Position numbers and translations under genes: made by a program
Shown here: in pieces, positions 1 to 64,000 of the stretch
Layout of the letters: every line of letters begins with the position of its first letter
How positions within the stretch are numbered: position 1 is the stretch's first letter
Source: Acidimicrobiia bacterium
Lineage (GTDB): Bacteria > Actinomycetota > Acidimicrobiia > Spongiisociales > ZC4RG35
NCBI GenBank assembly: GCA_025928935.1
Contig: JAICNB010000003.1
Coordinates: 10,802 to 74,801 of the forward strand
Length of the DNA: 64,000 bases
Reading direction: 5' to 3'
Notes under the pieces: generated by a model
Told to the model about the DNA's origin: nothing
Databases searched by the model: none
The model's input: the letters and a program-made list of their open reading frames with translations, nothing else

Positions 1-425
1 CCGCATTGATGCCGATCGTGGCGACGCTGGGCGGGAACGGGGGCAACCAGAGCCTGGCCGTGATGATCCGCTCGCTCGCCTCCGACGACGTTCCCCGGGC
101 CCAGGTCACCTCGATACTCGCCCGGCAGGCAGGAGTCGGGTTGCTCAACGGCCTGCTCCTTGCGGTCGCCGCCTCGGGACTCACCTACGTGCTGGTCGAT
201 TCCGGGGTGTTCCAGAGCATTTCGACGCCCACGGAGGTGGCGTTCGTAGTCGGGCTGGCCTGCCTGGCCAACCTGTTCATCGCCACCCTTGCCGGTTCGG
301 CGATCCCCCTCATCCTGCGTCGCCTGGGGCTCGACCCGGCGCTGGCCTCGTCGATACTGCTGACGATGATCACCGACCTGGTCGGGTTCGGGGGCTTTCT
401 CCTGGTCGCCGCAGCTCTGCTCTAG
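1..425 (+). CDS. mgtE: Mg2+ transporter MgtE, C-terminal membrane domain (5' end outside window)
   Basis: The ORF is open to the window edge in the frame of 6..425. The TM sequence PIVATLGGNGGNQSLAVMIRSL...ITDLVGFGGFL matches the conserved MgtE channel module. Stop is TAG 423..425. Confidence 0.8.
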   Translation, partial: ALMPIVATLGGNGGNQSLAVMIRSLASDDVPRAQVTSILARQAGVGLLNGLLLAVAASGLTYVLVDSGVFQSISTPTEVAFVVGLACLANLFIATLAGSAIPLILRRLGLDPALASSILLTMITDLVGFGGFLLVAAALL

Positions 426-943
426 CTTCCGATGACCACGTCCGGTGATTCGGCGAAGGGGCCCTGGAAGACGACGACGCCGGCGTTCTGAACGCTGGCG
501 AAGTGATGCTGGTCGATGAGCTCGGTCTCCTCTTCGGTCCGCTCGGCCTCCGGCTTGCGGTAGGCCACGACCGCGGCGGCATCGTCGAAGATCTCGGCGC
601 CATAGGTCACGGTCCCGTTGTCGACCAGGCCGACCGTGAAGTTCTCCATGTCCACGTCGGTGTACGCACCTGGTGGGATCACGATGAACAAGGTCTCACC
701 TGCCGGATCCGAGACACGGGCCACAACCTCGTATCCGCTCACCGATTGGCCGACAAGGGTGGTCGAGGTCGCCGAGGCATCTGCCGGTGCCGTCGTGGTG
801 CTCGCCCCGGCATCGACCGAGGTCGCGCTGGAGATGAGGGACGATGTCGTGCTTAGCTCCGTGGTCTCCCCGTCGTCGCACGCGCCGAGCACCAGGAGCA
901 GCGCGCCCACGAGTGAGAGACGGAGCGCTCGTGAGGGGGTCAT
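422..943 (-). CDS. secreted lipoprotein, unknown function
   Basis: Signal peptide with lipobox (LLLVLGAC) followed by a Ser/Thr-rich linker. No catalytic motif recognised. Its stop overlaps the mgtE stop inside the palindrome CTAG. Confidence 0.6.
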   Translation of the reverse strand: MTPSRALRLSLVGALLLVLGACDDGETTELSTTSSLISSATSVDAGASTTTAPADASATSTTLVGQSVSGYEVVARVSDPAGETLFIVIPPGAYTDVDMENFTVGLVDNGTVTYGAEIFDDAAAVVAYRKPEAERTEEETELIDQHHFASVQNAGVVVFQGPFAESPDVVIGS

Positions 944-1003
944 GAGTTGTCAAACGTACCCCACCTGCTGGCAGTTCCAAACCTGCAGTTAAGGTTGCCC
1001 CCG

Positions 1004-2443
1004 ATGTACGGCAGACGGACGGCCGCGCTGTTGGTCGCGTCCGCTTTGGTCACCGGGCTCTATTTCGTGAGTACCCGACCGGAGCCGGCGGCCGCGGCGG
1101 AGATGTGCCCCCCGGTGACTCTCGACGTCCTCTTCCCCCCCACCACACTGCCACCCGAGACGACGACGACTGTCCCGGCACCCACCACGGCTCCTCCGGC
1201 CACCACCACGACCGCGCCGGCGACGACCACCCTTCCCGCGCCCACCACCACCGCACCCACCACCACGACCACCGTCGGTGACGGCGAGACCACCACCACC
1301 GGGCCGGAGCCAACGACCACCACGCTTGCTCCCACCACGACCTCGCCCCCGCTCACCACCGCGACCACCGTTCCCCCCACCACGACAACGGTGCCCACCA
1401 CTACGACTGTGCCGCCCCCTCCACCTTGTGATCCCTTCGTCTATGACATGGCCTGGCCCCTCACCGGGGTGGGCCGCATCGGCTCGGAGTTCGGCGCCGA
1501 CCGTGACGGGGGAGCGCGGAAGCACGAAGGGAACGACATAGCCGCCACCAAGCTCACCCCGGTGGTGGCTGTCGCCGATGGTGTGGTCACCCGTGTCGTC
1601 CAGGAGCAGGGCACACCCAACTGCTGCTACGCCATCATCGGGCACACCGACGGTTGGTCGTCCTATTACATCCATCTCAACAACGATCTGTTCGGCACCG
1701 ACGATGGCCTCGGGGTGGGAGTGCGGACCGATCTGGTGCCTGGAGCCCCCGTCGTGCGGGGCGAGGTGATCGGCTGGGTGGGTGACTCGGGCAACGCCGA
1801 GGATACGATCGACCACCTCCACTTCGAGCTGCACGATCCCGAAGGGCTGGCTGTCGACCCACGTCCCAGCCTCCTCGCCGCTCAGTCGGCCATGGCGTTC
1901 GCCGATCCGCAACCGGGTTGGCCCTACGCCGACGACGACGGCCGGGCAGGGGAGGCGGCGGCAGCGTTGCTCTTGACCCGCGGCATCCTGCTCGGCTGCG
2001 ACGGCTCTTCTTTGAATTTCTGCCCCGACCAACTGGCCGACCCGCAATTCGCGGCTGTCGTCGCCGATCACTACGCAGGAAAGATGACCCCGCGACTGGA
2101 GGGCAAGTACCAGCCGGTCACGGGGACCGCCGGATGTCCCCCGGTCGACAATTGCCTTCTCCACGGCCTGACCGAGGCAGACATCGCCCGACTCGCCGTC
2201 TGGATTCGGATCGACGCCCTGATCTCGACCCTTCGTCCAGCCGCCGGGACCGAGGATGTGCGCGAGGTGTTCCTGCCGACGGCCGAGGAGGCCGATGCGA
2301 AGCTACGAGGCATAGGGGCACGGGGAGTCTGCAACCCGCCGCTGGATCAGGCCAGGGTCCTGACCAGGGACGAAGCCGTGCATCGCCTGGTCAGCTGGAT
2401 GTCCGGCCAGAACCCTGAGCCCTGCCCTCCTCCCGGTCAGTAG
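1004..2443 (+). CDS. M23/LytM family metallopeptidase with long Pro/Thr linker
   Basis: N-terminal TM anchor (TAALLVASALVTGLYFV), a ~100-aa Pro/Thr-rich linker, then LytM motifs HEGNDI and DHLHFELH. ATG 1004 is preferred over the upstream TTG at 947. Confidence 0.8.
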   Translation: MYGRRTAALLVASALVTGLYFVSTRPEPAAAAEMCPPVTLDVLFPPTTLPPETTTTVPAPTTAPPATTTTAPATTTLPAPTTTAPTTTTTVGDGETTTTGPEPTTTTLAPTTTSPPLTTATTVPPTTTTVPTTTTVPPPPPCDPFVYDMAWPLTGVGRIGSEFGADRDGGARKHEGNDIAATKLTPVVAVADGVVTRVVQEQGTPNCCYAIIGHTDGWSSYYIHLNNDLFGTDDGLGVGVRTDLVPGAPVVRGEVIGWVGDSGNAEDTIDHLHFELHDPEGLAVDPRPSLLAAQSAMAFADPQPGWPYADDDGRAGEAAAALLLTRGILLGCDGSSLNFCPDQLADPQFAAVVADHYAGKMTPRLEGKYQPVTGTAGCPPVDNCLLHGLTEADIARLAVWIRIDALISTLRPAAGTEDVREVFLPTAEEADAKLRGIGARGVCNPPLDQARVLTRDEAVHRLVSWMSGQNPEPCPPPGQ

Positions 2444-3243
2444 ACGCGCTGGTAGTACCGACGGGCGAGGTCGGCCGTCACCGATCCCTCCGGGAATACC
2501 GTCGAACCGACAGCCGAGACCGGTTGTATCTCCCGAACCGTGGAGAGGGCCATCGTTTCCTGGGCCAGCTCGAGCCGGTCGAGCGGCCAGCTTCCCTGCA
2601 CCACCTCTACCCCCAGCTCGTCTGCCAGCTCGAGCATCACCCTCCGAGTGATGGAGTCGAGGATCCCCAACTCGAGGCCTGGTGTCTCCAAGACCCCGTC
2701 TACCACCCACGCCACCGAGAAGGTCGGCCCCTCGAGCACGACCCCATCGGCGGTGGTGAGCAGAGCGTCGTCGAATCCCTCGGCCACCGCTCGCCTGCTG
2801 GCGGAGAGGTTGGGGGCATAGGAGAGCACCTTGGCGCCGGCCAGCTCCCAATCGGCGCCGGCGGCGTGCCAGGGCGCCTCGACCGGGAGAAGGCGGGCCG
2901 GGCCTTCGCCCTTGACCCAGTCATGGGCGAACACCACGGTCAGTGGCTCCTGGGTCGCGCCAGGCACTGCGGAGCCTCTCGTCACGACCACCCTCACCAC
3001 GCCTTCGGGACAGCCCGCCGCGATGCCCTCGATCCAGCTGCTGAGGTCCTCACGGCTCGGGATGGCGATCTCGAGTGCCATGGCACTTCGCTCGAGACGG
3101 TCGAGGTGGGAATCCAGGGCGAAGGGACGCCCGGAGTAGGCCTTGATCACCTCGAAACATCCGTCACCACGGAGGACGGAGGAGTCGCTGACGGGGACCA
3201 TCCCGTTGGACTCCACCCCGTTGATCAGCACTCGAGGGGTCAT
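2437..3243 (-). CDS. fold-type IV PLP aminotransferase (IlvE / PabC / D-amino-acid aminotransferase family)
   Basis: 268-aa ORF with a class IV aminotransferase pattern (RGDGCFEVIKAY, LEGPTFSV, GILDSITR). The subfamily cannot be resolved by eye. Confidence 0.75.
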   Translation of the reverse strand: MTPRVLINGVESNGMVPVSDSSVLRGDGCFEVIKAYSGRPFALDSHLDRLERSAMALEIAIPSREDLSSWIEGIAAGCPEGVVRVVVTRGSAVPGATQEPLTVVFAHDWVKGEGPARLLPVEAPWHAAGADWELAGAKVLSYAPNLSASRRAVAEGFDDALLTTADGVVLEGPTFSVAWVVDGVLETPGLELGILDSITRRVMLELADELGVEVVQGSWPLDRLELAQETMALSTVREIQPVSAVGSTVFPEGSVTADLARRYYQRVY

Positions 3244-3253
3244 GACGGCGGCC

Positions 3254-4912
3254 TCACCCCAATCGTGGGGTGTGCCGGTTGGTGATCGGCAGCCGGCGGT
3301 CCTTTCCGAACGCCTTGACCGTGATCTTGACCCCGGGGGCCGCCTGACGACGCTTGTACTCGTTGCGATCGACCATGCCCGCCACCCGGCTCACCAGATC
3401 GGGGTCGAAGCCCTGCTCGACGATCTCGGCGACCCCCACGTCTGACTCGACATAGAGGGCGAGGATCTCGTCGAGGACCTCGTAGGGCGGAAGGCTGTCC
3501 GAGTCCTTCTGGTTCGGCCGCAGCTCCGCCGACGGCGGCTTGTCCATGGTGCTCTGCGGGATGACATCGCCGTCCTTGTTGCGCCATCGAGCCAGGTCGT
3601 ACACGAGCGTCTTGAACACATCCTTCAACACCGAATAGCCCCCGACCATGTCGCCATAGAGGGTGGAGTACCCCGCTGCCATCTCTGACTTGTTGCCGGT
3701 GGCGATGACCATCGGGCCGTGCTTGTTCGAGATCGCCATCAGCATCGCCCCTCTCGCCCGGGCCTGGAGGTTCTCCTCGGCGGTGCCGAAGTCGGTCCCG
3801 GCGAAGACCGGGGCGAGCGTCTCGAGGAACGACGAGTACACCCCTTCGATGGGGAGTAGGTCGAATCTGATCCCCAGGTTCTCGGCCAGCGCCCTCGCGT
3901 CGTCGATCGAGTGTTGTGAGGAGAAGCGGGAAGGCATGGCCACACCCCACACCGCCTCCGGGCCGAGTGTGTCCGCGGCGATCACCGCGGTGAGAGCAGA
4001 GTCGATGCCACCCGAGAGGCCAATCACCACCTGCCCGAAGCCGTTCTTTCGCACGTAATCGCCCAGGCCGGTCTCGAGGGCCCGGTAGACCTCCTCCTCG
4101 GCCCCGAGGTGCTCGGTGACCGATCCAGGGGTGGCTACCTCCCCTCGCAGGGGGAGGTCGACAATGAAAGTGCCCTCCTCGAACTGCGGTGAGCGGTGGA
4201 CGATGGTGCCGTCGGCAGCAACGGCGAGCGAGCAGCCATCGAACACCAACTCGTCCTGGCCTCCAACCAGGTTGAGATAGACCACGGGCACCTCAGACGC
4301 ACGTGCCCGCTCCACGATCATCGCCTCCCGCTCACGCGCCTTTCCCTTGTGAAACGGGGACGCATTGATGTTGAAGAGCACCTCCGCCCCGGCATCCGCC
4401 TGGGCCTTGGGCGGGCCGTCCGGCAGCCAGATGTCCTCACAGATCGACACGCCGGCCTTGAGCGGGCCCAGGTCCCAGACCTGGGCCGGATCTCGTCCGA
4501 CTGCGAAGTAGCGGTCCTCGTCGAAAACGCCGTAGTTGGGGAGCAGGACCTTGTGATAGATGCCGGCCACGGCACCGTCACGGAGGACGGCGGCGCCATT
4601 GGCGACACGTCTGTCCTCAGCGTCAGCTGCACCACGCGACGGCCCATCCGATCGGTCCACGAACCCGACGACGACCGTGGTGTTGCCGGACTTCGTGGCG
4701 AGCCGCTCCAGTGCTTCGAGGCCCGCCGACACGAAATCCGGGCGCAGCACGAGGTCTTCCGGGGGATAGCCGTTGATGGCGAGCTCGGGCAGGAGCAGGA
4801 CGTCGGCCTTCTCTGCCTCCGCCCACGCCATGGCCTCGGCGATCCGCTCCTCGTTGCCCGCGATGTCGCCGACGCAGAGATTCAGCTGGGCCCCGGCGAC
4901 ACGTACTGGCAC
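3254..4912 (-). CDS. nadE: glutamine-dependent NAD+ synthetase
   Basis: N-terminal CN-hydrolase domain (LLLPELAINGYPPEDL, GVSICEDIW) plus a C-terminal NAD synthetase domain with SGGIDS. GTG 4912 is chosen as start; the longer ORF to 5077 overlaps glnE and has a non-protein-like N-terminus. Confidence 0.9.
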   Translation of the reverse strand: MPVRVAGAQLNLCVGDIAGNEERIAEAMAWAEAEKADVLLLPELAINGYPPEDLVLRPDFVSAGLEALERLATKSGNTTVVVGFVDRSDGPSRGAADAEDRRVANGAAVLRDGAVAGIYHKVLLPNYGVFDEDRYFAVGRDPAQVWDLGPLKAGVSICEDIWLPDGPPKAQADAGAEVLFNINASPFHKGKAREREAMIVERARASEVPVVYLNLVGGQDELVFDGCSLAVAADGTIVHRSPQFEEGTFIVDLPLRGEVATPGSVTEHLGAEEEVYRALETGLGDYVRKNGFGQVVIGLSGGIDSALTAVIAADTLGPEAVWGVAMPSRFSSQHSIDDARALAENLGIRFDLLPIEGVYSSFLETLAPVFAGTDFGTAEENLQARARGAMLMAISNKHGPMVIATGNKSEMAAGYSTLYGDMVGGYSVLKDVFKTLVYDLARWRNKDGDVIPQSTMDKPPSAELRPNQKDSDSLPPYEVLDEILALYVESDVGVAEIVEQGFDPDLVSRVAGMVDRNEYKRRQAAPGVKITVKAFGKDRRLPITNRHTPRLG

Positions 4913-4947
4913 ACCGCCACGATACGCCCCGTCATACCCTGTCGGCC

Positions 4948-7713
4948 GTGACCGAGCGACGGACCTCACCTCCGCCACCCGCGGACGCAGCGCGCCTCGC
5001 AGAGCTCGTGCCAGATGAGCGAGCGGCCGCGGAAATCGCCCAACTCGTGGCCAACGGTGCCGACCCGGGAGGCGCATGGGCCCGCCTGATCCCGATCATC
5101 GGGGCCGATCCCGGGATCGTGCGTGACGAGACCTCGATTCGGAGGGCGTCTGCTCTCGCCGGGGGCTCTCGTGCCTTGAGCCGGGCAGTGGCGCGCCACC
5201 CTGGTCTCTTGCGCGGAGTCGCTTCGGATGACTCGGTGCCATTCCTCGCCCGGGCCGCCCTGACACCGGTCGCAGCCGACGATCTCGCCGGGGTGCTCGA
5301 CCTCAGGGAGGCGACGGCCCGGTTCTCGGACGCAATGGACCGTCTGGCCGCCGACGTGCTGGCAAGGGCCCGGATCACCGTGTCGGCGCGTCACCAACTC
5401 GTGATGGATCTGCCGTTCGCCGTCATCGCCATGGGGAAGTGGGGGGGGCGCGAGCTGAATTACTCCTCTGACCTCGACGTGGTGCTGGTACACGACACTG
5501 CCGGCGACGATGAGACAGCCAGCCGTGGCACCGCTCTGGCCCTGGCCACGGCGTTCGTGACCGGGCTCTCCGCCAGGGCAGGGGATGGCTACGGGCTCAT
5601 CGTCGACGCCGATCTACGTCCGGAGGGCTCCATCGGCCCTCTCTCCCGGAGCCTGGCCTCCTACTCCCAGTACTACGCCAGATGGGGTGAGCCATGGGAG
5701 CTCCAGGCGTTGCTCAAGGCCCGGCCCGCTGCGGGTGACGAAGAGCTAGGCGACAGGTTCATGTCGATGGTGGAGAAGGTCATCTGGGAGGAGGGTCTCG
5801 ACGTCGATGCATTGCGCAGCATTCGAAGGCTGAAAGAGGAGGCCGAAGACGGCGCCCGGCCCTCGGATATCAAGAGATCCAGGGGTGGCATCCGTGACAT
5901 CGAGTTCTCGGTGCAGCTCCTCCAGATGGTGCACGGCCGGCTGGAGCCGGACCTGCGGGGACGGGCCACGCTCGACGCTCTGCAAGCCCTCACCGATTTC
6001 GGGTTCGTGGCCGAGGAGGATCGCAACAACCTCGACGGCGCCTACCGCTTCCTGCGCGACCTCGAGCATCGAATCCAGCTGTGGGATCTCCGGCAGACCC
6101 AGGACCTGCCCGCCGACCAAGAGCGTAGGGCTCAGCTGGGCCGCTCACTCGGGATGACCGACGACCCGGCCCGGCAACTCGATGAGAGGCTGGCCGAGGT
6201 TCGATCTGTGGTCCGGGATGTCCATGAACGTCTCTACTTCCGGCCCATCCTGGATGCGTTGGTGGGCTCGCCCAGCGCCAGGCTCGGCATCCAGGAGGCC
6301 GGTCTGCGGCTGGAGGCACTCGGGTTCCGCGACGTCACGGCCGCCCGTCGCGCCCTGGAGGACCTGACCGCCGGGCTCAGCCGGCGCTCCCGGGCCATGC
6401 ACCACGTCTTGCCCCTCATGCTCGACTGGCTCTCGTTGTCCCCCAATCCGGACCTGGGACTGGCTCAGCTCCGGATGGTGCTGGCCAACACCCCTGACCA
6501 CGCCGCCCTGGTGACCCTGCTCCAGGTCAATCCCCTGGCAGGAGAGCGTCTCTGCCGTCTCCTCGGGACGAGCCGGCTCATCGGCGACCTCATCGACCGC
6601 ATCCCTGAGTTCGTGCCACGTCTGGCCGATGAGCGACTGCTCGGCCAGATTCGCGGCGCTTCCGAGGAAACGAAGCGGCTCGTCGGCCTGCTCGAGTCAC
6701 GGCCCAATTCCGATGCCAGGATCGGCACCATCCGGCGCATGGCCCGAAGGAGGAAGCTCCGGATCGCAGCCAGGGACATCCTCGACCAGGCAGACACCGT
6801 CACCACCCTTCGCTCTCTCACAGACAGCGCCGATGCCGCCGTGGGGGGCGCCCTCTACGTGGCCGCCGACGGCGACCCGACCGGGTTCTCCGTGGTGGCG
6901 ATGGGGAAATGGGGAGGAGGCGAGCTGTCCTACGGATCGGATCTCGACGTCATCTACGTCTTCGACGACGAGACACGTCGAGATTGGGCGCTGCGCATCC
7001 CCACCGACATGGCCAGAGTGCTGTCCGAGCCGAGCCGCCACGGCGAGGCCTATGCCCTGGACGCAGAGCTCAGGCCGGAGGGACGGAAAGGGCCGATGGC
7101 GAGGACGCTGGAGAGCTACCGCCGCTATTACGAGGAGTGGGCGGAGCCATGGGAGATGCTGGCCCTGGTAAAGGCACGAGTCGTGGCGGGTGACGTCGAG
7201 GTCGGCGGGGCTTGGTCGGACATTGTCGATGGCTTCGTATGGCGACCCCACCTCCCGGCGGAGTACCTGCGCTCCATCCGAGAGATCAAAGCCAGGGTCG
7301 AGAAGGAGCGGATCCCGACGGGCGAGGATCCCGACTATCACCTCAAACTTGGACCGGGGAGCATCAGCGACATCGAGTTCCTCACCCAGCTGCTCCAGCT
7401 ACGTCACGGTGGGCAGGCAAGCCGGCTTCGTGTCCCTGGGACGCTGGCCGCCCTGGAGTTGCTCTCGGCGGAGGGGATCCTGGAGCCTCGAGAGCAGGCC
7501 GCATTGAGCGAGTCGTATCTGTTCTGCACCAGGGTTCGTCTCCGTCTCCATCTCCAGATGGGCCGTGCCGTCGACTCACTGCCCACCGGCCCCGAGGAGC
7601 TGCGCAGTCTGGGGGCCTCGCTCGGATTCGATCGGGCCTCCGAGCTCCGGGAGGAGTACCGCCGGGTCACCCGACGCGCCCGCCAGGTGTTCCAAACCCG
7701 CTTCTACGAGTGA
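4948..7713 (+). CDS. glnE: bifunctional glutamine synthetase adenylyltransferase / adenylyl-removing enzyme
   Basis: 921 aa with two tandem nucleotidyltransferase halves, each carrying a GKWGG-x-EL-x-Y-x-SDLDV motif (GKWGGRELNYSSDLDV and GKWGGGELSYGSDLDV). Confidence 0.9.
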   Translation: MTERRTSPPPPADAARLAELVPDERAAAEIAQLVANGADPGGAWARLIPIIGADPGIVRDETSIRRASALAGGSRALSRAVARHPGLLRGVASDDSVPFLARAALTPVAADDLAGVLDLREATARFSDAMDRLAADVLARARITVSARHQLVMDLPFAVIAMGKWGGRELNYSSDLDVVLVHDTAGDDETASRGTALALATAFVTGLSARAGDGYGLIVDADLRPEGSIGPLSRSLASYSQYYARWGEPWELQALLKARPAAGDEELGDRFMSMVEKVIWEEGLDVDALRSIRRLKEEAEDGARPSDIKRSRGGIRDIEFSVQLLQMVHGRLEPDLRGRATLDALQALTDFGFVAEEDRNNLDGAYRFLRDLEHRIQLWDLRQTQDLPADQERRAQLGRSLGMTDDPARQLDERLAEVRSVVRDVHERLYFRPILDALVGSPSARLGIQEAGLRLEALGFRDVTAARRALEDLTAGLSRRSRAMHHVLPLMLDWLSLSPNPDLGLAQLRMVLANTPDHAALVTLLQVNPLAGERLCRLLGTSRLIGDLIDRIPEFVPRLADERLLGQIRGASEETKRLVGLLESRPNSDARIGTIRRMARRRKLRIAARDILDQADTVTTLRSLTDSADAAVGGALYVAADGDPTGFSVVAMGKWGGGELSYGSDLDVIYVFDDETRRDWALRIPTDMARVLSEPSRHGEAYALDAELRPEGRKGPMARTLESYRRYYEEWAEPWEMLALVKARVVAGDVEVGGAWSDIVDGFVWRPHLPAEYLRSIREIKARVEKERIPTGEDPDYHLKLGPGSISDIEFLTQLLQLRHGGQASRLRVPGTLAALELLSAEGILEPREQAALSESYLFCTRVRLRLHLQMGRAVDSLPTGPEELRSLGASLGFDRASELREEYRRVTRRARQVFQTRFYE

Positions 7714-7720
7714 TCCGTGA

Positions 7721-7771
7721 CGAAATTGGGAGCTTCCGATGCCACATGCGTCACTGCGGCTCCCAATTTCG
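7721..7771. repeat. intergenic palindromic element, copy 1 of 3
   Basis: Perfect 13-bp inverted repeat, CGAAATTGGGAGC (7721..7733) and GCTCCCAATTTCG (7759..7771), with a 25-nt spacer containing ATGCG. It shares arms and core with the copies at 17642 and 57006. Confidence 0.7.
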
Positions 7772-7796
7772 ACAGCGGGCGCAATAGCCTGCGGGC

Positions 7797-8954
7797 ATGA
7801 TCGATCGTGAGCGCCTCCAAGCCCTGGTCGAAGGGATCGTTCCCCAGGCCGTAGAGCTGAGGCGTCTGCTCCATCGACACCCGGAGCCGGCCAACGAGGA
7901 ACACCGGACCACGGCCTTGATCGCTTCCTCGCTCGACGAGAACGGCATCACCTATCACGATCGGAAGCCCCGGACCGGTCTCTGGCTGGATATCGGGCCG
8001 GAGCCCCGGATCGCGTACCGGGCCGATCTGGACGCCCTCCCCATCGACGAGCCCGAGGAGAACACCCCTCGCTCACAGAACCCGGGCTGGATGCATGCGT
8101 GCGGACACGATGCCCATGCTGCGATCGCCTTTGGCATCGCCGTCGCCCTACGCAACCTCGACCCACCGTCCGGAGTGCGGATCCTGTTCCAGCCCGCGGA
8201 AGAGGCGTTCCCGGGCGGCGCCGGCCAGTTCGTAGATGAGGGCCTCGTCGACGGTCTCAAGGGGATCATGGCATTCCATATCGACCCGTCCCTGCAGACC
8301 GGCAAGGTGGGGAGCAGGGTCGGGCCGATAACAGCCAGTGCCGACAAGTTCACCCTCGTCCTGGAGGGGCCGGGTGGCCACACCGCCCGTCCCCATCAGA
8401 CGGTCGACCTCATCGCCGACGCAGCGCGTCTCGTCCATGAGCTGCCCGGTGTCCTGAGGAGGACCGTCGACGCCCGCAGCATCCTGACCGTGGCCTTTGG
8501 CTCGATCCAGGGCGGGACCACGTCGAATGTCATACCGACCCGGGTCGAGTTGCAGGGGACGGCCCGCACTCTCGATCGCGCCCTCTGGGATGTCCTTCCA
8601 GGTCTCATGGACAAAGCGGTGGGGAGTCTGATGGCATGGTCCGGGGCCAGATACTCCCTCGACTACGTCCAGGCCATCCCTCCTGTGGTCAACGATCACG
8701 CCGTGGTCCACGCCGCGACCACGGCGATCTCGGACCTGCTCGGTGACGCAGTCGTGGTGCCGACCGAGCCCTCGATGGGCGGAGAGGACTTCGCCAACTA
8801 TCTGTCGGTTGCTCCGGGTGCACTACTCCGGCTCGGGTCATCGGGGAGAGGACACGACCTGCACTCGCCGGGCTTCAGTCTGGACGAGGGGACGATCGGT
8901 GTCGGCATACGGGCCGGCGTCGCCGCGGTGATTGGTCTGATCGACGGTCTCTGA
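7797..8954 (+). CDS. M20 family amidohydrolase (N-acyl-amino-acid amidohydrolase / hippurate hydrolase type)
   Basis: 385 aa carrying LHRHPEPANEEH, MHACGHDAH, FQPAEE and GGEDF, which are typical M20D motifs. Confidence 0.85.
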   Translation: MIDRERLQALVEGIVPQAVELRRLLHRHPEPANEEHRTTALIASSLDENGITYHDRKPRTGLWLDIGPEPRIAYRADLDALPIDEPEENTPRSQNPGWMHACGHDAHAAIAFGIAVALRNLDPPSGVRILFQPAEEAFPGGAGQFVDEGLVDGLKGIMAFHIDPSLQTGKVGSRVGPITASADKFTLVLEGPGGHTARPHQTVDLIADAARLVHELPGVLRRTVDARSILTVAFGSIQGGTTSNVIPTRVELQGTARTLDRALWDVLPGLMDKAVGSLMAWSGARYSLDYVQAIPPVVNDHAVVHAATTAISDLLGDAVVVPTEPSMGGEDFANYLSVAPGALLRLGSSGRGHDLHSPGFSLDEGTIGVGIRAGVAAVIGLIDGL

Positions 8955-8990
8955 TCTGGCGGGCCCCCGCCCCTCCTGTACGATCCGGCG

Positions 8991-9722
8991 GTGGCCACCG
9001 AGAAACGGGTGCTGCGGGAGGACAGCCCGTACGAGCCTCACATCGGTGAGACCCGCCAGTACTGGCGGGACATCATCCTCGGGCTCAACGACGGCCTGGT
9101 CTCGACCTTCCTCCTGGTCGTTGGTGTCGTCGGAGGCGGCCTCGAGACCGACCAGGTCCTGCTGACCGCCGTTGCCGGCGCCTTGGCCGGAGCTATTTCG
9201 ATTGCTGCTGGGGAGTACCTGGCCACGTAGTCCCAGGACCAGGTGCTCGAAGCGGAGCTGAAGCTGGAGCGGGTCCACATCCGCGAGCATCGACAGCAGG
9301 AGCTCGACCAGCTAACCGAGATGTTCGGCGACATGGGGCTGAGACCTGAGGACGTCGACATGGTCGTGGCGGCGTTCGATCGATCGGACGACGCGATCCT
9401 CAACGCCATGAAGGCACTCGAGTTCGGCTTCGTCGAATCCGAGCGGCGATCGCCCTACCGGGCGATGGTGGCATCCGGCGGGCTCTTCCTGGTGGGGGCC
9501 CTGCCAGTGGTCCTTCCATTCCTCGCCTTCGACGATGCCAACCAGGCCCTGCTCTGGGCGACTGTCCTGGCTTTGGCCGGGCTGTTCGTTGTGGGGATGG
9601 TCAAGGCGAGGGTGGCCCGAAGCAACTGGTTCACCTCCGGGCTGGAGAACCTGGTCATCGCCGGCGTAGGTGGGGTCATCGCCTGGTTCATCGGAAACGT
9701 GGTGGGCGCCGCACTGGTGTGA
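8991..9722 (+). pseudogene. VIT1/CCC1 family Fe/Mn transporter interrupted by one in-frame TAG (9228..9230)
   Basis: ORFs 8991..9230 and 9243..9722 are in the same frame. Read through, the sequence is ...AGEYLAT*SQDQVLEAELKLERVHI..., a contiguous VIT1 sequence. The TAG sits where family members usually have Lys (AAG). Confidence 0.75.
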
Positions 9723-9742
9723 TCGCCCGTTAGAAGGAGACC

Positions 9743-9783
9743 GCAAGTTGCTTGCAATAGCAAGCAGCTTGCTATAAGCTTGC
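9743..9783. promoter_or_regulatory. array of alternating GCAAGC / GCTTGC hexamers (candidate operator) upstream of the XRE regulator
   Basis: The region reads GCAAG-TT-GCTTGC-AATA-GCAAGC-A-GCTTGC-TATAA-GCTTGC. It contains the perfect palindromes GCTTGCAATAGCAAGC (9750..9765) and GCAAGCAGCTTGC (9760..9772). Confidence 0.55.
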
Positions 9784-10157
9784 ACCAAGTGAACGAGAGC
9801 AAGCATAACGACCTCGGCGACTTCATCCACCAGCAGCGGGAGAGAGCCAACCTCTCGCTTCGCCGTCTGGCGGAGCGGGCCGGGATCTCCAACCCCTATC
9901 TGTCGCAGATAGAGCGCGGGATCCGCAGGCCATCGGCCGAGATCCTGGGCCGTCTTTCCCGGGCCCTCGAGATCTCTGCCAACACGCTGTACTCCAGGGC
10001 CGGTCTCATCGACACGGAGCTGGAATCGCCGAGCATCTACGAGGCGATCGAGGCAGACAACCTGCTCAGCGCCAGCGAGAAGAAGGTGCTGCTCGACATG
10101 TACAAGGCGTTGATCCATTCCAATGGATCACACGTGAACAAAACCGAACAGGAGTGA
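9780..10157 (+). CDS. XRE-family helix-turn-helix transcriptional regulator
   Basis: HTH_3 pattern LSLRRLAERAGISNPYLSQIERGIRRPSAEIL. The start is uncertain (TTG 9780 or GTG 9789). It is followed 1 nt later by the HbhA-like gene. Confidence 0.8.
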   Translation: MHQVNESKHNDLGDFIHQQRERANLSLRRLAERAGISNPYLSQIERGIRRPSAEILGRLSRALEISANTLYSRAGLIDTELESPSIYEAIEADNLLSASEKKVLLDMYKALIHSNGSHVNKTEQE

Positions 10158-10158
10158 C

Positions 10159-10656
10159 ATGAAGACCAAGAACGTGCTCTACGCAGTCGTCGGAGCTCCG
10201 GTCGTCGCCGCCCGCAAGGTCGGAGACAAGGCCGGTGACATCCGCATCAAGCTGAGCGAGAACGCCAGCGGGTATGGCCAGGCCGCCGAGAAGGCGATCG
10301 ACAAGTGGGCCGTCGAGGGTGAGAAGGTCGTGGGCCGCATCTCCGATGGCAAGGTCGTCGAGGAGATCTCGTCGAAGGTCGACCTGGACCAGGCCAAGGA
10401 GCAGGTCGGCAAACTGCGCGACCAGCTCGAGGACATGCTGGCCACGTGGCGGAACTCGTTCCGTCCCGAGAAGGCCCCGGCGAAGGGCACTGTGAAGCCG
10501 GCTGAGTCGGCCAAGACGCCCGCCAAGAAGCCGGCCGCCAAGCCTGCGGCGAAGACCGGCACCACCAAGGCTTCTGCTGCCAAGACGACCAAGTCGTCCG
10601 CAGAGAAGACGAGCTCACCGAAGACCGCCTCGGCCACGGCCGAGAAGGCTTCCTGA
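10159..10656 (+). CDS. HbhA-like coiled-coil protein with Lys/Ala/Pro-rich basic tail
   Basis: Helical N-terminal part, then a tail AKTPAKKPAAKPAAKTGTTKASAAKTTKSS. This resembles the mycobacterial heparin-binding hemagglutinin architecture, and the gene sits downstream of an XRE gene as in that locus. Confidence 0.65.
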   Translation: MKTKNVLYAVVGAPVVAARKVGDKAGDIRIKLSENASGYGQAAEKAIDKWAVEGEKVVGRISDGKVVEEISSKVDLDQAKEQVGKLRDQLEDMLATWRNSFRPEKAPAKGTVKPAESAKTPAKKPAAKPAAKTGTTKASAAKTTKSSAEKTSSPKTASATAEKAS

Positions 10657-10673
10657 GCTCACTCCTCCTCAGA

Positions 10674-10705
10674 GAGTAAGGGGCCCCTCACGGGGCCCCT
10701 TACTC
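10674..10705. terminator. bidirectional stem-loop terminator
   Basis: Perfect 14-bp stem GAGTAAGGGGCCCC / GGGGCCCCTTACTC with loop TCAC, located between convergent genes. Confidence 0.75.
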
Positions 10706-10713
10706 GTGCGCAG

Positions 10714-11112
10714 TCAGACGCTGGGGTCGATCTCCTTGGCAGCCTCGATCCACACCTCGACCATGCCTTCCGTGGGAAGACGCTGCACCACCCGGCTGGC
10801 GCCATTGAGACCGATGATCTTGGCGAGCAGGGCCGTCGGGTTGCGTCGGCGGAGATCACGCAACGTGTCGACGCCTGCTGCAGCGAGCAGCTCGGCGTAC
10901 TCGGCTCCGACACCGCGTACCCGGAGCAGGTCCGAGTGGCTCACCCAGAGCTGGATGTCCCGAGCGTCCAGACCCGTGGCAGCGGCGAGCTCAGCCCTCC
11001 CCTTGCGATCTGCAGCGGCTGCGATGAGGCCGTTGCTCGTCCGCACTCCGGCCTTCCGCAGCTTGGTGGCGTCCTTGTGACTGATGCCCGCCACCTGATC
11101 GATCCGAGTCAT
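10714..11112 (-). CDS. DUF4332 (helix-hairpin-helix) domain protein
   Basis: 132 aa containing LLRVRGVGAEYAELLAAAGVDTLRDL, the typical DUF4332 HhH pattern. Confidence 0.65.
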   Translation of the reverse strand: MTRIDQVAGISHKDATKLRKAGVRTSNGLIAAAADRKGRAELAAATGLDARDIQLWVSHSDLLRVRGVGAEYAELLAAAGVDTLRDLRRRNPTALLAKIIGLNGASRVVQRLPTEGMVEVWIEAAKEIDPSV

Positions 11113-11165
11113 GTGTCCCTTCAGCGCTGAAACGAACCAGACGCCCCGACTCTAGACCGATGAGC

Positions 11166-11768
11166 TCAACCCGAACCCGGCTGTCTGGGACGTAGGTCGA
11201 CGACGTCGGTCTCGGTGTCGACGTCGCGTGGGGCGAGGTCGGAGAACCAGACCTCGTTGACCCATTCGGGGTGGGCGCGCCAGAGACGCTGTGCCCCCTC
11301 GTCCCCTTCTAGTGACATGAGTCGAGGCCAAAGCAGACGGTCGACGAGGACCGGGTTGCCCCAGTTGTATCGATACTTCGGCAGGCTCACCGGGTGGTCT
11401 GATCGTGCATGCGAGGCGATCAGCTCCTCTACCACTTCGACTGGGACCGACGGCTGATCGCCCATGACTATCAGCGCCTTGTCGGCCCGGGACAGACGGG
11501 TCAACGCATCGAGACCCACCCTGATCGACGACGCGATGCCCTCCGCCCACTCCGGGTTCTCGATCACCCCCGCGTCACCGAGGTCCGACGCCTCGAGGAT
11601 CTGCTGATGATCGTGGCCAAGGACGACCCATACCTCGTCTACCGGGAACTCCCGGGTTCGGGCGACGACATGGGTGAGGAGATTGGAGTTCCCCCAGGGC
11701 TCGAGCTGCTTGGCCCTGCCCAGGCGACGTGACTCACCTGCTGCGAGCACGACGGCGGCGATGGACAT
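11166..11768 (-). CDS. MobA/MocA-like nucleotidyltransferase (molybdenum cofactor cytidylyl/guanylyl-transferase family)
   Basis: N-terminal AAVVLAAGESRRLGRAKQL motif. The start ATG overlaps the upstream XdhC stop (ATGA). Confidence 0.75.
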   Translation of the reverse strand: MSIAAVVLAAGESRRLGRAKQLEPWGNSNLLTHVVARTREFPVDEVWVVLGHDHQQILEASDLGDAGVIENPEWAEGIASSIRVGLDALTRLSRADKALIVMGDQPSVPVEVVEELIASHARSDHPVSLPKYRYNWGNPVLVDRLLWPRLMSLEGDEGAQRLWRAHPEWVNEVWFSDLAPRDVDTETDVVDLRPRQPGSG

Positions 11769-12526
11769 CAGAGACGGACCGGCAAACCCTGGAGCACGGG
11801 CTCCTCATGGTGGAGGTAACGAGCGGAGATCATCTCCGCAAGGATGGCGACCGCGACCTCTCCGGCGGCTCGGGAGCCGATGTCCAGCCCGATCGGGCCG
11901 TGAATGCGTTCGACCTGATCTTCGGTGAAGCCGGTCTCGAGCAACCTCTGTCTTCGGGCCGCACTGGTCTTGGACGAGCCCATGGCGCCGATGTACCGGA
12001 CATCTGTCGGCAGCACCAACGGCCAGAGAGGGTCCTCGAAGCGTCGATCGTGGGTTAGTACCACGACAAAGGTGCGGGAATCGAGGTCTTGACCGGTGAC
12101 GACCTCCCCCGGCCACCCCACCCTGCGCTCGTCGGCGTCGGGAAAGCGCTCCTCGGTCACGAACGCCGGTCGCGGGTCCGCCACGACGGTGTGGAAGCCG
12201 AGCAGACCGGCGTGCTGGATCAGCTCCTGGGCGATATGAACGGCACCGAAGACGAAGAGACGGGGCCGGGGGGCGATCACTTCGAAGAAGACCTCGTCCT
12301 CGCCGTATGCCAGGGTGGTGCTGGTCTCCCGTGCCATCAACTGCGATGCGTCAGACTCGACCTGGGCTTCGAGTCGGTAGGGGATGGAACCCGCCACCAC
12401 GGCCGCCCCGGAGTCGAGCACAGCCTTGGCGCCGGCGTCTGAACCGGTGATAACCGTGATGACGACGCCGAACTCGTCCTTCTCGGTCAGGTTCCTGGTT
12501 GCGTCGAGAACCGGCGACGTCACCAC
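11768..12526 (-). CDS. XdhC/CoxI family accessory protein, Rossmann-like C-terminal part
   Basis: Carries [31 protein letters not shown], the typical XdhC_C pattern. The GTG start overlaps the stop of the N-terminal ORF (GTGA). Confidence 0.7.
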
Positions 12527-12828
12527 GGCTCGATGTAGACCTGGATCGTCCCGCCACACGCCAGTCCGACCGCGAACGCGTCGTCGTCGGCGATGCCGTA
12601 GGTCACCAACTCGGGCTCGCCCTTCTCCAGAACCGACAAGGCACGGACGACCACATCGTTCTCGACACATCCCCCTGACACCGAGCCCTCCATCTCACCG
12701 TCTGAGGAGACCAGCATCAGCGAGCCCGGGCCTCGGGGGGCGGATCCGTAGGCCTTGACCACGGTCGCCTTGGCCACGCTCTTGCCCTGATCGACCCAGC
12801 TCTGCCGTTGTGCCAGCGTCTCACGCAT
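12520..12828 (-). CDS. XdhC/CoxI family accessory protein, N-terminal domain (separate ORF)
   Basis: 102 aa with [29 protein letters not shown]...[13 protein letters not shown], the XdhC_CoxI domain signature. Confidence 0.7.
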
Positions 12829-12864
12829 GGAGCGAATCGTACCGACGCGCGGCAGACCATGGAC

Positions 12865-13974
12865 TCATGGGCCGAGGGCAAATCGGGTGAGGGCGCCCAC
12901 CCCGTGCGCATCGAGTGGGGATGACACCGCGAGCTGATGGGTTCGCCCCCCGGCACTCACCGTCGCCTCCATTGCCGCGGCAACGATGTCGTCCACCTGG
13001 AACATGACCGAGCCGCACACAGGGCAAATGGAGCCGGAACGGGCGAGGAACCCACAGTTGTTGCACATCGCGCCGGCACGACGGAACTCTCCGGCCACGA
13101 CCAGGGAATCGATCGCCTGGGCATTCGCCGCGGCCAGCACTGCGGTCATGCCGAGGACGGCCTGCCCGTCACTGAGGGCGGTGTCACAGACACGATTGGC
13201 CAGGTCTGTCTCGTTGCGCCGTCTCACCTCGTCGGCCTGCCCCGCCAGCTCCTGGCGCAGGGCGGGGATCGAGACCGTCTGCGGGCCGGCATGGAACGTG
13301 GAGCGGTGGAGCCGGTCCAGATAGGGATGAAGAGTCCGTCCGATGTCCTCGACCATCTCGCCATGCCCGCCGATCGCCAGGAAGTCGAACGGCCGCTCCT
13401 GATGCTTCTCCAGGAGGATCAGCCCGGCCTCGCGCCACATGCGGTTGGACACCTCGTCTGCTCGCCCCCTGACCCCATGCTCCTCGTAGCCGGCAAAGCC
13501 TCCGTAGTTGGGCTTCCCGATGTCGGCGATCAGTGGCGACGTCACCTCGTCGATCAGATTGCCCGAGGCGACGAAGACCCGCGATTGGGACCGGTCGGCC
13601 ACGATCACACCCGCCCGTAACGCCTTGGGCGCCGCCCGCAGCGGGCGGAGATATGGGCGAGGGCCCAGCGACGAGACGTTGGGCACCCGGTGGGCCAGTG
13701 CCTCGACCGTGAACAGGCCATCGATGTCCGAGGCGAAGATGGCATAGCCCGGGGCGGCATCACCCTCGAGTCGCTCTGCATGGTCGTGAATGCGCTCGAC
13801 GTCGGCACGCACCGATTTCTGAACCGGCCGCTCCTTCTCCTCCGCCGCCTCGCGAACCGGCCGGAGCAGATCGGTGAGGAGGGCGGTCATGCCACCCGGG
13901 CTGGGGCGACCCACGTACACCGAGATGAGAGATCCCGAAGGGCTTCTCAACTCGGCAATCGGGTCCGCTAGCAA
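12865..13974 (-). CDS. bacterial archaeo-eukaryotic release factor (eRF1/Pelota)-like protein with zinc ribbon
   Basis: The central loop KPNYGGFAGYEEHGVRGR aligns to the eRF1 region ...GRGGQSALRFARLR. The C-terminal domain has CNNCG...CPVCG and ends GVGALTRF (compare GIGAILRY in aRF1/Pelota). Confidence 0.6.
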   Translation of the reverse strand: MLADPIAELRSPSGSLISVYVGRPSPGGMTALLTDLLRPVREAAEEKERPVQKSVRADVERIHDHAERLEGDAAPGYAIFASDIDGLFTVEALAHRVPNVSSLGPRPYLRPLRAAPKALRAGVIVADRSQSRVFVASGNLIDEVTSPLIADIGKPNYGGFAGYEEHGVRGRADEVSNRMWREAGLILLEKHQERPFDFLAIGGHGEMVEDIGRTLHPYLDRLHRSTFHAGPQTVSIPALRQELAGQADEVRRRNETDLANRVCDTALSDGQAVLGMTAVLAAANAQAIDSLVVAGEFRRAGAMCNNCGFLARSGSICPVCGSVMFQVDDIVAAAMEATVSAGGRTHQLAVSSPLDAHGVGALTRFALGP

Positions 13975-14069
13975 CAGTCACCTCCCGCCCGGCGGGACCC
14001 CCCTTGGTCCTAACGAGGCGAGCCGACGAACCTACTCCATTCACTGACGTGTGACCCCGGCCAACACGG

Positions 14070-14528
14070 TCAGAGGGATCGGCTCAACTCCAGGGTGAGG
14101 TCCTCCAAGAGCCAGCCGAGGTAGTCCATGATCTCCCGCTGGTCCTCCGCCAACCGGTCGTGGTCGTCCTCGACTTCGAGGCCGAACCTGGCTCCAAGGG
14201 CCAGCCGGCCCTCATTGAGTACTCTGAGGAAGGCATCCGCCTCGTCGGTGCTGAGATGCCGGCGTCCCTGGTCGGTGATGGTTCGCTCGAAGACGCCGCG
14301 GTCATCGGACCTCGCCGCCGCCAGCTCACCCTCCATCAGCCGCCACCACTCTTCGTTCGACTCCGGATCGTCGAGGTACACCGGCACGTGCAGACGTCTC
14401 GTGGCGGGATCGTCCCCGGTCGCGGGGATGCCGGCCAGGACCTCGAGCAGCCCGGACAGGAACTCCTTCTCGTCGGTGGTGAGGTCGACTTCGATCCCGC
14501 CCCTGACGGCCTTGAACCGACGAGCCAT
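14070..14528 (-). CDS. DUF2017 domain protein (ClpS-associated)
   Basis: The start ATG overlaps the clpS stop (ATGA). It is acidic and helical, and the position matches the conserved actinobacterial ClpS-DUF2017 pair. Confidence 0.65.
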   Translation of the reverse strand: MARRFKAVRGGIEVDLTTDEKEFLSGLLEVLAGIPATGDDPATRRLHVPVYLDDPESNEEWWRLMEGELAAARSDDRGVFERTITDQGRRHLSTDEADAFLRVLNEGRLALGARFGLEVEDDHDRLAEDQREIMDYLGWLLEDLTLELSRSL

Positions 14529-14812
14529 CACTGCTCCATGGTCGCCCAGAGACCGTGGCCATGGAGGCGGTAGCAGTCGACCTCGGCTCTCTCCCGGGGG
14601 CCGTCGGAGACGATGGCCCGACCCTCGTGGTGGACCTGGAGCATGAGCAGCGTCGCCTTGTTCTCGTCGTAGCCGAAGAGCTTCCGGAACACATAGACCA
14701 CGTAAGACATGGTGTTGACCGGGTCGTTCCACACCACCACCTGCCACGGTCGGTCGATGTCCTGGTCCTCGCCGGTGTCGGGATAGATGACGGGTGCGGG
14801 CTGGGAGATCAC
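14528..14812 (-). CDS. clpS: ATP-dependent Clp protease adaptor ClpS
   Basis: 94 aa with [26 protein letters not shown]...[14 protein letters not shown], a typical ClpS core. Confidence 0.9.
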
Positions 14813-14842
14813 CGGCTTACGATCGTAGGCCGAATCGGCCCG

Positions 14843-15403
14843 TCACCCCTCGGGGGTCCCGGGCAGAGCCTCGAGGAGGGCCTGCCGGCAGGCAGCGACC
14901 GCGGTGGCGAAACCCGGGTCCGAATACGGGATCTCGGCAACGGGGAACGGCGAGCCGACACCGACGAAGCCGGGGACGGGCTCAGGGAAGTCCTCCACCC
15001 CCAGATCGACCATGCACCGGCTGAACTCCTGGAGCTGCTCGAGGATCTGTTGGCGCAAGACCTCGTCATCCCCGAAGTCCAGGGCCCCTGTCTCGAGGAG
15101 CTCCGAGCATGTCGACACGGCCTCGGCAGTGGCGGGATCCGAGAAATCGAGGGTGACCATGACCAGGTCGAGACGAGGGTGCCCTGTGGCGTCGAGCGGT
15201 ACCTTCTCGATCTCGATTCCCCGCTCGGCGAGACACGAGCGGAACTCTTCGACGGCGATGTCGGACAGGATCGTGACGGTCGTGGTGGGCGGCAGGGTCG
15301 TGGTCGTCGCCGGGGCATTCGTGGCCGAGGGCCCATCCGCCCCCGACGTGCACGCGACCGCGACCATCACCAACACGAGGGTGAAGCCGAACCGTCGGAT
15401 CAC
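14843..15403 (-). CDS. secreted lipoprotein, unknown function
   Basis: Signal peptide with lipobox (LVMVAVACTSG) and a Thr/Pro linker. GTG 15403 overlaps the stop of the upstream Fe-S reductase (GTGA). The ORF extension to 15538 is inside that gene. Confidence 0.6.
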   Translation of the reverse strand: MIRRFGFTLVLVMVAVACTSGADGPSATNAPATTTTLPPTTTVTILSDIAVEEFRSCLAERGIEIEKVPLDATGHPRLDLVMVTLDFSDPATAEAVSTCSELLETGALDFGDDEVLRQQILEQLQEFSRCMVDLGVEDFPEPVPGFVGVGSPFPVAEIPYSDPGFATAVAACRQALLEALPGTPEG

Positions 15404-17610
15404 TCGCCTCCGGCGTTGCTCCCGGAGCCAGCCTGGTCCATGCCGTCGGCCAGGATCATGGCCAGGTCGCGCACTTTCACGTCGTCGCGGCCCAATTCCT
15501 TCACTCCGTCGTCGAGCATCACGAAGCAGAACGGGCATGCCACGGCGATCTCGTCTGCCCCTGTGGCCAGGGCCTCCTCAGCTCGTTCGATGTTGATCTT
15601 CTTCCCGGTCTGCTCCTCCATCCAGAATCGTGCCCCACCGGCTCCACAGCACAGGGCACGTGTCCCGTGGCGCGGCATCTCCACGATCTCCATCGGGCCG
15701 GCACCGACGACTGACCTGGGTGCGAGGTAGACGTCGTTGTGACGGCCGAGATAACAGGGATCGTGATAGGCCACCTTCTTGGGCTTGCCATCGGATCGGG
15801 CCGGCGTCTCAAGACGCCCCTGGGTCAGCAGCTCCGACAACAGCTGGCTGTGATGAACGACCTCATAGCTACCGCCAAGCTGAGGATATTCGTTGGCGAT
15901 GGTGTTGAAACAGTGAGCGCACTGGGTGATGACCCTGGTGACCCCCAGGTCCTCGAACGTTGCGATGTTCTCCAGGGCCAGTTGCTGATAGACCAGCTCG
16001 TTGCCGGCCCGTCGGGCAGGGTCGCCGTTGCAGGCCTCCCGTGGGCCGAGGATGGCGAAGTCGATCCCGGCCCTGTGGAGAAGACGGGCGAGCGAGACCG
16101 AGACGGCGGTGTTGCGGTCGTCGTAAGAGCCTGCGCAACCGACGAACCAGAGATAGTCGGCCTTGTCCTTCCCGTTCTCACCGAGGATCGGGACTTCGAA
16201 GTCGAGCTCCTTCGTCCAGTCAGCCCGGGCCTGGCGGCTCAACCCCCACGGATTTGCCTGGTTCTCCATGGAGACGAAGGCACGTCCGAGCTCCGAGGGG
16301 AACTCCGATTCCATGAGAGTGAGATAACGACGCATGTCGAGGATCCGGTCGAGGATCTCGATGTTCACGGGGCAGATCTCGTCACAGGCACGGCAGGCCA
16401 CGCAGGCGAAGACCTCGTTCGGCTTCACCCGATCGAACAGATTGCCCTCGCCGTCGAGCACTGCCAGAGAAGAGACCGGGGCGGAGACGCCCGCGACCGA
16501 GGCGGCGACCTCGCCGGTCTTGATCACCATCTCCCGAGGGTCGAGGGGCTTTCCCGTGATGTTGGCCGGACACACCGAGGTGCAACGACCACAGATGGTG
16601 CAGGCGTCGGTGTCGAATATCTGCTTCCAGGTGAGGTCGGTCACCACCGATGCGCCAATGGTCTCGACGTCCTCGGCCTCGAGCAGGTTGGGCATCTCCC
16701 TCATCGCACCCTTGGGGCGGGAACGGGGCGAGAGGAACATGTTCGCCGGCGACGTGAACATGTGGCGCAGCTTGGTGACGGGGACGACGACGAGGAAGCC
16801 GACGAATGAGGCGACGTGGATGACCCAGAACGCACGGTGGAGGCCAGCGGCCGAGGTCTCGGAGATCAGCGCCGACAGAGGATGCCCGACGAACGACCAG
16901 ACCTCGAAGTCAGGCCGGCCGGCCAGGCTGATCCGCGCCGATTCGGTGAGAAGGCCGGTCAGACCCATCAATGCCAGGAGACCGAGGATCAGGGCGTCCT
17001 CCGGTTTGGTCTTGGTACGTACACGACCCGGTCTCACCACATACCTGTTGAGGGCGAATAGCGCCACGCCTCCGAGGAAGACGACCGAGGCCAGGTCGAG
17101 CACCGCCGAGTAGCCCTGATAGACCACGCCATGGAGGAACTTGAGGCTGCTGGGGAGGATGTGGTCGATCTCCAGGATGACGGTGCCCAGGAAAAGGACC
17201 AGAAATCCGTAGTAGAGAGCGGAATGCATGAGACCCGCTCTCGGGTCCCGCATGAGTGTCTTCATGCGCAGTCCGGAGTCGAGTGCCTTGACCCTCCTTC
17301 CCAAGAGCCCGCTCCGGTCATCCGGCGACCCGAGCGACCATCCCCGCGCTCGCCGGGCGAACAAATGGAGCATCAGCCAGAGAAACCCGGCCACTCCCAC
17401 GTAGAAGACGACCTGAAGGGCAGCCGGAATGTTCCCGAACACCTCCCGGCCCACGTCGACCACCGGTTGCTCCGGGAGAGTCCCGAGGATCCCCAGGGCC
17501 AGAGTGCCCAGGGCGAGGAGGATGCCCAGCCCTTCCAGGGCCCGGGCCAGGCCGTCGGGCCGCCCGCGAGGCGGCGCGGCCTCCTCCTGTCTCTCCTCGG
17601 TCAGAGCCAT
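15400..17610 (-). CDS. membrane-anchored Fe-S oxidoreductase (HdrD/GlpC-like, CCG domains)
   Basis: 736 aa. The N-terminus has multiple TM helices. Two ferredoxin motifs are present (CTICGRCTSVCP, CVACRACDEICP), followed by two Cys-rich CCG-type domains (one ending CCGAGG). Confidence 0.85.
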   Translation of the reverse strand: MALTEERQEEAAPPRGRPDGLARALEGLGILLALGTLALGILGTLPEQPVVDVGREVFGNIPAALQVVFYVGVAGFLWLMLHLFARRARGWSLGSPDDRSGLLGRRVKALDSGLRMKTLMRDPRAGLMHSALYYGFLVLFLGTVILEIDHILPSSLKFLHGVVYQGYSAVLDLASVVFLGGVALFALNRYVVRPGRVRTKTKPEDALILGLLALMGLTGLLTESARISLAGRPDFEVWSFVGHPLSALISETSAAGLHRAFWVIHVASFVGFLVVVPVTKLRHMFTSPANMFLSPRSRPKGAMREMPNLLEAEDVETIGASVVTDLTWKQIFDTDACTICGRCTSVCPANITGKPLDPREMVIKTGEVAASVAGVSAPVSSLAVLDGEGNLFDRVKPNEVFACVACRACDEICPVNIEILDRILDMRRYLTLMESEFPSELGRAFVSMENQANPWGLSRQARADWTKELDFEVPILGENGKDKADYLWFVGCAGSYDDRNTAVSVSLARLLHRAGIDFAILGPREACNGDPARRAGNELVYQQLALENIATFEDLGVTRVITQCAHCFNTIANEYPQLGGSYEVVHHSQLLSELLTQGRLETPARSDGKPKKVAYHDPCYLGRHNDVYLAPRSVVGAGPMEIVEMPRHGTRALCCGAGGARFWMEEQTGKKINIERAEEALATGADEIAVACPFCFVMLDDGVKELGRDDVKVRDLAMILADGMDQAGSGSNAGGE

Positions 17611-17641
17611 GGCGGCACTCTATTGCCGGCTGTCCTCGTGT

Positions 17642-17689
17642 AATTGGGACCGTGACATGTCATATGCGGAGCGCTCGGTCCCAATTTCG
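17642..17689. repeat. intergenic palindromic element, copy 2 of 3
   Basis: 11-bp inverted repeat AATTGGGACCG (17642..17652) / CGGTCCCAATT (17676..17686), followed by TCG. The 23-nt spacer contains ATGCG. Confidence 0.7.
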
Positions 17690-17697
17690 CAGGTTTG

Positions 17698-18609
17698 TCA
17701 GGACTCGAAGACCGATCTGAGGAAGAACCAGGCGTTGGAGGGCCGCTCGGCCAGACGCCGGGTCAGATAGGGGTACCACTTCGAGCCGAAGGGGAGATAG
17801 ACCCGGACCGGATAGCCGGCATCGGCCAGCTCGCGCTGCAACGTGGTTCGGACCCCGTACAACATCTGGAATTCGAAAGGGGCCTTTCGCTGCTTGGCCA
17901 AGTCCCGGGTCAGGCTGATCAGGTCGCCGTCGTGGGTGGCTATGGCCGGCCTGACCTCCTCGAAGCTCATCAGGTCGCCGAGGAGCCGGCCGAACGCGTG
18001 GTCGATGTCGGCATTGGACCGGATCGCGACATCGGGCTCTTCCACGTACGCCCCCTTGCACAGCCTGATGTGCCCACCGAGTGGCAGCAGACGTCTCAGG
18101 TCGACCGCAGTCCGATGGAGGTATGCCTGGAGTGCAATGCCGAGATTGCCGTGCCTCGACTGGGCCTTCTCATAGATGCCGACCGTGGCCTCGGTGTAAC
18201 GCGAGTCCTCCATGTCGATGGTCACGGTCGTCCCCAGCGCCGAGGCCCGCTCGGCCAGGCTGTCGAGGAGGTCGATCGCCAACGACTCGTCGAAGGCGAG
18301 CCCGAGCTGGGTCAGCTTGATCGAGATGTTGGCCCGGAGAGACTCCTGCCCGATCCGATCCAGGCCCTCGAGATACTCGTCACGGGCTGCGAAGGCAGTG
18401 GCGCGGTCGAAGCACTCCTCGCCCAGCAGGTCTAGCGAGACGAGGAACCCTTCTTCGTTGAGTCGATGGGCTGCTGCCACGCCGTCATCGAGGGTGTCCC
18501 CCGCGACGAACCTCCGGGCCAAGGACTTGCCCGGCCTGGTCCCCGTGATGGTCCTCTCCACTGGCCCTGCCTCGGTGAGGGCGATGACCATCCTGGAGAA
18601 GAGACTCAA
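17698..18609 (-). CDS. putA: proline dehydrogenase
   Basis: 303-aa monofunctional PRODH pattern (FVAGDTLDDG...VSLDLLGEE...IRLCKGAY). The TTG start overlaps the proC stop; ATG 18591 is an alternative. Confidence 0.85.
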   Translation of the reverse strand: MSLFSRMVIALTEAGPVERTITGTRPGKSLARRFVAGDTLDDGVAAAHRLNEEGFLVSLDLLGEECFDRATAFAARDEYLEGLDRIGQESLRANISIKLTQLGLAFDESLAIDLLDSLAERASALGTTVTIDMEDSRYTEATVGIYEKAQSRHGNLGIALQAYLHRTAVDLRRLLPLGGHIRLCKGAYVEEPDVAIRSNADIDHAFGRLLGDLMSFEEVRPAIATHDGDLISLTRDLAKQRKAPFEFQMLYGVRTTLQRELADAGYPVRVYLPFGSKWYPYLTRRLAERPSNAWFFLRSVFES

Positions 18610-19418
18610 TCCTGACGTCCGAGCTCTGCTGCTCGTTGGGCCGCGGCCTGGACTGCATCCTCGACGAGGGCCCTGAAGCCGCGCTCCTCGAGGACGTGGA
18701 CGGCGGCAGCGGTCGTGCCACCCGGTGAGGTCACTTGCGAACGCAGCTCCGCCGGGGTGGCGTCGGTGTCGGTCAGGAGATGCCCCGAGCCACGGATCGT
18801 CTGGTGCACGAAGACCTCGGCGACATCACGGGGCAGGCCCTCACGCACAGCTGCCTCGGTGAGCGCCTCGGCGAGAAGGAAGACGTAGGCCGGGCCCGTC
18901 CCGGAGACGGCCGTCACCGCATCGAGCAGCGACTCGTCCATGACCCGGACACCACCCACCGCCCCGAGGACCTCGGTGGCGAGCTTGAGGTGTTGCTCAC
19001 CTGCGTATGCACCGCGGGCGATGCCGGTCACACCCTCACCCACCAGGGCCGGCGTGTTCGGCATGGCCCTCACAATGGGAATATCGCCGAGCTCCCTCTC
19101 ATATGTGCTCGTGGTGACGCCCGCGGCCAATGACAGGATCATCTGGGTCTCCGAGATGCCGTGGGCGATGCTCCGGATGACGTCGGCGACATCGCGCGGC
19201 TTGACCGAGACCACGATGATGTCACGTTCGGCTATCGCCTCCAGCGGTTGGAGCGTGACCAGCGACGTCGTGGCCGAGGAGAGCTCGTTGGCCAGTTCCT
19301 CGCGACGCACCGCGAGAGCCATCTCCTCCGGTGACCAGCCGGCCCGTTCTAGGCCGCGACGTAATGCCTCGCCCATCGCCCCCAGGCCGATAATCGCTAC
19401 GGAAGGGTGTGCCGCCAT
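18606..19418 (-). CDS. proC: pyrroline-5-carboxylate reductase
   Basis: N-terminal Rossmann motif VAIIGLGAMGEAL and C-terminal SPGGTTAAAVHVLE motif. Confidence 0.9.
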   Translation of the reverse strand: MAAHPSVAIIGLGAMGEALRRGLERAGWSPEEMALAVRREELANELSSATTSLVTLQPLEAIAERDIIVVSVKPRDVADVIRSIAHGISETQMILSLAAGVTTSTYERELGDIPIVRAMPNTPALVGEGVTGIARGAYAGEQHLKLATEVLGAVGGVRVMDESLLDAVTAVSGTGPAYVFLLAEALTEAAVREGLPRDVAEVFVHQTIRGSGHLLTDTDATPAELRSQVTSPGGTTAAAVHVLEERGFRALVEDAVQAAAQRAAELGRQD

Positions 19419-19446
19419 GGGCGAATTATACGAATGGGGTCACCGC

Positions 19447-20079
19447 TCACCCCAGTCTGGAGTGGATCGAGCCGAGCACTTCCTCTCGCCCACCCGAGCC
19501 AGGCTCACCGCCGACCACGATGTCGGCGTGGGTCTTGGAGGGCTCGACGAACTCCAGATGCATTGGCCTGACCGTCGCGAAGTACTGCCCGATGATCGAT
19601 GAGACCGTCCGGCCTCTCTCGTCGATGTCGCGCTGTATGCGCCGAGCGAGCCTGATATCGGCCGCGGTGTCCACGAACACCTTGAAGTCGAGCTCGGCGC
19701 GGAGCCCTGGCTCGGCGAGAACAAGGATGCCCTCGACCAGGATCACCGAGAGCGGCTCGACCTCGACCACCTCGTCGGCTCGCAGATGCCTGGCGAAGTC
19801 GTAGGTAGGCCGCTCCACGGCCGCTCCATGACGCAAGGCGCCGAGATGCTGCACGAGCAGAGCGCTGTCGAGTGAGTCTGGGTGGTCGTAGTTGACTGCG
19901 GCTCTCTCCTCGAAGGACAGCTCGGGGCTGTGCCGGTAGTAGGCGTCGTGCTGGATGATCGCCACTTGCCCGGGCATTCGATCGAGGAGCCATTGGGAGA
20001 TGGTCGACTTGCCCGACCCTGAGCCACCGGCGATGCCGACGATCAGGACGCCATCGTGTGCGGGGTCGCGGGCAGACAT
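19447..20079 (-). CDS. udk: uridine kinase
   Basis: P-loop GIAGGSGSGKST, then HDAYY...NYDHPDSLD. ATG 20079 is chosen; the upstream ORF extension is Arg-rich and not protein-like. Confidence 0.85.
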   Translation of the reverse strand: MSARDPAHDGVLIVGIAGGSGSGKSTISQWLLDRMPGQVAIIQHDAYYRHSPELSFEERAAVNYDHPDSLDSALLVQHLGALRHGAAVERPTYDFARHLRADEVVEVEPLSVILVEGILVLAEPGLRAELDFKVFVDTAADIRLARRIQRDIDERGRTVSSIIGQYFATVRPMHLEFVEPSKTHADIVVGGEPGSGGREEVLGSIHSRLG

Positions 20080-20090
20080 GCCCGGCGACG

Positions 20091-20942
20091 TTACTTGTCG
20101 CCGACCCGGCTCCGGAGACGGCGGATCTCGTCGTAGACACCGTCGGTCAGGGTCGTCGATGCCGGGGCGGCCACGCCTTTGAGCTCGGTCTGGATCCGCC
20201 TCTTCTCGCTGGCAGCGACAGGCTCGGGCTCCACCACATCGGGCTCTTCGACCGTGCCCGGCTCGATCGATTCCACTGCCTCGACGGCCTCGGGCTCTTC
20301 GGTGGACGTCTCCGGAGCCTCGGTGTGCCCGTTCCAGGTCGCCCCCGTTGCGACTCCCTCGGCGAGGCGGTTCAGCCAATCGGCCTCTTCCTCAGGGACA
20401 GCGACTGTCTCGGCCAGGCCGAGCCGGTTCAGGGTGTGGAACATGCGGACGGCGGTGCCCCGACCGTACCTGGCCTCCAATGCGCCGAAACTGAAGGTCG
20501 GAACCAGGTTGACGAACGTCTGCCACTCTCCCGGCCCGAGCGTCACCGCTTCGCCGACCTCGTGGATGAGCTTCACCCCGTTGGCCTCGAAGAGGCCGGA
20601 GTCGGACACTTCACTCTCCAGTGTCTGCAGAGCCTCGACATCTGACAGGACCTCCTCCACCGTCCAGCCCTTGGCGTCGGGCCCATCGGCCGCGCCGACC
20701 GAGAAGGACCCCTCGGCGACGGAAGCAAGGACGTAGAGGATGTCGGCGACACCGTCACGGTCGGAGCCGCTGTGGGCCCCATCGATCCCGGTCAGCTCGG
20801 CCCCTGTGACCCGGCCCTCTCGGAAGTGGACGCGCCCGCGACGCTCGCCTTCGATGTCGAGTGAACCGGTCTTGTTGGTGACCTGCATGATCTGGAGCAG
20901 GTCGTTCATGCTCCAGTCAGAGAGCTGGCCCGAGAGATGCAT
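20091..20942 (-). CDS. DUF4388 (PATAN-like) domain protein with acidic C-terminal region
   Basis: The N-terminal GQLSDWSMNDLLQIMQVTNKTGSLDIEGERRGRVHFREGRV is the typical DUF4388 pattern. Confidence 0.6.
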   Translation of the reverse strand: MHLSGQLSDWSMNDLLQIMQVTNKTGSLDIEGERRGRVHFREGRVTGAELTGIDGAHSGSDRDGVADILYVLASVAEGSFSVGAADGPDAKGWTVEEVLSDVEALQTLESEVSDSGLFEANGVKLIHEVGEAVTLGPGEWQTFVNLVPTFSFGALEARYGRGTAVRMFHTLNRLGLAETVAVPEEEADWLNRLAEGVATGATWNGHTEAPETSTEEPEAVEAVESIEPGTVEEPDVVEPEPVAASEKRRIQTELKGVAAPASTTLTDGVYDEIRRLRSRVGDK

Positions 20943-21002
20943 CGAAACCCTTCCGTTCCCTTGCGGTCCCTATCGGCAGCAACGGGAGGGTGGTTGAGCG
21001 GT

Positions 21003-21563
21003 TCAGGGCTGCTTGGCCGCCTTCATCGCCTTCTTCTTCTCACGCAGGATCATCACGTCCTCGTAGGTGGCCACGTCGGCTATCGAGGGCCAATCGGCCG
21101 CCTTCTCCTCCCACCCGTCGGGACGCACCCCCAACCGCTTCCCGAGGAGACCCACGAAGATGCGCGACTTCTCCGCCCCGAAGCCGGGCAGGTCTCTGAG
21201 ACGTCGCAACAGCTCGGCCCCGTCGGGCGCCGTCTCCCACAGATCCTCAGCTCTCCCGCCGTAACCGTCGATGATGGCCCTGGCCAGCTCCTGGGTTCGC
21301 TTGGCCATCGACGCCGGGTAACGGTGGATGGCAGGTGGGCCCCGGAAGATGACCTCGAGGCCTTCTGGATCTGCCCCGGCCACTGTCTCCGGGGTCAACT
21401 GGCCCCCCATCCTCTCTTTGAGCAATTGGGGTCCGTAGAAGGCTCGCTCCATGGGGAACTGTTGATCGAGCAGCATGCCCATCAGCAGTGCGAACCCATC
21501 GACGGCGAGCAGGTGGTTCGCCTCGTCGGACTCGGTGAAGGGAAGGATCTCGGGTCGGTCCAT
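21003..21563 (-). CDS. HhH-GPD-type base excision DNA repair protein
   Basis: 186 aa with LRDLPGFGAEKSRIFVGLLGKRLG, a helix-hairpin-helix motif. The size matches the short actinobacterial HhH-GPD family. Confidence 0.7.
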   Translation of the reverse strand: MDRPEILPFTESDEANHLLAVDGFALLMGMLLDQQFPMERAFYGPQLLKERMGGQLTPETVAGADPEGLEVIFRGPPAIHRYPASMAKRTQELARAIIDGYGGRAEDLWETAPDGAELLRRLRDLPGFGAEKSRIFVGLLGKRLGVRPDGWEEKAADWPSIADVATYEDVMILREKKKAMKAAKQP

Positions 21564-21596
21564 AGGGCCGCCAAGTTAGTGGCGGGCCACCGGTGC

Positions 21597-21689
21597 TCAG
21601 ACCATGAGGCGGATGATGACGTAGAGGACGAGTAGCCCGGCCGGTGCGTAGGCCATCATGCTGGTCGGGTCTCTTCTGGGCTCGTTCAT
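21597..21689 (-). CDS. possible 30-aa single-TM micro-protein
   Basis: ATG preceded by GAGAAGGACGATAGAG (AAGGA 9 nt upstream). The product MNEPRRDPTSMMAYAPAGLLVLYVIIRLMV has one hydrophobic helix. It is below the ORF-track size cut-off. Confidence 0.3.
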   Translation of the reverse strand: MNEPRRDPTSMMAYAPAGLLVLYVIIRLMV

Positions 21690-21808
21690 CTCTATCGTCC
21701 TTCTCAACTGAAATTACGGGTCGCGGATTCCCGGAGGAATAGGGGTTCCCCCCTATCGGACCCCGGCGAGATGGTCTGAACGATGACCCGGAGATGAACG
21801 AGGCGAGA

Positions 21809-23020
21809 ATGAGCGGTGACATCTACATCGTCAGTGCGTGCCGGACCCCCATGGGCAAGCTGGGTGGCCAGCTGGCCCACCTGCGGCCCGATGACCTCGC
21901 CGCCCACGCAGTCGCCGGTTTGCTGGGAAGGAATCCCGATCTGGATCCGATGGCGATCGAGGACGTGTACTGGGGAGCGGCCAACCAGGCCGGTGAGGAC
22001 AACCGCAACGTCGCCAGGATGGCCGGCCTCCTCGCAGGTCTTCCCATCGAGATCCCCGGGACGACGGTCAACCGTCTCTGTGGTTCCGGCATGCAGGCGG
22101 TGGTCTCAGGGTCACATGCCCTTGCCGCGGGGTGGGGGGACGTCGTGGTGGTGGGAGGGTCCGAGTCGATGACGAGATCCCCCTACGTGATGATGAAGCC
22201 CGACCGTGCGTTCGCCACCGGGACACCGGAGATGGTCGACACGGTGCTTGGGTGGCGGTTGGTCAACCCGCGGATGGAGCAGCTCTACCCACCGATCACC
22301 CTGGGCATGACTGCCGAGGTCGTCGCAGCGAAGTACGACATAAGTCGGGAGGACCAGGACGCCTTCGCCCTGACCAGTCACCAGCGGGCCCTGGCCGCGG
22401 TGGCGGCGGGACGGTTCGATGATGAGATCGAGCCGATCGAGGCTCCGATCGATGCGAGACGTCGGGAGAGCCGGACCATCGAGACCGACGAGGGACCCCG
22501 ATCCGACACGTCGATGGAGGCACTGGCCAAGCTGCCGTCTGTCTTCAAGGAGGACGGCACCGTCACCGCGGGCAACTCGTCTCCCATGAACGACGGGTCT
22601 GCGGCCCTGCTCCTCGCCACCGACCAGGGGCTCGAGACCCACGGGTTGACCCCGATGGCCCGGATCGTGTCCTCGGCCGCAGCCGGCGTCCACCCCGACG
22701 TGATGGGGATCGGCCCGGTGCCGTCGTCGGAGAAGGCGCTGGCACGGGCCGGGATCACCATCGGTGAGGTCGACCTGGTCGAGGTGAACGAGGCGTTCGC
22801 CGCCCAGGCCGTGGCCTGTCAGCGTCTGCTCGAGATCGATCCTGACCGGCTCAACGTGAATGGGGGGGCTATCGCTCTGGGCCATCCGCTCGGCGCATCG
22901 GGAGCCCGGATCCTGACCACGCTCACCCACGAGCTCGGACGGCGTGGCGGCCGTTACGGGCTGGCCACGATGTGCATCGGGGTGGGACAGGGGATCAGCA
23001 CGGTCATCGAGCGTGTCTGA
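21809..23020 (+). CDS. acetyl-CoA C-acetyltransferase (thiolase II)
   Basis: Motifs [28 protein letters not shown] (active-site Cys), [18 protein letters not shown] and CIGVGQG. ATG 21809 has GAGG 5 nt upstream; ATG 21794 is an alternative. Confidence 0.9.
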
Positions 23021-24284
23021 GGATCTCCTCCCGGAGGAGCGAAGCGACGCTGGGGGAGGTAGCGCCGAAGGCGCCCGAGGGGGCTATGGGGGAGGTGGCG
23101 CCGCAGAGCCAGGCCCCCTCCACGGCGTCCTCGTGGTCGAGTTCGGGAACCTGATCGCGGCCCCATATGCGGCGATGCTGCTCGCCGACATGGGGGCCAG
23201 GGTGGTCAAGGTCGAACCGCTCGAAGGCGACCTGGGGCGGGGTTTCGGTCCCTATCAGAACGGCGAGTCCACCTTCTTCATGATGGTCAACCGGGGCAAG
23301 GAGTCCCTTTGCCTGGACACCAAGGACTGGCTGTCGAAGCGGGTGCTCGACAATGTCGTGAAGAAGGCAGATGTGTTGGTCCACAATCTTCGATACGGGG
23401 CGATCGGCCGTCTGGGATTCGACGAGTCGCGCTCTCGTGAGCTCAACCCTCGCCTCGTCTATGCCTCCATCTCGGCCTTCGGGGGGGAGGGGCCGTACGC
23501 CGCCAGGCCGGGGATCGACATCGTCTTCCAGGGCGAGTCGGGGATGATCTCCATCACGGGTGATCCGAAGGACGGTCCCCGCAAGACGGCGACGACCATC
23601 GGTGATTACGTGGCCGGCACCAACACTGCCATGGCCATTGCCGCCGCCCTGGCTGAACGGCCCCGACGGGGCAGAAGCATCGACGTCTCGCTTCGTGACG
23701 GCGTGATGGCGGTGCAGTCGGGCTGGAATGCCCTGGCCCTGGCCGCCGACGCCCAGCCGGATCGGACGGGAACCGCCAGCCCGTACCTGGCCCCGAACCA
23801 GGTGTTCGAGGCAGCGGATGCCCCCTTCACCCTGGCCATCGTCTCCGAACGGCACTTCCACCTGCTGGTGGAGGCGCTGGGGCTGCCCGATCTGGCCGAC
23901 GCCTATCCGGACAACCAGACCCGGATGGCCAAGCGTCAGACCCTGACTCGAAAGCTGTCGACTGTGTTCAAGACCGAGAAGGCAGATCACTGGGTGAGCC
24001 TGTTGGGAGACGTCGGGCTCCCGGTCGGTCACGTCCTGGAGCTGGTCGAAGCCCTGACCGACCCCCAGGCGCGACACAACGAGATGGTCGTCGAGTACGA
24101 CCACCCCCTGGCCGGGAAGGTGAGGACGACCGGGTCGCCGATTCACATGGATGGCGCCCCGGCCCGAGCCCGGTCGATGCCTCCCACCCTCGGGAGCCAC
24201 ACCAGGGCGATCCTGGCCGAGATGGGCGTGGACGATGCGACCATCGACCAGATGATCTCGGGCGGGACGGCGAAAGCATCGTGA
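23013..24284 (+). CDS. family III CoA-transferase (CaiB/BaiF / alpha-methylacyl-CoA racemase family)
   Basis: Motifs VLVVEFGNLIAAPYAAMLLADMGARVVKVEP and ...GDYVAGT. The start is uncertain; GTG 23013 overlaps the thiolase stop and gives a Gly-rich N-terminal extension. Confidence 0.8.
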   Translation: MSEDLLPEERSDAGGGSAEGARGGYGGGGAAEPGPLHGVLVVEFGNLIAAPYAAMLLADMGARVVKVEPLEGDLGRGFGPYQNGESTFFMMVNRGKESLCLDTKDWLSKRVLDNVVKKADVLVHNLRYGAIGRLGFDESRSRELNPRLVYASISAFGGEGPYAARPGIDIVFQGESGMISITGDPKDGPRKTATTIGDYVAGTNTAMAIAAALAERPRRGRSIDVSLRDGVMAVQSGWNALALAADAQPDRTGTASPYLAPNQVFEAADAPFTLAIVSERHFHLLVEALGLPDLADAYPDNQTRMAKRQTLTRKLSTVFKTEKADHWVSLLGDVGLPVGHVLELVEALTDPQARHNEMVVEYDHPLAGKVRTTGSPIHMDGAPARARSMPPTLGSHTRAILAEMGVDDATIDQMISGGTAKAS

Positions 24285-24288
24285 CATC

Positions 24289-24657
24289 GTGATCCACCGA
24301 GCGGCAGATGTCGGCAATGATTGGGCGGAGATCCTGGCCGAGCTCACCCGTGTCTTCGAAATAAGCCGGGAGGCGGCGGTCGAGGAGCGCTCTTTGGTCT
24401 ATGTGGTCCGGCAGGACGACTTGCTGGGGAGACGTGGGGCTGGAAACGCGATCGTGGCCACGGGTCTCCTCTCCGCCGCCCGCACCGCGGCCCTGGAAGG
24501 GGCCAGGAAAGGCTGGACCGCCAACGTCGTCGCATTCGACGTCGACGCCGACCCGGCGACGGTGGACGCGTGGGCCCAGCGTCTGCTCGAAGACGGCGGT
24601 GTGACCGGCGAGATCGTCAGAGTCGGGACGGGTCACATAGGGAAGGCGCTGCCGTGA
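24289..24657 (+). CDS. 122-aa SDR-like fragment protein lacking the dinucleotide-binding N-terminus
   Basis: The segment NAIVATGLLSAARTAALEGARKGWTANVVA aligns with the SDR region after the YxxxK motif (SKAG..GLT..LA.E.A..GI.VN.VA). No TGxxxGxG and no catalytic Tyr are present. Its stop overlaps the next SDR start (GTGA). Confidence 0.5.
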   Translation: MIHRAADVGNDWAEILAELTRVFEISREAAVEERSLVYVVRQDDLLGRRGAGNAIVATGLLSAARTAALEGARKGWTANVVAFDVDADPATVDAWAQRLLEDGGVTGEIVRVGTGHIGKALP

Positions 24658-25352
24658 TTGGGACTGTCGTGGTCACCGGGGCAGCTCGAGGCATCGGCCG
24701 GGCCATCGCCGAGAAGATGGCTTCGACCGGGCCCCTGACCGTGATCGGTGTCGACATCGCCCCCGAGCTGGCCTTGTCCGAGACGATCACTCCGATCCAG
24801 GTCGATCTGACCTCCGATCACGGGCCGATGGTGGTGAGGGAGGCAGTGGAGGCGTCAGACGCGCCGTTGATCGGCCTCGTCAACAATGCCGGCATCACCC
24901 GCGACACCCGTCTGGTCAACATGAGCGACCAGGATTTCGGCGACGTGCTCGAGGTGAATCTCGGAGCCGCCTATCGGCTCACCAGCGAGCTCGCCCCGTC
25001 GATGTCCGACGGTGGATCGATCGTGAACATCGCCTCCAGGGCGTATCTGGGCAACTTCGGCCAGTACAACTATTCGATGTCGAAAGGGGGGCTGGTCGGG
25101 CTGACCCGGGCCCTGGCCCTTTCCTTGGCGCCCCATGTGAGGGTCAACGCGGTGGCCCCGGGGCTGATCGCCTCCGAGATGAGCCTGGGGATCCCGGACG
25201 ACATCAGAGAGAAGATGATCGCCGCCATCCCACTCAACCGGATGGGCACTCCCGATGAGATCGCCAACACGGTGTGGTGGCTCCTGACCCCCCTCTCCAG
25301 CTACATCACCGGCGAGGTCATCGTGGTCGGGGGCGGACGCAGCCTGAGCTGA
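24654..25352 (+). CDS. SDR family oxidoreductase (FabG-like 3-oxoacyl reductase)
   Basis: TGAARGIGRAIA, NNAGI, YNYSMSKGG (YxxxK) and VNAVAPGLI motifs. GTG 24654 is chosen; the longer ORF from 24321 is a different reading of the preceding gene region. Confidence 0.85.
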   Translation: MIGTVVVTGAARGIGRAIAEKMASTGPLTVIGVDIAPELALSETITPIQVDLTSDHGPMVVREAVEASDAPLIGLVNNAGITRDTRLVNMSDQDFGDVLEVNLGAAYRLTSELAPSMSDGGSIVNIASRAYLGNFGQYNYSMSKGGLVGLTRALALSLAPHVRVNAVAPGLIASEMSLGIPDDIREKMIAAIPLNRMGTPDEIANTVWWLLTPLSSYITGEVIVVGGGRSLS

Positions 25353-25423
25353 CCCATCGCGAAGCCGGGGAGAGGGGGCGCTAACACGGCGCCAGGCCGA
25401 CCCAGAACAGGAGCTGGAGAGGA

Positions 25424-25867
25424 TCAGTAGTAGTAGCGACTCACCGTCTCGGCGACCATCGCCGGCTTTTCGGCCCCCTCGACCTCGATGGTGACCTGCC
25501 GGTTGACCTGGATCCCGCCCTCGACATCGTTGATCGCGACCAGACCGACCCGTGCGCGGATCCTCGAACCGACCGGGACCGGGGCCGGGAAGCGGACCTT
25601 CTCCAAGCCGTAGTTGATCGCCATCCGCGGAGAGCCCACCTCGAGCTCGACCTGGGCGGTCAAAGTCACCGTGAGGGAGAGGGTGAGGAAGCCATGGGCG
25701 ATGGTCCCGCCGAACGGACCTGCGGTAGCCTTCTCTCGATCGACGTGGATCCACTGGTAGTCGTCGGTGGCGTCGGCGAAGGCATCGACTCGCTCCTGGG
25801 TGATCTCCATCCAGTCGCTGACCCCGATCTCGGTACCGATCAGGTCCTGAAAATCCGCCGCCCTCAT
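25424..25867 (-). CDS. MaoC-like (R)-specific enoyl-CoA hydratase / hotdog fold
   Basis: 147 aa with FADATDDYQWIHVDREKA...GGTIAHGFLTLSL, the MaoC dehydratase signature. Confidence 0.85.
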   Translation of the reverse strand: MRAADFQDLIGTEIGVSDWMEITQERVDAFADATDDYQWIHVDREKATAGPFGGTIAHGFLTLSLTVTLTAQVELEVGSPRMAINYGLEKVRFPAPVPVGSRIRARVGLVAINDVEGGIQVNRQVTIEVEGAEKPAMVAETVSRYYY

Positions 25868-25977
25868 TCTCAGTCTCCTTGCGCCACGATCCCCCTCCCC
25901 GGCTTCGCCGGTACTTCCCCTTACGAGGGGAGAAGCGGCGCCACGGACTTCAGGTAAGCAGAACTACGCTCGCCGAC

Positions 25978-27576
25978 GTGCAGGTTCTCCCCACCAAGCT
26001 GGACACGCGATCCGAGGAGTATCGAGCGAATCGGGCCGCCATGGAGGAGAAGCTCGCCGAGTTCGAGCAGCTCATGGAGCAGGCTCGTCAGGGCGGCGGG
26101 GTGAAGTACATCGAACGGCACCGGGGCCGGGGCAAGCTGCTGGCCCGGGAGCGGATCGAGCTACTCCTCGACCGGGACGCCCCTTTCCTCGAGCTCTCCA
26201 CCCTGGCCGCATGGGGGACCGACAAGAACCTTGGGGCCAACGTCGTCACCGGGATCGGAGTCGTCGAGGGTGTGGAGTGCGCAATCCTGGCCCACGACCC
26301 GACCAGCCAGGCCGGCTCGATGAACCGCTACTCGGTGACGAAGACCCTTCGCATCATGGATATCGCCATGGAGAACCGGCTCCCACTCCTCAACCTGGTC
26401 GAGTCGGGTGGAGCCGACCTCCCCGACCAGGCCGAGGTTTTCATCGTCGGAGGTAAGTGGTTCAGGAACTTGACCCGGCTCTCGAAGATGGGGATCCCCA
26501 CCATCGCCATCGTGTTCGGAAGCTCGACGGCCGGAGGCGCCTACTTCCCGGCGATGTGTGACTACGCCGTCATGGTCAAAGAGCAGGCCAAGGTGTTCCT
26601 GGGTGGGCCGCCGCTGGTGAAGATGGCGACCGGAGAGGAATCGACAGACGAGGAGTTGGGCGGTGCTGAGATGCACTCACGAGTCTCCGGTCTCTCCGAC
26701 TACTTCGCCCGGGACGAGCACGAGGCAATCCGAATGGGTCGGGACATCGTGTCACATCTCAACTGGCGCAAGCTGGGATACGGACCGACCAAAGAGGCCG
26801 ACCCGCCGGTGCACGAGGTCGACGAAATCCTCGGGGTGATCCCCTCCGACCTCCGGGTCCCGTTCGACATGCGTGAGATCCTGGCACGGGCCCTCGACGG
26901 CTCTCGTTTCGAGGAATACAAGGCTATGTACGGGACTTCGATCCTTACCGGGTGGGGCTCGATCCACGGTTTCCCGGTCGGCGTAATCGCCAATCAGCAG
27001 GGCGTGATCTTCTCTGAGGAGGCGCAGAAGGCGACCGAGTTCATCCTTCTGAGCAACCGGTACGACACACCGCTGATCTTCATCCACAACACGACCGGCT
27101 ACATGGTGGGGAAGGACTACGAGCAGCGCGGCATCATCAAGGATGGGGCGAAGATGGTCAACGCCGTCGCCAACTCCGAGGTGCCCCATATCGCGCTCAT
27201 GGCCGGGGTCTCCTACGGCGCCGGCAACTACGGCATGTCGGGCCGCTCCTATGACCCGCGCTTCGTCTTCGGCTACCCCAGCCACAAGGTGGCGGTGATG
27301 GGGCCCACCCAGCTGGCCGGCGTCATGTCGATCATCGCCCGTCAGGCCGCCGAGTCCCGTGGCGAGCCGTTCGACGAGGCGGCCGACGAGAAGCGCCGAA
27401 AGGAGATCGAGGCGCAGATCGAGGCCGAGGAGCAGGCCTACTTCTCCACGGCCCGGGTCCGAGATGACGGATTGATCGATCCTCGCGACACCAGGCACGT
27501 CCTCGGCATCGCTCTTTCGGCCACTCATTCCGGCGAGGTGAAGGGAACCGACCGCTTCGGCGTGTTCCGGATGTGA
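25978..27576 (+). CDS. acyl-CoA carboxylase carboxyltransferase (beta) subunit (methylcrotonyl-/propionyl-CoA carboxylase type)
   Basis: Two crotonase-like CT halves (GKLLARERIELLLD..., ...GGAYFPAMCDY..., ...SYGAGNYGM...). GTG 25978 is chosen as start. Confidence 0.85.
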   Translation: MQVLPTKLDTRSEEYRANRAAMEEKLAEFEQLMEQARQGGGVKYIERHRGRGKLLARERIELLLDRDAPFLELSTLAAWGTDKNLGANVVTGIGVVEGVECAILAHDPTSQAGSMNRYSVTKTLRIMDIAMENRLPLLNLVESGGADLPDQAEVFIVGGKWFRNLTRLSKMGIPTIAIVFGSSTAGGAYFPAMCDYAVMVKEQAKVFLGGPPLVKMATGEESTDEELGGAEMHSRVSGLSDYFARDEHEAIRMGRDIVSHLNWRKLGYGPTKEADPPVHEVDEILGVIPSDLRVPFDMREILARALDGSRFEEYKAMYGTSILTGWGSIHGFPVGVIANQQGVIFSEEAQKATEFILLSNRYDTPLIFIHNTTGYMVGKDYEQRGIIKDGAKMVNAVANSEVPHIALMAGVSYGAGNYGMSGRSYDPRFVFGYPSHKVAVMGPTQLAGVMSIIARQAAESRGEPFDEAADEKRRKEIEAQIEAEEQAYFSTARVRDDGLIDPRDTRHVLGIALSATHSGEVKGTDRFGVFRM

Positions 27577-27583
27577 TCAGCAA

Positions 27584-27626
27584 GCGTGTGCAGATCGACA
27601 CACCCAGCATGTTCATCTGCACACGC
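27584..27626. terminator. bidirectional stem-loop
   Basis: Perfect 12-bp stem GCGTGTGCAGAT / ATCTGCACACGC with a 19-nt loop, between convergent genes. Confidence 0.6.
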
Positions 27627-27627
27627 A

Positions 27628-28035
27628 TCAGCCGTCGATGAAGGAGAGCCTCACCTTCCTGGTCTGATTGTCGACGTTGGTGTCGACCAGGACGATCGAT
27701 TGCCACGTTCCAAGCGCCGGCCTCCCCTCGATCACCGGAATGATGATGCTGGGCGAGATGAAGGCGGGGAGAACATGGTCGCGCCCGTGGCCGGGGCTGC
27801 CATGCACATGACGCCACCGTCCCGCGTCGGCGGGGAGGAGGTCGTCGAGCGCGGTGAGCAGATCGTCATCGCTACCCGCCCCGGTCTCGATGATGGCCAC
27901 TCCGGCGGTGGCATGGGGAACGAAGACCGATACCAGGCCGTCGCCGTGGGATGACGCGAAACGGGCGACGTTGGCTGTGATGTCGAACACACCGGGGCGA
28001 CCCCCGGTGTGGACGACGATCTCCTCGCTGATCAC
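27628..28035 (-). CDS. YjbQ/UPF0047 family protein (secondary thiamine-phosphate synthase-like)
   Basis: 135 aa with FVPHATAGVAIIE...GHGRDHVLPAF...LGTWQSIVLVD, the typical YjbQ family pattern. Confidence 0.8.
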   Translation of the reverse strand: MISEEIVVHTGGRPGVFDITANVARFASSHGDGLVSVFVPHATAGVAIIETGAGSDDDLLTALDDLLPADAGRWRHVHGSPGHGRDHVLPAFISPSIIIPVIEGRPALGTWQSIVLVDTNVDNQTRKVRLSFIDG

Positions 28036-28047
28036 GATCGACCCAAG

Positions 28048-29370
28048 CTAACTCCGCGAGCGGCCGACCACCTCCGCGAGAGCGGCATGCGCCGCCGTCT
28101 CGGCCTCGTATGCCACCCGTATGGCTCCCGACATCGTGGTGAAGAGTTGGTCTAATTCTCCCTGGCCCAGCGGCAGATCCGCCTGGAACTCTCGGGCAAG
28201 GTCGGCCAACTCAGCCGCAGCTTCGGCGGCTTGCGTGTCCCCTGCATCGCCCCGCCGGACCGCCTCACGTCGTTTGCGTGCCAGTTCGGCAGCGCGGGTG
28301 AGCGGGTCGAACCCTTCGGGCAGACTGGAGTCCCCCACGTCGTCCCAGGCGTCGGATGCTTGTCGGTAGAGCCGGGCGACTTCCATCAGCTCGGGACGAT
28401 CCACCAGAGGCGCGACCGCGTGGAGGAACTCGGCGTACAAAGGCCGCAAGGAGCCACCCTCGATCCCGACTTCGGAGACAGCATCGTGCGTGCTGCGGAG
28501 CGCGTCCCAGAGCCCCTGGCGGTCGGCGAAGACGTTGCGCCACCCTTTGGCCGCCTTCGAGTCCACCATGCGCCCCCACTTGGCAAAGGCGGGCAGTGCG
28601 AACGAGTCGGACTTCGATTCCAGATGAGACACGGCATCCGCGAGACCAGCTTCGATCGCCGCAGCCATGTCGCCCGGGCCGACCATGACCGGCGAATCGA
28701 TGGTCACCATCCGGTTCTTCCACGACGGGATACGGTTGCGAGCGGCCGCCAGCACTTCCTCATCTACGGTGAGTCGCCCGGAGTTGCGGTCGTATACCTC
28801 CACGAAACCCGCTCCCCGCCGCGTGACGACGATCGGATATCCCCACGTACCCCGCTCTTCTTCGGGCAGATGCCAATAGGGGAGGTCGGCGGCCGACACA
28901 TCGAGCATCACCGTGTGACCGGCCGCCAGGGCCGTCTCCAATTGTTGAGCCGCCTTGGTCGGGCCACCGGTCTGATCCCGTCGAAAAGCGATCCCGAGGC
29001 GTTCGAGGGTGATGTCCACCCATCGGTCCGGGTACTGCCAGTTGTTGCGAAACCCGATCGTGACCACCCTGCGCACCGGGACACCCGGAATCGGCTTGTG
29101 GTCGGTCTCGTGGGAGAACTCCCACAGGATGTACCCGGCGCCGAGCCCTCCGCCTATGCCGAGTAGCAAGGCTTCGGGGATCGGCCGACCGTCGTGGGTG
29201 ACACCGGAATCCGCCAAGACTCTGGCAAGTGCGGAGGTGTCGGGGTGGATTCCGACTCCGACTTCCTCCGCCATACCGATGACGTGGCGTCGGGCGGTCA
29301 TGTAGCTCTCACCGGTCCGGTCAGCGCGGGCGCGTATGCGCTGCTTGAGCTTCTTCTGCTTGGTCATCAT
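28048..29370 (-). CDS. BtrH_N / DUF4872-like protein with basic N-terminal helical leader
   Basis: ATG 29370 has AGGAG 5 nt upstream. The N-terminus is MMTKQKKLKQRIRARADRTGESYMTARRHV. It is followed by IHPDTSALARVLADSG...LLLGIGGGLGAGYILWEF, which resembles the BtrH N-terminal domain. The assignment is tentative. Confidence 0.5.
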   Translation of the reverse strand: MMTKQKKLKQRIRARADRTGESYMTARRHVIGMAEEVGVGIHPDTSALARVLADSGVTHDGRPIPEALLLGIGGGLGAGYILWEFSHETDHKPIPGVPVRRVVTIGFRNNWQYPDRWVDITLERLGIAFRRDQTGGPTKAAQQLETALAAGHTVMLDVSAADLPYWHLPEEERGTWGYPIVVTRRGAGFVEVYDRNSGRLTVDEEVLAAARNRIPSWKNRMVTIDSPVMVGPGDMAAAIEAGLADAVSHLESKSDSFALPAFAKWGRMVDSKAAKGWRNVFADRQGLWDALRSTHDAVSEVGIEGGSLRPLYAEFLHAVAPLVDRPELMEVARLYRQASDAWDDVGDSSLPEGFDPLTRAAELARKRREAVRRGDAGDTQAAEAAAELADLAREFQADLPLGQGELDQLFTTMSGAIRVAYEAETAAHAALAEVVGRSRS

Positions 29371-29548
29371 CCGTCTCCTGACGCGCCGCATCGGGCCCAC
29401 ACCCCATCTGCGACCGTCCCAGGACGACGACATCTCGACGCTCCGATGGCAATGAGGGCCACCTTCTCCTGCGCGATGCCGGGCGGTGTGGGCGACCGGT
29501 CAGCAGGTGAGGCGATGGAGCTCGCCTTCTTTGAAGGCTACACCGACA

Positions 29549-29900
29549 TCAATTGGCCCGCTCCGCCGCCTCGGCTAACCAGGTGGCCACCTCATCATCG
29601 ATGTCGGAGACCTGATGGATCTCGAGATGGTGGATCCAATGCTTCGGCGAAGGGTGGGCCACCTCCTTGAAGCGCGCCGAGACATCATGACGTTCCAGGG
29701 CTATGGAAAGGACGACCTGTGCGTCTGGATCCCTCAGGTATTGGGCCCGGCGCCCACAGATAAGCGAACCCTCGCTTACGCCTGAAGGCGATCTGGCTCT
29801 TCGTGGTGCGGACCTCGATATCGCCGCCGAGAATGGCCCTGACCCGGTCGTAGACATCAAGACCAACCTCGTTCCCGGCGAAGAGCTCGGCCGGAGTCAA
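29549..29900 (-). pseudogene. DUF5655-like gene split by a frameshift
   Basis: ORF 29685..29900 (…EVRTTKSQIAFRRKRGFAYLW) and ORF 29549..29866 (…YLRDPDAQVVLSIALERHD…HHLEI…DDEVATWLAEA) are consecutive parts of one family pattern in different frames. The junction lies in the GC run near 29745..29760. Confidence 0.6.
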
Positions 29901-29915
29901 CGAGCCGTGGCTTGC

Positions 29916-30623
29916 CTAGCCGGCGAAGTCGACCACCACGTCGCGGTAACCCAGACCGAGAAGGAAGTTGGTGAGCACCTGGCGGGCATTGGCCTCGGCG
30001 TCCTCGAGGATTCCGTCGGCCAGAGCCCCTTCGACGAGGACCTCCTGCGCGACCTGGCGGGCATCGCTCTCCAGACGAGGGTCACCCTTGGTGAACAGAC
30101 CCGTCTCACGATCGAGGATCTGGGTCGCCTCATTGTCTACCGAGACGTACTGGATCTGCGCGGCGGGAACGGTTATCTCGACGACACCCTGATCGTCCAG
30201 TGAGACGTTCCTGACGGTGATGCCATTCAGATCGATGCCGGCGCCGATCTTCGCCACGGCGAACAGCTGCAGGCTGTCGCCCCGGGCCCAATCCAGCCAG
30301 CCGCGATCGGTCCCCTTGTCGACGATGGTGTACTGGACCGACTCCACCGTGGTCAGGTTGGACAGGTCGCGGATCGAGCTGATAACGACCGGGCCGATCT
30401 CCTCGTAAGGCTCCGGCTCGAATACGGCGGCGATATCGCTCGGCGTGGGCACGGCGTCGGCCAGGTCCTGAAGGCTGGAGACGATCCAGATGCCGATGAC
30501 GACGAACAGGGCGACGACACCGAGGACAATGGCGATCGGGATGAACCCCGACCTCTTCCTGGGCTGTGGCTCGACCGGTTGAACGGCCTGCTCTTGCCTC
30601 TCCAACAGCTTTGTGTCATTCAT
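29916..30623 (-). CDS. DUF4230 domain membrane-anchored protein
   Basis: One N-terminal TM helix (FIPIAIVLGVVALFVVIGIWIV), then a pattern (…LFAVAKIGAGIDL…) typical of DUF4230. Confidence 0.6.
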   Translation of the reverse strand: MNDTKLLERQEQAVQPVEPQPRKRSGFIPIAIVLGVVALFVVIGIWIVSSLQDLADAVPTPSDIAAVFEPEPYEEIGPVVISSIRDLSNLTTVESVQYTIVDKGTDRGWLDWARGDSLQLFAVAKIGAGIDLNGITVRNVSLDDQGVVEITVPAAQIQYVSVDNEATQILDRETGLFTKGDPRLESDARQVAQEVLVEGALADGILEDAEANARQVLTNFLLGLGYRDVVVDFAG

Positions 30624-30715
30624 TCGGCGCGACTCCTGGACTCAGTTGGTTATGACGACAGCTCTATGACGCTCCGGAGGCGGAAATGGTTTCCGCCGGT
30701 ACGCTCATCGGGCCG

Positions 30716-32674
30716 ATGATCCGGAGACTCCTCGTGGCCAACCGTGGCGAGATCGCCCGCCGGATCCACCGCACCTGTCGCCGGATGGCGATTGAGACGG
30801 TTGCTGTCTTCTCGGACCCCGATGGGGGCGAGCCGCACGTTTCGGAGGCGGATCATTCGGTAAACCTTCCCGGCTCCACCGCCACCGAAACCTATCTCGA
30901 CATCGACGCCGTGCTGGCGGCTATAAAGCAATCCGCAGCAGACGCGGTCCATCCCGGATACGGATTCCTGGCCGAGAATGCCGAGTTCGCCCGTCGGGTG
31001 ATCGAAGAGGGCATCACCTGGATCGGCCCCTCGCCTCGAGCCATCGACGTGATGGGCTCCAAGCTGCGGTCCAAGGCAGTGGTGGATCGAGCCGGCGTGC
31101 CCATCCTTCGGGCGATCGACCTGACCGGGATGTCCGATGGTGAGTCGGAAGCCGCCGCCGATGAGCTCGGGTACCCGGTCCTGGTCAAGGCGTCGGCCGG
31201 GGGTGGAGGCAAGGGGATGAGGATCGTGGCCGATCCCGGTGATCTGCTCGATTCGGTCGCAGGAGCCCGGCGTGAGGCGGCGGCGTCATTCGGCGACGAC
31301 ACCGTCTTCCTCGAGAAGTACCTGAAGGCGCCCCGTCACGTCGAGATCCAGGTCTTGGGTGACTCCCAGGGCCGGATCATCTCCCTCTTCGAGAGGGAAT
31401 GCTCGATCCAACGCCGGCATCAGAAGATCATCGAAGAGTCCCCGTCCCCCGCCGTGGACAGCGAACTGCGCGAGATCATGGGATCGACGGCGGTGGCCGC
31501 CGCAGCCGCCGTCGGCTACCTCGGGGCAGGGACAGTCGAGTTCCTCCTGGAGGACGACCAGTTCTTCTTCCTCGAGATGAACACCCGACTCCAGGTCGAG
31601 CACCCGGTCACCGAGATGATCACCGGCCTCGATCTCGTGCAGCTTCAGATCGAGATCGCCGGCGGTGCTCCCCTCGAAGTGATGCCCGAGATCTCCGGGC
31701 ACGCCATCGAGGCGCGCCTCTACGCCGAGGACCCCAGAAATGACTTTCTCCCCGCTACCGGACAGGTCCATGCCTTTGCGTTCCAGGTGTCACCAGGTCT
31801 TCGCGTCGACTCAGGAGTCGAGTCCGGGTCGTTCGTCACCGTCTTCTATGACCCGATGATGGCCAAGGTCATCGCCCATGCCCCGACCCGGGATCTGGCC
31901 GCCGACACGCTGGCACGCTCGCTACGGGAGGCAAAGATCCACGGCCCGACCACCAACCGCGACCTGCTCGTCCGGATCCTCGAGCACGAGGAGTTCAGGG
32001 CCGGGCAGACCGACACTCATTTCTTGGAGCGTCACGACCCGTCGGATCTGGGCCGGCCCCTGGTGGATGCCGAGGGCGAGCGTCTGTCCGCGGTGGCGGC
32101 GGCACTGGCCGACCAGGCGCACGAACGTGCCCGCACCCGGGTTCTGGCCACGATCCCGTCAGGGTGGCGCAACCGCCCCGGCCAATTCCAGGAGCGGGGC
32201 TATCGGGGCGAGCACGGCGACCATCACATCGGCTACTCGCTGTCGGGTTCACCGATCGTGAACGGGTGGGGCCCGATCGACCTCACCACCTGCACTCCCG
32301 AGTTGGTGGAAGTCGGCATCGACGGGCTCGATCACTCCTTCCAGGTCGCCCGTTACGGCGAGATTCGCCACGTCGATTCCGACGTGGGACCGGTTCGCCT
32401 CGAGGTCATTCCCCGTTACCCCGCCGCCGACCGGTCGGAGGCGCCCGGGTCGCTTCATGCCCCCATGCCGGGTCGGGTGACGCGAGTGGAAGTGGTGGTG
32501 GGCGACGGAGTCGAGACGGGCCAGGTGCTCCTCGTGATGGAGGCGATGAAGATGGAGCACACCCTCCGTGCTCCCCACTCGGGGACGATCACCGAGGTCG
32601 ACTGCGTAGGGGGCGACCAGGTAGAGGCCGGAGCGGTGTTGGTGGTCATCTCCGAGCCGTCAACCTCAGGTTGA
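30716..32674 (+). CDS. acyl-CoA carboxylase alpha subunit (biotin carboxylase + BCCP domain)
   Basis: Motifs RRLLVANRGEIARRI, an ATP-grasp region (YPVLVKASAGGGGKGMR, FLEMNTRLQVEHPVTE) and C-terminal EAMKMEH (biotinyl-Lys). Confidence 0.9.
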   Translation: MIRRLLVANRGEIARRIHRTCRRMAIETVAVFSDPDGGEPHVSEADHSVNLPGSTATETYLDIDAVLAAIKQSAADAVHPGYGFLAENAEFARRVIEEGITWIGPSPRAIDVMGSKLRSKAVVDRAGVPILRAIDLTGMSDGESEAAADELGYPVLVKASAGGGGKGMRIVADPGDLLDSVAGARREAAASFGDDTVFLEKYLKAPRHVEIQVLGDSQGRIISLFERECSIQRRHQKIIEESPSPAVDSELREIMGSTAVAAAAAVGYLGAGTVEFLLEDDQFFFLEMNTRLQVEHPVTEMITGLDLVQLQIEIAGGAPLEVMPEISGHAIEARLYAEDPRNDFLPATGQVHAFAFQVSPGLRVDSGVESGSFVTVFYDPMMAKVIAHAPTRDLAADTLARSLREAKIHGPTTNRDLLVRILEHEEFRAGQTDTHFLERHDPSDLGRPLVDAEGERLSAVAAALADQAHERARTRVLATIPSGWRNRPGQFQERGYRGEHGDHHIGYSLSGSPIVNGWGPIDLTTCTPELVEVGIDGLDHSFQVARYGEIRHVDSDVGPVRLEVIPRYPAADRSEAPGSLHAPMPGRVTRVEVVVGDGVETGQVLLVMEAMKMEHTLRAPHSGTITEVDCVGGDQVEAGAVLVVISEPSTSG

Positions 32675-32704
32675 CAGGTTCCCCACCGTCAACCTACGAT
32701 TGAC
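32659..32704. promoter_or_regulatory. two direct copies of a ~19-bp palindrome-containing site upstream of the HTH/Clp_N gene
   Basis: CCGTCAACCTCAGGTTGAC (palindrome GTCAACCT-C-AGGTTGAC, 32659..32675) and CCGTCAACCTACGATTGAC (32688..32704). The copies are 29 bp apart. The second ends 2 nt before ATG 32707. Confidence 0.5.
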
Positions 32705-32706
32705 GC

Positions 32707-33390
32707 ATGAAGCCACTCCAACTCGAGGATCTCGTTGCCATGGTCGAAGACGAGACGCCGAGGGAACAACCCATGCAGCACCTCGTCGATTCGGTGCAGC
32801 TGGCCGAGCACCTCACTTCATTGGCCGACGAACTCGTCGGGCATTACGTCGATCAGGCGCGGGATGAAGGAGCTTCCTGGGCCGAGATCGGCAAGGCCCT
32901 CGGAGTGACCAAGCAGGCGGTGCAGAAGAGGTTCGTGTCGAGGCGGGTGCCAGGAGACAGCAAAGCCCTTTTCACGAGGTTCGACGACGAGGCCAGAGCC
33001 ATCGTGGTCGACTCGATGACCCTGGCCCGGGAGGGAGGCCATGCCCAGGTCACGACCGGTCACATCGTGCTCGCCCTGATCGCCGATGACGCCAATCGGG
33101 TCGCGTGCGCCCTCAAGAGCGGTGGCGTGCCGATCGATCGGGTCCGCACCGCGATCATCGAGGGGCTGGGACCCGGTCAGGATGACCTGCCCGACCATCT
33201 GCCGTGGGGCCCGGATTCGAAGAAGGCCCTGGAGCTTTCCTTACGCGAGGCGTTTCGGAGACAGGCCGAGATGATTCGCCCCGAGCACATCCTCCTCGGA
33301 GTCCTTCGCGACAAGACGTCGCTCGGCGGTAAGGCGCTGACCGACCATGGGGCCGACCGACGCAAGATCGCCTCGTCAGTCGGGGAATGA
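32707..33390 (+). CDS. Clp N-terminal (Clp_N repeat) domain protein with N-terminal HTH-like segment
   Basis: ASWAEIGKALGVTKQAVQKRF is HTH-like. Two Clp_N repeats follow (FTRFDDEARAIVVDSMTLAREGGHAQVTTGHIVLALI; SKKALELSLREAFRRQAEMIRPEHILLGVL). Confidence 0.75.
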   Translation: MKPLQLEDLVAMVEDETPREQPMQHLVDSVQLAEHLTSLADELVGHYVDQARDEGASWAEIGKALGVTKQAVQKRFVSRRVPGDSKALFTRFDDEARAIVVDSMTLAREGGHAQVTTGHIVLALIADDANRVACALKSGGVPIDRVRTAIIEGLGPGQDDLPDHLPWGPDSKKALELSLREAFRRQAEMIRPEHILLGVLRDKTSLGGKALTDHGADRRKIASSVGE

Positions 33391-34599
33391 ACGCAGGATC
33401 CCCAATACCTCGTCGATGTCGGAATCGGTGTGGTCGGCATTGACCTGGAATCGGATCTCCTCGTCACCCTTCGGCACCACTGGGTAGTTGAGGCCAGTGG
33501 CGAGCACCCCGTTGTCGTAGAGATGACGGACCAGGGTGGCGGTGCGATCGGTGTCCCGAATCATCAGTGGCACCACCGGGTGGGGCCCGGGGATCGTCTC
33601 CAGACCGAGATCGACCAGCCCCGACTCGAACCTGGCGGTCATGGCGGCGAGATGGGCCAGCATCATGCGTCCCTCAGCCGAGTCGACCACGGACACCGCG
33701 GCGGCGGCCGCGGCCGCCTCTCCCACCGTGATCGGGTTGGAGTAGATGTACATCGGCGCCTTTTCCCTCAGGAAGTCGGCCAGCTCCTGGCTCCCGGCGA
33801 CATACCCGCCGTTGACCCCGAATGCCTTGCCCAGGGTGCCGATCAGGATGTCGACAGCGCCGGCGCCCGTGATCTCCTCGGTCCCACGCCCCGTCTCGCC
33901 GAAGGCACCGACGCCGTGGGAGTCGTCGACGACAAGGACGACTCCTTCCTCGAAATCGGTGTCATGAGCGCGGGCGAGATCCATGAGCGTGGACACGTCG
34001 GCGTAGTCCCCCCGCATGGAGAACACACCGTCGGTGACGATGATGGCCCGTTGGACAGTGTCCGTGGCGTCGTCGAGGAGCGAGTCGAGCGCCTCAAAGT
34101 CGAGGTGGGCATACACCTCCCGGGCCGCGGGCCGGGCCATGCGGAGGGCGTTGATGATGCAGTTGTGGTTGAGCTCGTCGCTCAACACGAGGGTGTCGGG
34201 CGTGATGAGCGAATTGAGCGTCGAGACCACCGCGGCGTAGGCGGAGGAGAAGATGACCGCGGCGGGCCGTGCGTGGAAGTCGGCGAGCCTGGCCTCCAGG
34301 TCCAAGTGGGCCCGGTAGGTCCCGGAGATGAAGCGGACTGCCCCAGGTCCGGCTCCGAACTCCCTGGTCCCTGTCTCCTCCGCTTCAACGACGACAGGAT
34401 GACCGGCCATACCCAGATACCCGTTCGAGTTCATCCTGATGTAGGACCGGTCCCTGCCCTCGAGCCGGTAACGAGGGCCCTTCCCATCGCGAGCCGGCTC
34501 GATGCCGACGATCACAGCCTCGGAGCCCTTGGCGGTGCCGGTCTGGCGCAATGACTCGACCTCGCCGGCGAGGATCGGGTCCAGGCGTTCGTTGGGCAT
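33376..34599 (-). CDS. alpha-oxoamine synthase family PLP enzyme (glycine C-acetyltransferase / 8-amino-7-oxononanoate synthase)
   Basis: Motifs NGYLGM, RFISGT, DDSHGVGAFGETGRG and GTLGKAFG (PLP Lys). Kbl and BioF cannot be distinguished by eye. Confidence 0.85.
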   Translation of the reverse strand: MPNERLDPILAGEVESLRQTGTAKGSEAVIVGIEPARDGKGPRYRLEGRDRSYIRMNSNGYLGMAGHPVVVEAEETGTREFGAGPGAVRFISGTYRAHLDLEARLADFHARPAAVIFSSAYAAVVSTLNSLITPDTLVLSDELNHNCIINALRMARPAAREVYAHLDFEALDSLLDDATDTVQRAIIVTDGVFSMRGDYADVSTLMDLARAHDTDFEEGVVLVVDDSHGVGAFGETGRGTEEITGAGAVDILIGTLGKAFGVNGGYVAGSQELADFLREKAPMYIYSNPITVGEAAAAAAAVSVVDSAEGRMMLAHLAAMTARFESGLVDLGLETIPGPHPVVPLMIRDTDRTATLVRHLYDNGVLATGLNYPVVPKGDEEIRFQVNADHTDSDIDEVLGILRSFPD

Positions 34600-34635
34600 G
34601 GGCCGGGGTCTAGCACACCCCTAGAGTCCCCTGCC

Positions 34636-35526
34636 ATGACCCGTGTCGGTTTCGTCGGGCTCGGCACCATGGGCCACGCCATGGCAGCCAATCTGCTCAT
34701 GGCCGGCAACAGCCTCACGGTGTGGAACCGAACCCCGGAGAAGGCTGTGGACCTCGTTTGCGAAGTGGCAGCCGATCCGGTCGCGCTCGGGAAGAAGAGT
34801 GACATCGTTTTCGTCTGTGTCTCCGACACACCAGACGTCGAAGAGGTCGTCTTCGGTGAGAAGGGGGTGATCCACGGGCTCGAGGATGGCGCCCTCGTCG
34901 TCGACCACTCCACGATCTCCCCCGTGGCGACGAAGCGGCTGGCGGCTCGCGCCGCCGAGTCCGGTGTCGCCTGGCTGGACGCCCCTGTGTCCGGAGGGGC
35001 CGAAGGAGCACAGAACGGGACTCTGGCCGTCATGGTCGGCGGTCCGGCCGAAGCCCTCGACCGGGCGCGGCCTTACATGGGGGCGTACTCGAAGACCATT
35101 ACCCACATCGGCGAGGAGCCGGGGTCGGGGCAAATGGCAAAGGCGGTCAATCAGGTGCTCGTGGTACTCAACGAACTGGCGGCCTCGGAGGCGCTACTTC
35201 TCGCCCAGGCCGCTGGCCTCGATCTCCACAGCACGGTGGCTGCAGTCGAAGGTGGGGCGGCAGGCTCCTGGATGCTGTCAAACCGAGGCCCGCAGATGAT
35301 CGCACGCGACTGGCGGCCGGGATTCACCATCGACCTCCAGCTGAAGGATCTTCGCATCGTGCTCGATGCCGCCGACGAGCTGGGTGTGCCTCTCCCCGGC
35401 GTCTCACTCACCTTCCAGCTCTACAGGGCTCTCCAGGCTCAGGGTCTCGGCTCCGAGGGGAACCACGCCCTGGTCAAGGCGCTGGAGCAATTGGCGGGGA
35501 TCGAGCTGGGCGGCGAGCGAAAGTAG
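34636..35526 (+). CDS. NAD(P)-dependent 3-hydroxyisobutyrate / 2-hydroxy-3-oxopropionate dehydrogenase family
   Basis: Motifs VGFVGLGTMGHAMAANL, DAPVSGG and GSGQMAKAVNQ. Confidence 0.85.
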   Translation: MTRVGFVGLGTMGHAMAANLLMAGNSLTVWNRTPEKAVDLVCEVAADPVALGKKSDIVFVCVSDTPDVEEVVFGEKGVIHGLEDGALVVDHSTISPVATKRLAARAAESGVAWLDAPVSGGAEGAQNGTLAVMVGGPAEALDRARPYMGAYSKTITHIGEEPGSGQMAKAVNQVLVVLNELAASEALLLAQAAGLDLHSTVAAVEGGAAGSWMLSNRGPQMIARDWRPGFTIDLQLKDLRIVLDAADELGVPLPGVSLTFQLYRALQAQGLGSEGNHALVKALEQLAGIELGGERK

Positions 35527-35536
35527 GGAACGCCGC

Positions 35537-35983
35537 TCAGCTCAGGAGGTCTGCTTTGACCCTCGCCACATGTCCGGTGGCCTTGACGTTGCGGTAGGCC
35601 TTCTCCAACTGGCCTTCGGGACCGACGACGAAGGTGGAGCGGATCAGCCCCTCCATCTTCTTCCCGTACAGGGTCTTTTCGCCCCAGGCCCCCAGAGACG
35701 TGGCCAGCTCCTTGTCCTGATCGGAGAGCAGGTCGAAGTTGAGCCCCTCCTTATCCTTGAACTTGGCGTTCTTGGCCGGTGCGTCGGGACTGACACCGAT
35801 GACCTCGTATCCGGCCTCGGTGAACTCGTGGTAGCTGTCCCGGAAGTCACACGATTCCGTGGTGCATCCCGGCGTCATCGCCGCCGGGTAGAAGAACATG
35901 ACCAGGCGCTTGCCGGCGAAATCCTGGGAGCTGACCATCTCCCCGTCCTGATTGGGGAGGTTGAAGGTGACCGTCTCGGGCAT
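35537..35983 (-). CDS. bcp: thioredoxin-dependent thiol peroxidase (Bcp-type peroxiredoxin)
   Basis: Peroxidatic Cys context FFYPAAMTPGCTTESC and GVSPD. Confidence 0.9.
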   Translation of the reverse strand: MPETVTFNLPNQDGEMVSSQDFAGKRLVMFFYPAAMTPGCTTESCDFRDSYHEFTEAGYEVIGVSPDAPAKNAKFKDKEGLNFDLLSDQDKELATSLGAWGEKTLYGKKMEGLIRSTFVVGPEGQLEKAYRNVKATGHVARVKADLLS

Positions 35984-35997
35984 GGTCCGAGGCTACT

Positions 35998-36948
35998 TCA
36001 CCTCTGGCCTCTGTAATCCACCTCGGAAGCTGCCTTCGCCTCGGACGACCTGAGGAAAGTCATGCCGCCGGCGAAGAAGCTGAGCGCCGCCGGCAGCCAG
36101 TAGGAGATGATCCGGTAGATCAGAACCGGGGCGACCGTGGTCGCCGCCGGAAAGCCGTACGCACTCAGGATGAAGACGAGCCCTGCCTCCGTCACACCCA
36201 ACCCTCCCGGTGTTCCCGGGAGGCCCCCGGCGATCTGTGCCGCGCCGAACGCGGCCATGACCTGGAACACATTGACCTCCAGGCCGAAGGCAATCAGGAC
36301 GAGTCCCAGGGCGGTGGCCTCGAGGATCAGCCGGCACCAGATGTAGGTCTGCGACTCCGGGCCGGGCAGATGGTCGATGACCGTGTTGTCGAGGCGCTTG
36401 CGTACCCCTTTGGGGAGGAATCGGGAGAGGGAGCCGAGCTTTCCCGACCCGAACATGAGCACTACTCCGGCCAGAAGCACGAAAGGGGCCAGGACCGCGA
36501 GGCTGATCGAGAAGATCTGGGCCGAGTCTCGTGGCCGCGCCAGCAGCAGACCGACCCCGGCCATCATGAGAAGGCCCGCGTAGTTGAGGAGAACCGCGCG
36601 TACCGCTGCCCCGGTTGTGCCCGGCTCCTCGTTGCGAACGGTCCAACCCATGGCCACAGGGGTGATGGCCCCACCCGCCGGGATGAGCCGGGCCACTCCT
36701 GCCCCCACCAGGGCGGCCTTGAACGCGGAGAACGCCCGCAACGAGCCTCCCGCCTCCTCGACCGATTCCTTGTAGAGGAGCCCGTAGAACCAGCTTGCGG
36801 TGATCTGGGCGACGGCAGCCAACACGACCAGTCCCCAGGCATACGGGCTCATCTCGGGTAGGTCGAAGTTGTTGAGGATGAAGCCGGCGAAACCTGCGTA
36901 TAGGACGGCGGCAATGGCCGCGATCCATGCCACCCGCTTCGGGCTCAT
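35998..36948 (-). CDS. flippase-like membrane protein (lysyl-phosphatidylglycerol synthase TM-region / UPF0104 family)
   Basis: 316 aa and polytopic. ...GVARLIPAGGAITPV... and ...GGLPGTPGGLGVTEAGL... are typical of the family. The start overlaps the plsY stop by 4 nt. Confidence 0.65.
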   Translation of the reverse strand: MSPKRVAWIAAIAAVLYAGFAGFILNNFDLPEMSPYAWGLVVLAAVAQITASWFYGLLYKESVEEAGGSLRAFSAFKAALVGAGVARLIPAGGAITPVAMGWTVRNEEPGTTGAAVRAVLLNYAGLLMMAGVGLLLARPRDSAQIFSISLAVLAPFVLLAGVVLMFGSGKLGSLSRFLPKGVRKRLDNTVIDHLPGPESQTYIWCRLILEATALGLVLIAFGLEVNVFQVMAAFGAAQIAGGLPGTPGGLGVTEAGLVFILSAYGFPAATTVAPVLIYRIISYWLPAALSFFAGGMTFLRSSEAKAASEVDYRGQR

Positions 36949-37607
36949 GGGGTCAGGGGGTCGTCCGCACCTTGCGGGAACTCATCACCGGTGAGATCGG
37001 TGTCGAAGATGGCCCTTCTCATCGCGGGTCGCATGCCACGCTCGCTTTCGGGATTTCCCTGCATGCGGCGGGCCATGAGGACCATCGACAGGACCAGGAG
37101 CAGTATGGATTCGGTTGCCGGCCGCCCCATGGCCGTGGACACGATGGGGAGAAGGCCCCAGCCGAGGAACCCTGCCACCCCGCCACCGATCTTCCACCCG
37201 GCCAGCGACCAACCGGTCGTCCAGACGAGGAGAACCGGGTCGAGGGCGAGTAGGAGGCCCACCGATGTGGCCAGGCCACGCCCGGAGCGGCCCTTCATGA
37301 AGATCGACCAGTTGTGGCCCACGACGGCCATCAGACCCACCATTCCCGCCGCGCCCTTCCCGAAGCCCATGGCTTGGCTGATGAGCACCGGGAAGAGACC
37401 CTTCAGCCCGTCGAGGATCGCGGCGGCGGCCCCCCATGGCCAGCCGGCGACCCTGGTCAGATTGCCAGCGCCGACGTTGCCGCTGCCGACCTGACGGAGA
37501 TCCAGTCCACGGACGCGGCCCAGGACCTGGGCGAAGGGAATCGACCCCAGGAGATACGCCCCGACCAGCAGAAGGGGCCAGTAGAGGACCCACGGTGAAT
37601 CTGGCAT
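36945..37607 (-). CDS. plsY: glycerol-3-phosphate acyltransferase PlsY
   Basis: YLLGSIPFAQVLGR...GSGNVGAGN and LDGLKG motifs. Confidence 0.9.
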   Translation of the reverse strand: MPDSPWVLYWPLLLVGAYLLGSIPFAQVLGRVRGLDLRQVGSGNVGAGNLTRVAGWPWGAAAAILDGLKGLFPVLISQAMGFGKGAAGMVGLMAVVGHNWSIFMKGRSGRGLATSVGLLLALDPVLLVWTTGWSLAGWKIGGGVAGFLGWGLLPIVSTAMGRPATESILLLVLSMVLMARRMQGNPESERGMRPAMRRAIFDTDLTGDEFPQGADDPLTP

Positions 37608-37720
37608 ATGCCCCCGTGACGCTAGCGAGCCTCGGTTCGCTCCGGTAGCTGCCGAGGCTGGGTCCGCCGGTCAACGGTTGGTTATCGTCGGGTGGTCTAC
37701 CAGCACTCAGCGAGGATGCG

Positions 37721-39280
37721 ATGGCAATGAAGATCACCTACGCCACGATGTCGACCGACAACGAGGAGATGAACCAGGCCTACGAACAGGCTCTGGAGAA
37801 AATGAAGCCCCGCCTCGGCGAGCAGCACGGGGTCATCGTCGATGGTGAGCATCGCACCGAGCGCGAGATCTTCGAGGAAGTCTCACCAATCGACTCGGGG
37901 ATGGTGATCGGTCGTTACGCCCAGGCGACGACGGGTGACGTGGACGACGCGGTAAGGGCGGCCAAGGCATTCTCCCCCGAATGGGAGGCGTGGGGGTGGG
38001 AGCGACGTCGAGATCTCATGCTCGCCGCAGCCGACCACATGGACACACAGCTCTTCGAGCTGGGAGCCCTGCTCTCCTACGAAGTCGGGAAGAACAGGCT
38101 CGAGGCGCTCGGGGACGTCGCCGAGACGGTGGAGTTCCTCCGCTACTACGCCCGCCAGATCACCGAGCACGACGGGTTCGTGACCCCGCTCAGCTCACAC
38201 GGGGCGACCGACGCAAACATGTCCGTGCTTCGGCCGTTCGGGGTCTGGGCCGTGATCTCGCCGTTCAACTTCCCCATGGCCCTGGCCGGAGGCCCTTCGA
38301 TCGGGGCTCTCCTCACCGGGAACACGGTGGTGATCAAGCCGTCGAACCAGGGAGCCCTCATGGCGCTCGAGTTCCATCGCGTGATGACCGAGGCAGGCCT
38401 CCCCACCGCCGCACTCCACGTCGTGACCGGGGGCGACGAGATCGGTGACTATCTGGCTCATCATCCCGACGTGGACGGCCTCACCTTCACCGGGTCCTAC
38501 CCGGTCGGCATGCACCTGTATCGAACGGTCAACGAGAAGAGACCCAAGCCCGTCGTGTGTGAGATGGGCGGCAAGAACCCCGTCGTAGTGACCGCGTCCG
38601 CCGACCTCGACGTGGCTGCTCAGGGGATCGCCCGGGGCGCCTTCGGTCTCAGCGGGCAGAAGTGCAGTGCGACATCTCGTGTCTACGTCGAGGACGACGT
38701 ATACGACCAGTTGGTGGAAAAGCTCGTCGATGTCACCGAGTCGATCCGCGTCGGCAACCCGCTCGATCAAGAGACCTACATGGGCCCCGTGGTCGACGAA
38801 GCGGCGGTCGACCGGTTCCAGAAGGCGGTCGACGAGGTCAAGAACAGCGGCGGGCAGGTGTACGCGGGTGGCCATGTCCTGACCGACGGCGACATGGCGA
38901 AGGGCACGTTCGTCGAACCCACCGTCGTCAGCGCCCCGCTCGACTCTTGGGTGTGGACCGAGGAGCTGTTCGTGCCCCTGGTGGCGGTCACCAAGGTGCG
39001 ATCACTCGAGGAAGGGCTTGCCCTGTCGAATGACACCGAGTTCGGCCTGACCGCCGGTCTCTTCAGCGGTGACGAAGAGGAGATCGACCAATGGTTCCGG
39101 GAGATCCAGGCCGGGGTCACCTATGTCAACCGCGCCGCCGGGGCCACCACCGGCGCCTGGCCGGACATCAATCCCTTTGGCGGCTGGAAAGGGTCAGGGA
39201 CCTCGGGGACCGGCGGCGGAGGCCCGTGGTACCTCCGCCAATACCTCCGCGAGCAGTCGCGCACAGTCATCAAGAGCTGA
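37721..39280 (+). CDS. aldehyde dehydrogenase family (likely L-glutamate gamma-semialdehyde / P5C dehydrogenase)
   Basis: 519 aa with VISPFNFP, EMGGKNP and GQKCSATSR (catalytic Cys). The N-terminal pattern resembles PruA/RocA-type enzymes. Confidence 0.8.
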   Translation: MAMKITYATMSTDNEEMNQAYEQALEKMKPRLGEQHGVIVDGEHRTEREIFEEVSPIDSGMVIGRYAQATTGDVDDAVRAAKAFSPEWEAWGWERRRDLMLAAADHMDTQLFELGALLSYEVGKNRLEALGDVAETVEFLRYYARQITEHDGFVTPLSSHGATDANMSVLRPFGVWAVISPFNFPMALAGGPSIGALLTGNTVVIKPSNQGALMALEFHRVMTEAGLPTAALHVVTGGDEIGDYLAHHPDVDGLTFTGSYPVGMHLYRTVNEKRPKPVVCEMGGKNPVVVTASADLDVAAQGIARGAFGLSGQKCSATSRVYVEDDVYDQLVEKLVDVTESIRVGNPLDQETYMGPVVDEAAVDRFQKAVDEVKNSGGQVYAGGHVLTDGDMAKGTFVEPTVVSAPLDSWVWTEELFVPLVAVTKVRSLEEGLALSNDTEFGLTAGLFSGDEEEIDQWFREIQAGVTYVNRAAGATTGAWPDINPFGGWKGSGTSGTGGGGPWYLRQYLREQSRTVIKS

Positions 39281-39302
39281 GGCTGCCCCTCGGCCGAACT
39301 CG

Positions 39303-39349
39303 TTCTGTGCGGATTCGCGCGGCAGGAAGCGCGGTAGACCCGCACAGAA
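39303..39349. terminator. compound stem-loop between convergent genes
   Basis: 10-bp outer stem TTCTGTGCGG / CCGCACAGAA enclosing an inner CGCGC...GCGCG hairpin. Confidence 0.65.
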
Positions 39350-39355
39350 AGTGCT

Positions 39356-40429
39356 CTAGCCCTGCTCGAATCGCAGCTTGAGCCCGTCGGGGTCGACGGT
39401 CTCGAGGAGATTGTCGCCGGCCGTCATCTCGACATCGAGGCTGGAGAGGTGCTGTCCCCATCGCTCCAGGTCGTCCACGACGAAGGTGAGGGCGGCCGGC
39501 CGGACCTCGCCTTCGATCAGCTCGATCCTCTGACCCTTGGCGGATTCGATCACCTCAGCCACCACCCCGCGTTTCGGGGTCCGTACGTGGTTGAAGCCGA
39601 GACGTCCGTAGAAGTCCAGTGACTCCCGCAGTGAGGTGACTCCAACACTGACAGTGGTGGCCACGACCCCACCGGGGGCACGAACAGGGCCCCCGCCCGC
39701 CAGGACCTGTTTCGCCTCTTCGATGCTGAACCGCCCGGCGGTCACCTCACGGCCGACGATCACGCCCTCGAGGATTCGCCCGGCCGCCTCCAGCCGGAGA
39801 AGGTCACGAAGGTCGTCCAGGTTCCTGACGCCACCTGCGGCGATGACCGGCTGCTCGACCGTGGCCAGGGCCTCGGCCATGATGTGATAGTTGGGTGGGT
39901 CTTCCAGGGCGTCGCGACCCGCCTCGGAGATGAGGAATGCGACCACCCCCGCCGAGGACATCTCGATGAGCACCTCCTCGAGATAGCGCCCGCTGTTCTG
40001 GGTCCAGCCCTTGGTCACGATCTCCTCGTCGGAGCGAACGTCGATGGAAACCGCGATCTTGTCCGGGCTCTCCCGGCACAGATCCCAGACCATGTTCTGG
40101 TTCTCGATGGCGGCCGTGCCCATGACGATGCGCCAGGCGCCCTGCTGGATCAGGCGCTGGGCCTCGCCCTCGGAGCGAACACCGCCCGCCACCTGCACCG
40201 GCACCGGGACCTCGGTGATGAGCCGGTCGATCAAGTCCCGATTTCGATAGTCACCGTAGGCGGCCGCATCGAGGTCGACGATGTGCATGTAGTCCACGCC
40301 CTGTTCCGCCCAGTGCCGGGCTCGTTGAATCGGGTCGTTGTCGAGGGCGATTGCGTCGTCGAGCCTTCCCCGGGGGAGTCGGACCGATAGACCTCCAAGG
40401 ATGTTGACCCGTGCGTAGAGGTCCATCAC
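39356..40429 (-). CDS. HisA/HisF-like (beta/alpha)8 barrel fused to a C-terminal VOC/glyoxalase domain
   Basis: Residues 1-~245 align with HisA (VQVAGGVRS, AVSIDVR..TKGW, IAAGGVRN, VIVGRE). Residues ~260-357 (VGVTSLRESLDFYGRLGF...VDPDGLKLRF) look VOC-like. Residue 9 is Asn where HisA has the catalytic Asp. Confidence 0.7.
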   Translation of the reverse strand: MMDLYARVNILGGLSVRLPRGRLDDAIALDNDPIQRARHWAEQGVDYMHIVDLDAAAYGDYRNRDLIDRLITEVPVPVQVAGGVRSEGEAQRLIQQGAWRIVMGTAAIENQNMVWDLCRESPDKIAVSIDVRSDEEIVTKGWTQNSGRYLEEVLIEMSSAGVVAFLISEAGRDALEDPPNYHIMAEALATVEQPVIAAGGVRNLDDLRDLLRLEAAGRILEGVIVGREVTAGRFSIEEAKQVLAGGGPVRAPGGVVATTVSVGVTSLRESLDFYGRLGFNHVRTPKRGVVAEVIESAKGQRIELIEGEVRPAALTFVVDDLERWGQHLSSLDVEMTAGDNLLETVDPDGLKLRFEQG

Positions 40430-40506
40430 AGGAACCTAGCAAGGCCACCGCCGGCATTCTCTATGTAGTACGTCACGAAAGCGTGACGCCATGGGTGAGG
40501 AATGCG

Positions 40507-42360
40507 TCATTCCCCGTTGATTCCCAGAGCCTCTTCGGCGGCATCGAGGGTCTGTCCCCCGGCGACCACGGGGGCGAAGAGGTCGCCATAGCGTTGGAGG
40601 CGATCCCAGAGGTCGACGACGGTCACGTCCCCGTTGGCCACCTCCCCGACTTCGGACCAGGTGAGCGGCGCCGAGACCGGGGCCCCGGGTCGAGGACGCA
40701 CCGAATAGGCGGAGGCCACGGTCTGCCCCGACGCATTCCGGTTGTGGTCGACGAACACCTTGCCCTTCCGCTTCGGCTTGTCCCATTCCATGGTCAGGTC
40801 GGCCGGGTTGGCCGCAGCGAGGTAGTTGCCCACCTCCCCCACGAAACGTCGAACCCGGGCGTAGTCATGCACCGGGTCGAGGGGGACATAGACATGAAGC
40901 CCCCGTGAGCCGGACAATTTGGGGTACCCGGAGAGCCCTAGCTGCCTCAAGGCCACTTCGAGCAGATGTGCCCCTGCTACCACCTGATCCCAGGTCGAGC
41001 CCTCGGCCGGGTCGAAGTCGAAGATGGCGTAATCGGGGTATTCCAGCCTCCCCTCCCTGGAGTGGAAGGGATGGGTCTCGATGCACCCCATGTTGGCGAA
41101 CCACATCAAGGCTTCGATGCTGTCGGCGACCAGGAAGTCGATGATCCCGCCCTGGCTGTCCGAGACGACGGGCGTCGTGCGCATCCATTCCGGCTGATGA
41201 CCCGGGGCCCGCTTCTCGTAGAAGGAGGGGCCGTCTATCCCCTCCGGGTACCTGCTCATCGAGATGGGCCGTCCCTGGAGATGCGGCAGCAGGACGGGAG
41301 CAACGGACGCGTAGTACTGGATGACATCTCCCTTGGTCAACCCCTCGCCGGGGAAGTAGACCTTGTCCAGGTTGGTGAGGCGGAGAGGGCGATCCAGCCC
41401 GACCGGTCTGAAGCCGTCGCCTTCCTTGACGGCTGTCAGCGGAGTGGGGAACGGCGCGTCGACGCTGGCAAGGGGCCTACCCGCAGTGTCATTGCCGGAT
41501 TCGGCTTCGATGCGTGCCCGCGCCTCCTCCCAGATCCGGTCGTGGCTCTCCAGGTCGCGGGCCTCCGATATGAGGATCATCGAGACTCCGGCCGCGCCGG
41601 CCGCCTCGATCAGGGGGCCGACCCGCAGGGTCCCTTCGCCATAGGCGATGTGCCTGATCTCACCACCCGCGCCAAACTCGTTGTCGGAGAACTGGGTCTG
41701 CAGTGGGGCGATCATCCAGCCGGGGAACTGGCCCTGGATGAACGAGAACACCGAAGCGAATGCCTCCTTCGTGGTCAGCCCACCTCCGGTCATGGCGTGG
41801 ACATGAGCCCAGTCGACCACAGGTCGAACGAAGGAGTATTCCGAAGCCAGCTGTGCGATGTCGCCCAGGCTGCCAAACGACCTGTTGTTGCCCGCGGTCT
41901 CCAATCCCATCCCGACGCCGAGCGACTCGACCTTGGAGGTCACCGCGTCGAGCCGGGATCGGATCCGGTCCATCAGGACTTCGGGCTCCTCCGAGTAGTT
42001 GGAGCCGAAATGGGCCACGATCACCGGGGCGCCCAAGGCATCGCCTAGCTTCATGGTGTGCTCGAGGGCGGCCAGCGACTGTCGCCCCCGATCCTCCTCG
42101 GGGAGGGTCAGCCCAGCGAAGTACGGGGCGTGCACCGACAGGCGGAGGTCCCGCTCGGCGGCGAGCCGGCCAAACGCCTCACACCGCTTCTCCTTCCAGG
42201 GGAAGCCCTCTACGAAGGGCAGCTCCAGGGCGCGATGCCCCTTCGCCACCAGCCCGTCCAGGAACTCCTCGTCTGTCACCCCGTCGGGCGGGAGCCCGGA
42301 TATCCCGAAGCGGATGCTGCTCACGTCATCGACGGTATCTGAACCCGGGGTTGACAGCAC
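40507..42360 (-). CDS. fusion protein: endonuclease IV-like (AP endonuclease 2 TIM barrel) domain + LigD-type primase-polymerase domain
   Basis: The N-terminal half matches Nfo metal-site blocks (HAPYFAGL, VAHFGS, GLETAGN, VDWAHVHA, RHIAYGEG, LISEA). The C-terminal half matches LigD PolDom (LTNLDKVYFP, DFDP, SGSRGLHVYVP, KVFVDHNRNASGQT, YSVRP). Confidence 0.8.
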   Translation of the reverse strand: MLSTPGSDTVDDVSSIRFGISGLPPDGVTDEEFLDGLVAKGHRALELPFVEGFPWKEKRCEAFGRLAAERDLRLSVHAPYFAGLTLPEEDRGRQSLAALEHTMKLGDALGAPVIVAHFGSNYSEEPEVLMDRIRSRLDAVTSKVESLGVGMGLETAGNNRSFGSLGDIAQLASEYSFVRPVVDWAHVHAMTGGGLTTKEAFASVFSFIQGQFPGWMIAPLQTQFSDNEFGAGGEIRHIAYGEGTLRVGPLIEAAGAAGVSMILISEARDLESHDRIWEEARARIEAESGNDTAGRPLASVDAPFPTPLTAVKEGDGFRPVGLDRPLRLTNLDKVYFPGEGLTKGDVIQYYASVAPVLLPHLQGRPISMSRYPEGIDGPSFYEKRAPGHQPEWMRTTPVVSDSQGGIIDFLVADSIEALMWFANMGCIETHPFHSREGRLEYPDYAIFDFDPAEGSTWDQVVAGAHLLEVALRQLGLSGYPKLSGSRGLHVYVPLDPVHDYARVRRFVGEVGNYLAAANPADLTMEWDKPKRKGKVFVDHNRNASGQTVASAYSVRPRPGAPVSAPLTWSEVGEVANGDVTVVDLWDRLQRYGDLFAPVVAGGQTLDAAEEALGINGE

Positions 42361-42417
42361 CGCTGAGCGAAGTATGGCTCCCTCGGTTCGGAGGCCCCAC
42401 AGACGTATGCTGTCGTC

Positions 42418-43527
42418 ATGACCCTGAGCCGCCGCAGGACGGCCGTGCTGTCCCTGGCCCTGGTCGCTGCCCTCGGCGCCTGTCGGTCTGACGCCGAGTC
42501 GACGACCACCACGTCCACGATCCCAGCCACGACAACCACCGTCGCCGCCACCACCACTAGCGAGTCGGAGACCGGCAGCACCACCTCGTCGCCGGGCACT
42601 ACCGCCGCGCCGGCGCCGGAGGAGACCGTCCAGGTGCTCCTGGCCCCGTTCTCGGAGTTGGGGCCGGAATGGGCCGAGCAGATGTTCCCCTACGGCGATG
42701 GCGAGGAATCCCTGGGCACCTCACCGGGTGGAGAGGGGCTGATGTTGGGCCCGGAGTACGGGACCCAGACCCCCGACGGGACCTGGTGGTTTCTCGACGC
42801 CGCCAACCTCCGGATCGCCCACTTCGGCGAGGACGGCACATATCTGGACCAAGTGGTATTGCCAGAGGAGGTCCTCGTCGACGGTCAGTTCTTCCAATTC
42901 CAGATGCCACAGGGCCTCGACGATGGCTCGGTGGTGGCCTCGGGGTTGCGCAGCGAGGATGCGATGGCGCTGATGCAGGTGGTCGATGGCGTCGCGTCAC
43001 AGACCCTGTTCGCCGGCGCCATCCCGCTGGTGACCACGGACGGAGAGCTCCTCTATGGCTTCAGCCTGGAGGACCAGGCGCCACGAGCCCTCGCCCCTGG
43101 AGACCAGGTACCGGAGGTGGTCGAGTTCTTCCGGGCCCGCGACGGCAGCAACTACATGGTGCGTATAGTGGAAGACCAGGTGATCGTGGCGCTACCCGAC
43201 CCGGGGTTGGTCCGAATCCTCCAGATGAGGTTCTCGGAGGACCCCGAAGTCCCGGTGAGGGCGGGTATCGAGGTCGAGACCGGCACCGACGGCACCTTGT
43301 TCATCCTCTTCTACGGAGCCCCGGAATCGGATGAGACGCTCGGTGTGGGTGGCTTCGTGACGGTGAGCCCGGACGGCACCGTGAGCGAGGCCCACCCCAT
43401 CGTCGACCCGTTCAGTCTCTCGGACCCGGGCAGCCCATCCCATCTGGGGGTCACGCCAGGCACTGCGACCCCATGGATCATGGTGGTGGGTGAGGACGGG
43501 GTGCACGTCTTCACCAGGAGCGGCTAG
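42418..43527 (+). CDS. secreted lipoprotein, unknown function
   Basis: Lipobox LVAALGAC, a long Thr/Ser-rich linker, then a ~280-aa region of beta-rich appearance with no recognised motif. Confidence 0.6.
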   Translation: MTLSRRRTAVLSLALVAALGACRSDAESTTTTSTIPATTTTVAATTTSESETGSTTSSPGTTAAPAPEETVQVLLAPFSELGPEWAEQMFPYGDGEESLGTSPGGEGLMLGPEYGTQTPDGTWWFLDAANLRIAHFGEDGTYLDQVVLPEEVLVDGQFFQFQMPQGLDDGSVVASGLRSEDAMALMQVVDGVASQTLFAGAIPLVTTDGELLYGFSLEDQAPRALAPGDQVPEVVEFFRARDGSNYMVRIVEDQVIVALPDPGLVRILQMRFSEDPEVPVRAGIEVETGTDGTLFILFYGAPESDETLGVGGFVTVSPDGTVSEAHPIVDPFSLSDPGSPSHLGVTPGTATPWIMVVGEDGVHVFTRSG

Positions 43528-43979
43528 CCCTCTTCACGGGCGGACCGGCCGATCTCGTCGAGTGCGTCCGCCGTGGCGCCCGCTCTTTCCGGTCCAAGGG
43601 TCTCGAACACAGCCCTCCGCACCAATTCGAGGTGGCCCATCGAGGCATCCTCCACCACCCGAAGACCGAGATCGGTGAGCGATGCGTCTGTGCCGCGGCG
43701 ATCGATGGTGCTCGGACGACGGTCGATCCACCCCGCTTCCTCCATCCGGCTCACGGCATGGGACAAACGGCTGGTGGAGAACCCGACCCCTCGGGCCAGC
43801 GCGGTCATGCGAAGGGTCCGTTTCGGGGCGCGATGGAGCTGGCTGAGGATCTGATAGTCGTCGTGTGACATCCCGGCCTGGTCGCGTAGTTGCCGGTCCA
43901 ATTCGTTGAGCAGCGCCTTGATGCCCCAAATCATGCGGATCCAGGTTCTCAACTCGGCCCTGCCCAGTGGCGTCGTCAT
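43524..43979 (-). CDS. MarR family transcriptional regulator
   Basis: Winged-HTH pattern YQILSQLHRAP..LRMTALARGVGFSTSRLSHAVSRMEEAGWIDRRPSTIDRRG. ATG 43979 is chosen as start. Confidence 0.85.
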   Translation of the reverse strand: MTTPLGRAELRTWIRMIWGIKALLNELDRQLRDQAGMSHDDYQILSQLHRAPKRTLRMTALARGVGFSTSRLSHAVSRMEEAGWIDRRPSTIDRRGTDASLTDLGLRVVEDASMGHLELVRRAVFETLGPERAGATADALDEIGRSAREEG

Positions 43980-44051
43980 GGACCCGAATGTTAGTGGAAT
44001 AATTGAATCTTCAACGACATTGACTGAAGGAAGTTCGACAAAGGAGCAGGA

Positions 44052-44567
44052 GTGCCAATCCACCGTCTCAATCACGCAGTTCTGTACGTCCGGGATGCAG
44101 AGCAGTCAGCTCGTTTCTACGAGGATGTCCTCGGCTTTCGCAGGATCCCGTTGCCATTCCCCGGAGCCGTGTTCATGCAGGCCGCGGGCTCGAGCAACGA
44201 CCATGACCTCGGTCTCTTCTCGATCGGAGCCGGCGCCGCCGCGTCGCCCGCCGGCCGCCAGGCGGTTGGCCTCTATCACCTGGCCTGGGAGGTGGACACC
44301 CTGCCTGAGCTGGCAGCGATCCGCGATCGGCTTGCCGCCGAGGGCGCTCTGACAGGGGCCACCGACCATGGCACCACAAAGGCCCTGTATGGACGGGACC
44401 CCGACGGCCTCGAGTTCGAGGTCTCCTGGTTGGTGCCGGCCGACCTGATCACCGAAGACACAGTGATGACGTCCAAGAGGCTCGACCTCGATGCAGAGAT
44501 CGAGCGCTTCGGAGCCAACACCCTCAGCGGCATCGGAGTGAGCCGGGTTCGCCCGGTGAACGCCTAG
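44052..44567 (+). CDS. VOC family protein (glyoxalase / extradiol dioxygenase fold)
   Basis: LNHAVLYVRDAEQSARFYEDVLGF...HLAWEV...DPDGLEFEV. GTG 44052 has AAGGAG 5 nt upstream. The gene is divergent from the MarR gene. Confidence 0.8.
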   Translation: MPIHRLNHAVLYVRDAEQSARFYEDVLGFRRIPLPFPGAVFMQAAGSSNDHDLGLFSIGAGAAASPAGRQAVGLYHLAWEVDTLPELAAIRDRLAAEGALTGATDHGTTKALYGRDPDGLEFEVSWLVPADLITEDTVMTSKRLDLDAEIERFGANTLSGIGVSRVRPVNA

Positions 44568-44577
44568 GAGTCAGCGA

Positions 44578-45390
44578 CTACCCGCTGTAGTGGGGCTCGT
44601 CGAGCTCCGCTGGTGTGTCCGGGATCCGAACCCGGGGAGCCGGGTCACCAATCCCGCTCCGGAAGGCCGAGGCCACTACCGCGAGCAGGACGGCAGTGAT
44701 GAGGCCGGCCACCGGACCGCCTGTGACCGTCGTCGCCACGGCCAGAACGGCGATCTGGCCGACGACGGCCACCACCCGGCTCGCCGGGCGGAACCGCTCG
44801 ATGCGACGATGGAGCTCACCTAGGTCGGCCGGGGACCGAACCCACGCTGCAGGCAACACCGCCAACCCACGTAACAGGCCGAACATGGTGACGATGGCCA
44901 GAGCCAGCAGCGGCTCGCCGGTGGCCGCGGCTACCACCACCATGAGATAGACACTCGCCGACATGACGTAGGTGGCCACGCCGACGCCGAGCTGCCAGCC
45001 GAACCCCATCCCGTAGACCCAGGACCGATAACGATCCAGCCAGCTTCTCTCCACCTGACGAGGGTTGGCAGGGAGATGGAATCCGCCCACCTTCAGGTCG
45101 GAGGCCAAGGTGATGACCCCGGCCAGCAGGACCAGGCCAGCCGATGCCGTAGCCGAGAGCCCAAGGCTCCCGACCGCCACAGCCCCGAGCGCGGCGACCG
45201 AGCCCAGCGTCAGGCCGCCGAGCAGCGAACCGGCCACGAACCAACTCACCGTCGCCCAGTAGCGATGCCCTCGGCCCGCCTCGGACAGGGGGGTGATCGA
45301 GGAGAGCATCGATACGCCACAGGGAGACCAGGTGGAGCGAAACGCCGCCACCAAGGCGATCCCGACTGCGGTCCAGGCCATCAGGTCCAT
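44578..45390 (-). CDS. polytopic membrane protein, family uncertain (possibly DsbD/CcdA-like superfamily)
   Basis: ~6 predicted TM helices, with a WSPCGVSML motif in the first helix. No confident family call. Confidence 0.45.
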   Translation of the reverse strand: MDLMAWTAVGIALVAAFRSTWSPCGVSMLSSITPLSEAGRGHRYWATVSWFVAGSLLGGLTLGSVAALGAVAVGSLGLSATASAGLVLLAGVITLASDLKVGGFHLPANPRQVERSWLDRYRSWVYGMGFGWQLGVGVATYVMSASVYLMVVVAAATGEPLLALAIVTMFGLLRGLAVLPAAWVRSPADLGELHRRIERFRPASRVVAVVGQIAVLAVATTVTGGPVAGLITAVLLAVVASAFRSGIGDPAPRVRIPDTPAELDEPHYSG

Positions 45391-45468
45391 CGCTGACCAC
45401 CCTAGTGCCGTATCCGTTGGGCCAGCGAAGGGGAGTGGCACGACGTGGCCGGTACCCTTTCATCATTC

Positions 45469-45541
45469 GGGTCTCTAGCTCAATTGGTAGAGCAGCGGGC
45501 TTTTAACCCGTTGGTTGTGGGTTCGAGTCCCACGGGACCCA
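45469..45541 (+). tRNA. tRNA-Lys (anticodon UUU)
   Basis: Cloverleaf GGGTCTC/TAGCTCAATTGGTAGAGC/AGCGGGCTTTTAACCCGTT/.../GTGGGTTCGAGTCCCAC/GGGACCC+A. The anticodon loop is C-T-TTT-A-A and the T-loop is GGTTCGAGTCC. Confidence 0.9.
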
Positions 45542-45691
45542 CGGTGGAATTCCCATCTGTCGCAATGAGCGGTTCACTTCTCATTTGGTTGGTCGGCGAC
45601 ACGGCTGCAAAGAACAGTCATCCGTTTCGATGGCTGGAATCGAAGTAGTGGGTGTCGGCACAGAGCGTGCCGGAAAAGGAGAAACACTCAC

Positions 45692-46345
45692 ATGAGAAAC
45701 CGATCGAAAATGGTTCTCGCATCGGCCCTGCTCGCCGTGGCGGCCGTGGCCTGCGGAGACGGGGCCGAGGATGCGACCACCACGACCCAAGCCGAGGCGA
45801 CCGAGACAACCGAAGCACAGGAGGCCACCACCACGACCTCAGCCGAGGTCACCTCGACCACCGAGGCGGAGATGACGACGACCACCCCGGCGAACGAAGA
45901 CACCGTTCTCGACGTGGCCGCGGGGAACGAGGACTTCTCCACGCTCGCCGCCGCAGTCGAGGCCGCCGGTCTCCAGGAGGCGCTGAGTGATCCTGAGGCC
46001 ACGCTGACCGTCTTCGCCCCGACCAATGAGGCGTTCGATGCCGCCCTGCAATCCCTGGGTCTGACCGCCGAGGAGCTGCTGGCAGACACCGAGACGCTCA
46101 CCGCCATCCTCACCTACCACGTGCTGGGCAACACTGTCACCTCCACCGACATCATCAGTGCCGGCTCGGAGGAGATCCCCGTGGACACACTGTCCGGGGA
46201 GGAGCTGGTGGTGGTCGTCGGGGACGACGGCGCGGTCGGGTTCGCCGACCAGGCCGCATCCGTCGCCGCCGCGGACATCGAAGCGTCCAATGGCATCATC
46301 CACGCCATCGACGCCGTGCTGCTCCCGCCATCACTGTCCAGCTGA
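45692..46345 (+). CDS. fasciclin (FAS1) domain lipoprotein
   Basis: AAGGAG lies 8 nt upstream of the ATG. Lipobox LAVAAVACG and a Thr/Glu-rich linker precede the FAS1 pattern (FSTLAAAVEAAGL...LTVFAPTNEAF...ILTYHVL...NGIIHAIDAVLLP). Confidence 0.85.
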   Translation: MRNRSKMVLASALLAVAAVACGDGAEDATTTTQAEATETTEAQEATTTTSAEVTSTTEAEMTTTTPANEDTVLDVAAGNEDFSTLAAAVEAAGLQEALSDPEATLTVFAPTNEAFDAALQSLGLTAEELLADTETLTAILTYHVLGNTVTSTDIISAGSEEIPVDTLSGEELVVVVGDDGAVGFADQAASVAAADIEASNGIIHAIDAVLLPPSLSS

Positions 46346-46358
46346 TCTCGCCGGCTAC

Positions 46359-46391
46359 GACAACGGACCGCGTTCGACGCGGTCCGTTGTC
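46359..46391. terminator. stem-loop terminator between convergent genes
   Basis: Perfect 14-bp stem GACAACGGACCGCG / CGCGGTCCGTTGTC with loop TTCGA. Confidence 0.75.
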
Positions 46392-46464
46392 GTGTGGATG
46401 CCCGGCGCGAAACGACAGCAAGATCCTGATGGGAACATTGACCGCGAGCGAACGACGCCTCGGC

Positions 46465-47016
46465 TCAAGGACTGAGGTCGGCCAGGGACCGAGCCAATCG
46501 TCTCATGCCGCTCCGGATCCGGCTCTTCACCGTGCCCTCGGGCACACCGAGTCGCTCCGCCACCGCCACATAGCTCAAGCCGCTGAGATAGGCGAGGGAG
46601 ATCGCCTCACGTTCCCCTTCGGGGAGGCCTTGGATCTCCTCCCGGACCGTCCTCGACAGTTCACGCGTCCACACCTCGCCCTCCACGTCGATTGGAGGAG
46701 TTGGTTCCGGTGGTCGCTGTTCTCGATTCGAGCGGGCCACCTCGGAGCGCACGACGTCGATAGCCCTGCGATGAGCGATGGTGGTGAGGAAGCCACTCAA
46801 GGAGCCTCGGGCCGGGTCGTACTTCCCGGGTTCGCTCCAAAGCGTGAGGAAAGTGTCCTGAACCACATCCTCGGCAAGGGTGTGGTCCCTGACCACCCGG
46901 CGGGCTGTGCTGCGAACCAGTGGCGTGAACTCCTCGACGACGCTGCGAATCGCTCGCTCGTCCCCCCGGGCGAGAGCCTCGGCGAGGTGCGATCCCCCCC
47001 GACCCGTCTGACTCAC
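46465..47016 (-). CDS. ECF-type RNA polymerase sigma factor, SigK-like
   Basis: Region 2 (DVVQDTFLTLWSEPGKYDPARGSLSGFLTTIAHRRAIDVVRSE..NREQR) closely parallels the mycobacterial SigK block (…[41 protein letters not shown]). Region 4 is LSYVAVAERLGVPEGTVKSRIRSGMRRL. Confidence 0.85.
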   Translation of the reverse strand: MSQTGRGGSHLAEALARGDERAIRSVVEEFTPLVRSTARRVVRDHTLAEDVVQDTFLTLWSEPGKYDPARGSLSGFLTTIAHRRAIDVVRSEVARSNREQRPPEPTPPIDVEGEVWTRELSRTVREEIQGLPEGEREAISLAYLSGLSYVAVAERLGVPEGTVKSRIRSGMRRLARSLADLSP

Positions 47017-47120
47017 CGAGAGGGTCCCTCCGGCATCCCCTGCGATTATATGAGCCGCTCGGTTGCTGGAGAGCCACCTCAGACACGGCTATATGCTCTC
47101 TCGAGATTGGCGAGGCGTCG

Positions 47121-48113
47121 GTGGGACAAGGAATAACAGAGACACATCTCGCCGTGGCGTCGATCGCAACGGCGGGAGACTCCGGGGGCCTCTACCGGCT
47201 GGTTGCTCGCCTCATGGACGAGGGGACACCGCTGGAGGCTGTGCTCTTCGACGTGCTACTCCGGGTCGAGCAAGAAGTAGGCCATCGCTGGCAGCGCGGG
47301 GAGTACCTGGTTGCCGAGGAGCACGCGGTCACGGCCACGATCGAAACCGTGGTCTCACTACTCGCGGGATCGTTGGATCAACCTCTGGAGGGCAGTCACG
47401 TCGTGGTTGCCACAGCGGAAGGCGATTCCCATTCGCTGCCGGCGCGGGCAGCAGCCGCCAACCTGTTGTTCAATGGGTTTCGCACCAACTTCCTGGGGGC
47501 GAACGTGCTCTCCTCGGACCTCGAAGAATTCCTCGTCGACGAGAAACCCGACGCACTGGTGCTGTCCTCGGCCATGGCGTCCCATCTGCTCGGAGCACGA
47601 GCCGGTATCGAAGCCGCACACACGGCCGGCGTCCCGGTGCTGGTCGGCGGGCGCGGCTTCGGTGAGCACGGCCGGTGGGCGTCGGTCCTCGGTGCGGACG
47701 CCTGGGCATCGACACCGAGAGATGTAGTTGCGGTGCTGCGCAGTTGGGAGCCCGACCCGATCGCGGCGGAGGCAAATGCTGCGCGACGAACTCCGGAGCT
47801 GATGGAATTGATCGAGCGTCGGTCTGAGGTGATGGCGAGAGCCGAAGCGGAGTGGACCGCCAGGGCGCCGGACCTGGACCGGCGAGTGGTCAGAGCGGAG
47901 CTCGATATCTCGATCCGCTCTCTGGAAGCTTCCCTCTTGGTCGGTGAGCCGGCGCCGCTTGCGGAAGTCCTTCACTGGCAGGCTCAGGCACTCCCGTCGC
48001 ACGGGATCGACCAGCCATCCACCATTCCCGACGCGATCGCCGCCGCCCTCGGATCGGATCTCCAAGGGGCGGCGACGATGCTGGGGTTTGCCCGCGGGGT
48101 AGCGGGCGAATGA
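47121..48113 (+). CDS. cobalamin (B12)-binding domain protein, CarH-like sensor module without DNA-binding domain
   Basis: The helical cap carries W57-x9-E67-H68 (HRWQRGEYLVAEEH). The Rossmann B12 domain carries VVVATAEGDSHSLP (DxH, His104) and ...PDALVLSSAM...VPVLVGGRGF. A ~125-aa helical C-terminal extension has unknown function. No MerR HTH is present. Confidence 0.75.
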   Translation: MGQGITETHLAVASIATAGDSGGLYRLVARLMDEGTPLEAVLFDVLLRVEQEVGHRWQRGEYLVAEEHAVTATIETVVSLLAGSLDQPLEGSHVVVATAEGDSHSLPARAAAANLLFNGFRTNFLGANVLSSDLEEFLVDEKPDALVLSSAMASHLLGARAGIEAAHTAGVPVLVGGRGFGEHGRWASVLGADAWASTPRDVVAVLRSWEPDPIAAEANAARRTPELMELIERRSEVMARAEAEWTARAPDLDRRVVRAELDISIRSLEASLLVGEPAPLAEVLHWQAQALPSHGIDQPSTIPDAIAAALGSDLQGAATMLGFARGVAGE

Positions 48114-48117
48114 GGGC

Positions 48118-48363
48118 TCAGCCCACTCGGGCGGGCACCGGTTGCCGGTCTGCAGACCGGACGAAGAGCCGGCTGATCAGCCAGAGCCCGGCCAGACCGA
48201 CCAAGCCGTACACGATGCGGGTAGCGGCGTTGGTCTCACCGAACTCGAGTCCGAAGATCGCTGCGACCAGATCGAACTCGGCCAAAGCGACCAGACCCCA
48301 GTTGATCGCTCCGATGCCGGCGAGGAGCCGGGCAGCGACGTCCATTCCGTTCATTTTCTGCAC
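48118..48363 (-). CDS. DUF378 family small membrane protein
   Basis: 81 aa with LLAGIGAINWGLVALAEFDLVAAIFG...IVYGLVGLAGL, the typical DUF378 pattern. Confidence 0.75.
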   Translation of the reverse strand: MQKMNGMDVAARLLAGIGAINWGLVALAEFDLVAAIFGLEFGETNAATRIVYGLVGLAGLWLISRLFVRSADRQPVPARVG

Positions 48364-48541
48364 CTTTCACTCATGAGAAGGCCATTTCCTTACTCATCAC
48401 CTGTCATTCGGAGCAGGAAGCGACGACGGATCACAGCTTTCCGGAGGGATGAGGTCAGGGACCACGGTCACCGCATGGTCACAGCTGGGAACAGCACCCC
48501 ACACGACAGCAAGTCAGACGCCGACTGGCGAGGAGTTCCGA

Positions 48542-48988
48542 TCAGGCGACCGCGGCCTCGACAAGTGCGACCACCTTCCTCTCGACCGCGGGGGTCCACT
48601 CGACGATGGCGAACACGACCGGCCACATCGGGCCCTCGTCGAGGTTGGCGGCATCTTCGAATCCCAGCATCGCGTAACGACCATCGAACTTGGACGCGGC
48701 CTTGAAGAAACAGATGAGCTTGCCATCGGCCCTCCCGTATGCGGGCATCCCGTACCACGTCCTGGGCAACAGGTCGGGCGCGTTCGACGCGACGAGGGCA
48801 TGGATACGTTCGGCGATGGCACGGTCGGCGTCAGGCATCTCGGCGATCGTGTCGAGCACGGCTTGCTCGTTGTCTGCCTTCTTCTGGCCGCTTCGGCCCT
48901 GCGCTTTCAACTCCTGGGCTCGTGCCCTCATCGCCGACCGCTCTGCCTCCGAGAAGCCGTCTGACCCGGATTTCTTCGTGGTAGTCAT
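48542..48988 (-). CDS. YdhG-like / DUF1801 domain protein
   Basis: ATG 48988 is preceded by AGGAGG. The 148-aa product contains ...WYGMPAYG..GKLICFFKAASKF..RYAMLGF... The remainder of the 485-aa track ORF is antisense to the MFS gene and not protein-like. Confidence 0.7.
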   Translation of the reverse strand: MTTTKKSGSDGFSEAERSAMRARAQELKAQGRSGQKKADNEQAVLDTIAEMPDADRAIAERIHALVASNAPDLLPRTWYGMPAYGRADGKLICFFKAASKFDGRYAMLGFEDAANLDEGPMWPVVFAIVEWTPAVERKVVALVEAAVA

Positions 48989-49396
48989 CCATGACCTCCT
49001 AGGTGTCTCGCTACCGACACTACGGGCCATCCGGGAGGAGAGCTTCTCGATTCCTGCTCGATCGCGATGTGGCTGACACACGGGAGCGACTCCGTAGGAT
49101 CCGCAGAGCCGTCGTCGAGCGTCTGGAGAGTGAGGCATCCAGTGAATTGGGGGTCTCATCCCAGCTGACAGAGCCCCCCGAGATTGGCCCCGGGGGCCCT
49201 TCAGTATCGTCGACGTCGCCAATCCACGATCCCGACTCGTTGAGCGCGGGAAAAAGTTCCTCCAGCACCCCGGCCGCTTGGCGATGCAAGCGGACCCGGC
49301 CGACCGAGTGGCAACATACCAGGCAAGGCGTTGCAACCACCCAGGAAGCCTCGGTCCATTTCGAGAGCAGCACCACCTCCGGCCTAGCCTGGATCG

Positions 49397-50875
49397 GTGA
49401 GGTCCACCACCGAAGCCGAGACCGTCGATTACTCGCGCAAGTGGTACGTCCTCGTCGCCGTGGGGACGAGCATCCTCCTCGCCACGATCGACGGATCGAT
49501 CGTCAATGTCGCCCTTCCCACGATGCGGGCCGACTTCGGCACCTCGTTCAACGTGATCCAGTGGGTCGCACTCGCCTATCTGCTCACCATGGCCACTCTC
49601 ACCCTGGGGGTGGGACGTCTTGGCGACGTCCTCGGCAAGAAGCGCATCTTCCTGTTGGGCTTCGCGGTGTTCACTGCAGCCTCGGTTCTCTGCGGTCTCG
49701 CACCGAGCATCGAGCTGCTCATCGTCTTCAGGGTGATCCAGGCGGTAGGGGGCACCATGATGCTCGCCCTCGGAGCTTCGATCCTCGTCGACGCCTTCCC
49801 GCCCCGCGAACGTGGCAAGGCACTGGGATGGATGGGTACCGCGGTGTCGGTGGGGGTCATCACCGGGCCTGTTGTCGGCGGCCTCCTGATCTCCGCCTTC
49901 GACTGGCAGGCCATCTTCTTCGTCAACGTCCCGATTGGCATCATCGGGCTCTGGTTGGCGGCCCGAACGATCCCAGACCTCCTTCCCATCCCCGGGCAAC
50001 GCATGGATTACATCGGCGCCGGTCTCCTCTCGCTCACACTGCTGGGAGTCTCCCTCGCCCTCACCTTGGGTCAGAGCCGGGGCTTCACCTCTCCTGAGAT
50101 CCTCGGTCTCTTCGCCCTGGCCCTGGTGGCCCTCGTCGCCTTTGTGATGCTCGAGCTCCGGCTGGCCAGCCCCATGATCGATCTCAGAACCTTCCGGGAG
50201 CCGCTGTTGTCGGTGAGCGTCATCACCGGCTATGCCACGTTCGTCTCCGCCTCGGCAACCTTCTTCCTGCTTCCCTTCTACCTCGAGGGGGTGCTTGGCT
50301 TCGGCGTGCGGGAGGTCGGCCTACTCCTCGGTGTCACTCCCCTGGCCCTGGGTATCACCTCACCGCTCTCCGGAGCATTGTCCGACCGGATCGGGGTGCG
50401 CCGGCTCACCCTGGCCGGACTGGTCATCCTGACGTTGGCGTTCGCAGGGTTCCGTCTCATCGACGTCGACACCTCGGTGCCGATGTTCCTGGCCCTGGTG
50501 ATCCCGGTGGGCATCGGGATGGGTGTTTTCCAGTCGCCCAACAACAGCGCCATCATGAGCTCCGTCCCCCGCGAGTACTCGGGTGTGGCCAGCGGGATCC
50601 TCTCCCTGACCCGTCTCCTCGGGCAGATCAGCGGGATCGCGGTGCTGGGCTCGGTCTGGGCTGCGCGGGTCGCCGCCCAGGTCGGCGGTCTCGAAGGTGG
50701 GGATGCGGCCACGGCGCCTGATCACGTTCAGGTGGCGGCCCTACGCGACACGTTCACCATCGCCGCATTGATCCTCGCCGTCGCCACGCTGCTCGGGTTC
50801 TGGGGGTTGAGGGAGGAGTCGCGGAGGAAGCAACCCGCCCTGGGGGCTGCGGAGCCTCAGATCAGCGCGGAGTAG
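49397..50875 (+). CDS. MFS transporter, DHA2 (EmrB/QacA, 14-TM) type
   Basis: ATIDGSIVNVALPTM..., GRLGDVLGKKRIF (motif A-like), and about 14 hydrophobic segments. Confidence 0.85.
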   Translation: MRSTTEAETVDYSRKWYVLVAVGTSILLATIDGSIVNVALPTMRADFGTSFNVIQWVALAYLLTMATLTLGVGRLGDVLGKKRIFLLGFAVFTAASVLCGLAPSIELLIVFRVIQAVGGTMMLALGASILVDAFPPRERGKALGWMGTAVSVGVITGPVVGGLLISAFDWQAIFFVNVPIGIIGLWLAARTIPDLLPIPGQRMDYIGAGLLSLTLLGVSLALTLGQSRGFTSPEILGLFALALVALVAFVMLELRLASPMIDLRTFREPLLSVSVITGYATFVSASATFFLLPFYLEGVLGFGVREVGLLLGVTPLALGITSPLSGALSDRIGVRRLTLAGLVILTLAFAGFRLIDVDTSVPMFLALVIPVGIGMGVFQSPNNSAIMSSVPREYSGVASGILSLTRLLGQISGIAVLGSVWAARVAAQVGGLEGGDAATAPDHVQVAALRDTFTIAALILAVATLLGFWGLREESRRKQPALGAAEPQISAE

Positions 50876-52131
50876 TCGGCTTCGAGACGGCTCCAGTCGA
50901 GCATGGAGCTGAACCCGCCCAGACTCAATGTCGAAGCGAGTGACGGGATGTCGTCGAACGGGGGTGGGATGAATCGGGGCTGTTCCACCAGGCCCTCCTC
51001 CTCCAACTGGTGCAACGTCACCATGTCGAGCAGGTCGACTTTCCCACAGAAGAGGAGCGGGATGCGGTGTGCCCGGCCCAGATAGATCGCGAGCCGGACG
51101 TAGAGGAAGGTCAGAATGAGGCCCTTGCCGTAACCCAGGTCTTTGGTGAATGGGCCGGCATCCGGGAGGCTCCCCCGGAAGATGCGCACCGTGGTCGCCC
51201 AAGCCTCATCCTCGGTGAGCCCATCGGTTCGAAACAGCTCGAACACCTCGACGAACGATGCCCCCTCTGAGGCCGCCCTGATCCCTTCGATCCGGTGCAT
51301 CAGCTTGGCCAACCGGCGGGGATGGCTGCGCAGGTTCAGCATCTCGGTCAACACCGCCAACCCCTCCTGGGTCACGGTGGTGCGAGGCGCGGCCTTCCCG
51401 AGGAAGGTGCATACCGGTTGGGAGAGCCCGTTCTGGGTGGTCCCGATGTGCACCCACGCCTCGTGGGTCTCGAGGAGGTGAAGATCGCGCTGGGAGAACA
51501 TCCGGTCTTCCCGGACCTTGATGTAGTCGCTTCCTGCCGCGGCGTCGGCAGCGATCCCGTCATCGGGCCTCACCTCCACCATGCCTTTGCCCATCGAGCC
51601 GTCACAGGCCGCTTGCAGGATGCCGACTGCTTCGGTCCCGGGGATGTTGCGGTCGTCCATGTTCGACTCCTCGACGGTGTCGAGGCCTTCCAACACCTTC
51701 CTCATCTGCTGCCCCAGGTCGGCGATGGTGGGCCCACCGGCGTGGAACACGTCCTGCGGCGTCCCGTAGAGGAGAGCCGCGATCTGGGAGAACTCCGGAG
51801 TGCCCCGCGCCTCGAGGAGATCCACGGTGAGGCGGAATTGCTCGCACATGAACTTCATCAGGGTGCCCGCCGGCGACACCGGCCCGAGCTTTCCCTGGAT
51901 GTCCGATTCGACCTTTCGCAGCTGCTCCCGCATGGCGTCGGCGTCGAAGCCCCGCTCCCGGGCCTCGTAATAAGCCCGATCCACGGACGGCAGCTCCTTG
52001 AACTTGGAGGCGTAGAACTTCTCTTTGATCGAGTCGTCCCAGTTGATCGAATTGAGCACCTTGATCGGCCGCTGTGCCTCGACGATGCGGTCACTCAGGT
52101 CCTTGATGGTCTGCCGGTATTGCTCGCTCAC
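50857..52131 (-). CDS. DUF1704 / QEGLA-motif protein (flavohemoglobin expression-modulating, Tyr/Phe carboxypeptidase-like)
   Basis: Contains VTQEGLAVLTE and HEAWVHIGT (HExxH-like). The start is uncertain: GTG 52131 is preferred, while ATG 52254 would overlap the divergent HAD start. Confidence 0.65.
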   Translation of the reverse strand: MSEQYRQTIKDLSDRIVEAQRPIKVLNSINWDDSIKEKFYASKFKELPSVDRAYYEARERGFDADAMREQLRKVESDIQGKLGPVSPAGTLMKFMCEQFRLTVDLLEARGTPEFSQIAALLYGTPQDVFHAGGPTIADLGQQMRKVLEGLDTVEESNMDDRNIPGTEAVGILQAACDGSMGKGMVEVRPDDGIAADAAAGSDYIKVREDRMFSQRDLHLLETHEAWVHIGTTQNGLSQPVCTFLGKAAPRTTVTQEGLAVLTEMLNLRSHPRRLAKLMHRIEGIRAASEGASFVEVFELFRTDGLTEDEAWATTVRIFRGSLPDAGPFTKDLGYGKGLILTFLYVRLAIYLGRAHRIPLLFCGKVDLLDMVTLHQLEEEGLVEQPRFIPPPFDDIPSLASTLSLGGFSSMLDWSRLEADYSALI

Positions 52132-52252
52132 GGGGGCGGGCAATCTATCTCGGCGACCCCACCTCCTGCGCAGCGCCTCTCGATGGTTGGCCGGCGCCGG
52201 GCCAGTCGGCCCGTTGCCACCTGTGGAAAACCGGATAGCCTCGGATGTGGTC

Positions 52253-53221
52253 ATGGGACGCCAGCTCTTCCCCCAGAACGTCATCGCCATGATCTGGGAC
52301 TTCGACAAGACCCTGATCCCGGGCAACATGCAGGGCCCACTCTTCCGTCATTTCGAGGTCGACGAGGGGGCTTTCTGGGACGAGGTCGACGGGCTCGAGT
52401 CGTGGTATCGGGCCCGTGGGTCTGACCTGATCGCCGCTGAGCGCCTCTACCTCGATCACATCCTCACTTACGTGCGTGATGGGCGAATGGCCGGTCTGAG
52501 TAACCACCTTCTGCGATCTCTGGGAGCCGAGATCGGGTTCTACCTGGGGATGCCCGACTTCCTCGAGCTGGTCCGCAAGGAAGTCACGTCGGAGCCACGT
52601 TTCGCCGAGCACCAGATCCAGGTCGAGCATTACATCGTCTCCACCGGGCTGAGGCAGATGATCCTCGGCTCGGCGGTTGCGCCCTATGTCGACGACGTGT
52701 GGGCCTGTGAGTTCACGGAGCTGATCGCCCCGCCCGGCTACCCGGAGCAGCAGAGCCGGCTCTTCTCGCCCGACGGGGAGGTCCGCCAGCTCATCTACAC
52801 CATCGACAACACGACCAAGACGCGGGCGCTCTTCGAGATCAACAAGGGGACCAACAAGAACCCCAGCATCGACGTCAACGCCAAGATGGCGAGAGAGGAC
52901 CGCCGGGTCCCCTTCCAGAACATGATCTACATCGCCGACGGTCCCTCGGACGTGCCTGTCTTCTCGGTGGTCGAGGCAAACGGCGGGAGGACCTATGCGG
53001 TGTACCGGCCCGGCTCCCAGGCCGAGTTCGAGCAGGCGGCGCGGCTCCTCGAGCAGGATCGGGTGGACGCCTTCGGTGAAGCCGACTACTCGGAGGGGTC
53101 CCATACCGCCATGTGGCTGACCCACGCCGTGGAGGGCATCGCCCGTCGCATCGTCCGCGATCGTCAGGAAACTCTCAGCGAGCGAGTCGGCCAGCCACCC
53201 CGACATGTCGCCGACGACTGA
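52253..53221 (+). CDS. HAD superfamily hydrolase-like protein
   Basis: Motif I IWDFDKTL (DxDxT) and a late YIADGPSDVP (motif IV-like). It has a large cap insertion. ATG 52253 is chosen as start. Confidence 0.65.
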   Translation: MGRQLFPQNVIAMIWDFDKTLIPGNMQGPLFRHFEVDEGAFWDEVDGLESWYRARGSDLIAAERLYLDHILTYVRDGRMAGLSNHLLRSLGAEIGFYLGMPDFLELVRKEVTSEPRFAEHQIQVEHYIVSTGLRQMILGSAVAPYVDDVWACEFTELIAPPGYPEQQSRLFSPDGEVRQLIYTIDNTTKTRALFEINKGTNKNPSIDVNAKMAREDRRVPFQNMIYIADGPSDVPVFSVVEANGGRTYAVYRPGSQAEFEQAARLLEQDRVDAFGEADYSEGSHTAMWLTHAVEGIARRIVRDRQETLSERVGQPPRHVADD

Positions 53222-53255
53222 GGGCGGCATCCCTCGACAGGAGCCCGGAAATGGT

Positions 53256-53284
53256 GCGAGGGCGGCCCTGAGGACCGCCCTCGC
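53256..53284. terminator. stem-loop after the HAD-like gene
   Basis: 10-bp stem GCGAGGGCGG / CCGCCCTCGC with a 9-nt loop, 35 nt after the stop. Confidence 0.55.
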
Positions 53285-53528
53285 TGGCTCCGTTGGGTAG
53301 GAGCACCCGCTACTTCTGACCGCTGATCGCGGCAGAAGAAGGCTGAAATGGCTGGCGAGGCAATTGGCGCGGTTGGGAGACGATCAAAGCTGACCCCCGA
53401 GAACGAGTGGCCCGTGACTCATACCTCTCCCTGCTCACGTCTCCCAAGCGCGTCCGGTGCTGATTATTCCCGTCGACCGGGCTCTGGTGAATGGGCTGTT
53501 CGACCCATCTGTGACCGAACGAGGGGCC

Positions 53529-54755
53529 TCAGACTCGGGCGAGGGCCTGGTCGAGGTCGGCGATGATGTCCTCGGGCGTCTCGACCCCAACCGAGAGCCG
53601 GATCATCGAATCGGTGATGCCGATGCTGCGCCGGGTCTCCACGTCGACGTTCGAGTGTGTTGTCGTCCAAGGGTGACATGCGATCGACCTCGTCCCGCCC
53701 AGCGAGGTGGCATTGGCCACCAGCCGCAGCGCATCGAGGAAGGCGAAGGCGCCGGCCTTCCCCCCGCTCACGTCGAAACAGATCATGGAACCGGCCGAGG
53801 ACCACTGCCTCTTGGCCAACTCCGCAACGCGATCGTCGTCGTCGATGGCGCCCAGATAGCGCACCCGTTCCACCTTGGGGTGGCCCTCCAGGAAGTCGGA
53901 GACGACACGCGCATTGGCCGTCTGCCGCTCCACCCGCAATGGGTACGTCTCCAGGCTGCGGCCGAGGAGCCACGCAGTGTGCGGGTCTCCTGTGGTGCCG
54001 ATGCGATAGCGCATCGTCTTCATTGGGTCGATCAACTGCAGTGGGCCGGTAACCACCCCGGCCACCAGGTCGTCGTGGCCGCCGAAGAACTTGGTGGCGG
54101 AATAGACCGCGAGATCCGCCCCGTGATCGAGAGGGCGCTGGGCGTAAGGGCCGAGAAATGTGTTGTCGACGATGGTGAGCGGGCGATGTTCCGGCGTCGA
54201 GGCGGCGCGGGCCACCCTCGAGGCCAAGTCGATGTCGAACACATCGTTGCTCGGGTTCGCCGGGGTCTCCAGATAGACCGCTCCGAGCCGGCGGCCGTCG
54301 ATCATGTCCTCGATCTCTTCCTGTGAGGCCTCCGGACCGAACGACCCGATCTCGAAGCCCAGCGGGCCCAGGACCTTCTGCAGCATGGTGTTGGTCCCTC
54401 CGTAGAGCGGGGCTCCATGCAGGATCAGATCACCCGGTCTCAGATGGGTGAGGAAGGTGGTGAAGATGGCAGCTGTCCCGCTCGAGAAGAGCAAGGCGGA
54501 CTCGGCCCCATCCCAGGCGGCGAGCCTTCTCTCGGTGATCACCAGGTTGGGGTGATCCATCCTCGTGTAGATGAAGCCCACTTCCTCCCCCGAGCCGGGC
54601 TTCTCGCCCCCGTAGACGATCGAGAAGAGCCGCTCGGCTGCCTCGGACGACTCGAACACGAACGTCGATGTCTGGAAAAGTGGGACCTTGAGCGCATCGA
54701 GTCCGTCTTCGGGGTCCCATCCCAGTTGCACCGCATCCGATTGCGGATCGGGCAT
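53529..54755 (-). CDS. Cys/Met-metabolism PLP enzyme (methionine gamma-lyase / cystathionine gamma-synthase / O-acylhomoserine sulfhydrylase family)
   Basis: PLFQTSTFVF, SSGTAAI and YSATKFFGGHDDLVAG (PLP Lys). The start overlaps the upstream SnoaL-like stop (ATGA). Confidence 0.85.
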   Translation of the reverse strand: MPDPQSDAVQLGWDPEDGLDALKVPLFQTSTFVFESSEAAERLFSIVYGGEKPGSGEEVGFIYTRMDHPNLVITERRLAAWDGAESALLFSSGTAAIFTTFLTHLRPGDLILHGAPLYGGTNTMLQKVLGPLGFEIGSFGPEASQEEIEDMIDGRRLGAVYLETPANPSNDVFDIDLASRVARAASTPEHRPLTIVDNTFLGPYAQRPLDHGADLAVYSATKFFGGHDDLVAGVVTGPLQLIDPMKTMRYRIGTTGDPHTAWLLGRSLETYPLRVERQTANARVVSDFLEGHPKVERVRYLGAIDDDDRVAELAKRQWSSAGSMICFDVSGGKAGAFAFLDALRLVANATSLGGTRSIACHPWTTTHSNVDVETRRSIGITDSMIRLSVGVETPEDIIADLDQALARV

Positions 54756-55153
54756 CAGGCTTCGCTTCCTCCCGGCTCGAGCATCCAGTATTCGGTGAAC
54801 TCGGCACAGCGCCCGTCTTCGAACCGAAGGAGGAAGCAGTTGTGATACAGCTCGTCGCCTTGCTCCCCGGCGTCGAAATATCTGCTGGTGCCTACCGCCA
54901 CAGCCCGATCGTCATCGACTGCGTAGGGCCGGAACGACGCCTCCCACTTCGAAGGGTCCTCGTCGAAATCGATCCAGCTCCTGACGATCTCCTCGACCCC
55001 AAGTGCCTTCCGGTCGTCTCCGCCATAGGGCCGGAAGCGGTAGACGGCAGATTCGGTGAACAGCGCTGCGATCAGCTCGGGGTCGTTCTTCGCCCATGCC
55101 TCGAGATAGCGATCGAGCCAATCCTGCACCTCGGAGTGGTTCATGTTGGGCAT
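54755..55153 (-). CDS. SnoaL-like / NTF2-fold protein
   Basis: The 132-aa product MPNMNHSEVQDWLDRYLEAWAKNDPELIAALFTESAVY... matches the NTF2-like pattern. The longer track ORF to 55696 is antisense to the sirtuin gene. Confidence 0.7.
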   Translation of the reverse strand: MPNMNHSEVQDWLDRYLEAWAKNDPELIAALFTESAVYRFRPYGGDDRKALGVEEIVRSWIDFDEDPSKWEASFRPYAVDDDRAVAVGTSRYFDAGEQGDELYHNCFLLRFEDGRCAEFTEYWMLEPGGSEA

Positions 55154-55228
55154 CGTAAGCCGGGGATCCAGATCCCGCCCCCGGGTTCTCAGATTGAGGA
55201 ACGCGACCCGGCATCGGATAATCCCCAC

Positions 55229-56005
55229 GTGCCCGAGCCGAATCCCGATCTCGACACTGCCATCGCCTTCCTGCGCCCGGCCCGGCACATCCTCGTATTC
55301 ACCGGCGCCGGGATCTCTACCGAGTCGGGGATACCAGACTTCCGCGGCCCGGACGGTCTGTGGAACAAGGTCGACCCCGACGACTTCCACATCGACCGTT
55401 ACCTCGCCAATCCGGAGCTCCGCGAGCGTGGCTGGAAGATGCATCTCGACGGTGAGCTGTGGGGCGCCCGGTCGTCGGTGCGACCCAATTCCGGTCACGA
55501 GGCGATCAAGCGGCTTTCCGACGCAGGCCGCCTCGCCGGGGTGGTGACACAGAACGTCGACGGGCTCCACCAGGCCTCCGGGCTCAGAGACGACGAGGTG
55601 GCTGAGCTGCACGGGAACGTGAGGAAGACCCTGTGCCTGGGATGCGGGCAGACCTGGGACACCGAGACCGTCCTTGAATGGGTGGAGGCCGGACAAGCCG
55701 ATCCGAGGTGCCCGGAGTGCAACGGCACGATGAAGACGGCGACGGTGATGTTCGGTGAGATGCTCCCGGAAGTGGAGATGCGGAAGGCCTTCATGTTCCT
55801 CGCCGATGCAGACGCAGTGCTCGTCGTCGGCTCGACGGTGGCGGTGTGGCCGGCCGCCGACGTCGTGATGCGGGCCGCCAACAGAGCGTTACCGATCGTC
55901 ATCGTCAACAGGGGTGCGACCGATGCGGACTCGATCGCGGTGGCCAAACTCGACAACGGCATCGGGGAGGTCCTGCCCGCCATCGTCGATCGGGTCCTCA
56001 CCTAA
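55229..56005 (+). CDS. cobB: NAD-dependent protein deacylase (Sir2 family)
   Basis: Motifs GAGISTESGIPDFRG, TQNVDGLH, ELHGN and a zinc ribbon CLGCG...CPECNG. GTG 55229 is chosen as start. Confidence 0.85.
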   Translation: MPEPNPDLDTAIAFLRPARHILVFTGAGISTESGIPDFRGPDGLWNKVDPDDFHIDRYLANPELRERGWKMHLDGELWGARSSVRPNSGHEAIKRLSDAGRLAGVVTQNVDGLHQASGLRDDEVAELHGNVRKTLCLGCGQTWDTETVLEWVEAGQADPRCPECNGTMKTATVMFGEMLPEVEMRKAFMFLADADAVLVVGSTVAVWPAADVVMRAANRALPIVIVNRGATDADSIAVAKLDNGIGEVLPAIVDRVLT

Positions 56006-56045
56006 TCCACAGACATCGCTGTCGACTAGCCGGTACCTTCCCGGC

Positions 56046-56999
56046 GTGGAGTTCAGACCTCTCACGCTCGCCGACGCTCCCGAGGTCGCCGACCTGATCA
56101 ACCGTTATGAACGGTTCTGGGGGCTGCCCACCATGACTGCCGTGCGGGAGATCGAGGACGACTTCGGTGAGCCCTTCATCACCCTGGAACTCGACACCAG
56201 GGGTTACTGGCTGGAAGGGAAGCTGATCGGTTACGGCATGGTCCACCACCGCCCGAGCGGCGAACGTGAGGAGCGTGTCCATCTCGACGGCACGGTCGAT
56301 CCCGACTTTCGGGGTCAGGGGATAGGGAGACACATGCTCGCCTGGGAGATGGAGCGGGGGACCGAGAGTGTCGCCGGCTCCGACCCCAGCATTCCCTGGT
56401 ACCTGCGCACAGCCACCTTGGACTGGATCGAGGACAACTTCCGGCTGTACCGGCGCTTCGGGATCGAACCGGTGCGGTACATAAAGGAGATGATCCGCCC
56501 ACTCGATGACCCGGTCGAGCCTCGCCGGCCCCAAGGGGTCGACATCATCCCTTGGGACCGGACTCGGGACGAGGCGACACGGCTCGCCTTGAACGAGGCC
56601 TTCGTCGACCACTGGGGATCGATCCCCATGGCCGGCGACGCCTTCAAGCACCGAATCGAACGGTCTGCGACCCGGCTCGACCTCTCCTTCCAGGCGATCG
56701 ACGGTGATGAGGTGGTCGGGTACTCCTTGAACGAGTTCTATCCCGAGGACGAAAAGGTCACCGGGCGACGCGAAGGCTGGGTGGCGAGCCTCGGGGTGAG
56801 GAGACCCTGGCGAGGGCGTGGTGTCGCCTCGGCCCTGCTCGAGCATTCTTTCAACGCATTCCTCGACGCCGGGATGACCCACTCGATGTTGGGGGTGGAC
56901 ACAGAGAACCCAACTGGAGCGTTCAGTGTCTACGAGAACGTCGGCTACGAGCCTCTCCACACCATCGTCCTCTCCCAGCTCGAGGTGACGCCGCGCTAA
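56046..56999 (+). CDS. two-domain GNAT N-acetyltransferase (mycothiol synthase MshD-like)
   Basis: Two acetyl-CoA-binding blocks, VDPDFRGQGIGRHML and VRRPWRGRGVASALL. GTG 56046 is chosen as start. Confidence 0.7.
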   Translation: MEFRPLTLADAPEVADLINRYERFWGLPTMTAVREIEDDFGEPFITLELDTRGYWLEGKLIGYGMVHHRPSGEREERVHLDGTVDPDFRGQGIGRHMLAWEMERGTESVAGSDPSIPWYLRTATLDWIEDNFRLYRRFGIEPVRYIKEMIRPLDDPVEPRRPQGVDIIPWDRTRDEATRLALNEAFVDHWGSIPMAGDAFKHRIERSATRLDLSFQAIDGDEVVGYSLNEFYPEDEKVTGRREGWVASLGVRRPWRGRGVASALLEHSFNAFLDAGMTHSMLGVDTENPTGAFSVYENVGYEPLHTIVLSQLEVTPR

Positions 57000-57005
57000 C
57001 CACCT

Positions 57006-57056
57006 CGTAATTGGGACGAGGAGATGCGGAATGCGAGGCTGTGGCTCCCAATTTCG
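57006..57056. repeat. intergenic palindromic element, copy 3 of 3
   Basis: CGTAATTGGGA (57006..57016) / TCCCAATTTCG (57046..57056), an 11-bp inverted repeat with one mismatch. The spacer contains ATGCG twice. Confidence 0.65.
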
Positions 57057-57076
57057 GACGGCGGTACCCTGTCGTC

Positions 57077-58861
57077 ATGGCCGGGTACGAGCCGCGGCTC
57101 GACGAGATCGTCTTCACCCTCACCCAGGTCGCCGATCTGGACTCGGTGGCCAAGCTGGACGGGTTCCAGGACATCGACGCCGACACAGCCCGCCAGATCC
57201 TCGGCGAGGCCGGCCGCTTCTTCTCTGAGGTGATGGCTCCGCTCAACCGTGTCGGCGACCGACAAGGCTCGGTGCTCACCCCCGAGGGGACGGTCCGAAC
57301 ACCCGACGGCTTCAAAGAGGCATACAAGAAGTACGTCGATGCGGGGTGGTCCGCGGCGCACCTCTCCGAGCGCTGGGGCGGGGGAGGGCTCCCATACATC
57401 ATCGGTGTGGTCATCGAGGAGATGTTCAAGACAGCCAACATGGCTTTCTCCCTGGCCCCGATGCTGACTCATGGCGCGGTCGAGGCGTTGGAGCGCCACG
57501 GCACGGATGAGATGAGGGCCGCCTACATCGAGAAGCTGGTCAGCGGGGAATGGACCGGCACCATGAACCTCACCGAGCCGGAGGCAGGGTCCGACCTGGG
57601 GGCGGTGCGGACCCGGGCGGAGCGTCAGGAAGACGGGACCTATCGCCTGTTCGGCACCAAGATCTTCATCACGTGGGGTGACCAGGACCTGACGGACAAC
57701 ATCATCCACCTGGTCCTGGCCCGGACCCCGGGCTCACCCCCGGGGACCAAAGGGATCTCGATGTTCCTCGTACCTAAGTTCATCCTGGACGAGAAGGGCG
57801 ATCCCGGGGAGCGAAACGACATCAAGGTGGTCTCCCTCGAGCACAAGCTCGGGATCCACGCCTCCCCCACATGTGTGATGTCTTACGGCGAGGAGGGGCG
57901 CGGGGCCGTCGGCTACCTGGTGGGTGAGGAGCACCAGGGGATGCGCAACATGTTCACCATGATGAACCTGGCCCGGGTCGGGGTGGGCATGGAGGGTGTC
58001 GCCATCGGTGAGCGCGCCTACCAACAGGCCCTCGGCTTCGCCAGGAGTCGGGTGCAGGGGCGGGAGATCGGGGGTGACTCCAAGGACAGCGTCGTCATCA
58101 TCGAGCATCCCGACGTCCGTCGGATGCTGCTGACGATCAGGGCAAACGTCGAGGCGATGCGCTCACTTCTCTACGTCGTCGCAGCCGAAGGTGACCACCA
58201 GATCCATGCCGACTCGGAGGAGCGTCGGAAGCTCGCCGGCGATCGCCTCGCTCTGATGACCCCGATCGTCAAGGCCTGGTGCACCGACCTGGGCGTGGAG
58301 ATGGCGTCGCTGGGCATCCAGGTGCACGGGGGAATGGGCTACATCGAGGAGACCGGCGCCGCCCAGCTGCTCCGCGACTCACGGATCGCCCCGATCTACG
58401 AGGGGACCAATGGGATCCAAGCCATCGACCTGGTGCTGCGAAAGGTCCCCGTCGAGGGCGGTGCGGTGGTGTCCGGCCTGATCGCGGAGATGGCGGCGGA
58501 GCTCGACACCATGTCTCCCCATGAGGACCTGGCCCAGTTCCGGGAGGAGCTGGCGGTCGCCATCCAGGGCCTCGGCGAGACCTCGACATGGCTCGGCGAG
58601 CGGCTGATCGCCGGCGATCTGCGTTCGGCGCTGGCCGGGGCCACCCCGTATTTAAGGCAGTTCGGCACCGTCCTCGGAGGCTGGTTGATGGCCCGGGCTG
58701 CGGTTGCCGCGCTCAGTGCCCCGAGCGGATTCGAACCCGACTTCCTCGAGGAAAAGGTGACCATCGCCCGCTTCTACGGAGAACAACTCCTGCCGGTGGC
58801 CAACGCCCTGGCCCCTGCGGTGAAGGGCGGCGCGGCCCTGCTCGACGGCGCGGGCCTCTGA
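57077..58861 (+). CDS. long-type acyl-CoA dehydrogenase (FadE-like with C-terminal helical extension)
   Basis: TMNLTEPEAGSD, GISMFLVPK and IYEGTNGIQ motifs. ~595 aa counted from ATG 57077. Confidence 0.85.
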   Translation: MAGYEPRLDEIVFTLTQVADLDSVAKLDGFQDIDADTARQILGEAGRFFSEVMAPLNRVGDRQGSVLTPEGTVRTPDGFKEAYKKYVDAGWSAAHLSERWGGGGLPYIIGVVIEEMFKTANMAFSLAPMLTHGAVEALERHGTDEMRAAYIEKLVSGEWTGTMNLTEPEAGSDLGAVRTRAERQEDGTYRLFGTKIFITWGDQDLTDNIIHLVLARTPGSPPGTKGISMFLVPKFILDEKGDPGERNDIKVVSLEHKLGIHASPTCVMSYGEEGRGAVGYLVGEEHQGMRNMFTMMNLARVGVGMEGVAIGERAYQQALGFARSRVQGREIGGDSKDSVVIIEHPDVRRMLLTIRANVEAMRSLLYVVAAEGDHQIHADSEERRKLAGDRLALMTPIVKAWCTDLGVEMASLGIQVHGGMGYIEETGAAQLLRDSRIAPIYEGTNGIQAIDLVLRKVPVEGGAVVSGLIAEMAAELDTMSPHEDLAQFREELAVAIQGLGETSTWLGERLIAGDLRSALAGATPYLRQFGTVLGGWLMARAAVAALSAPSGFEPDFLEEKVTIARFYGEQLLPVANALAPAVKGGAALLDGAGL

Positions 58862-58884
58862 GGCCTCCCTAGTCTCGGCGTGTC

Positions 58885-59658
58885 TTGAACCTGCGTGATC
58901 GCGTCGTCATCGTCACCGGAGGTGGAAGCGGGATCGGTGCGGCCCTGGCTCGACGTTTCGCCGGCGAGAAGCCCCGCGCCCTCATCCTCGGAGACCTCGA
59001 CCTCGGCTCCGCCCGAGATGTCGCCGGCGAGATCGGCGCAGAGGCGATTCAGGTCGACGTCGCAGATCCTGCCTCCAACGACGCCCTGATCGACACCGTC
59101 GAGGACCGGTTCGGCCCCGTCGACCTCTTCTGTGCCAACGCCGGCATCGGCTTCGCAGGCGACGAGCAGACCCCACCCGAGCGCTGGGACTTCATGTGGC
59201 AGGTGAATCTGATGTCCCACGTGCACGCCGCACGGCGGCTCATCCCGGGATGGCTGGCCCGCGGTGAGGGCTACTTCCTCTCCACCGCGTCGGCAGCAGG
59301 GCTCCTCACCAACCTCAAGGCCGCCCAGTACTCCGTGACGAAGCATGCCGCCGTCTCTTTCGCCGAGTGGCTGGCCATCACATATGGCGATCAGGGGATC
59401 AAGGTGAGCTGTCTGTGTCCCATGGGCGTGAAGACCCGGCTTCTCGACGCGGCTGACGAGTTCCATGCCCTACTCGACCCGCTCGCCATCGAGCCCGAGC
59501 AGGTCGCCGAGACAGTCGTGCAAGGTTTGGCCGAGGAGCATTTCCTGATCCTCCCCCACCCGGACGTGGCCCGGTACTTCCAGAACAAGGCAAACGACTA
59601 CGACCACTGGATCGGTGGGATGAGAAAACTGCAGCGGACTGTTTTCCCAACCGGCTGA
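58885..59658 (+). CDS. SDR family oxidoreductase
   Basis: Motifs VTGGGSGIGAALA, NAGIG and YSVTKHA (YxxxK). TTG start. Confidence 0.8.
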   Translation: MNLRDRVVIVTGGGSGIGAALARRFAGEKPRALILGDLDLGSARDVAGEIGAEAIQVDVADPASNDALIDTVEDRFGPVDLFCANAGIGFAGDEQTPPERWDFMWQVNLMSHVHAARRLIPGWLARGEGYFLSTASAAGLLTNLKAAQYSVTKHAAVSFAEWLAITYGDQGIKVSCLCPMGVKTRLLDAADEFHALLDPLAIEPEQVAETVVQGLAEEHFLILPHPDVARYFQNKANDYDHWIGGMRKLQRTVFPTG

Positions 59659-59678
59659 ATGGGGCAGAATCACATTCG

Positions 59679-60845
59679 ATGAGCACGCGAAAGGTGGTCG
59701 TCACCGGGATCGGCGTGGTCGCTGCACCGGGGGTCGGTATCGACGATCTGTGGAAGGGCCTGCAGGAGCAGCCCACGGCTCTCGGCCCCCGCCGGGTTGC
59801 CAACTGGGACCCTGAGCCCTGGCTGCCCAAACGTGAGCATCGCCGCCTCGACCGCTTCGCACAGTTCGCCCTGGTGGCCACCCACGAGGCGCTCGAGCAG
59901 TCGGGCTCGCTCGACGTCGACCCGACCAGGGTGGCGGTCTCGGTCGCCTCCGGGATCGGGGGGCTCCAATCACTGGAGGAGTTGGTCCATGTCGCCGATC
60001 AGGACGAGCCCCGCGCCTCGCCGTTCCTGATCCCGATGATGATGGCCAACGCCGCAGCCGCGGGGATATCGATCAAGTACGGGTTCGGTGGCCAGGTGTC
60101 CACCCAAGCGGTGGCATGCGCGGCCGGGACGCAGGCAGTCCTGGACGGGCTGCGCCAGATCCAGTGGGGATATGCCGACGCGGCCGTGGTCGGCGGCACC
60201 GAGGCCGCTGTCACAGCCGCGGCCCACGAAGGCTTCAGGGCAGCCCGCGCCCTGTCGCCCAGCGGGGTCGCCCGCCCATTCGACGTCGACCGGGATGGCT
60301 TCGTGATGGGGGAGGGGGCCGGCATCCTCATCCTCGAGGCCGAGGAGGTGGCCATCGAGCGGGGCGTCGCGATCCTCGCCGAGCTCAAGGGCGGCGCTTC
60401 CACTGCTGACGCTCATCACATCACTGCTCCTCACCCCAGGGGGGAGGGGGCCGAGCGCGCCGTCCGTCTCGCCTTGGCCGACGCAGGGATCACGCCCGGA
60501 GAAGTGACCTATGTGAATGCCCACGGGACCGGGACGGAACTCAACGATGCAACCGAAGGCGGGATCATCGCCCGCGTCTTCGAACCACAGCCGGCGGTGT
60601 CGTCGATCAAAGGGACCACGGGTCACGCCCTCGGGGCATCCGGGTCGATCGAAGCCGCGGTCGTCGTGGAATCGATGCGACGGCACGAGCTGCCCCCGAA
60701 CATCGGCCTGTTGAACCAGGACCCGGCTATCCCGCTCGAGGACGTAGTGCTCGAGCCCAGGGAGTGGCAGCCCGGCCCGGCGGTCAGCAACTCTTTTGGC
60801 TTCGGCGGGCACAACTCCGTGTTGGTGTTCAGCCCACCGGGCTGA
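59679..60845 (+). CDS. beta-ketoacyl-[ACP] synthase II-type condensing enzyme
   Basis: VVVTGIGVV, ACAAGT (active-site Cys), NAHGTGT and GHALGASG motifs. No ACP or FabD gene is adjacent. Confidence 0.85.
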   Translation: MSTRKVVVTGIGVVAAPGVGIDDLWKGLQEQPTALGPRRVANWDPEPWLPKREHRRLDRFAQFALVATHEALEQSGSLDVDPTRVAVSVASGIGGLQSLEELVHVADQDEPRASPFLIPMMMANAAAAGISIKYGFGGQVSTQAVACAAGTQAVLDGLRQIQWGYADAAVVGGTEAAVTAAAHEGFRAARALSPSGVARPFDVDRDGFVMGEGAGILILEAEEVAIERGVAILAELKGGASTADAHHITAPHPRGEGAERAVRLALADAGITPGEVTYVNAHGTGTELNDATEGGIIARVFEPQPAVSSIKGTTGHALGASGSIEAAVVVESMRRHELPPNIGLLNQDPAIPLEDVVLEPREWQPGPAVSNSFGFGGHNSVLVFSPPG

Positions 60846-60874
60846 GTAGCGCACGGGACCGTTAACCTGGACAG

Positions 60875-60975
60875 ACCACGGGAGCTCGGTGAGACCGGGC
60901 TGAGAGGGGGTCTGTCAGACCCCGACCGACGAACCTGACCCGGATAATGCCGGCGTAGGGATTCCGCCTCATCGC
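60875..60975 (+). promoter_or_regulatory. TPP (THI-box) riboswitch
   Basis: GGGAGCTCGGTGAGACCGGGCTGAGA...ACCTGACCCGGATAATGCCGGCGTAGGGA aligns block-for-block with the E. coli thiM THI element (GGGGTGC..GGCTGAGA..ACCTGATCTGGATAATGCCAGCGTAGGGA). The boundaries are approximate. Confidence 0.9.
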
Positions 60976-60995
60976 TCCCGGTGACCAAGGAGTTG

Positions 60996-62024
60996 ATGGT
61001 CGTGCGACGGATTTTGCCTTTGTTGGTGCTGCTCGGCGTGGTTACAGCGTGTGGCGGCGATGCCGGGGAGCGCCCCGAGACACTGCGTCTCATGGCCCAC
61101 GACTCATTCGCCGGATCGGTCAGCGAAGAGACCTTCGCCCCGTTCACCGAGTCCACCGGGATCTCGGTCGAGATGATCGCGGCCGGAGATGCCGGATCGA
61201 TGGTCAACCAGGCCGCTCTCTCCAAGGACAATCCGCTGGCCGATGTCCTCTTCGGCGTGGACGACACTTTTCTCTCCCGCGCCCTCGACGAGGAGATCTT
61301 CGCCCCACACCGGAGCCGGCTGCTCGACTCGCTGGAGCCCGGGCTGGTCCCTGACACCGACCTCGTGACGCCGATCGACTATGGCGATGTCTGTCTCAAC
61401 TACGACAAGGCGTTCGTCGACGCACCCCCCACCGAGCTCGACCAATTGCGGGAGCCGGACCTGGCCCGGGTTCTGACGGTGGAGCACCCGGCCACTTCCT
61501 CGCCGGGTCTGGCCTTCCTCCTCGCCACGATCGACCAGTACGGAGAGGACGGATGGACCGAGTTCTGGTCCGACCTCAGAGCAGGAGGGGTGAACGTCGC
61601 CCCCGACTGGGACACCGCCTATTACAACGACTTCACCAGGTACGGAGGTGATAGCTCGCTCGTCGTCTCATACGCCTCGTCACCGCCGGCCGAGGTGATC
61701 TTCGCCACCGAGCCGCTCGATGAGGCTCCCACCGGGGTGATCGAGGCCGGTTGCTATCGACAAGTCGAATACGCCGGTGTGCTCGCCGGGACCGAGTACC
61801 CCGAGGCCGCCGGTGAGCTGATCGACTACATGCTGTCGGTCAGGTTCCAGGAGACCATCCCACTCACCTGGTTCGTCTTCCCCGCCAACACCGATGCCGA
61901 CCTGCCCCCAGAGTTCACCGATCACACCATCATCCCGGACGACCCGGCCCGTCTCGACGCGGCGACAATCGCCGAGAACCGGGACCGGTGGATCGACGAG
62001 TGGGTCGCGGTGATGGAGGGCTGA
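60996..62024 (+). CDS. thiB: thiamine ABC transporter substrate-binding lipoprotein
   Basis: Lies directly downstream of the TPP riboswitch. AAGGAG is 4 nt upstream of ATG 60996. Lipobox LLGVVTACGG and a periplasmic-binding-protein pattern are present. Confidence 0.75.
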   Translation: MVVRRILPLLVLLGVVTACGGDAGERPETLRLMAHDSFAGSVSEETFAPFTESTGISVEMIAAGDAGSMVNQAALSKDNPLADVLFGVDDTFLSRALDEEIFAPHRSRLLDSLEPGLVPDTDLVTPIDYGDVCLNYDKAFVDAPPTELDQLREPDLARVLTVEHPATSSPGLAFLLATIDQYGEDGWTEFWSDLRAGGVNVAPDWDTAYYNDFTRYGGDSSLVVSYASSPPAEVIFATEPLDEAPTGVIEAGCYRQVEYAGVLAGTEYPEAAGELIDYMLSVRFQETIPLTWFVFPANTDADLPPEFTDHTIIPDDPARLDAATIAENRDRWIDEWVAVMEG

Positions 62025-63574
62025 TGAAGAATGTTCGCTGGGGCCATGTGCTGGTCGCCGCGGTCCCAGCGTTGTTCATCGGGTACTTCTTCCTCTATCC
62101 GCTTGCCCGGATCCTCGTCCTCGGCCTGTCCGAGCTGGAAGTCGGGTCGGATGGCGTCGAGGCGAGGCTGCTCCAGATCGGGTGGTTCACGTTGTGGCAG
62201 GCCGTGGTGTCCACCGCCCTGACACTGCTGGTCTCGGCGCCGATGACATGGGCGGTCTCACAGTTCGAGTTCCGGGGTCGAAAGCTGGCCACGGCCGCGG
62301 TGACCGTTCCATTCGTTCTCCCCACCGTGGTGGTCGGCACGGCCTTCGTTGCCCTGGGCTGGCGTGATTCTGTCGGCGCGATCATCGTCGCCCACGTCTT
62401 CTTCAACGTCGCTGTCGTCGTCCGAACGGTGGGCGCGCTGTGGGCGAGACTCGATCCGACTCTGCACGACGCCGGCCGGGTGCTCGGTGCGAGTGAATGG
62501 AAGGTGTTCCGCACCATCACCCTCCCCCTGCTCCGGCCTGCCATCGCCGCGGCGGCTTCGATCGTCTTCCTCTTCACCTTCACCTCGTTCGGCGTGGTCC
62601 TGATCCTGGGTGGCTTCAGGTTCGCCACTCTCGAGGTCGAGATCTATCGGCAGGCAGTGACCCTCTTCGATCTACCCCTGGCCGCCGCCCTCGCTGTCGT
62701 GCAGCTCCTGGGTGTGACAGCCGCCCTATACGCGTATGCCCGCTATCAGGAGCGACACACCGCTACCTGGGCGCTCCGCGCCGAGTCCGACAGACCTGAG
62801 CCGAAGGGAAGGGCACGGCTCTGGGTGGGGGCCAGCGTCATCGGCACCTTGCTCGCGTTGGCCGTGCCAATCGTCGTCCTGGTGGCGAGATCGCTTCAAC
62901 CGGGGGCCTACGCCGGGCTGTTCCAGGACGACCGGGTGGTGGGGAGGCCGATCGCATCGGCAGGCAACAGCCTCATGTTCGCCGTCATCGCCTCTCTGAT
63001 CGCGGTGGCCATCGGTGTGATGGCGTCGACCGTGATCACGGGGCGTCGGGGCAGTCTTTCCCGTTGGTTCGACCTGACCCTGATGCTCCCCCTGGGCACC
63101 TCTGCCGTCACCATCGGATTCGGATTCATCGTCGCACTCGGCGAGCCCGTCGACCTGAGGGCCTCGTTCTGGCTCATACCGATCGCCCACGCCCTGGTCG
63201 CCATACCCTTCGTGGTGCGGACGACCGTGCCCACCATCCAATCCATCCCGGCTGAGACCCGGGAGGCGGCGCGTGTCCTCGGGGCGTCCCCGGGCCGGGT
63301 CTGGCGCGAGATCGACCTGCCCATCGTCAGCCGGGCGGCACTCGTCGGAGCCGCCTTCGCCTTCGTGGTGTCACTGGGTGAGTTCGGCGCGACATCTTTC
63401 ATCGCCCGGCCCAACACGGCCACCATGCCTGTGATGATCGTGAGGCTGCTCTCCCGCCCCGGCACCGGCTCGTTCGCCATGGCATTGGCCCTGGCAGTGA
63501 TCCTGGCAGCGATGACGGCCGCCATCGTGCTCTGGATCGATCGTCTCCAATTCGGCGAGATCGGCACCTTCTGA
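62024..63574 (+). CDS. thiP: thiamine ABC transporter permease (duplicated BPD-type TM domain)
   Basis: The ATG overlaps the thiB stop (TGATG). There are two permease halves, each with an EAA-like loop (DAGRVLGASEWKVFRTITLP; EAARVLGASPGRVWREIDLP). Confidence 0.8.
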   Translation: MKNVRWGHVLVAAVPALFIGYFFLYPLARILVLGLSELEVGSDGVEARLLQIGWFTLWQAVVSTALTLLVSAPMTWAVSQFEFRGRKLATAAVTVPFVLPTVVVGTAFVALGWRDSVGAIIVAHVFFNVAVVVRTVGALWARLDPTLHDAGRVLGASEWKVFRTITLPLLRPAIAAAASIVFLFTFTSFGVVLILGGFRFATLEVEIYRQAVTLFDLPLAAALAVVQLLGVTAALYAYARYQERHTATWALRAESDRPEPKGRARLWVGASVIGTLLALAVPIVVLVARSLQPGAYAGLFQDDRVVGRPIASAGNSLMFAVIASLIAVAIGVMASTVITGRRGSLSRWFDLTLMLPLGTSAVTIGFGFIVALGEPVDLRASFWLIPIAHALVAIPFVVRTTVPTIQSIPAETREAARVLGASPGRVWREIDLPIVSRAALVGAAFAFVVSLGEFGATSFIARPNTATMPVMIVRLLSRPGTGSFAMALALAVILAAMTAAIVLWIDRLQFGEIGTF

Positions 63575-64000
63575 TGCTGGAGGTGCGTTCGGTCGCCGTG
63601 ACGCTGGATGGGAACGAGGTGCTTCGGGACGTGACCCTGTCTGTGTCGAACGGCGAGTCGGTCGCGGTGCTGGGTCCGTCCGGATCGGGGAAGTCGACCC
63701 TCCTCCGAGCCATCGCCGGGCTGGTGCCGATCGAATCGGGATCCATCATGTGGGATGGGCGCGAGGTCACCAATGTTCCGACCCACCTGCGCGAATTCGG
63801 CCTCATGTTCCAGGGTTACGCCCTGTTCCCCCACCTCGACGTGGCCGGCAATGTCGGGTTTGGGCTGAGGATGATGAATCTCCCCCCCTCCGAGATCGAG
63901 GGACGGGTCACCGAGGCGCTCGACTTGGTCGGTCTTGCCGGGTTCAGGAGTCGGACTATCGCCGACCTGTCGGGTGGGGAGAGACAACGGGTCGCCCTCG
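63574..64000 (+). CDS. thiQ: thiamine ABC transporter ATP-binding protein (3' end outside window)
   Basis: The ATG overlaps the thiP stop. Walker A GPSGSGKST, Q-loop MFQGYALFPH and signature LSGGERQR are present. The ORF runs off the window edge, so it is absent from the ORF track. Confidence 0.85.
   Translation, partial: MLEVRSVAVTLDGNEVLRDVTLSVSNGESVAVLGPSGSGKSTLLRAIAGLVPIESGSIMWDGREVTNVPTHLREFGLMFQGYALFPHLDVAGNVGFGLRMMNLPPSEIEGRVTEALDLVGLAGFRSRTIADLSGGERQRVAL

Follow-up and report, generated by a model that had tools for sequence, protein, structure and literature searches.

A standalone photocobilin divergently linked to a SigK-like ECF sigma factor: a candidate light-input module in Acidimicrobiia

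What controls a SigK-like ECF sigma factor whose gene adjoins no anti-sigma gene, and what is the B12-binding protein encoded divergently from it? We addressed these questions in a window of 64,000 nt from an Acidimicrobiia bacterium (GCA_025928935.1, contig JAICNB010000003.1, positions 10,802-74,801, forward strand). The original prediction had described such a pair, and the coordinates that it gave for both genes all agreed with the sequence on re-check (Table 1).

Table 1. Features of the sigma-photocobilin locus, in window coordinates
Feature	Position	Strand	Basis
Predicted SigK-type promoter AGTCATCCG-N16-ATCGAAG, ~40 nt 5' of fasciclin start codon	45616..45651	+	PWM 15.6
Fasciclin-domain secreted or lipoprotein gene, 217 aa	45692..46345	+	PF02469, E = 6.5e-28
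17-bp perfect stem-loop between convergent fasciclin and sigma genes	~46357..46393		fold z = -3.2
ECF sigma factor, SigK/RpoE-like, 183 aa	46465..47016	-	Pfam, NCBIfam, PDB matches
Divergent control region, 104 bp	47017..47120		read from sequence
Standalone photocobilin, 330 aa	47121..48113	+	Pfam, AF2, Foldseek, profile match
Four-helix B12 cap with W57x9E67H68	47169-47363	+	Pfam
Rossmann B12 domain with D102xH104	47397-47699	+	Pfam
Photoglobin (bilin-binding five-helix) domain with E260 and W286	~47754-48110	+	AF2/Foldseek/profile
DUF378 small membrane protein gene, 81 aa	48118..48363	-	PF04070, E = 1.7e-19
Predicted SigK-type promoter TGTGATCCG-N16-TCCGAATGA, ~35 nt 5' of DUF378	48400..48435	-	PWM 14.3

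The sigma factor consists of the Pfam domains Sigma70_r2 and r4_2. Its top NCBIfam match is SigK (PRK09646; 145 bits, under the 226 cut-off) and its top PDB match is Mycobacterium tuberculosis SigK (4NQW, E = 1.5e-23), with RpoE-ChrR (2Q1Z, E = 5e-16) providing the second-best solved sigma. The protein contains no cysteines, and thus the redox-sensing disulfide formed by a conserved cysteine pair in SigK/ECF19 sigmas (PMC7826278) cannot exist there. As predicted, no anti-sigma gene adjoins the sigma gene, the 119 bp between its stop codon and the convergent fasciclin gene being free of coding sequence. The terminator claimed 73 nt past the sigma gene was recovered as a hairpin ~72 nt past the stop codon; it is likely a bidirectional terminator and, because it has no U tract, was not called by our consensus scans of positions 45400-48600, which matched no intrinsic terminators and no sigma-70 promoters, the promoters there having no E. 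coli-like -35 element. Searching the window for an RskA homologue, as had been proposed, came out empty: tblastn with 9 anti-sigmas from relatives detected no RskA or zf-HC2 homologue anywhere in the 64 kb, and Pfam searches of 30 window proteins (29 genes at 29.9-63.6 kb) gave no match to an anti-sigma, a STAS or SpoIIE protein, a heme oxygenase or a second photoreceptor. An anti-sigma gene could sit beyond the window.

We then analyzed the divergently encoded protein. Matches to PF02607 (residues 17-81, E = 7.8e-11) and PF02310 (residues 93-193, E = 5.2e-15), both above the gathering score, define its cap and Rossmann domain. The CarH-type cap signature (TGG at 47289, CAC at 47322) and the lower-ligand histidine (CAT at 47430) are present as predicted, and W57, E67, H68, D102 and H104 are invariant in 33 homologues. 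In contrast, the C-terminal extension of ~125 aa, originally taken to be of unknown function, corresponds to a photoglobin domain, in an arrangement that defines an already published family, the photocobilins (PMC8717448, PMC10979010). The AF2 model (pLDDT 94.9, pTM 0.92) matched 8J2W/8J2X/8J2Y in Foldseek with a TM of 0.84 across ~330 columns, the B12 and globin domains accounting for the whole fold, and the profile of the protein matched 8J2W with E = 4.5e-56, covering residues 14-317. Judging from the modeled fold and these profile matches, the protein is a member of the photocobilin family.

The closest characterized relative, SasPcob of Saccharothrix syringae (PDB 8J2W/8J2X; Zhang et al. 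2024, PMC10979010), has the same three domains and the same length (whole-chain TM 0.84, ~33% identity). The AdoCbl-ligating residues W61, E71-H72 and H108 of SasPcob correspond to the invariant W57, E67-H68 and H104, and its bilin D-ring Trp296 to the invariant W286. The key bilin-binding Asp270 is replaced by Glu260, a glutamate kept in at least 90% of 23 sequences; AbPcob, with a histidine at the equivalent site, binds biliverdin poorly (PMC10979010). Neither SasPcob nor the window protein has an output domain, so that action through protein-protein contact is expected, and standalone photocobilins modulate a partner enzyme in this way, in a light-dependent manner (PMC10979010). The neighbors of SasPcob are SpoIIE/STAS genes, whereas photocobilins of the clade studied here go with a SigK-like ECF sigma and the regulon of that sigma. 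The photoglobin-B12 'hub' was predicted by Schneider et al. 2022 (PMC8717448) and photocobilins were structurally defined in 2024, the authors calling the function of standalone forms unclear (PMC10979010); ECF sigmas, heliorhodopsin and the Acidimicrobiia photocobilin clade appear in neither paper.

The prediction that this B12 photoreceptor module lacks a DNA-binding domain stood, since no Pfam HTH family matched and the AF2 model starts with the B12 cap. LitR and CarH are B12-dependent MerR repressors of light-induced genes, acting in Streptomyces via the ECF sigma LitS, so that a B12 photoreceptor gene adjoining an ECF sigma gene has a counterpart there. The window protein shares their Wx9EH and His-on AdoCbl module, with Foldseek matches to both CarH and LitR, but it has no MerR/HTH domain with which to repress by binding DNA, and it has an additional bilin domain. 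CarH is its top NCBIfam match, confined to profile positions 111-261 and scoring 52 bits where the cut-off is 400. Pfam detected no zf-HC2 or RskA match and hence no recognizable anti-sigma domain; if the photocobilin binds the sigma factor, it is a partner of a new kind.

To assess the generality of the pairing, we considered the 34 Acidimicrobiia loci with full flanks and a photocobilin identity of at least 47%. A sigma orthologue lies upstream and divergent in 28 of them, compared with linkage in 1 of 15 more distant photocobilin paralogues. All 41 sigma-photocobilin pairs found (sigma identity 50-61%) are divergent, 25 of them within 300 bp, and the closest relatives retain the four-gene core. 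Thus, the divergent synteny that the original prediction had offered as a test is strongly conserved. The notion that the photocobilin simply stands in for RskA did not survive the same comparison. A full RskA (RskA_C, zf-HC2) follows the sigma gene in 10 relatives and a remnant consisting of the 72-aa zinc anti-sigma domain (ASD) in ~11, so that ~21 related loci encode one or the other together with the photocobilin. Because so many relatives keep RskA or its remnant alongside, the photocobilin is not a simple RskA replacement, and in those relatives it is not required as an anti-sigma. Their RskA or zinc anti-sigma domain could by itself sense oxidants. Conversely, loci L093 and L096 carry a sigma orthologue with RskA and no photocobilin within 3.4-7 kb.

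Other bacteria encode a second photoglobin-B12 family (family 2) with the reverse domain order. Its N-terminal domain matched photoglobin with 86% probability (E = 4.6e-6) in profile-profile hhalign and weakly (8.8%) in single-sequence hhalign; the model is confident (pTM 0.89), and Foldseek gave no confirmation of the photoglobin domain because the domain order is permuted. At L157 and on the P0127 contig, the family-2 gene follows a related ECF sigma gene so closely that the stop codon of the sigma gene overlaps its start codon, and no further anti-sigma gene is present. Family 2 thus lies right where related sigmas have their anti-sigma gene. At L171 it lies 3' of a sigma gene and a 70-aa ORF, and at L167 it is divergent from a fasciclin-sigma-RskA cluster. 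Three of the four family-2 contexts have DUF378, or CFA synthase, DUF1295, amine oxidase and DUF1365, as neighbors. Finally, at L094 it is a CarH-like HTH-B12 protein, of the LitR/CarH design, that is encoded divergently, in the same position, next to a related sigK-rskA pair.

A promoter motif, TCATCCG-N16-CCGAAT, was derived from the relatives, in which its core, CATCC-N17-CGAAT, occurs at 34 sites; its -35 CATCC and -10 CGAAT resemble the consensus reported for SigK (Veyrier 2008). No exact CATCC-N14-18-CGAAT is present in the window. Both window sites differ from the motif by one base and were found with the position weight matrix (PWM) only; they have its highest (15.6) and second-highest (14.3) scores in the whole window, and lie 5' of the fasciclin and DUF378 genes, respectively, both of which are therefore predicted targets of the sigma factor. 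The fasciclin site is kept in L086, as well as in L081 and L084, where the gene is inverted, and orthologous DUF378 sites score 20-30 in L081, L084, L085, L002, L024, L031 and L034. Linkage of the genes themselves is likewise recurrent: fasciclin adjoins the sigma gene in L081-L086 and L167, and DUF378 adjoins the photocobilin gene in L002, L024, L031, L034 and L081-L086, as well as a family-2 gene. Among relatives, the motif additionally lies 5' of heliorhodopsin and of photo-oxidative-stress genes; by tblastn, none of the genes of their regulon (amine oxidase, DUF1365, CMAS, heliorhodopsin, DUF1295, DUF2867 and others) is present in the window.

The 104-bp divergent region contains the two TATAT(G) boxes noted previously, as TATATG at 47047-47052 and 47090-47095. 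The region has a sigmaA-type -10 element for the sigma gene (TATAAT, minus strand, 47050->47045) and a -10-like TATGCT for the photocobilin gene (47092-47097). No SigK-type promoter is present in this region (PWM scores -5 and -7). Across loci, loss of sigma autoregulation tracks the loss of RskA, as judged with a PWM that was trained in part on the autoregulatory sites it scores. A TAnnnT/CTAGCCT element ~25-35 nt 5' of the photocobilin start is conserved in 25 aligned loci; a repeat search of the 104 bp found weak inverted repeats and no clear operator repeat, and an Rfam scan of the whole window returned a tRNA-Lys and no cobalamin riboswitch.

Given what is observed, namely the identity of both proteins, the conservation of their linkage, and a promoter motif and where it lies, our best reading, to which we would give even chances, is that the photocobilin controls the sigma factor directly, through light-gated protein contact. 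This reading draws on sequence comparison and on analogy with characterized photocobilins: with no DNA-binding domain and with standalone members known for protein-protein contact, post-translational control of the neighboring sigma is the most likely route. The two genes would then form the light-input module of a SigK/RpoE-type ECF regulon, and the recurring pairing suggests that light controls a stress regulon via a kind of partner undescribed for sigma factors. We infer cofactor binding, contact with the sigma and the direction in which light acts. The photocobilin would bind adenosylcobalamin via the Wx9EH cap and His104, and its photoglobin domain would probably bind a linear tetrapyrrole. 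Without light, the oligomer carrying AdoCbl would hold the sigma factor or, in relatives, may hold a complex of the sigma factor with the small zinc anti-sigma domain. A change in quaternary state, triggered by green light acting on B12 or by red light acting on the bilin, would free the sigma factor, which would transcribe genes with TCATCCG-N16-CCGAAT promoters: in the window, the fasciclin and DUF378 genes on either side of the module, and in relatives also amine oxidase-DUF1365-CFA synthase, SDR/SRPBCC, DUF4397-sortase and heliorhodopsin genes. In this lineage, the sigma gene would have lost its RskA partner and autoregulatory promoter and be transcribed from a housekeeping-type promoter, leaving the photocobilin as the sole linked regulator. 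A bolder formulation, which we advance tentatively and would sooner doubt than accept, is that the photocobilin represents a new class of sigma partner, a dual-chromophore (B12 and bilin) protein that binds SigK/RpoE-type ECF sigmas directly, took over from RskA in this lineage, fills the anti-sigma slot in Planctomycetota-like relatives, and lets green-to-red light switch on a photo-oxidative-stress regulon including heliorhodopsin.

Several observations could be read differently. In several loci the photocobilin gene closes a SigK-dependent DUF4397-sortase operon or is preceded by a SigK-type promoter of its own (L002 18.1, L020 25.8), which makes it a target; heliorhodopsin lies directly 3' of it in 11 loci; RskA or the ASD is encoded alongside in many; and homologues in Actinoplanes and Saccharothrix adjoin SpoIIE phosphatases rather than sigmas (PMC10979010). 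The photocobilin might thus be a member or companion of a light and photo-oxidative stress response that acts on another protein partner (for example an enzyme, heliorhodopsin signaling or a PP2C/STAS partner switch), while the sigma factor is governed by an unlinked anti-sigma or by its own level. We regard this as unlikely, although it is the strongest competitor, given that regulon membership is typical of anti-sigmas too, as a feedback loop, that family-2 proteins occupy the anti-sigma slot as described above, and that the window and its closest relatives keep the sigma-photocobilin pair with no heliorhodopsin, enzyme or SpoIIE genes nearby. Control could instead be exerted on transcription, with the photocobilin serving as a light-dependent co-repressor or anti-repressor of an unlinked DNA-binding protein at the 104-bp region and setting the amount of a sigma factor that, free of anti-sigma, is active once made. 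The likeness to the AerR/PpaA anti-repressors, which act on DNA-bound CrtJ/PpsR, is one of logic only. Consistent with such control, anti-sigma-free and ASD-only loci have no SigK-type autoregulatory promoter, the sigma gene having a sigmaA-type -10 (the TATAAT of the window), ECF groups without anti-sigmas are frequently under transcriptional control (PMC7826278), and the HTH-B12 repressor at L094 suggests, by analogy with LitR-LitS, an ancestral light control of sigma transcription. However, the neighborhood holds no conserved candidate for the DNA-binding partner, the control region lacks a clear operator, and family-2 genes co-transcribed 3' of the sigma fit post-translational control better; we consider the transcriptional route improbable.

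Least credible to us is that the protein responds to something other than light, sensing cobalamin availability or redox state or acting as a corrinoid methyl-transfer protein. Many homologues are auto-named 'methanogenic corrinoid protein MtbC1' (a JGI label), AerR and PpaA, two B12-binding regulators, can signal the redox state (PMC10734443), and the NCBIfam families MtbC and MtgC give weak matches of 20-34 bits. These scores are far under the family cut-offs of 215-370 bits, and on this basis the MtbC1 identity was rejected. Moreover, the top NCBIfam match is CarH, the invariant Wx9EH is a photoreceptor signature, the full-length fold matches solved photoreceptors, and a methyltransferase partner is absent from all ~90 loci.

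Direct light-gated control of the sigma factor, if correct, would provide the first physiological function for standalone photocobilins, by way of a conserved partner that is a single small sigma with a short recognizable promoter, and would make light a natural input of SigK-type regulons. It would thereby join three so far unconnected strands: the signal of SigK-type systems, the singlet-oxygen response of RpoE-ChrR and the regulation of heliorhodopsin, the role of which is still debated. A light-released orthogonal ECF sigma would also be an attractive optogenetic transcription switch, from green to red. The window locus resembles M. tuberculosis SigK-RskA (ECF19) in part: the fasciclin target shares its domain family with the mycobacterial SigK targets MPT70/MPT83, and the neighbors of the relatives' genes are those of Rv0446c-Rv0449c (DUF1295, CFA synthase, DUF1365 and amine oxidase), whereas the window locus differs in having neither RskA nor an autoregulatory promoter, and its sigma in having no cysteines and a subthreshold SigK score. 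In M. kansasii, the fasciclin homologues mpk70/mpk83 are light-induced, and the SigK stimulus has been termed 'obscure' (PMC9861118). The core regulon of RpoE-ChrR in Rhodobacter sphaeroides and relatives (ECF11), comprising SDR, amine oxidase, hypothetical protein, lipoprotein and CFA synthase (PMC5507510), corresponds to the genes between sigma and photocobilin in relatives of the window locus. The anti-sigma ChrR (zinc ASD and cupin) is absent here, and the RpoE-ChrR signal is singlet oxygen itself, with no dedicated photoreceptor. Finally, the -10 element is CGTA in RpoE-ChrR and CGAAT in the SigK-type motif, whereas the RpoE-ChrR -35 element, TGATCC, is identical to that of the DUF378 promoter in the window.

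The gene pair was accurately described in the original prediction: the coordinates, the 104-bp gap, the domains and the motif codons all agree with our annotation, including W57-x9-E67-H68 and D102-x-H104 of the B12 protein. The predicted lack of a DNA-binding domain was also confirmed, in that no HTH was detected in the B12 protein with Pfam, and this absence places the protein outside CarH/LitR; nor did Pfam reveal an anti-sigma domain (ASD). The helical C-terminal extension, previously considered to be of unknown function, proved to be assignable. The AlphaFold2 model based on an alignment of 33 homologues is one compact body (pLDDT 94.9, pTM 0.92), and its top full-length Foldseek matches in the PDB were 8J2W and 8J2X, Saccharothrix syringae photocobilin (SasPcob) in its dark and its light state, and 8J2Y, an Acidimicrobiaceae photocobilin domain (TM 0.84 over ~330 columns, 30-33% identity), with CarH and LitR matching over the first 200 residues only. 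Furthermore, a profile search of PDB sequences retrieved 8J2W (E = 4.5e-56, residues 14-317). Given these full-length fold and profile matches, the extension is a photoglobin domain, a domain that Schneider et al. had predicted (PMC8717448) and for which Zhang et al. showed biliverdin binding beside the corrin (PMC10979010). By its sequence signatures and modelled fold, the B12 protein belongs to the photocobilin family. Its full-length homologues (~330 aa) number more than 200, almost all of them in Acidimicrobiia, and the motif residues as well as the C-terminal W286-Q287 do not vary among 33 of these. SasPcob's AdoCbl ligands align with invariant residues, and the bilin D-ring Trp296 corresponds to W286, while the key Asp270 is replaced by Glu260 (retained by 90% or more of 23 sequences), so that bilin binding appears plausible but not assured.

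The closest solved structures to the sigma factor are M. tuberculosis SigK (4NQW, E = 1.5e-23) and Rhodobacter RpoE (2Q1Z, E = 5e-16). The sigma is SigK/RpoE-like, yet in this window it departs from SigK in three respects, having neither RskA, the usual anti-sigma factor of SigK, nor the cysteine pair, and scoring 145 bits with its top NCBIfam model, SigK, against the curated cut-off of 226. Its gene is separated by 119 non-coding bases from the 3' end of a fasciclin gene that runs towards it. At the position of the proposed terminator, ~72 nt past the sigma stop codon, lies a perfect 17-bp hairpin that carries no U tract.

The linkage between the two genes is conserved. Scanning one genome per species gave 80 loci. 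Of the 34 in which photocobilin identity was at least 47% and the upstream flank was complete over 5.5 kb, 28 carried a sigma orthologue (50-61% identity) upstream, and in all 41 loci having both genes the pair was divergent, as expected from the original prediction. Distant photocobilin paralogues (40-47% identity) were linked to the sigma in only 1 of 15 loci. The two genes are less than 300 bp apart in 25 of the 41 pairs and 0.6-5.2 kb apart in the remainder, where they are separated by a plus-strand operon encoding flavin amine oxidase, DUF1365, cyclopropane-fatty-acid (CFA) synthase, DUF4397 and sortase, with photocobilin as its last gene; SDR, SRPBCC, DUF1295, DUF2867 and MpaB-like genes are also found nearby. 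The same genes neighbour sigK in M. tuberculosis (Rv0446c-Rv0449c). They also match the singlet-oxygen core regulon that RpoE-ChrR controls (PMC5507510). In the window's closest relatives (75-78% identity), all that is kept is a core of four genes, fasciclin, sigma, photocobilin and DUF378, and an anti-sigma is missing. In 11 Acidimicrobiia loci, a heliorhodopsin gene (PF18761, E = 1e-100) lies directly 3' of photocobilin.

The intergenic regions of the relatives yielded the promoter motif TCATCCG-N16-(T/C)CCGAATAGG, with 43 exact matches to CATCC-N14-18-CGAAT, of which 34 have N17. In many cases the start codon is ~8 nt past the -10 element, which suggests that the transcripts are leaderless. 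The -35 element resembles the mycobacterial SigK consensus. It also resembles that of RpoE, TGATCC (PMC5507510). In relatives, the motif precedes the amine-oxidase operon, DUF4397-sortase, SRPBCC and DUF378. It was also found, with the ATG ~8 nt past the -10, at heliorhodopsin in eight loci, two of which have an un-annotated ORF in the heliorhodopsin position, implying that heliorhodopsin expression would be under ECF-sigma control; we found no report of a sigma-dependent promoter in the heliorhodopsin literature searched. Scanning the whole window with the derived score matrix (PWM) gave exactly two matches scoring above 14, which lie before the genes that flank the module, fasciclin and DUF378. 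Both sites are kept in four homologous loci (L081, L084, L085 and L086), even with fasciclin inverted. No SigK-type promoter was detected with the PWM before either the sigma or the photocobilin gene of the window; the former is preceded by a perfect TATAAT in its own orientation, and the latter by a TAnnnT element aligning with a CTAGCCT conserved in relatives.

Coordinates of features in the window and in homologous loci of other genomes (L numbers)
Feature	Location	Strand	Description
ECF sigma, 183 aa	46465..47016	-	Sigma70_r2 and r4_2 domains only
B12 protein, 330 aa	47121..48113	+	PF02607 residues 17-81, PF02310 residues 93-193
Predicted SigK-type promoter	45616-45651	+	~40 nt before fasciclin start
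Predicted SigK-type promoter	48435-48400	-	~35 nt before DUF378
TATAAT	47050->47045	-	before sigma
DUF378 small membrane protein	48118-48363	-	
tRNA-Lys(TTT)	45469-45542	+	74 nt upstream of predicted fasciclin promoter
Multi-pass membrane protein, 287 aa	44578-45441	-	between glyoxalase gene and tRNA; no Pfam match
AP_endonuc_2/LigD protein, 617 aa	40507-42360	-	
MATCAP homologue, 490 aa	50857-52329	-	PF08014, E = 1e-110
Stand-alone zinc ASD	L006:1070-1282		3' of sigma
Stand-alone zinc ASD	L028:5114-5332		3' of sigma
Stand-alone zinc ASD	L032:5011-5244		3' of sigma
Stand-alone zinc ASD	L039:5111-5329		3' of sigma
Stand-alone zinc ASD	L040:1903-2121		3' of sigma
Stand-alone zinc ASD	L053:5134-5352		3' of sigma
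SigK-type promoter	L010:7181-7207		heliorhodopsin, 3' of photocobilin
SigK-type promoter	L011:6995-7021		heliorhodopsin, 3' of photocobilin
SigK-type promoter	L016:7019-7045		heliorhodopsin, 3' of photocobilin
SigK-type promoter	L029:6964-6990		heliorhodopsin, 3' of photocobilin
SigK-type promoter	L033:6983-7009		heliorhodopsin, 3' of photocobilin
SigK-type promoter	L035:3937-3963		un-annotated ORF in heliorhodopsin position, 3' of photocobilin
SigK-type promoter	L041:7007-7033		un-annotated ORF in heliorhodopsin position, 3' of photocobilin
SigK-type promoter	L045:1058-1084		heliorhodopsin, 3' of photocobilin
HTH-B12 protein, 271 aa	L094:477-1292	-	HTH_17, B12-binding_2, B12-binding; Wx9EH, DxHxxG
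70-aa ORF	L171:3792-4004	+	no Pfam match, no zinc motif

Relatives of the sigma locus fall into three anti-sigma states. Ten loci encode a full RskA (235-249 aa; zinc ASD, membrane segment and RskA_C) and have the SigK-type promoter before the sigma itself (PWM 9-29). About 11 loci retain only a soluble 70-79-aa ASD remnant with HxxxCxxC 3' of the sigma; the ORF-confirmed ~72-aa cases have no SigK-type promoter before the sigma (PWM up to 9), and L030 and L032 show weak matches (12-13.5). Twelve loci and the window lack both an anti-sigma 3' of the sigma and, with PWM scores of up to ~12, a clear SigK-type promoter before it. The stand-alone zinc ASDs (HxxxCxxC, 70-77 aa, zf-HC2 E = 1.5e-6) are RskA cut off just before the membrane segment, and loss of this sensor part accompanies loss of the autoregulatory promoter in most of these loci, L032 keeping a match of PWM 12. 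Because photocobilin accompanies all three states, it did not simply replace RskA; rather, photocobilin is the constant partner and the canonical anti-sigma the decaying one. When metagenomes were searched with the sigma, two orthologues with an ASD-only partner (L088 and L090) had photocobilin adjacent, and two with full RskA (L093 and L096) had none within 3.4-7 kb of the sigma; sigmas below ~47% identity usually occur with RskA and without a B12 protein.

B12 photoreceptor modules have become coupled to this sigma type in at least three gene arrangements, twice with the B12 protein in the anti-sigma position. Besides the arrangement of the window clade, the same metagenome search brought out two more, that of L094 and that of the domain-swapped photoglobin-B12 proteins (reverse domain order relative to photocobilin). 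In L094, a gene for an HTH-B12 protein diverges from a sigK-rskA pair, in the position of photocobilin in the window clade; the arrangement is like that of CarH/LitR, but the MerR domain of CarH-like photoreceptors is replaced by an excisionase-type HTH. The domain-swapped family comprises ~17 proteins, one named from a Planctomycetota MAG. Its 356-aa member in L157 starts at the sigma stop codon, the exact anti-sigma position; the genes after it encode DUF2878, CFA synthase, DUF1365, amine oxidase and DUF1295. A B12 module of CarH type makes up the C-terminal 200 residues (hhalign E = 6.5e-32; 8J2W rmsd 1.6 A). The N-terminal domain, with five helices, is a homologue of photoglobin (E = 4.6e-6 and 86% probability in a profile-profile comparison), aligning on the invariant Trp; the model is compact (pTM 0.89). 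In P0127, the sigma is followed by photoglobin-B12 (stop and start overlapping), DUF378 and SOUL, and in L171 by a 70-aa ORF and then photoglobin-B12, all overlapping. In L167, fasciclin-sigma-RskA diverges from photoglobin-B12, with CFA synthase, DUF1295, desaturase, amine oxidase and DUF1365 beside. No sigma accompanies the genes of P0133 (locus L169; among SpoIIE, DUF2878, SOUL and DUF2867), P0131 (next to SDR) or P0126. In the 70-aa ORF of L171, the helix ELAAAALTLAL resembles the first helix of anti-sigma domains. DUF378, a predicted target, neighbours this sigma type both in Acidimicrobiia and in the unrelated P0127 contig.

The protein identities, conserved linkage and predicted regulon are established. 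Photocobilin would bind AdoCbl, and perhaps bilin, and contact the sigma or a sigma-ASD complex; a light-driven change in its oligomeric state may then free or activate the sigma. Light-responsive ECF systems include LitR-LitS, CarQ-CarR and RpoE-ChrR. Because RskA both inhibits and activates SigK (PMC7509140), a co-activator role is also possible. Zhang et al. considered the function of standalone photocobilins "less clear" and noted that they can regulate a partner through protein-protein contact (PMC10979010). A link of the module to light would fit with the light induction of fasciclin-type SigK-regulon homologues in M. kansasii and with a SigK stimulus called obscure (PMC9861118). Photocobilins and light-responsive ECF systems are each known already, and we found no link of photoglobin or photocobilin to ECF sigmas in the literature searched; direct binding, if shown, would be a categorically new anti-sigma mechanism.

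The left border of the module, next to the tRNA, appears to be a rearrangement point, given that L081 and L084 have an inverted fasciclin gene, with additional genes (DUF5995 among them) on the tRNA side. The 287-aa membrane protein is kept in L018 (67% identity), where the MarR and glyoxalase genes are again its neighbours. Further upstream, the 617-aa protein joins an N-terminal AP_endonuc_2 half (xylose-isomerase-like TIM barrel) to a LigD primase-polymerase domain, a combination that looks unusual for a component of non-homologous end joining. On the other side, a bacterial homologue of the microtubule-associated tyrosine carboxypeptidase family (MATCAP) occupies the same position in L081 and L083.
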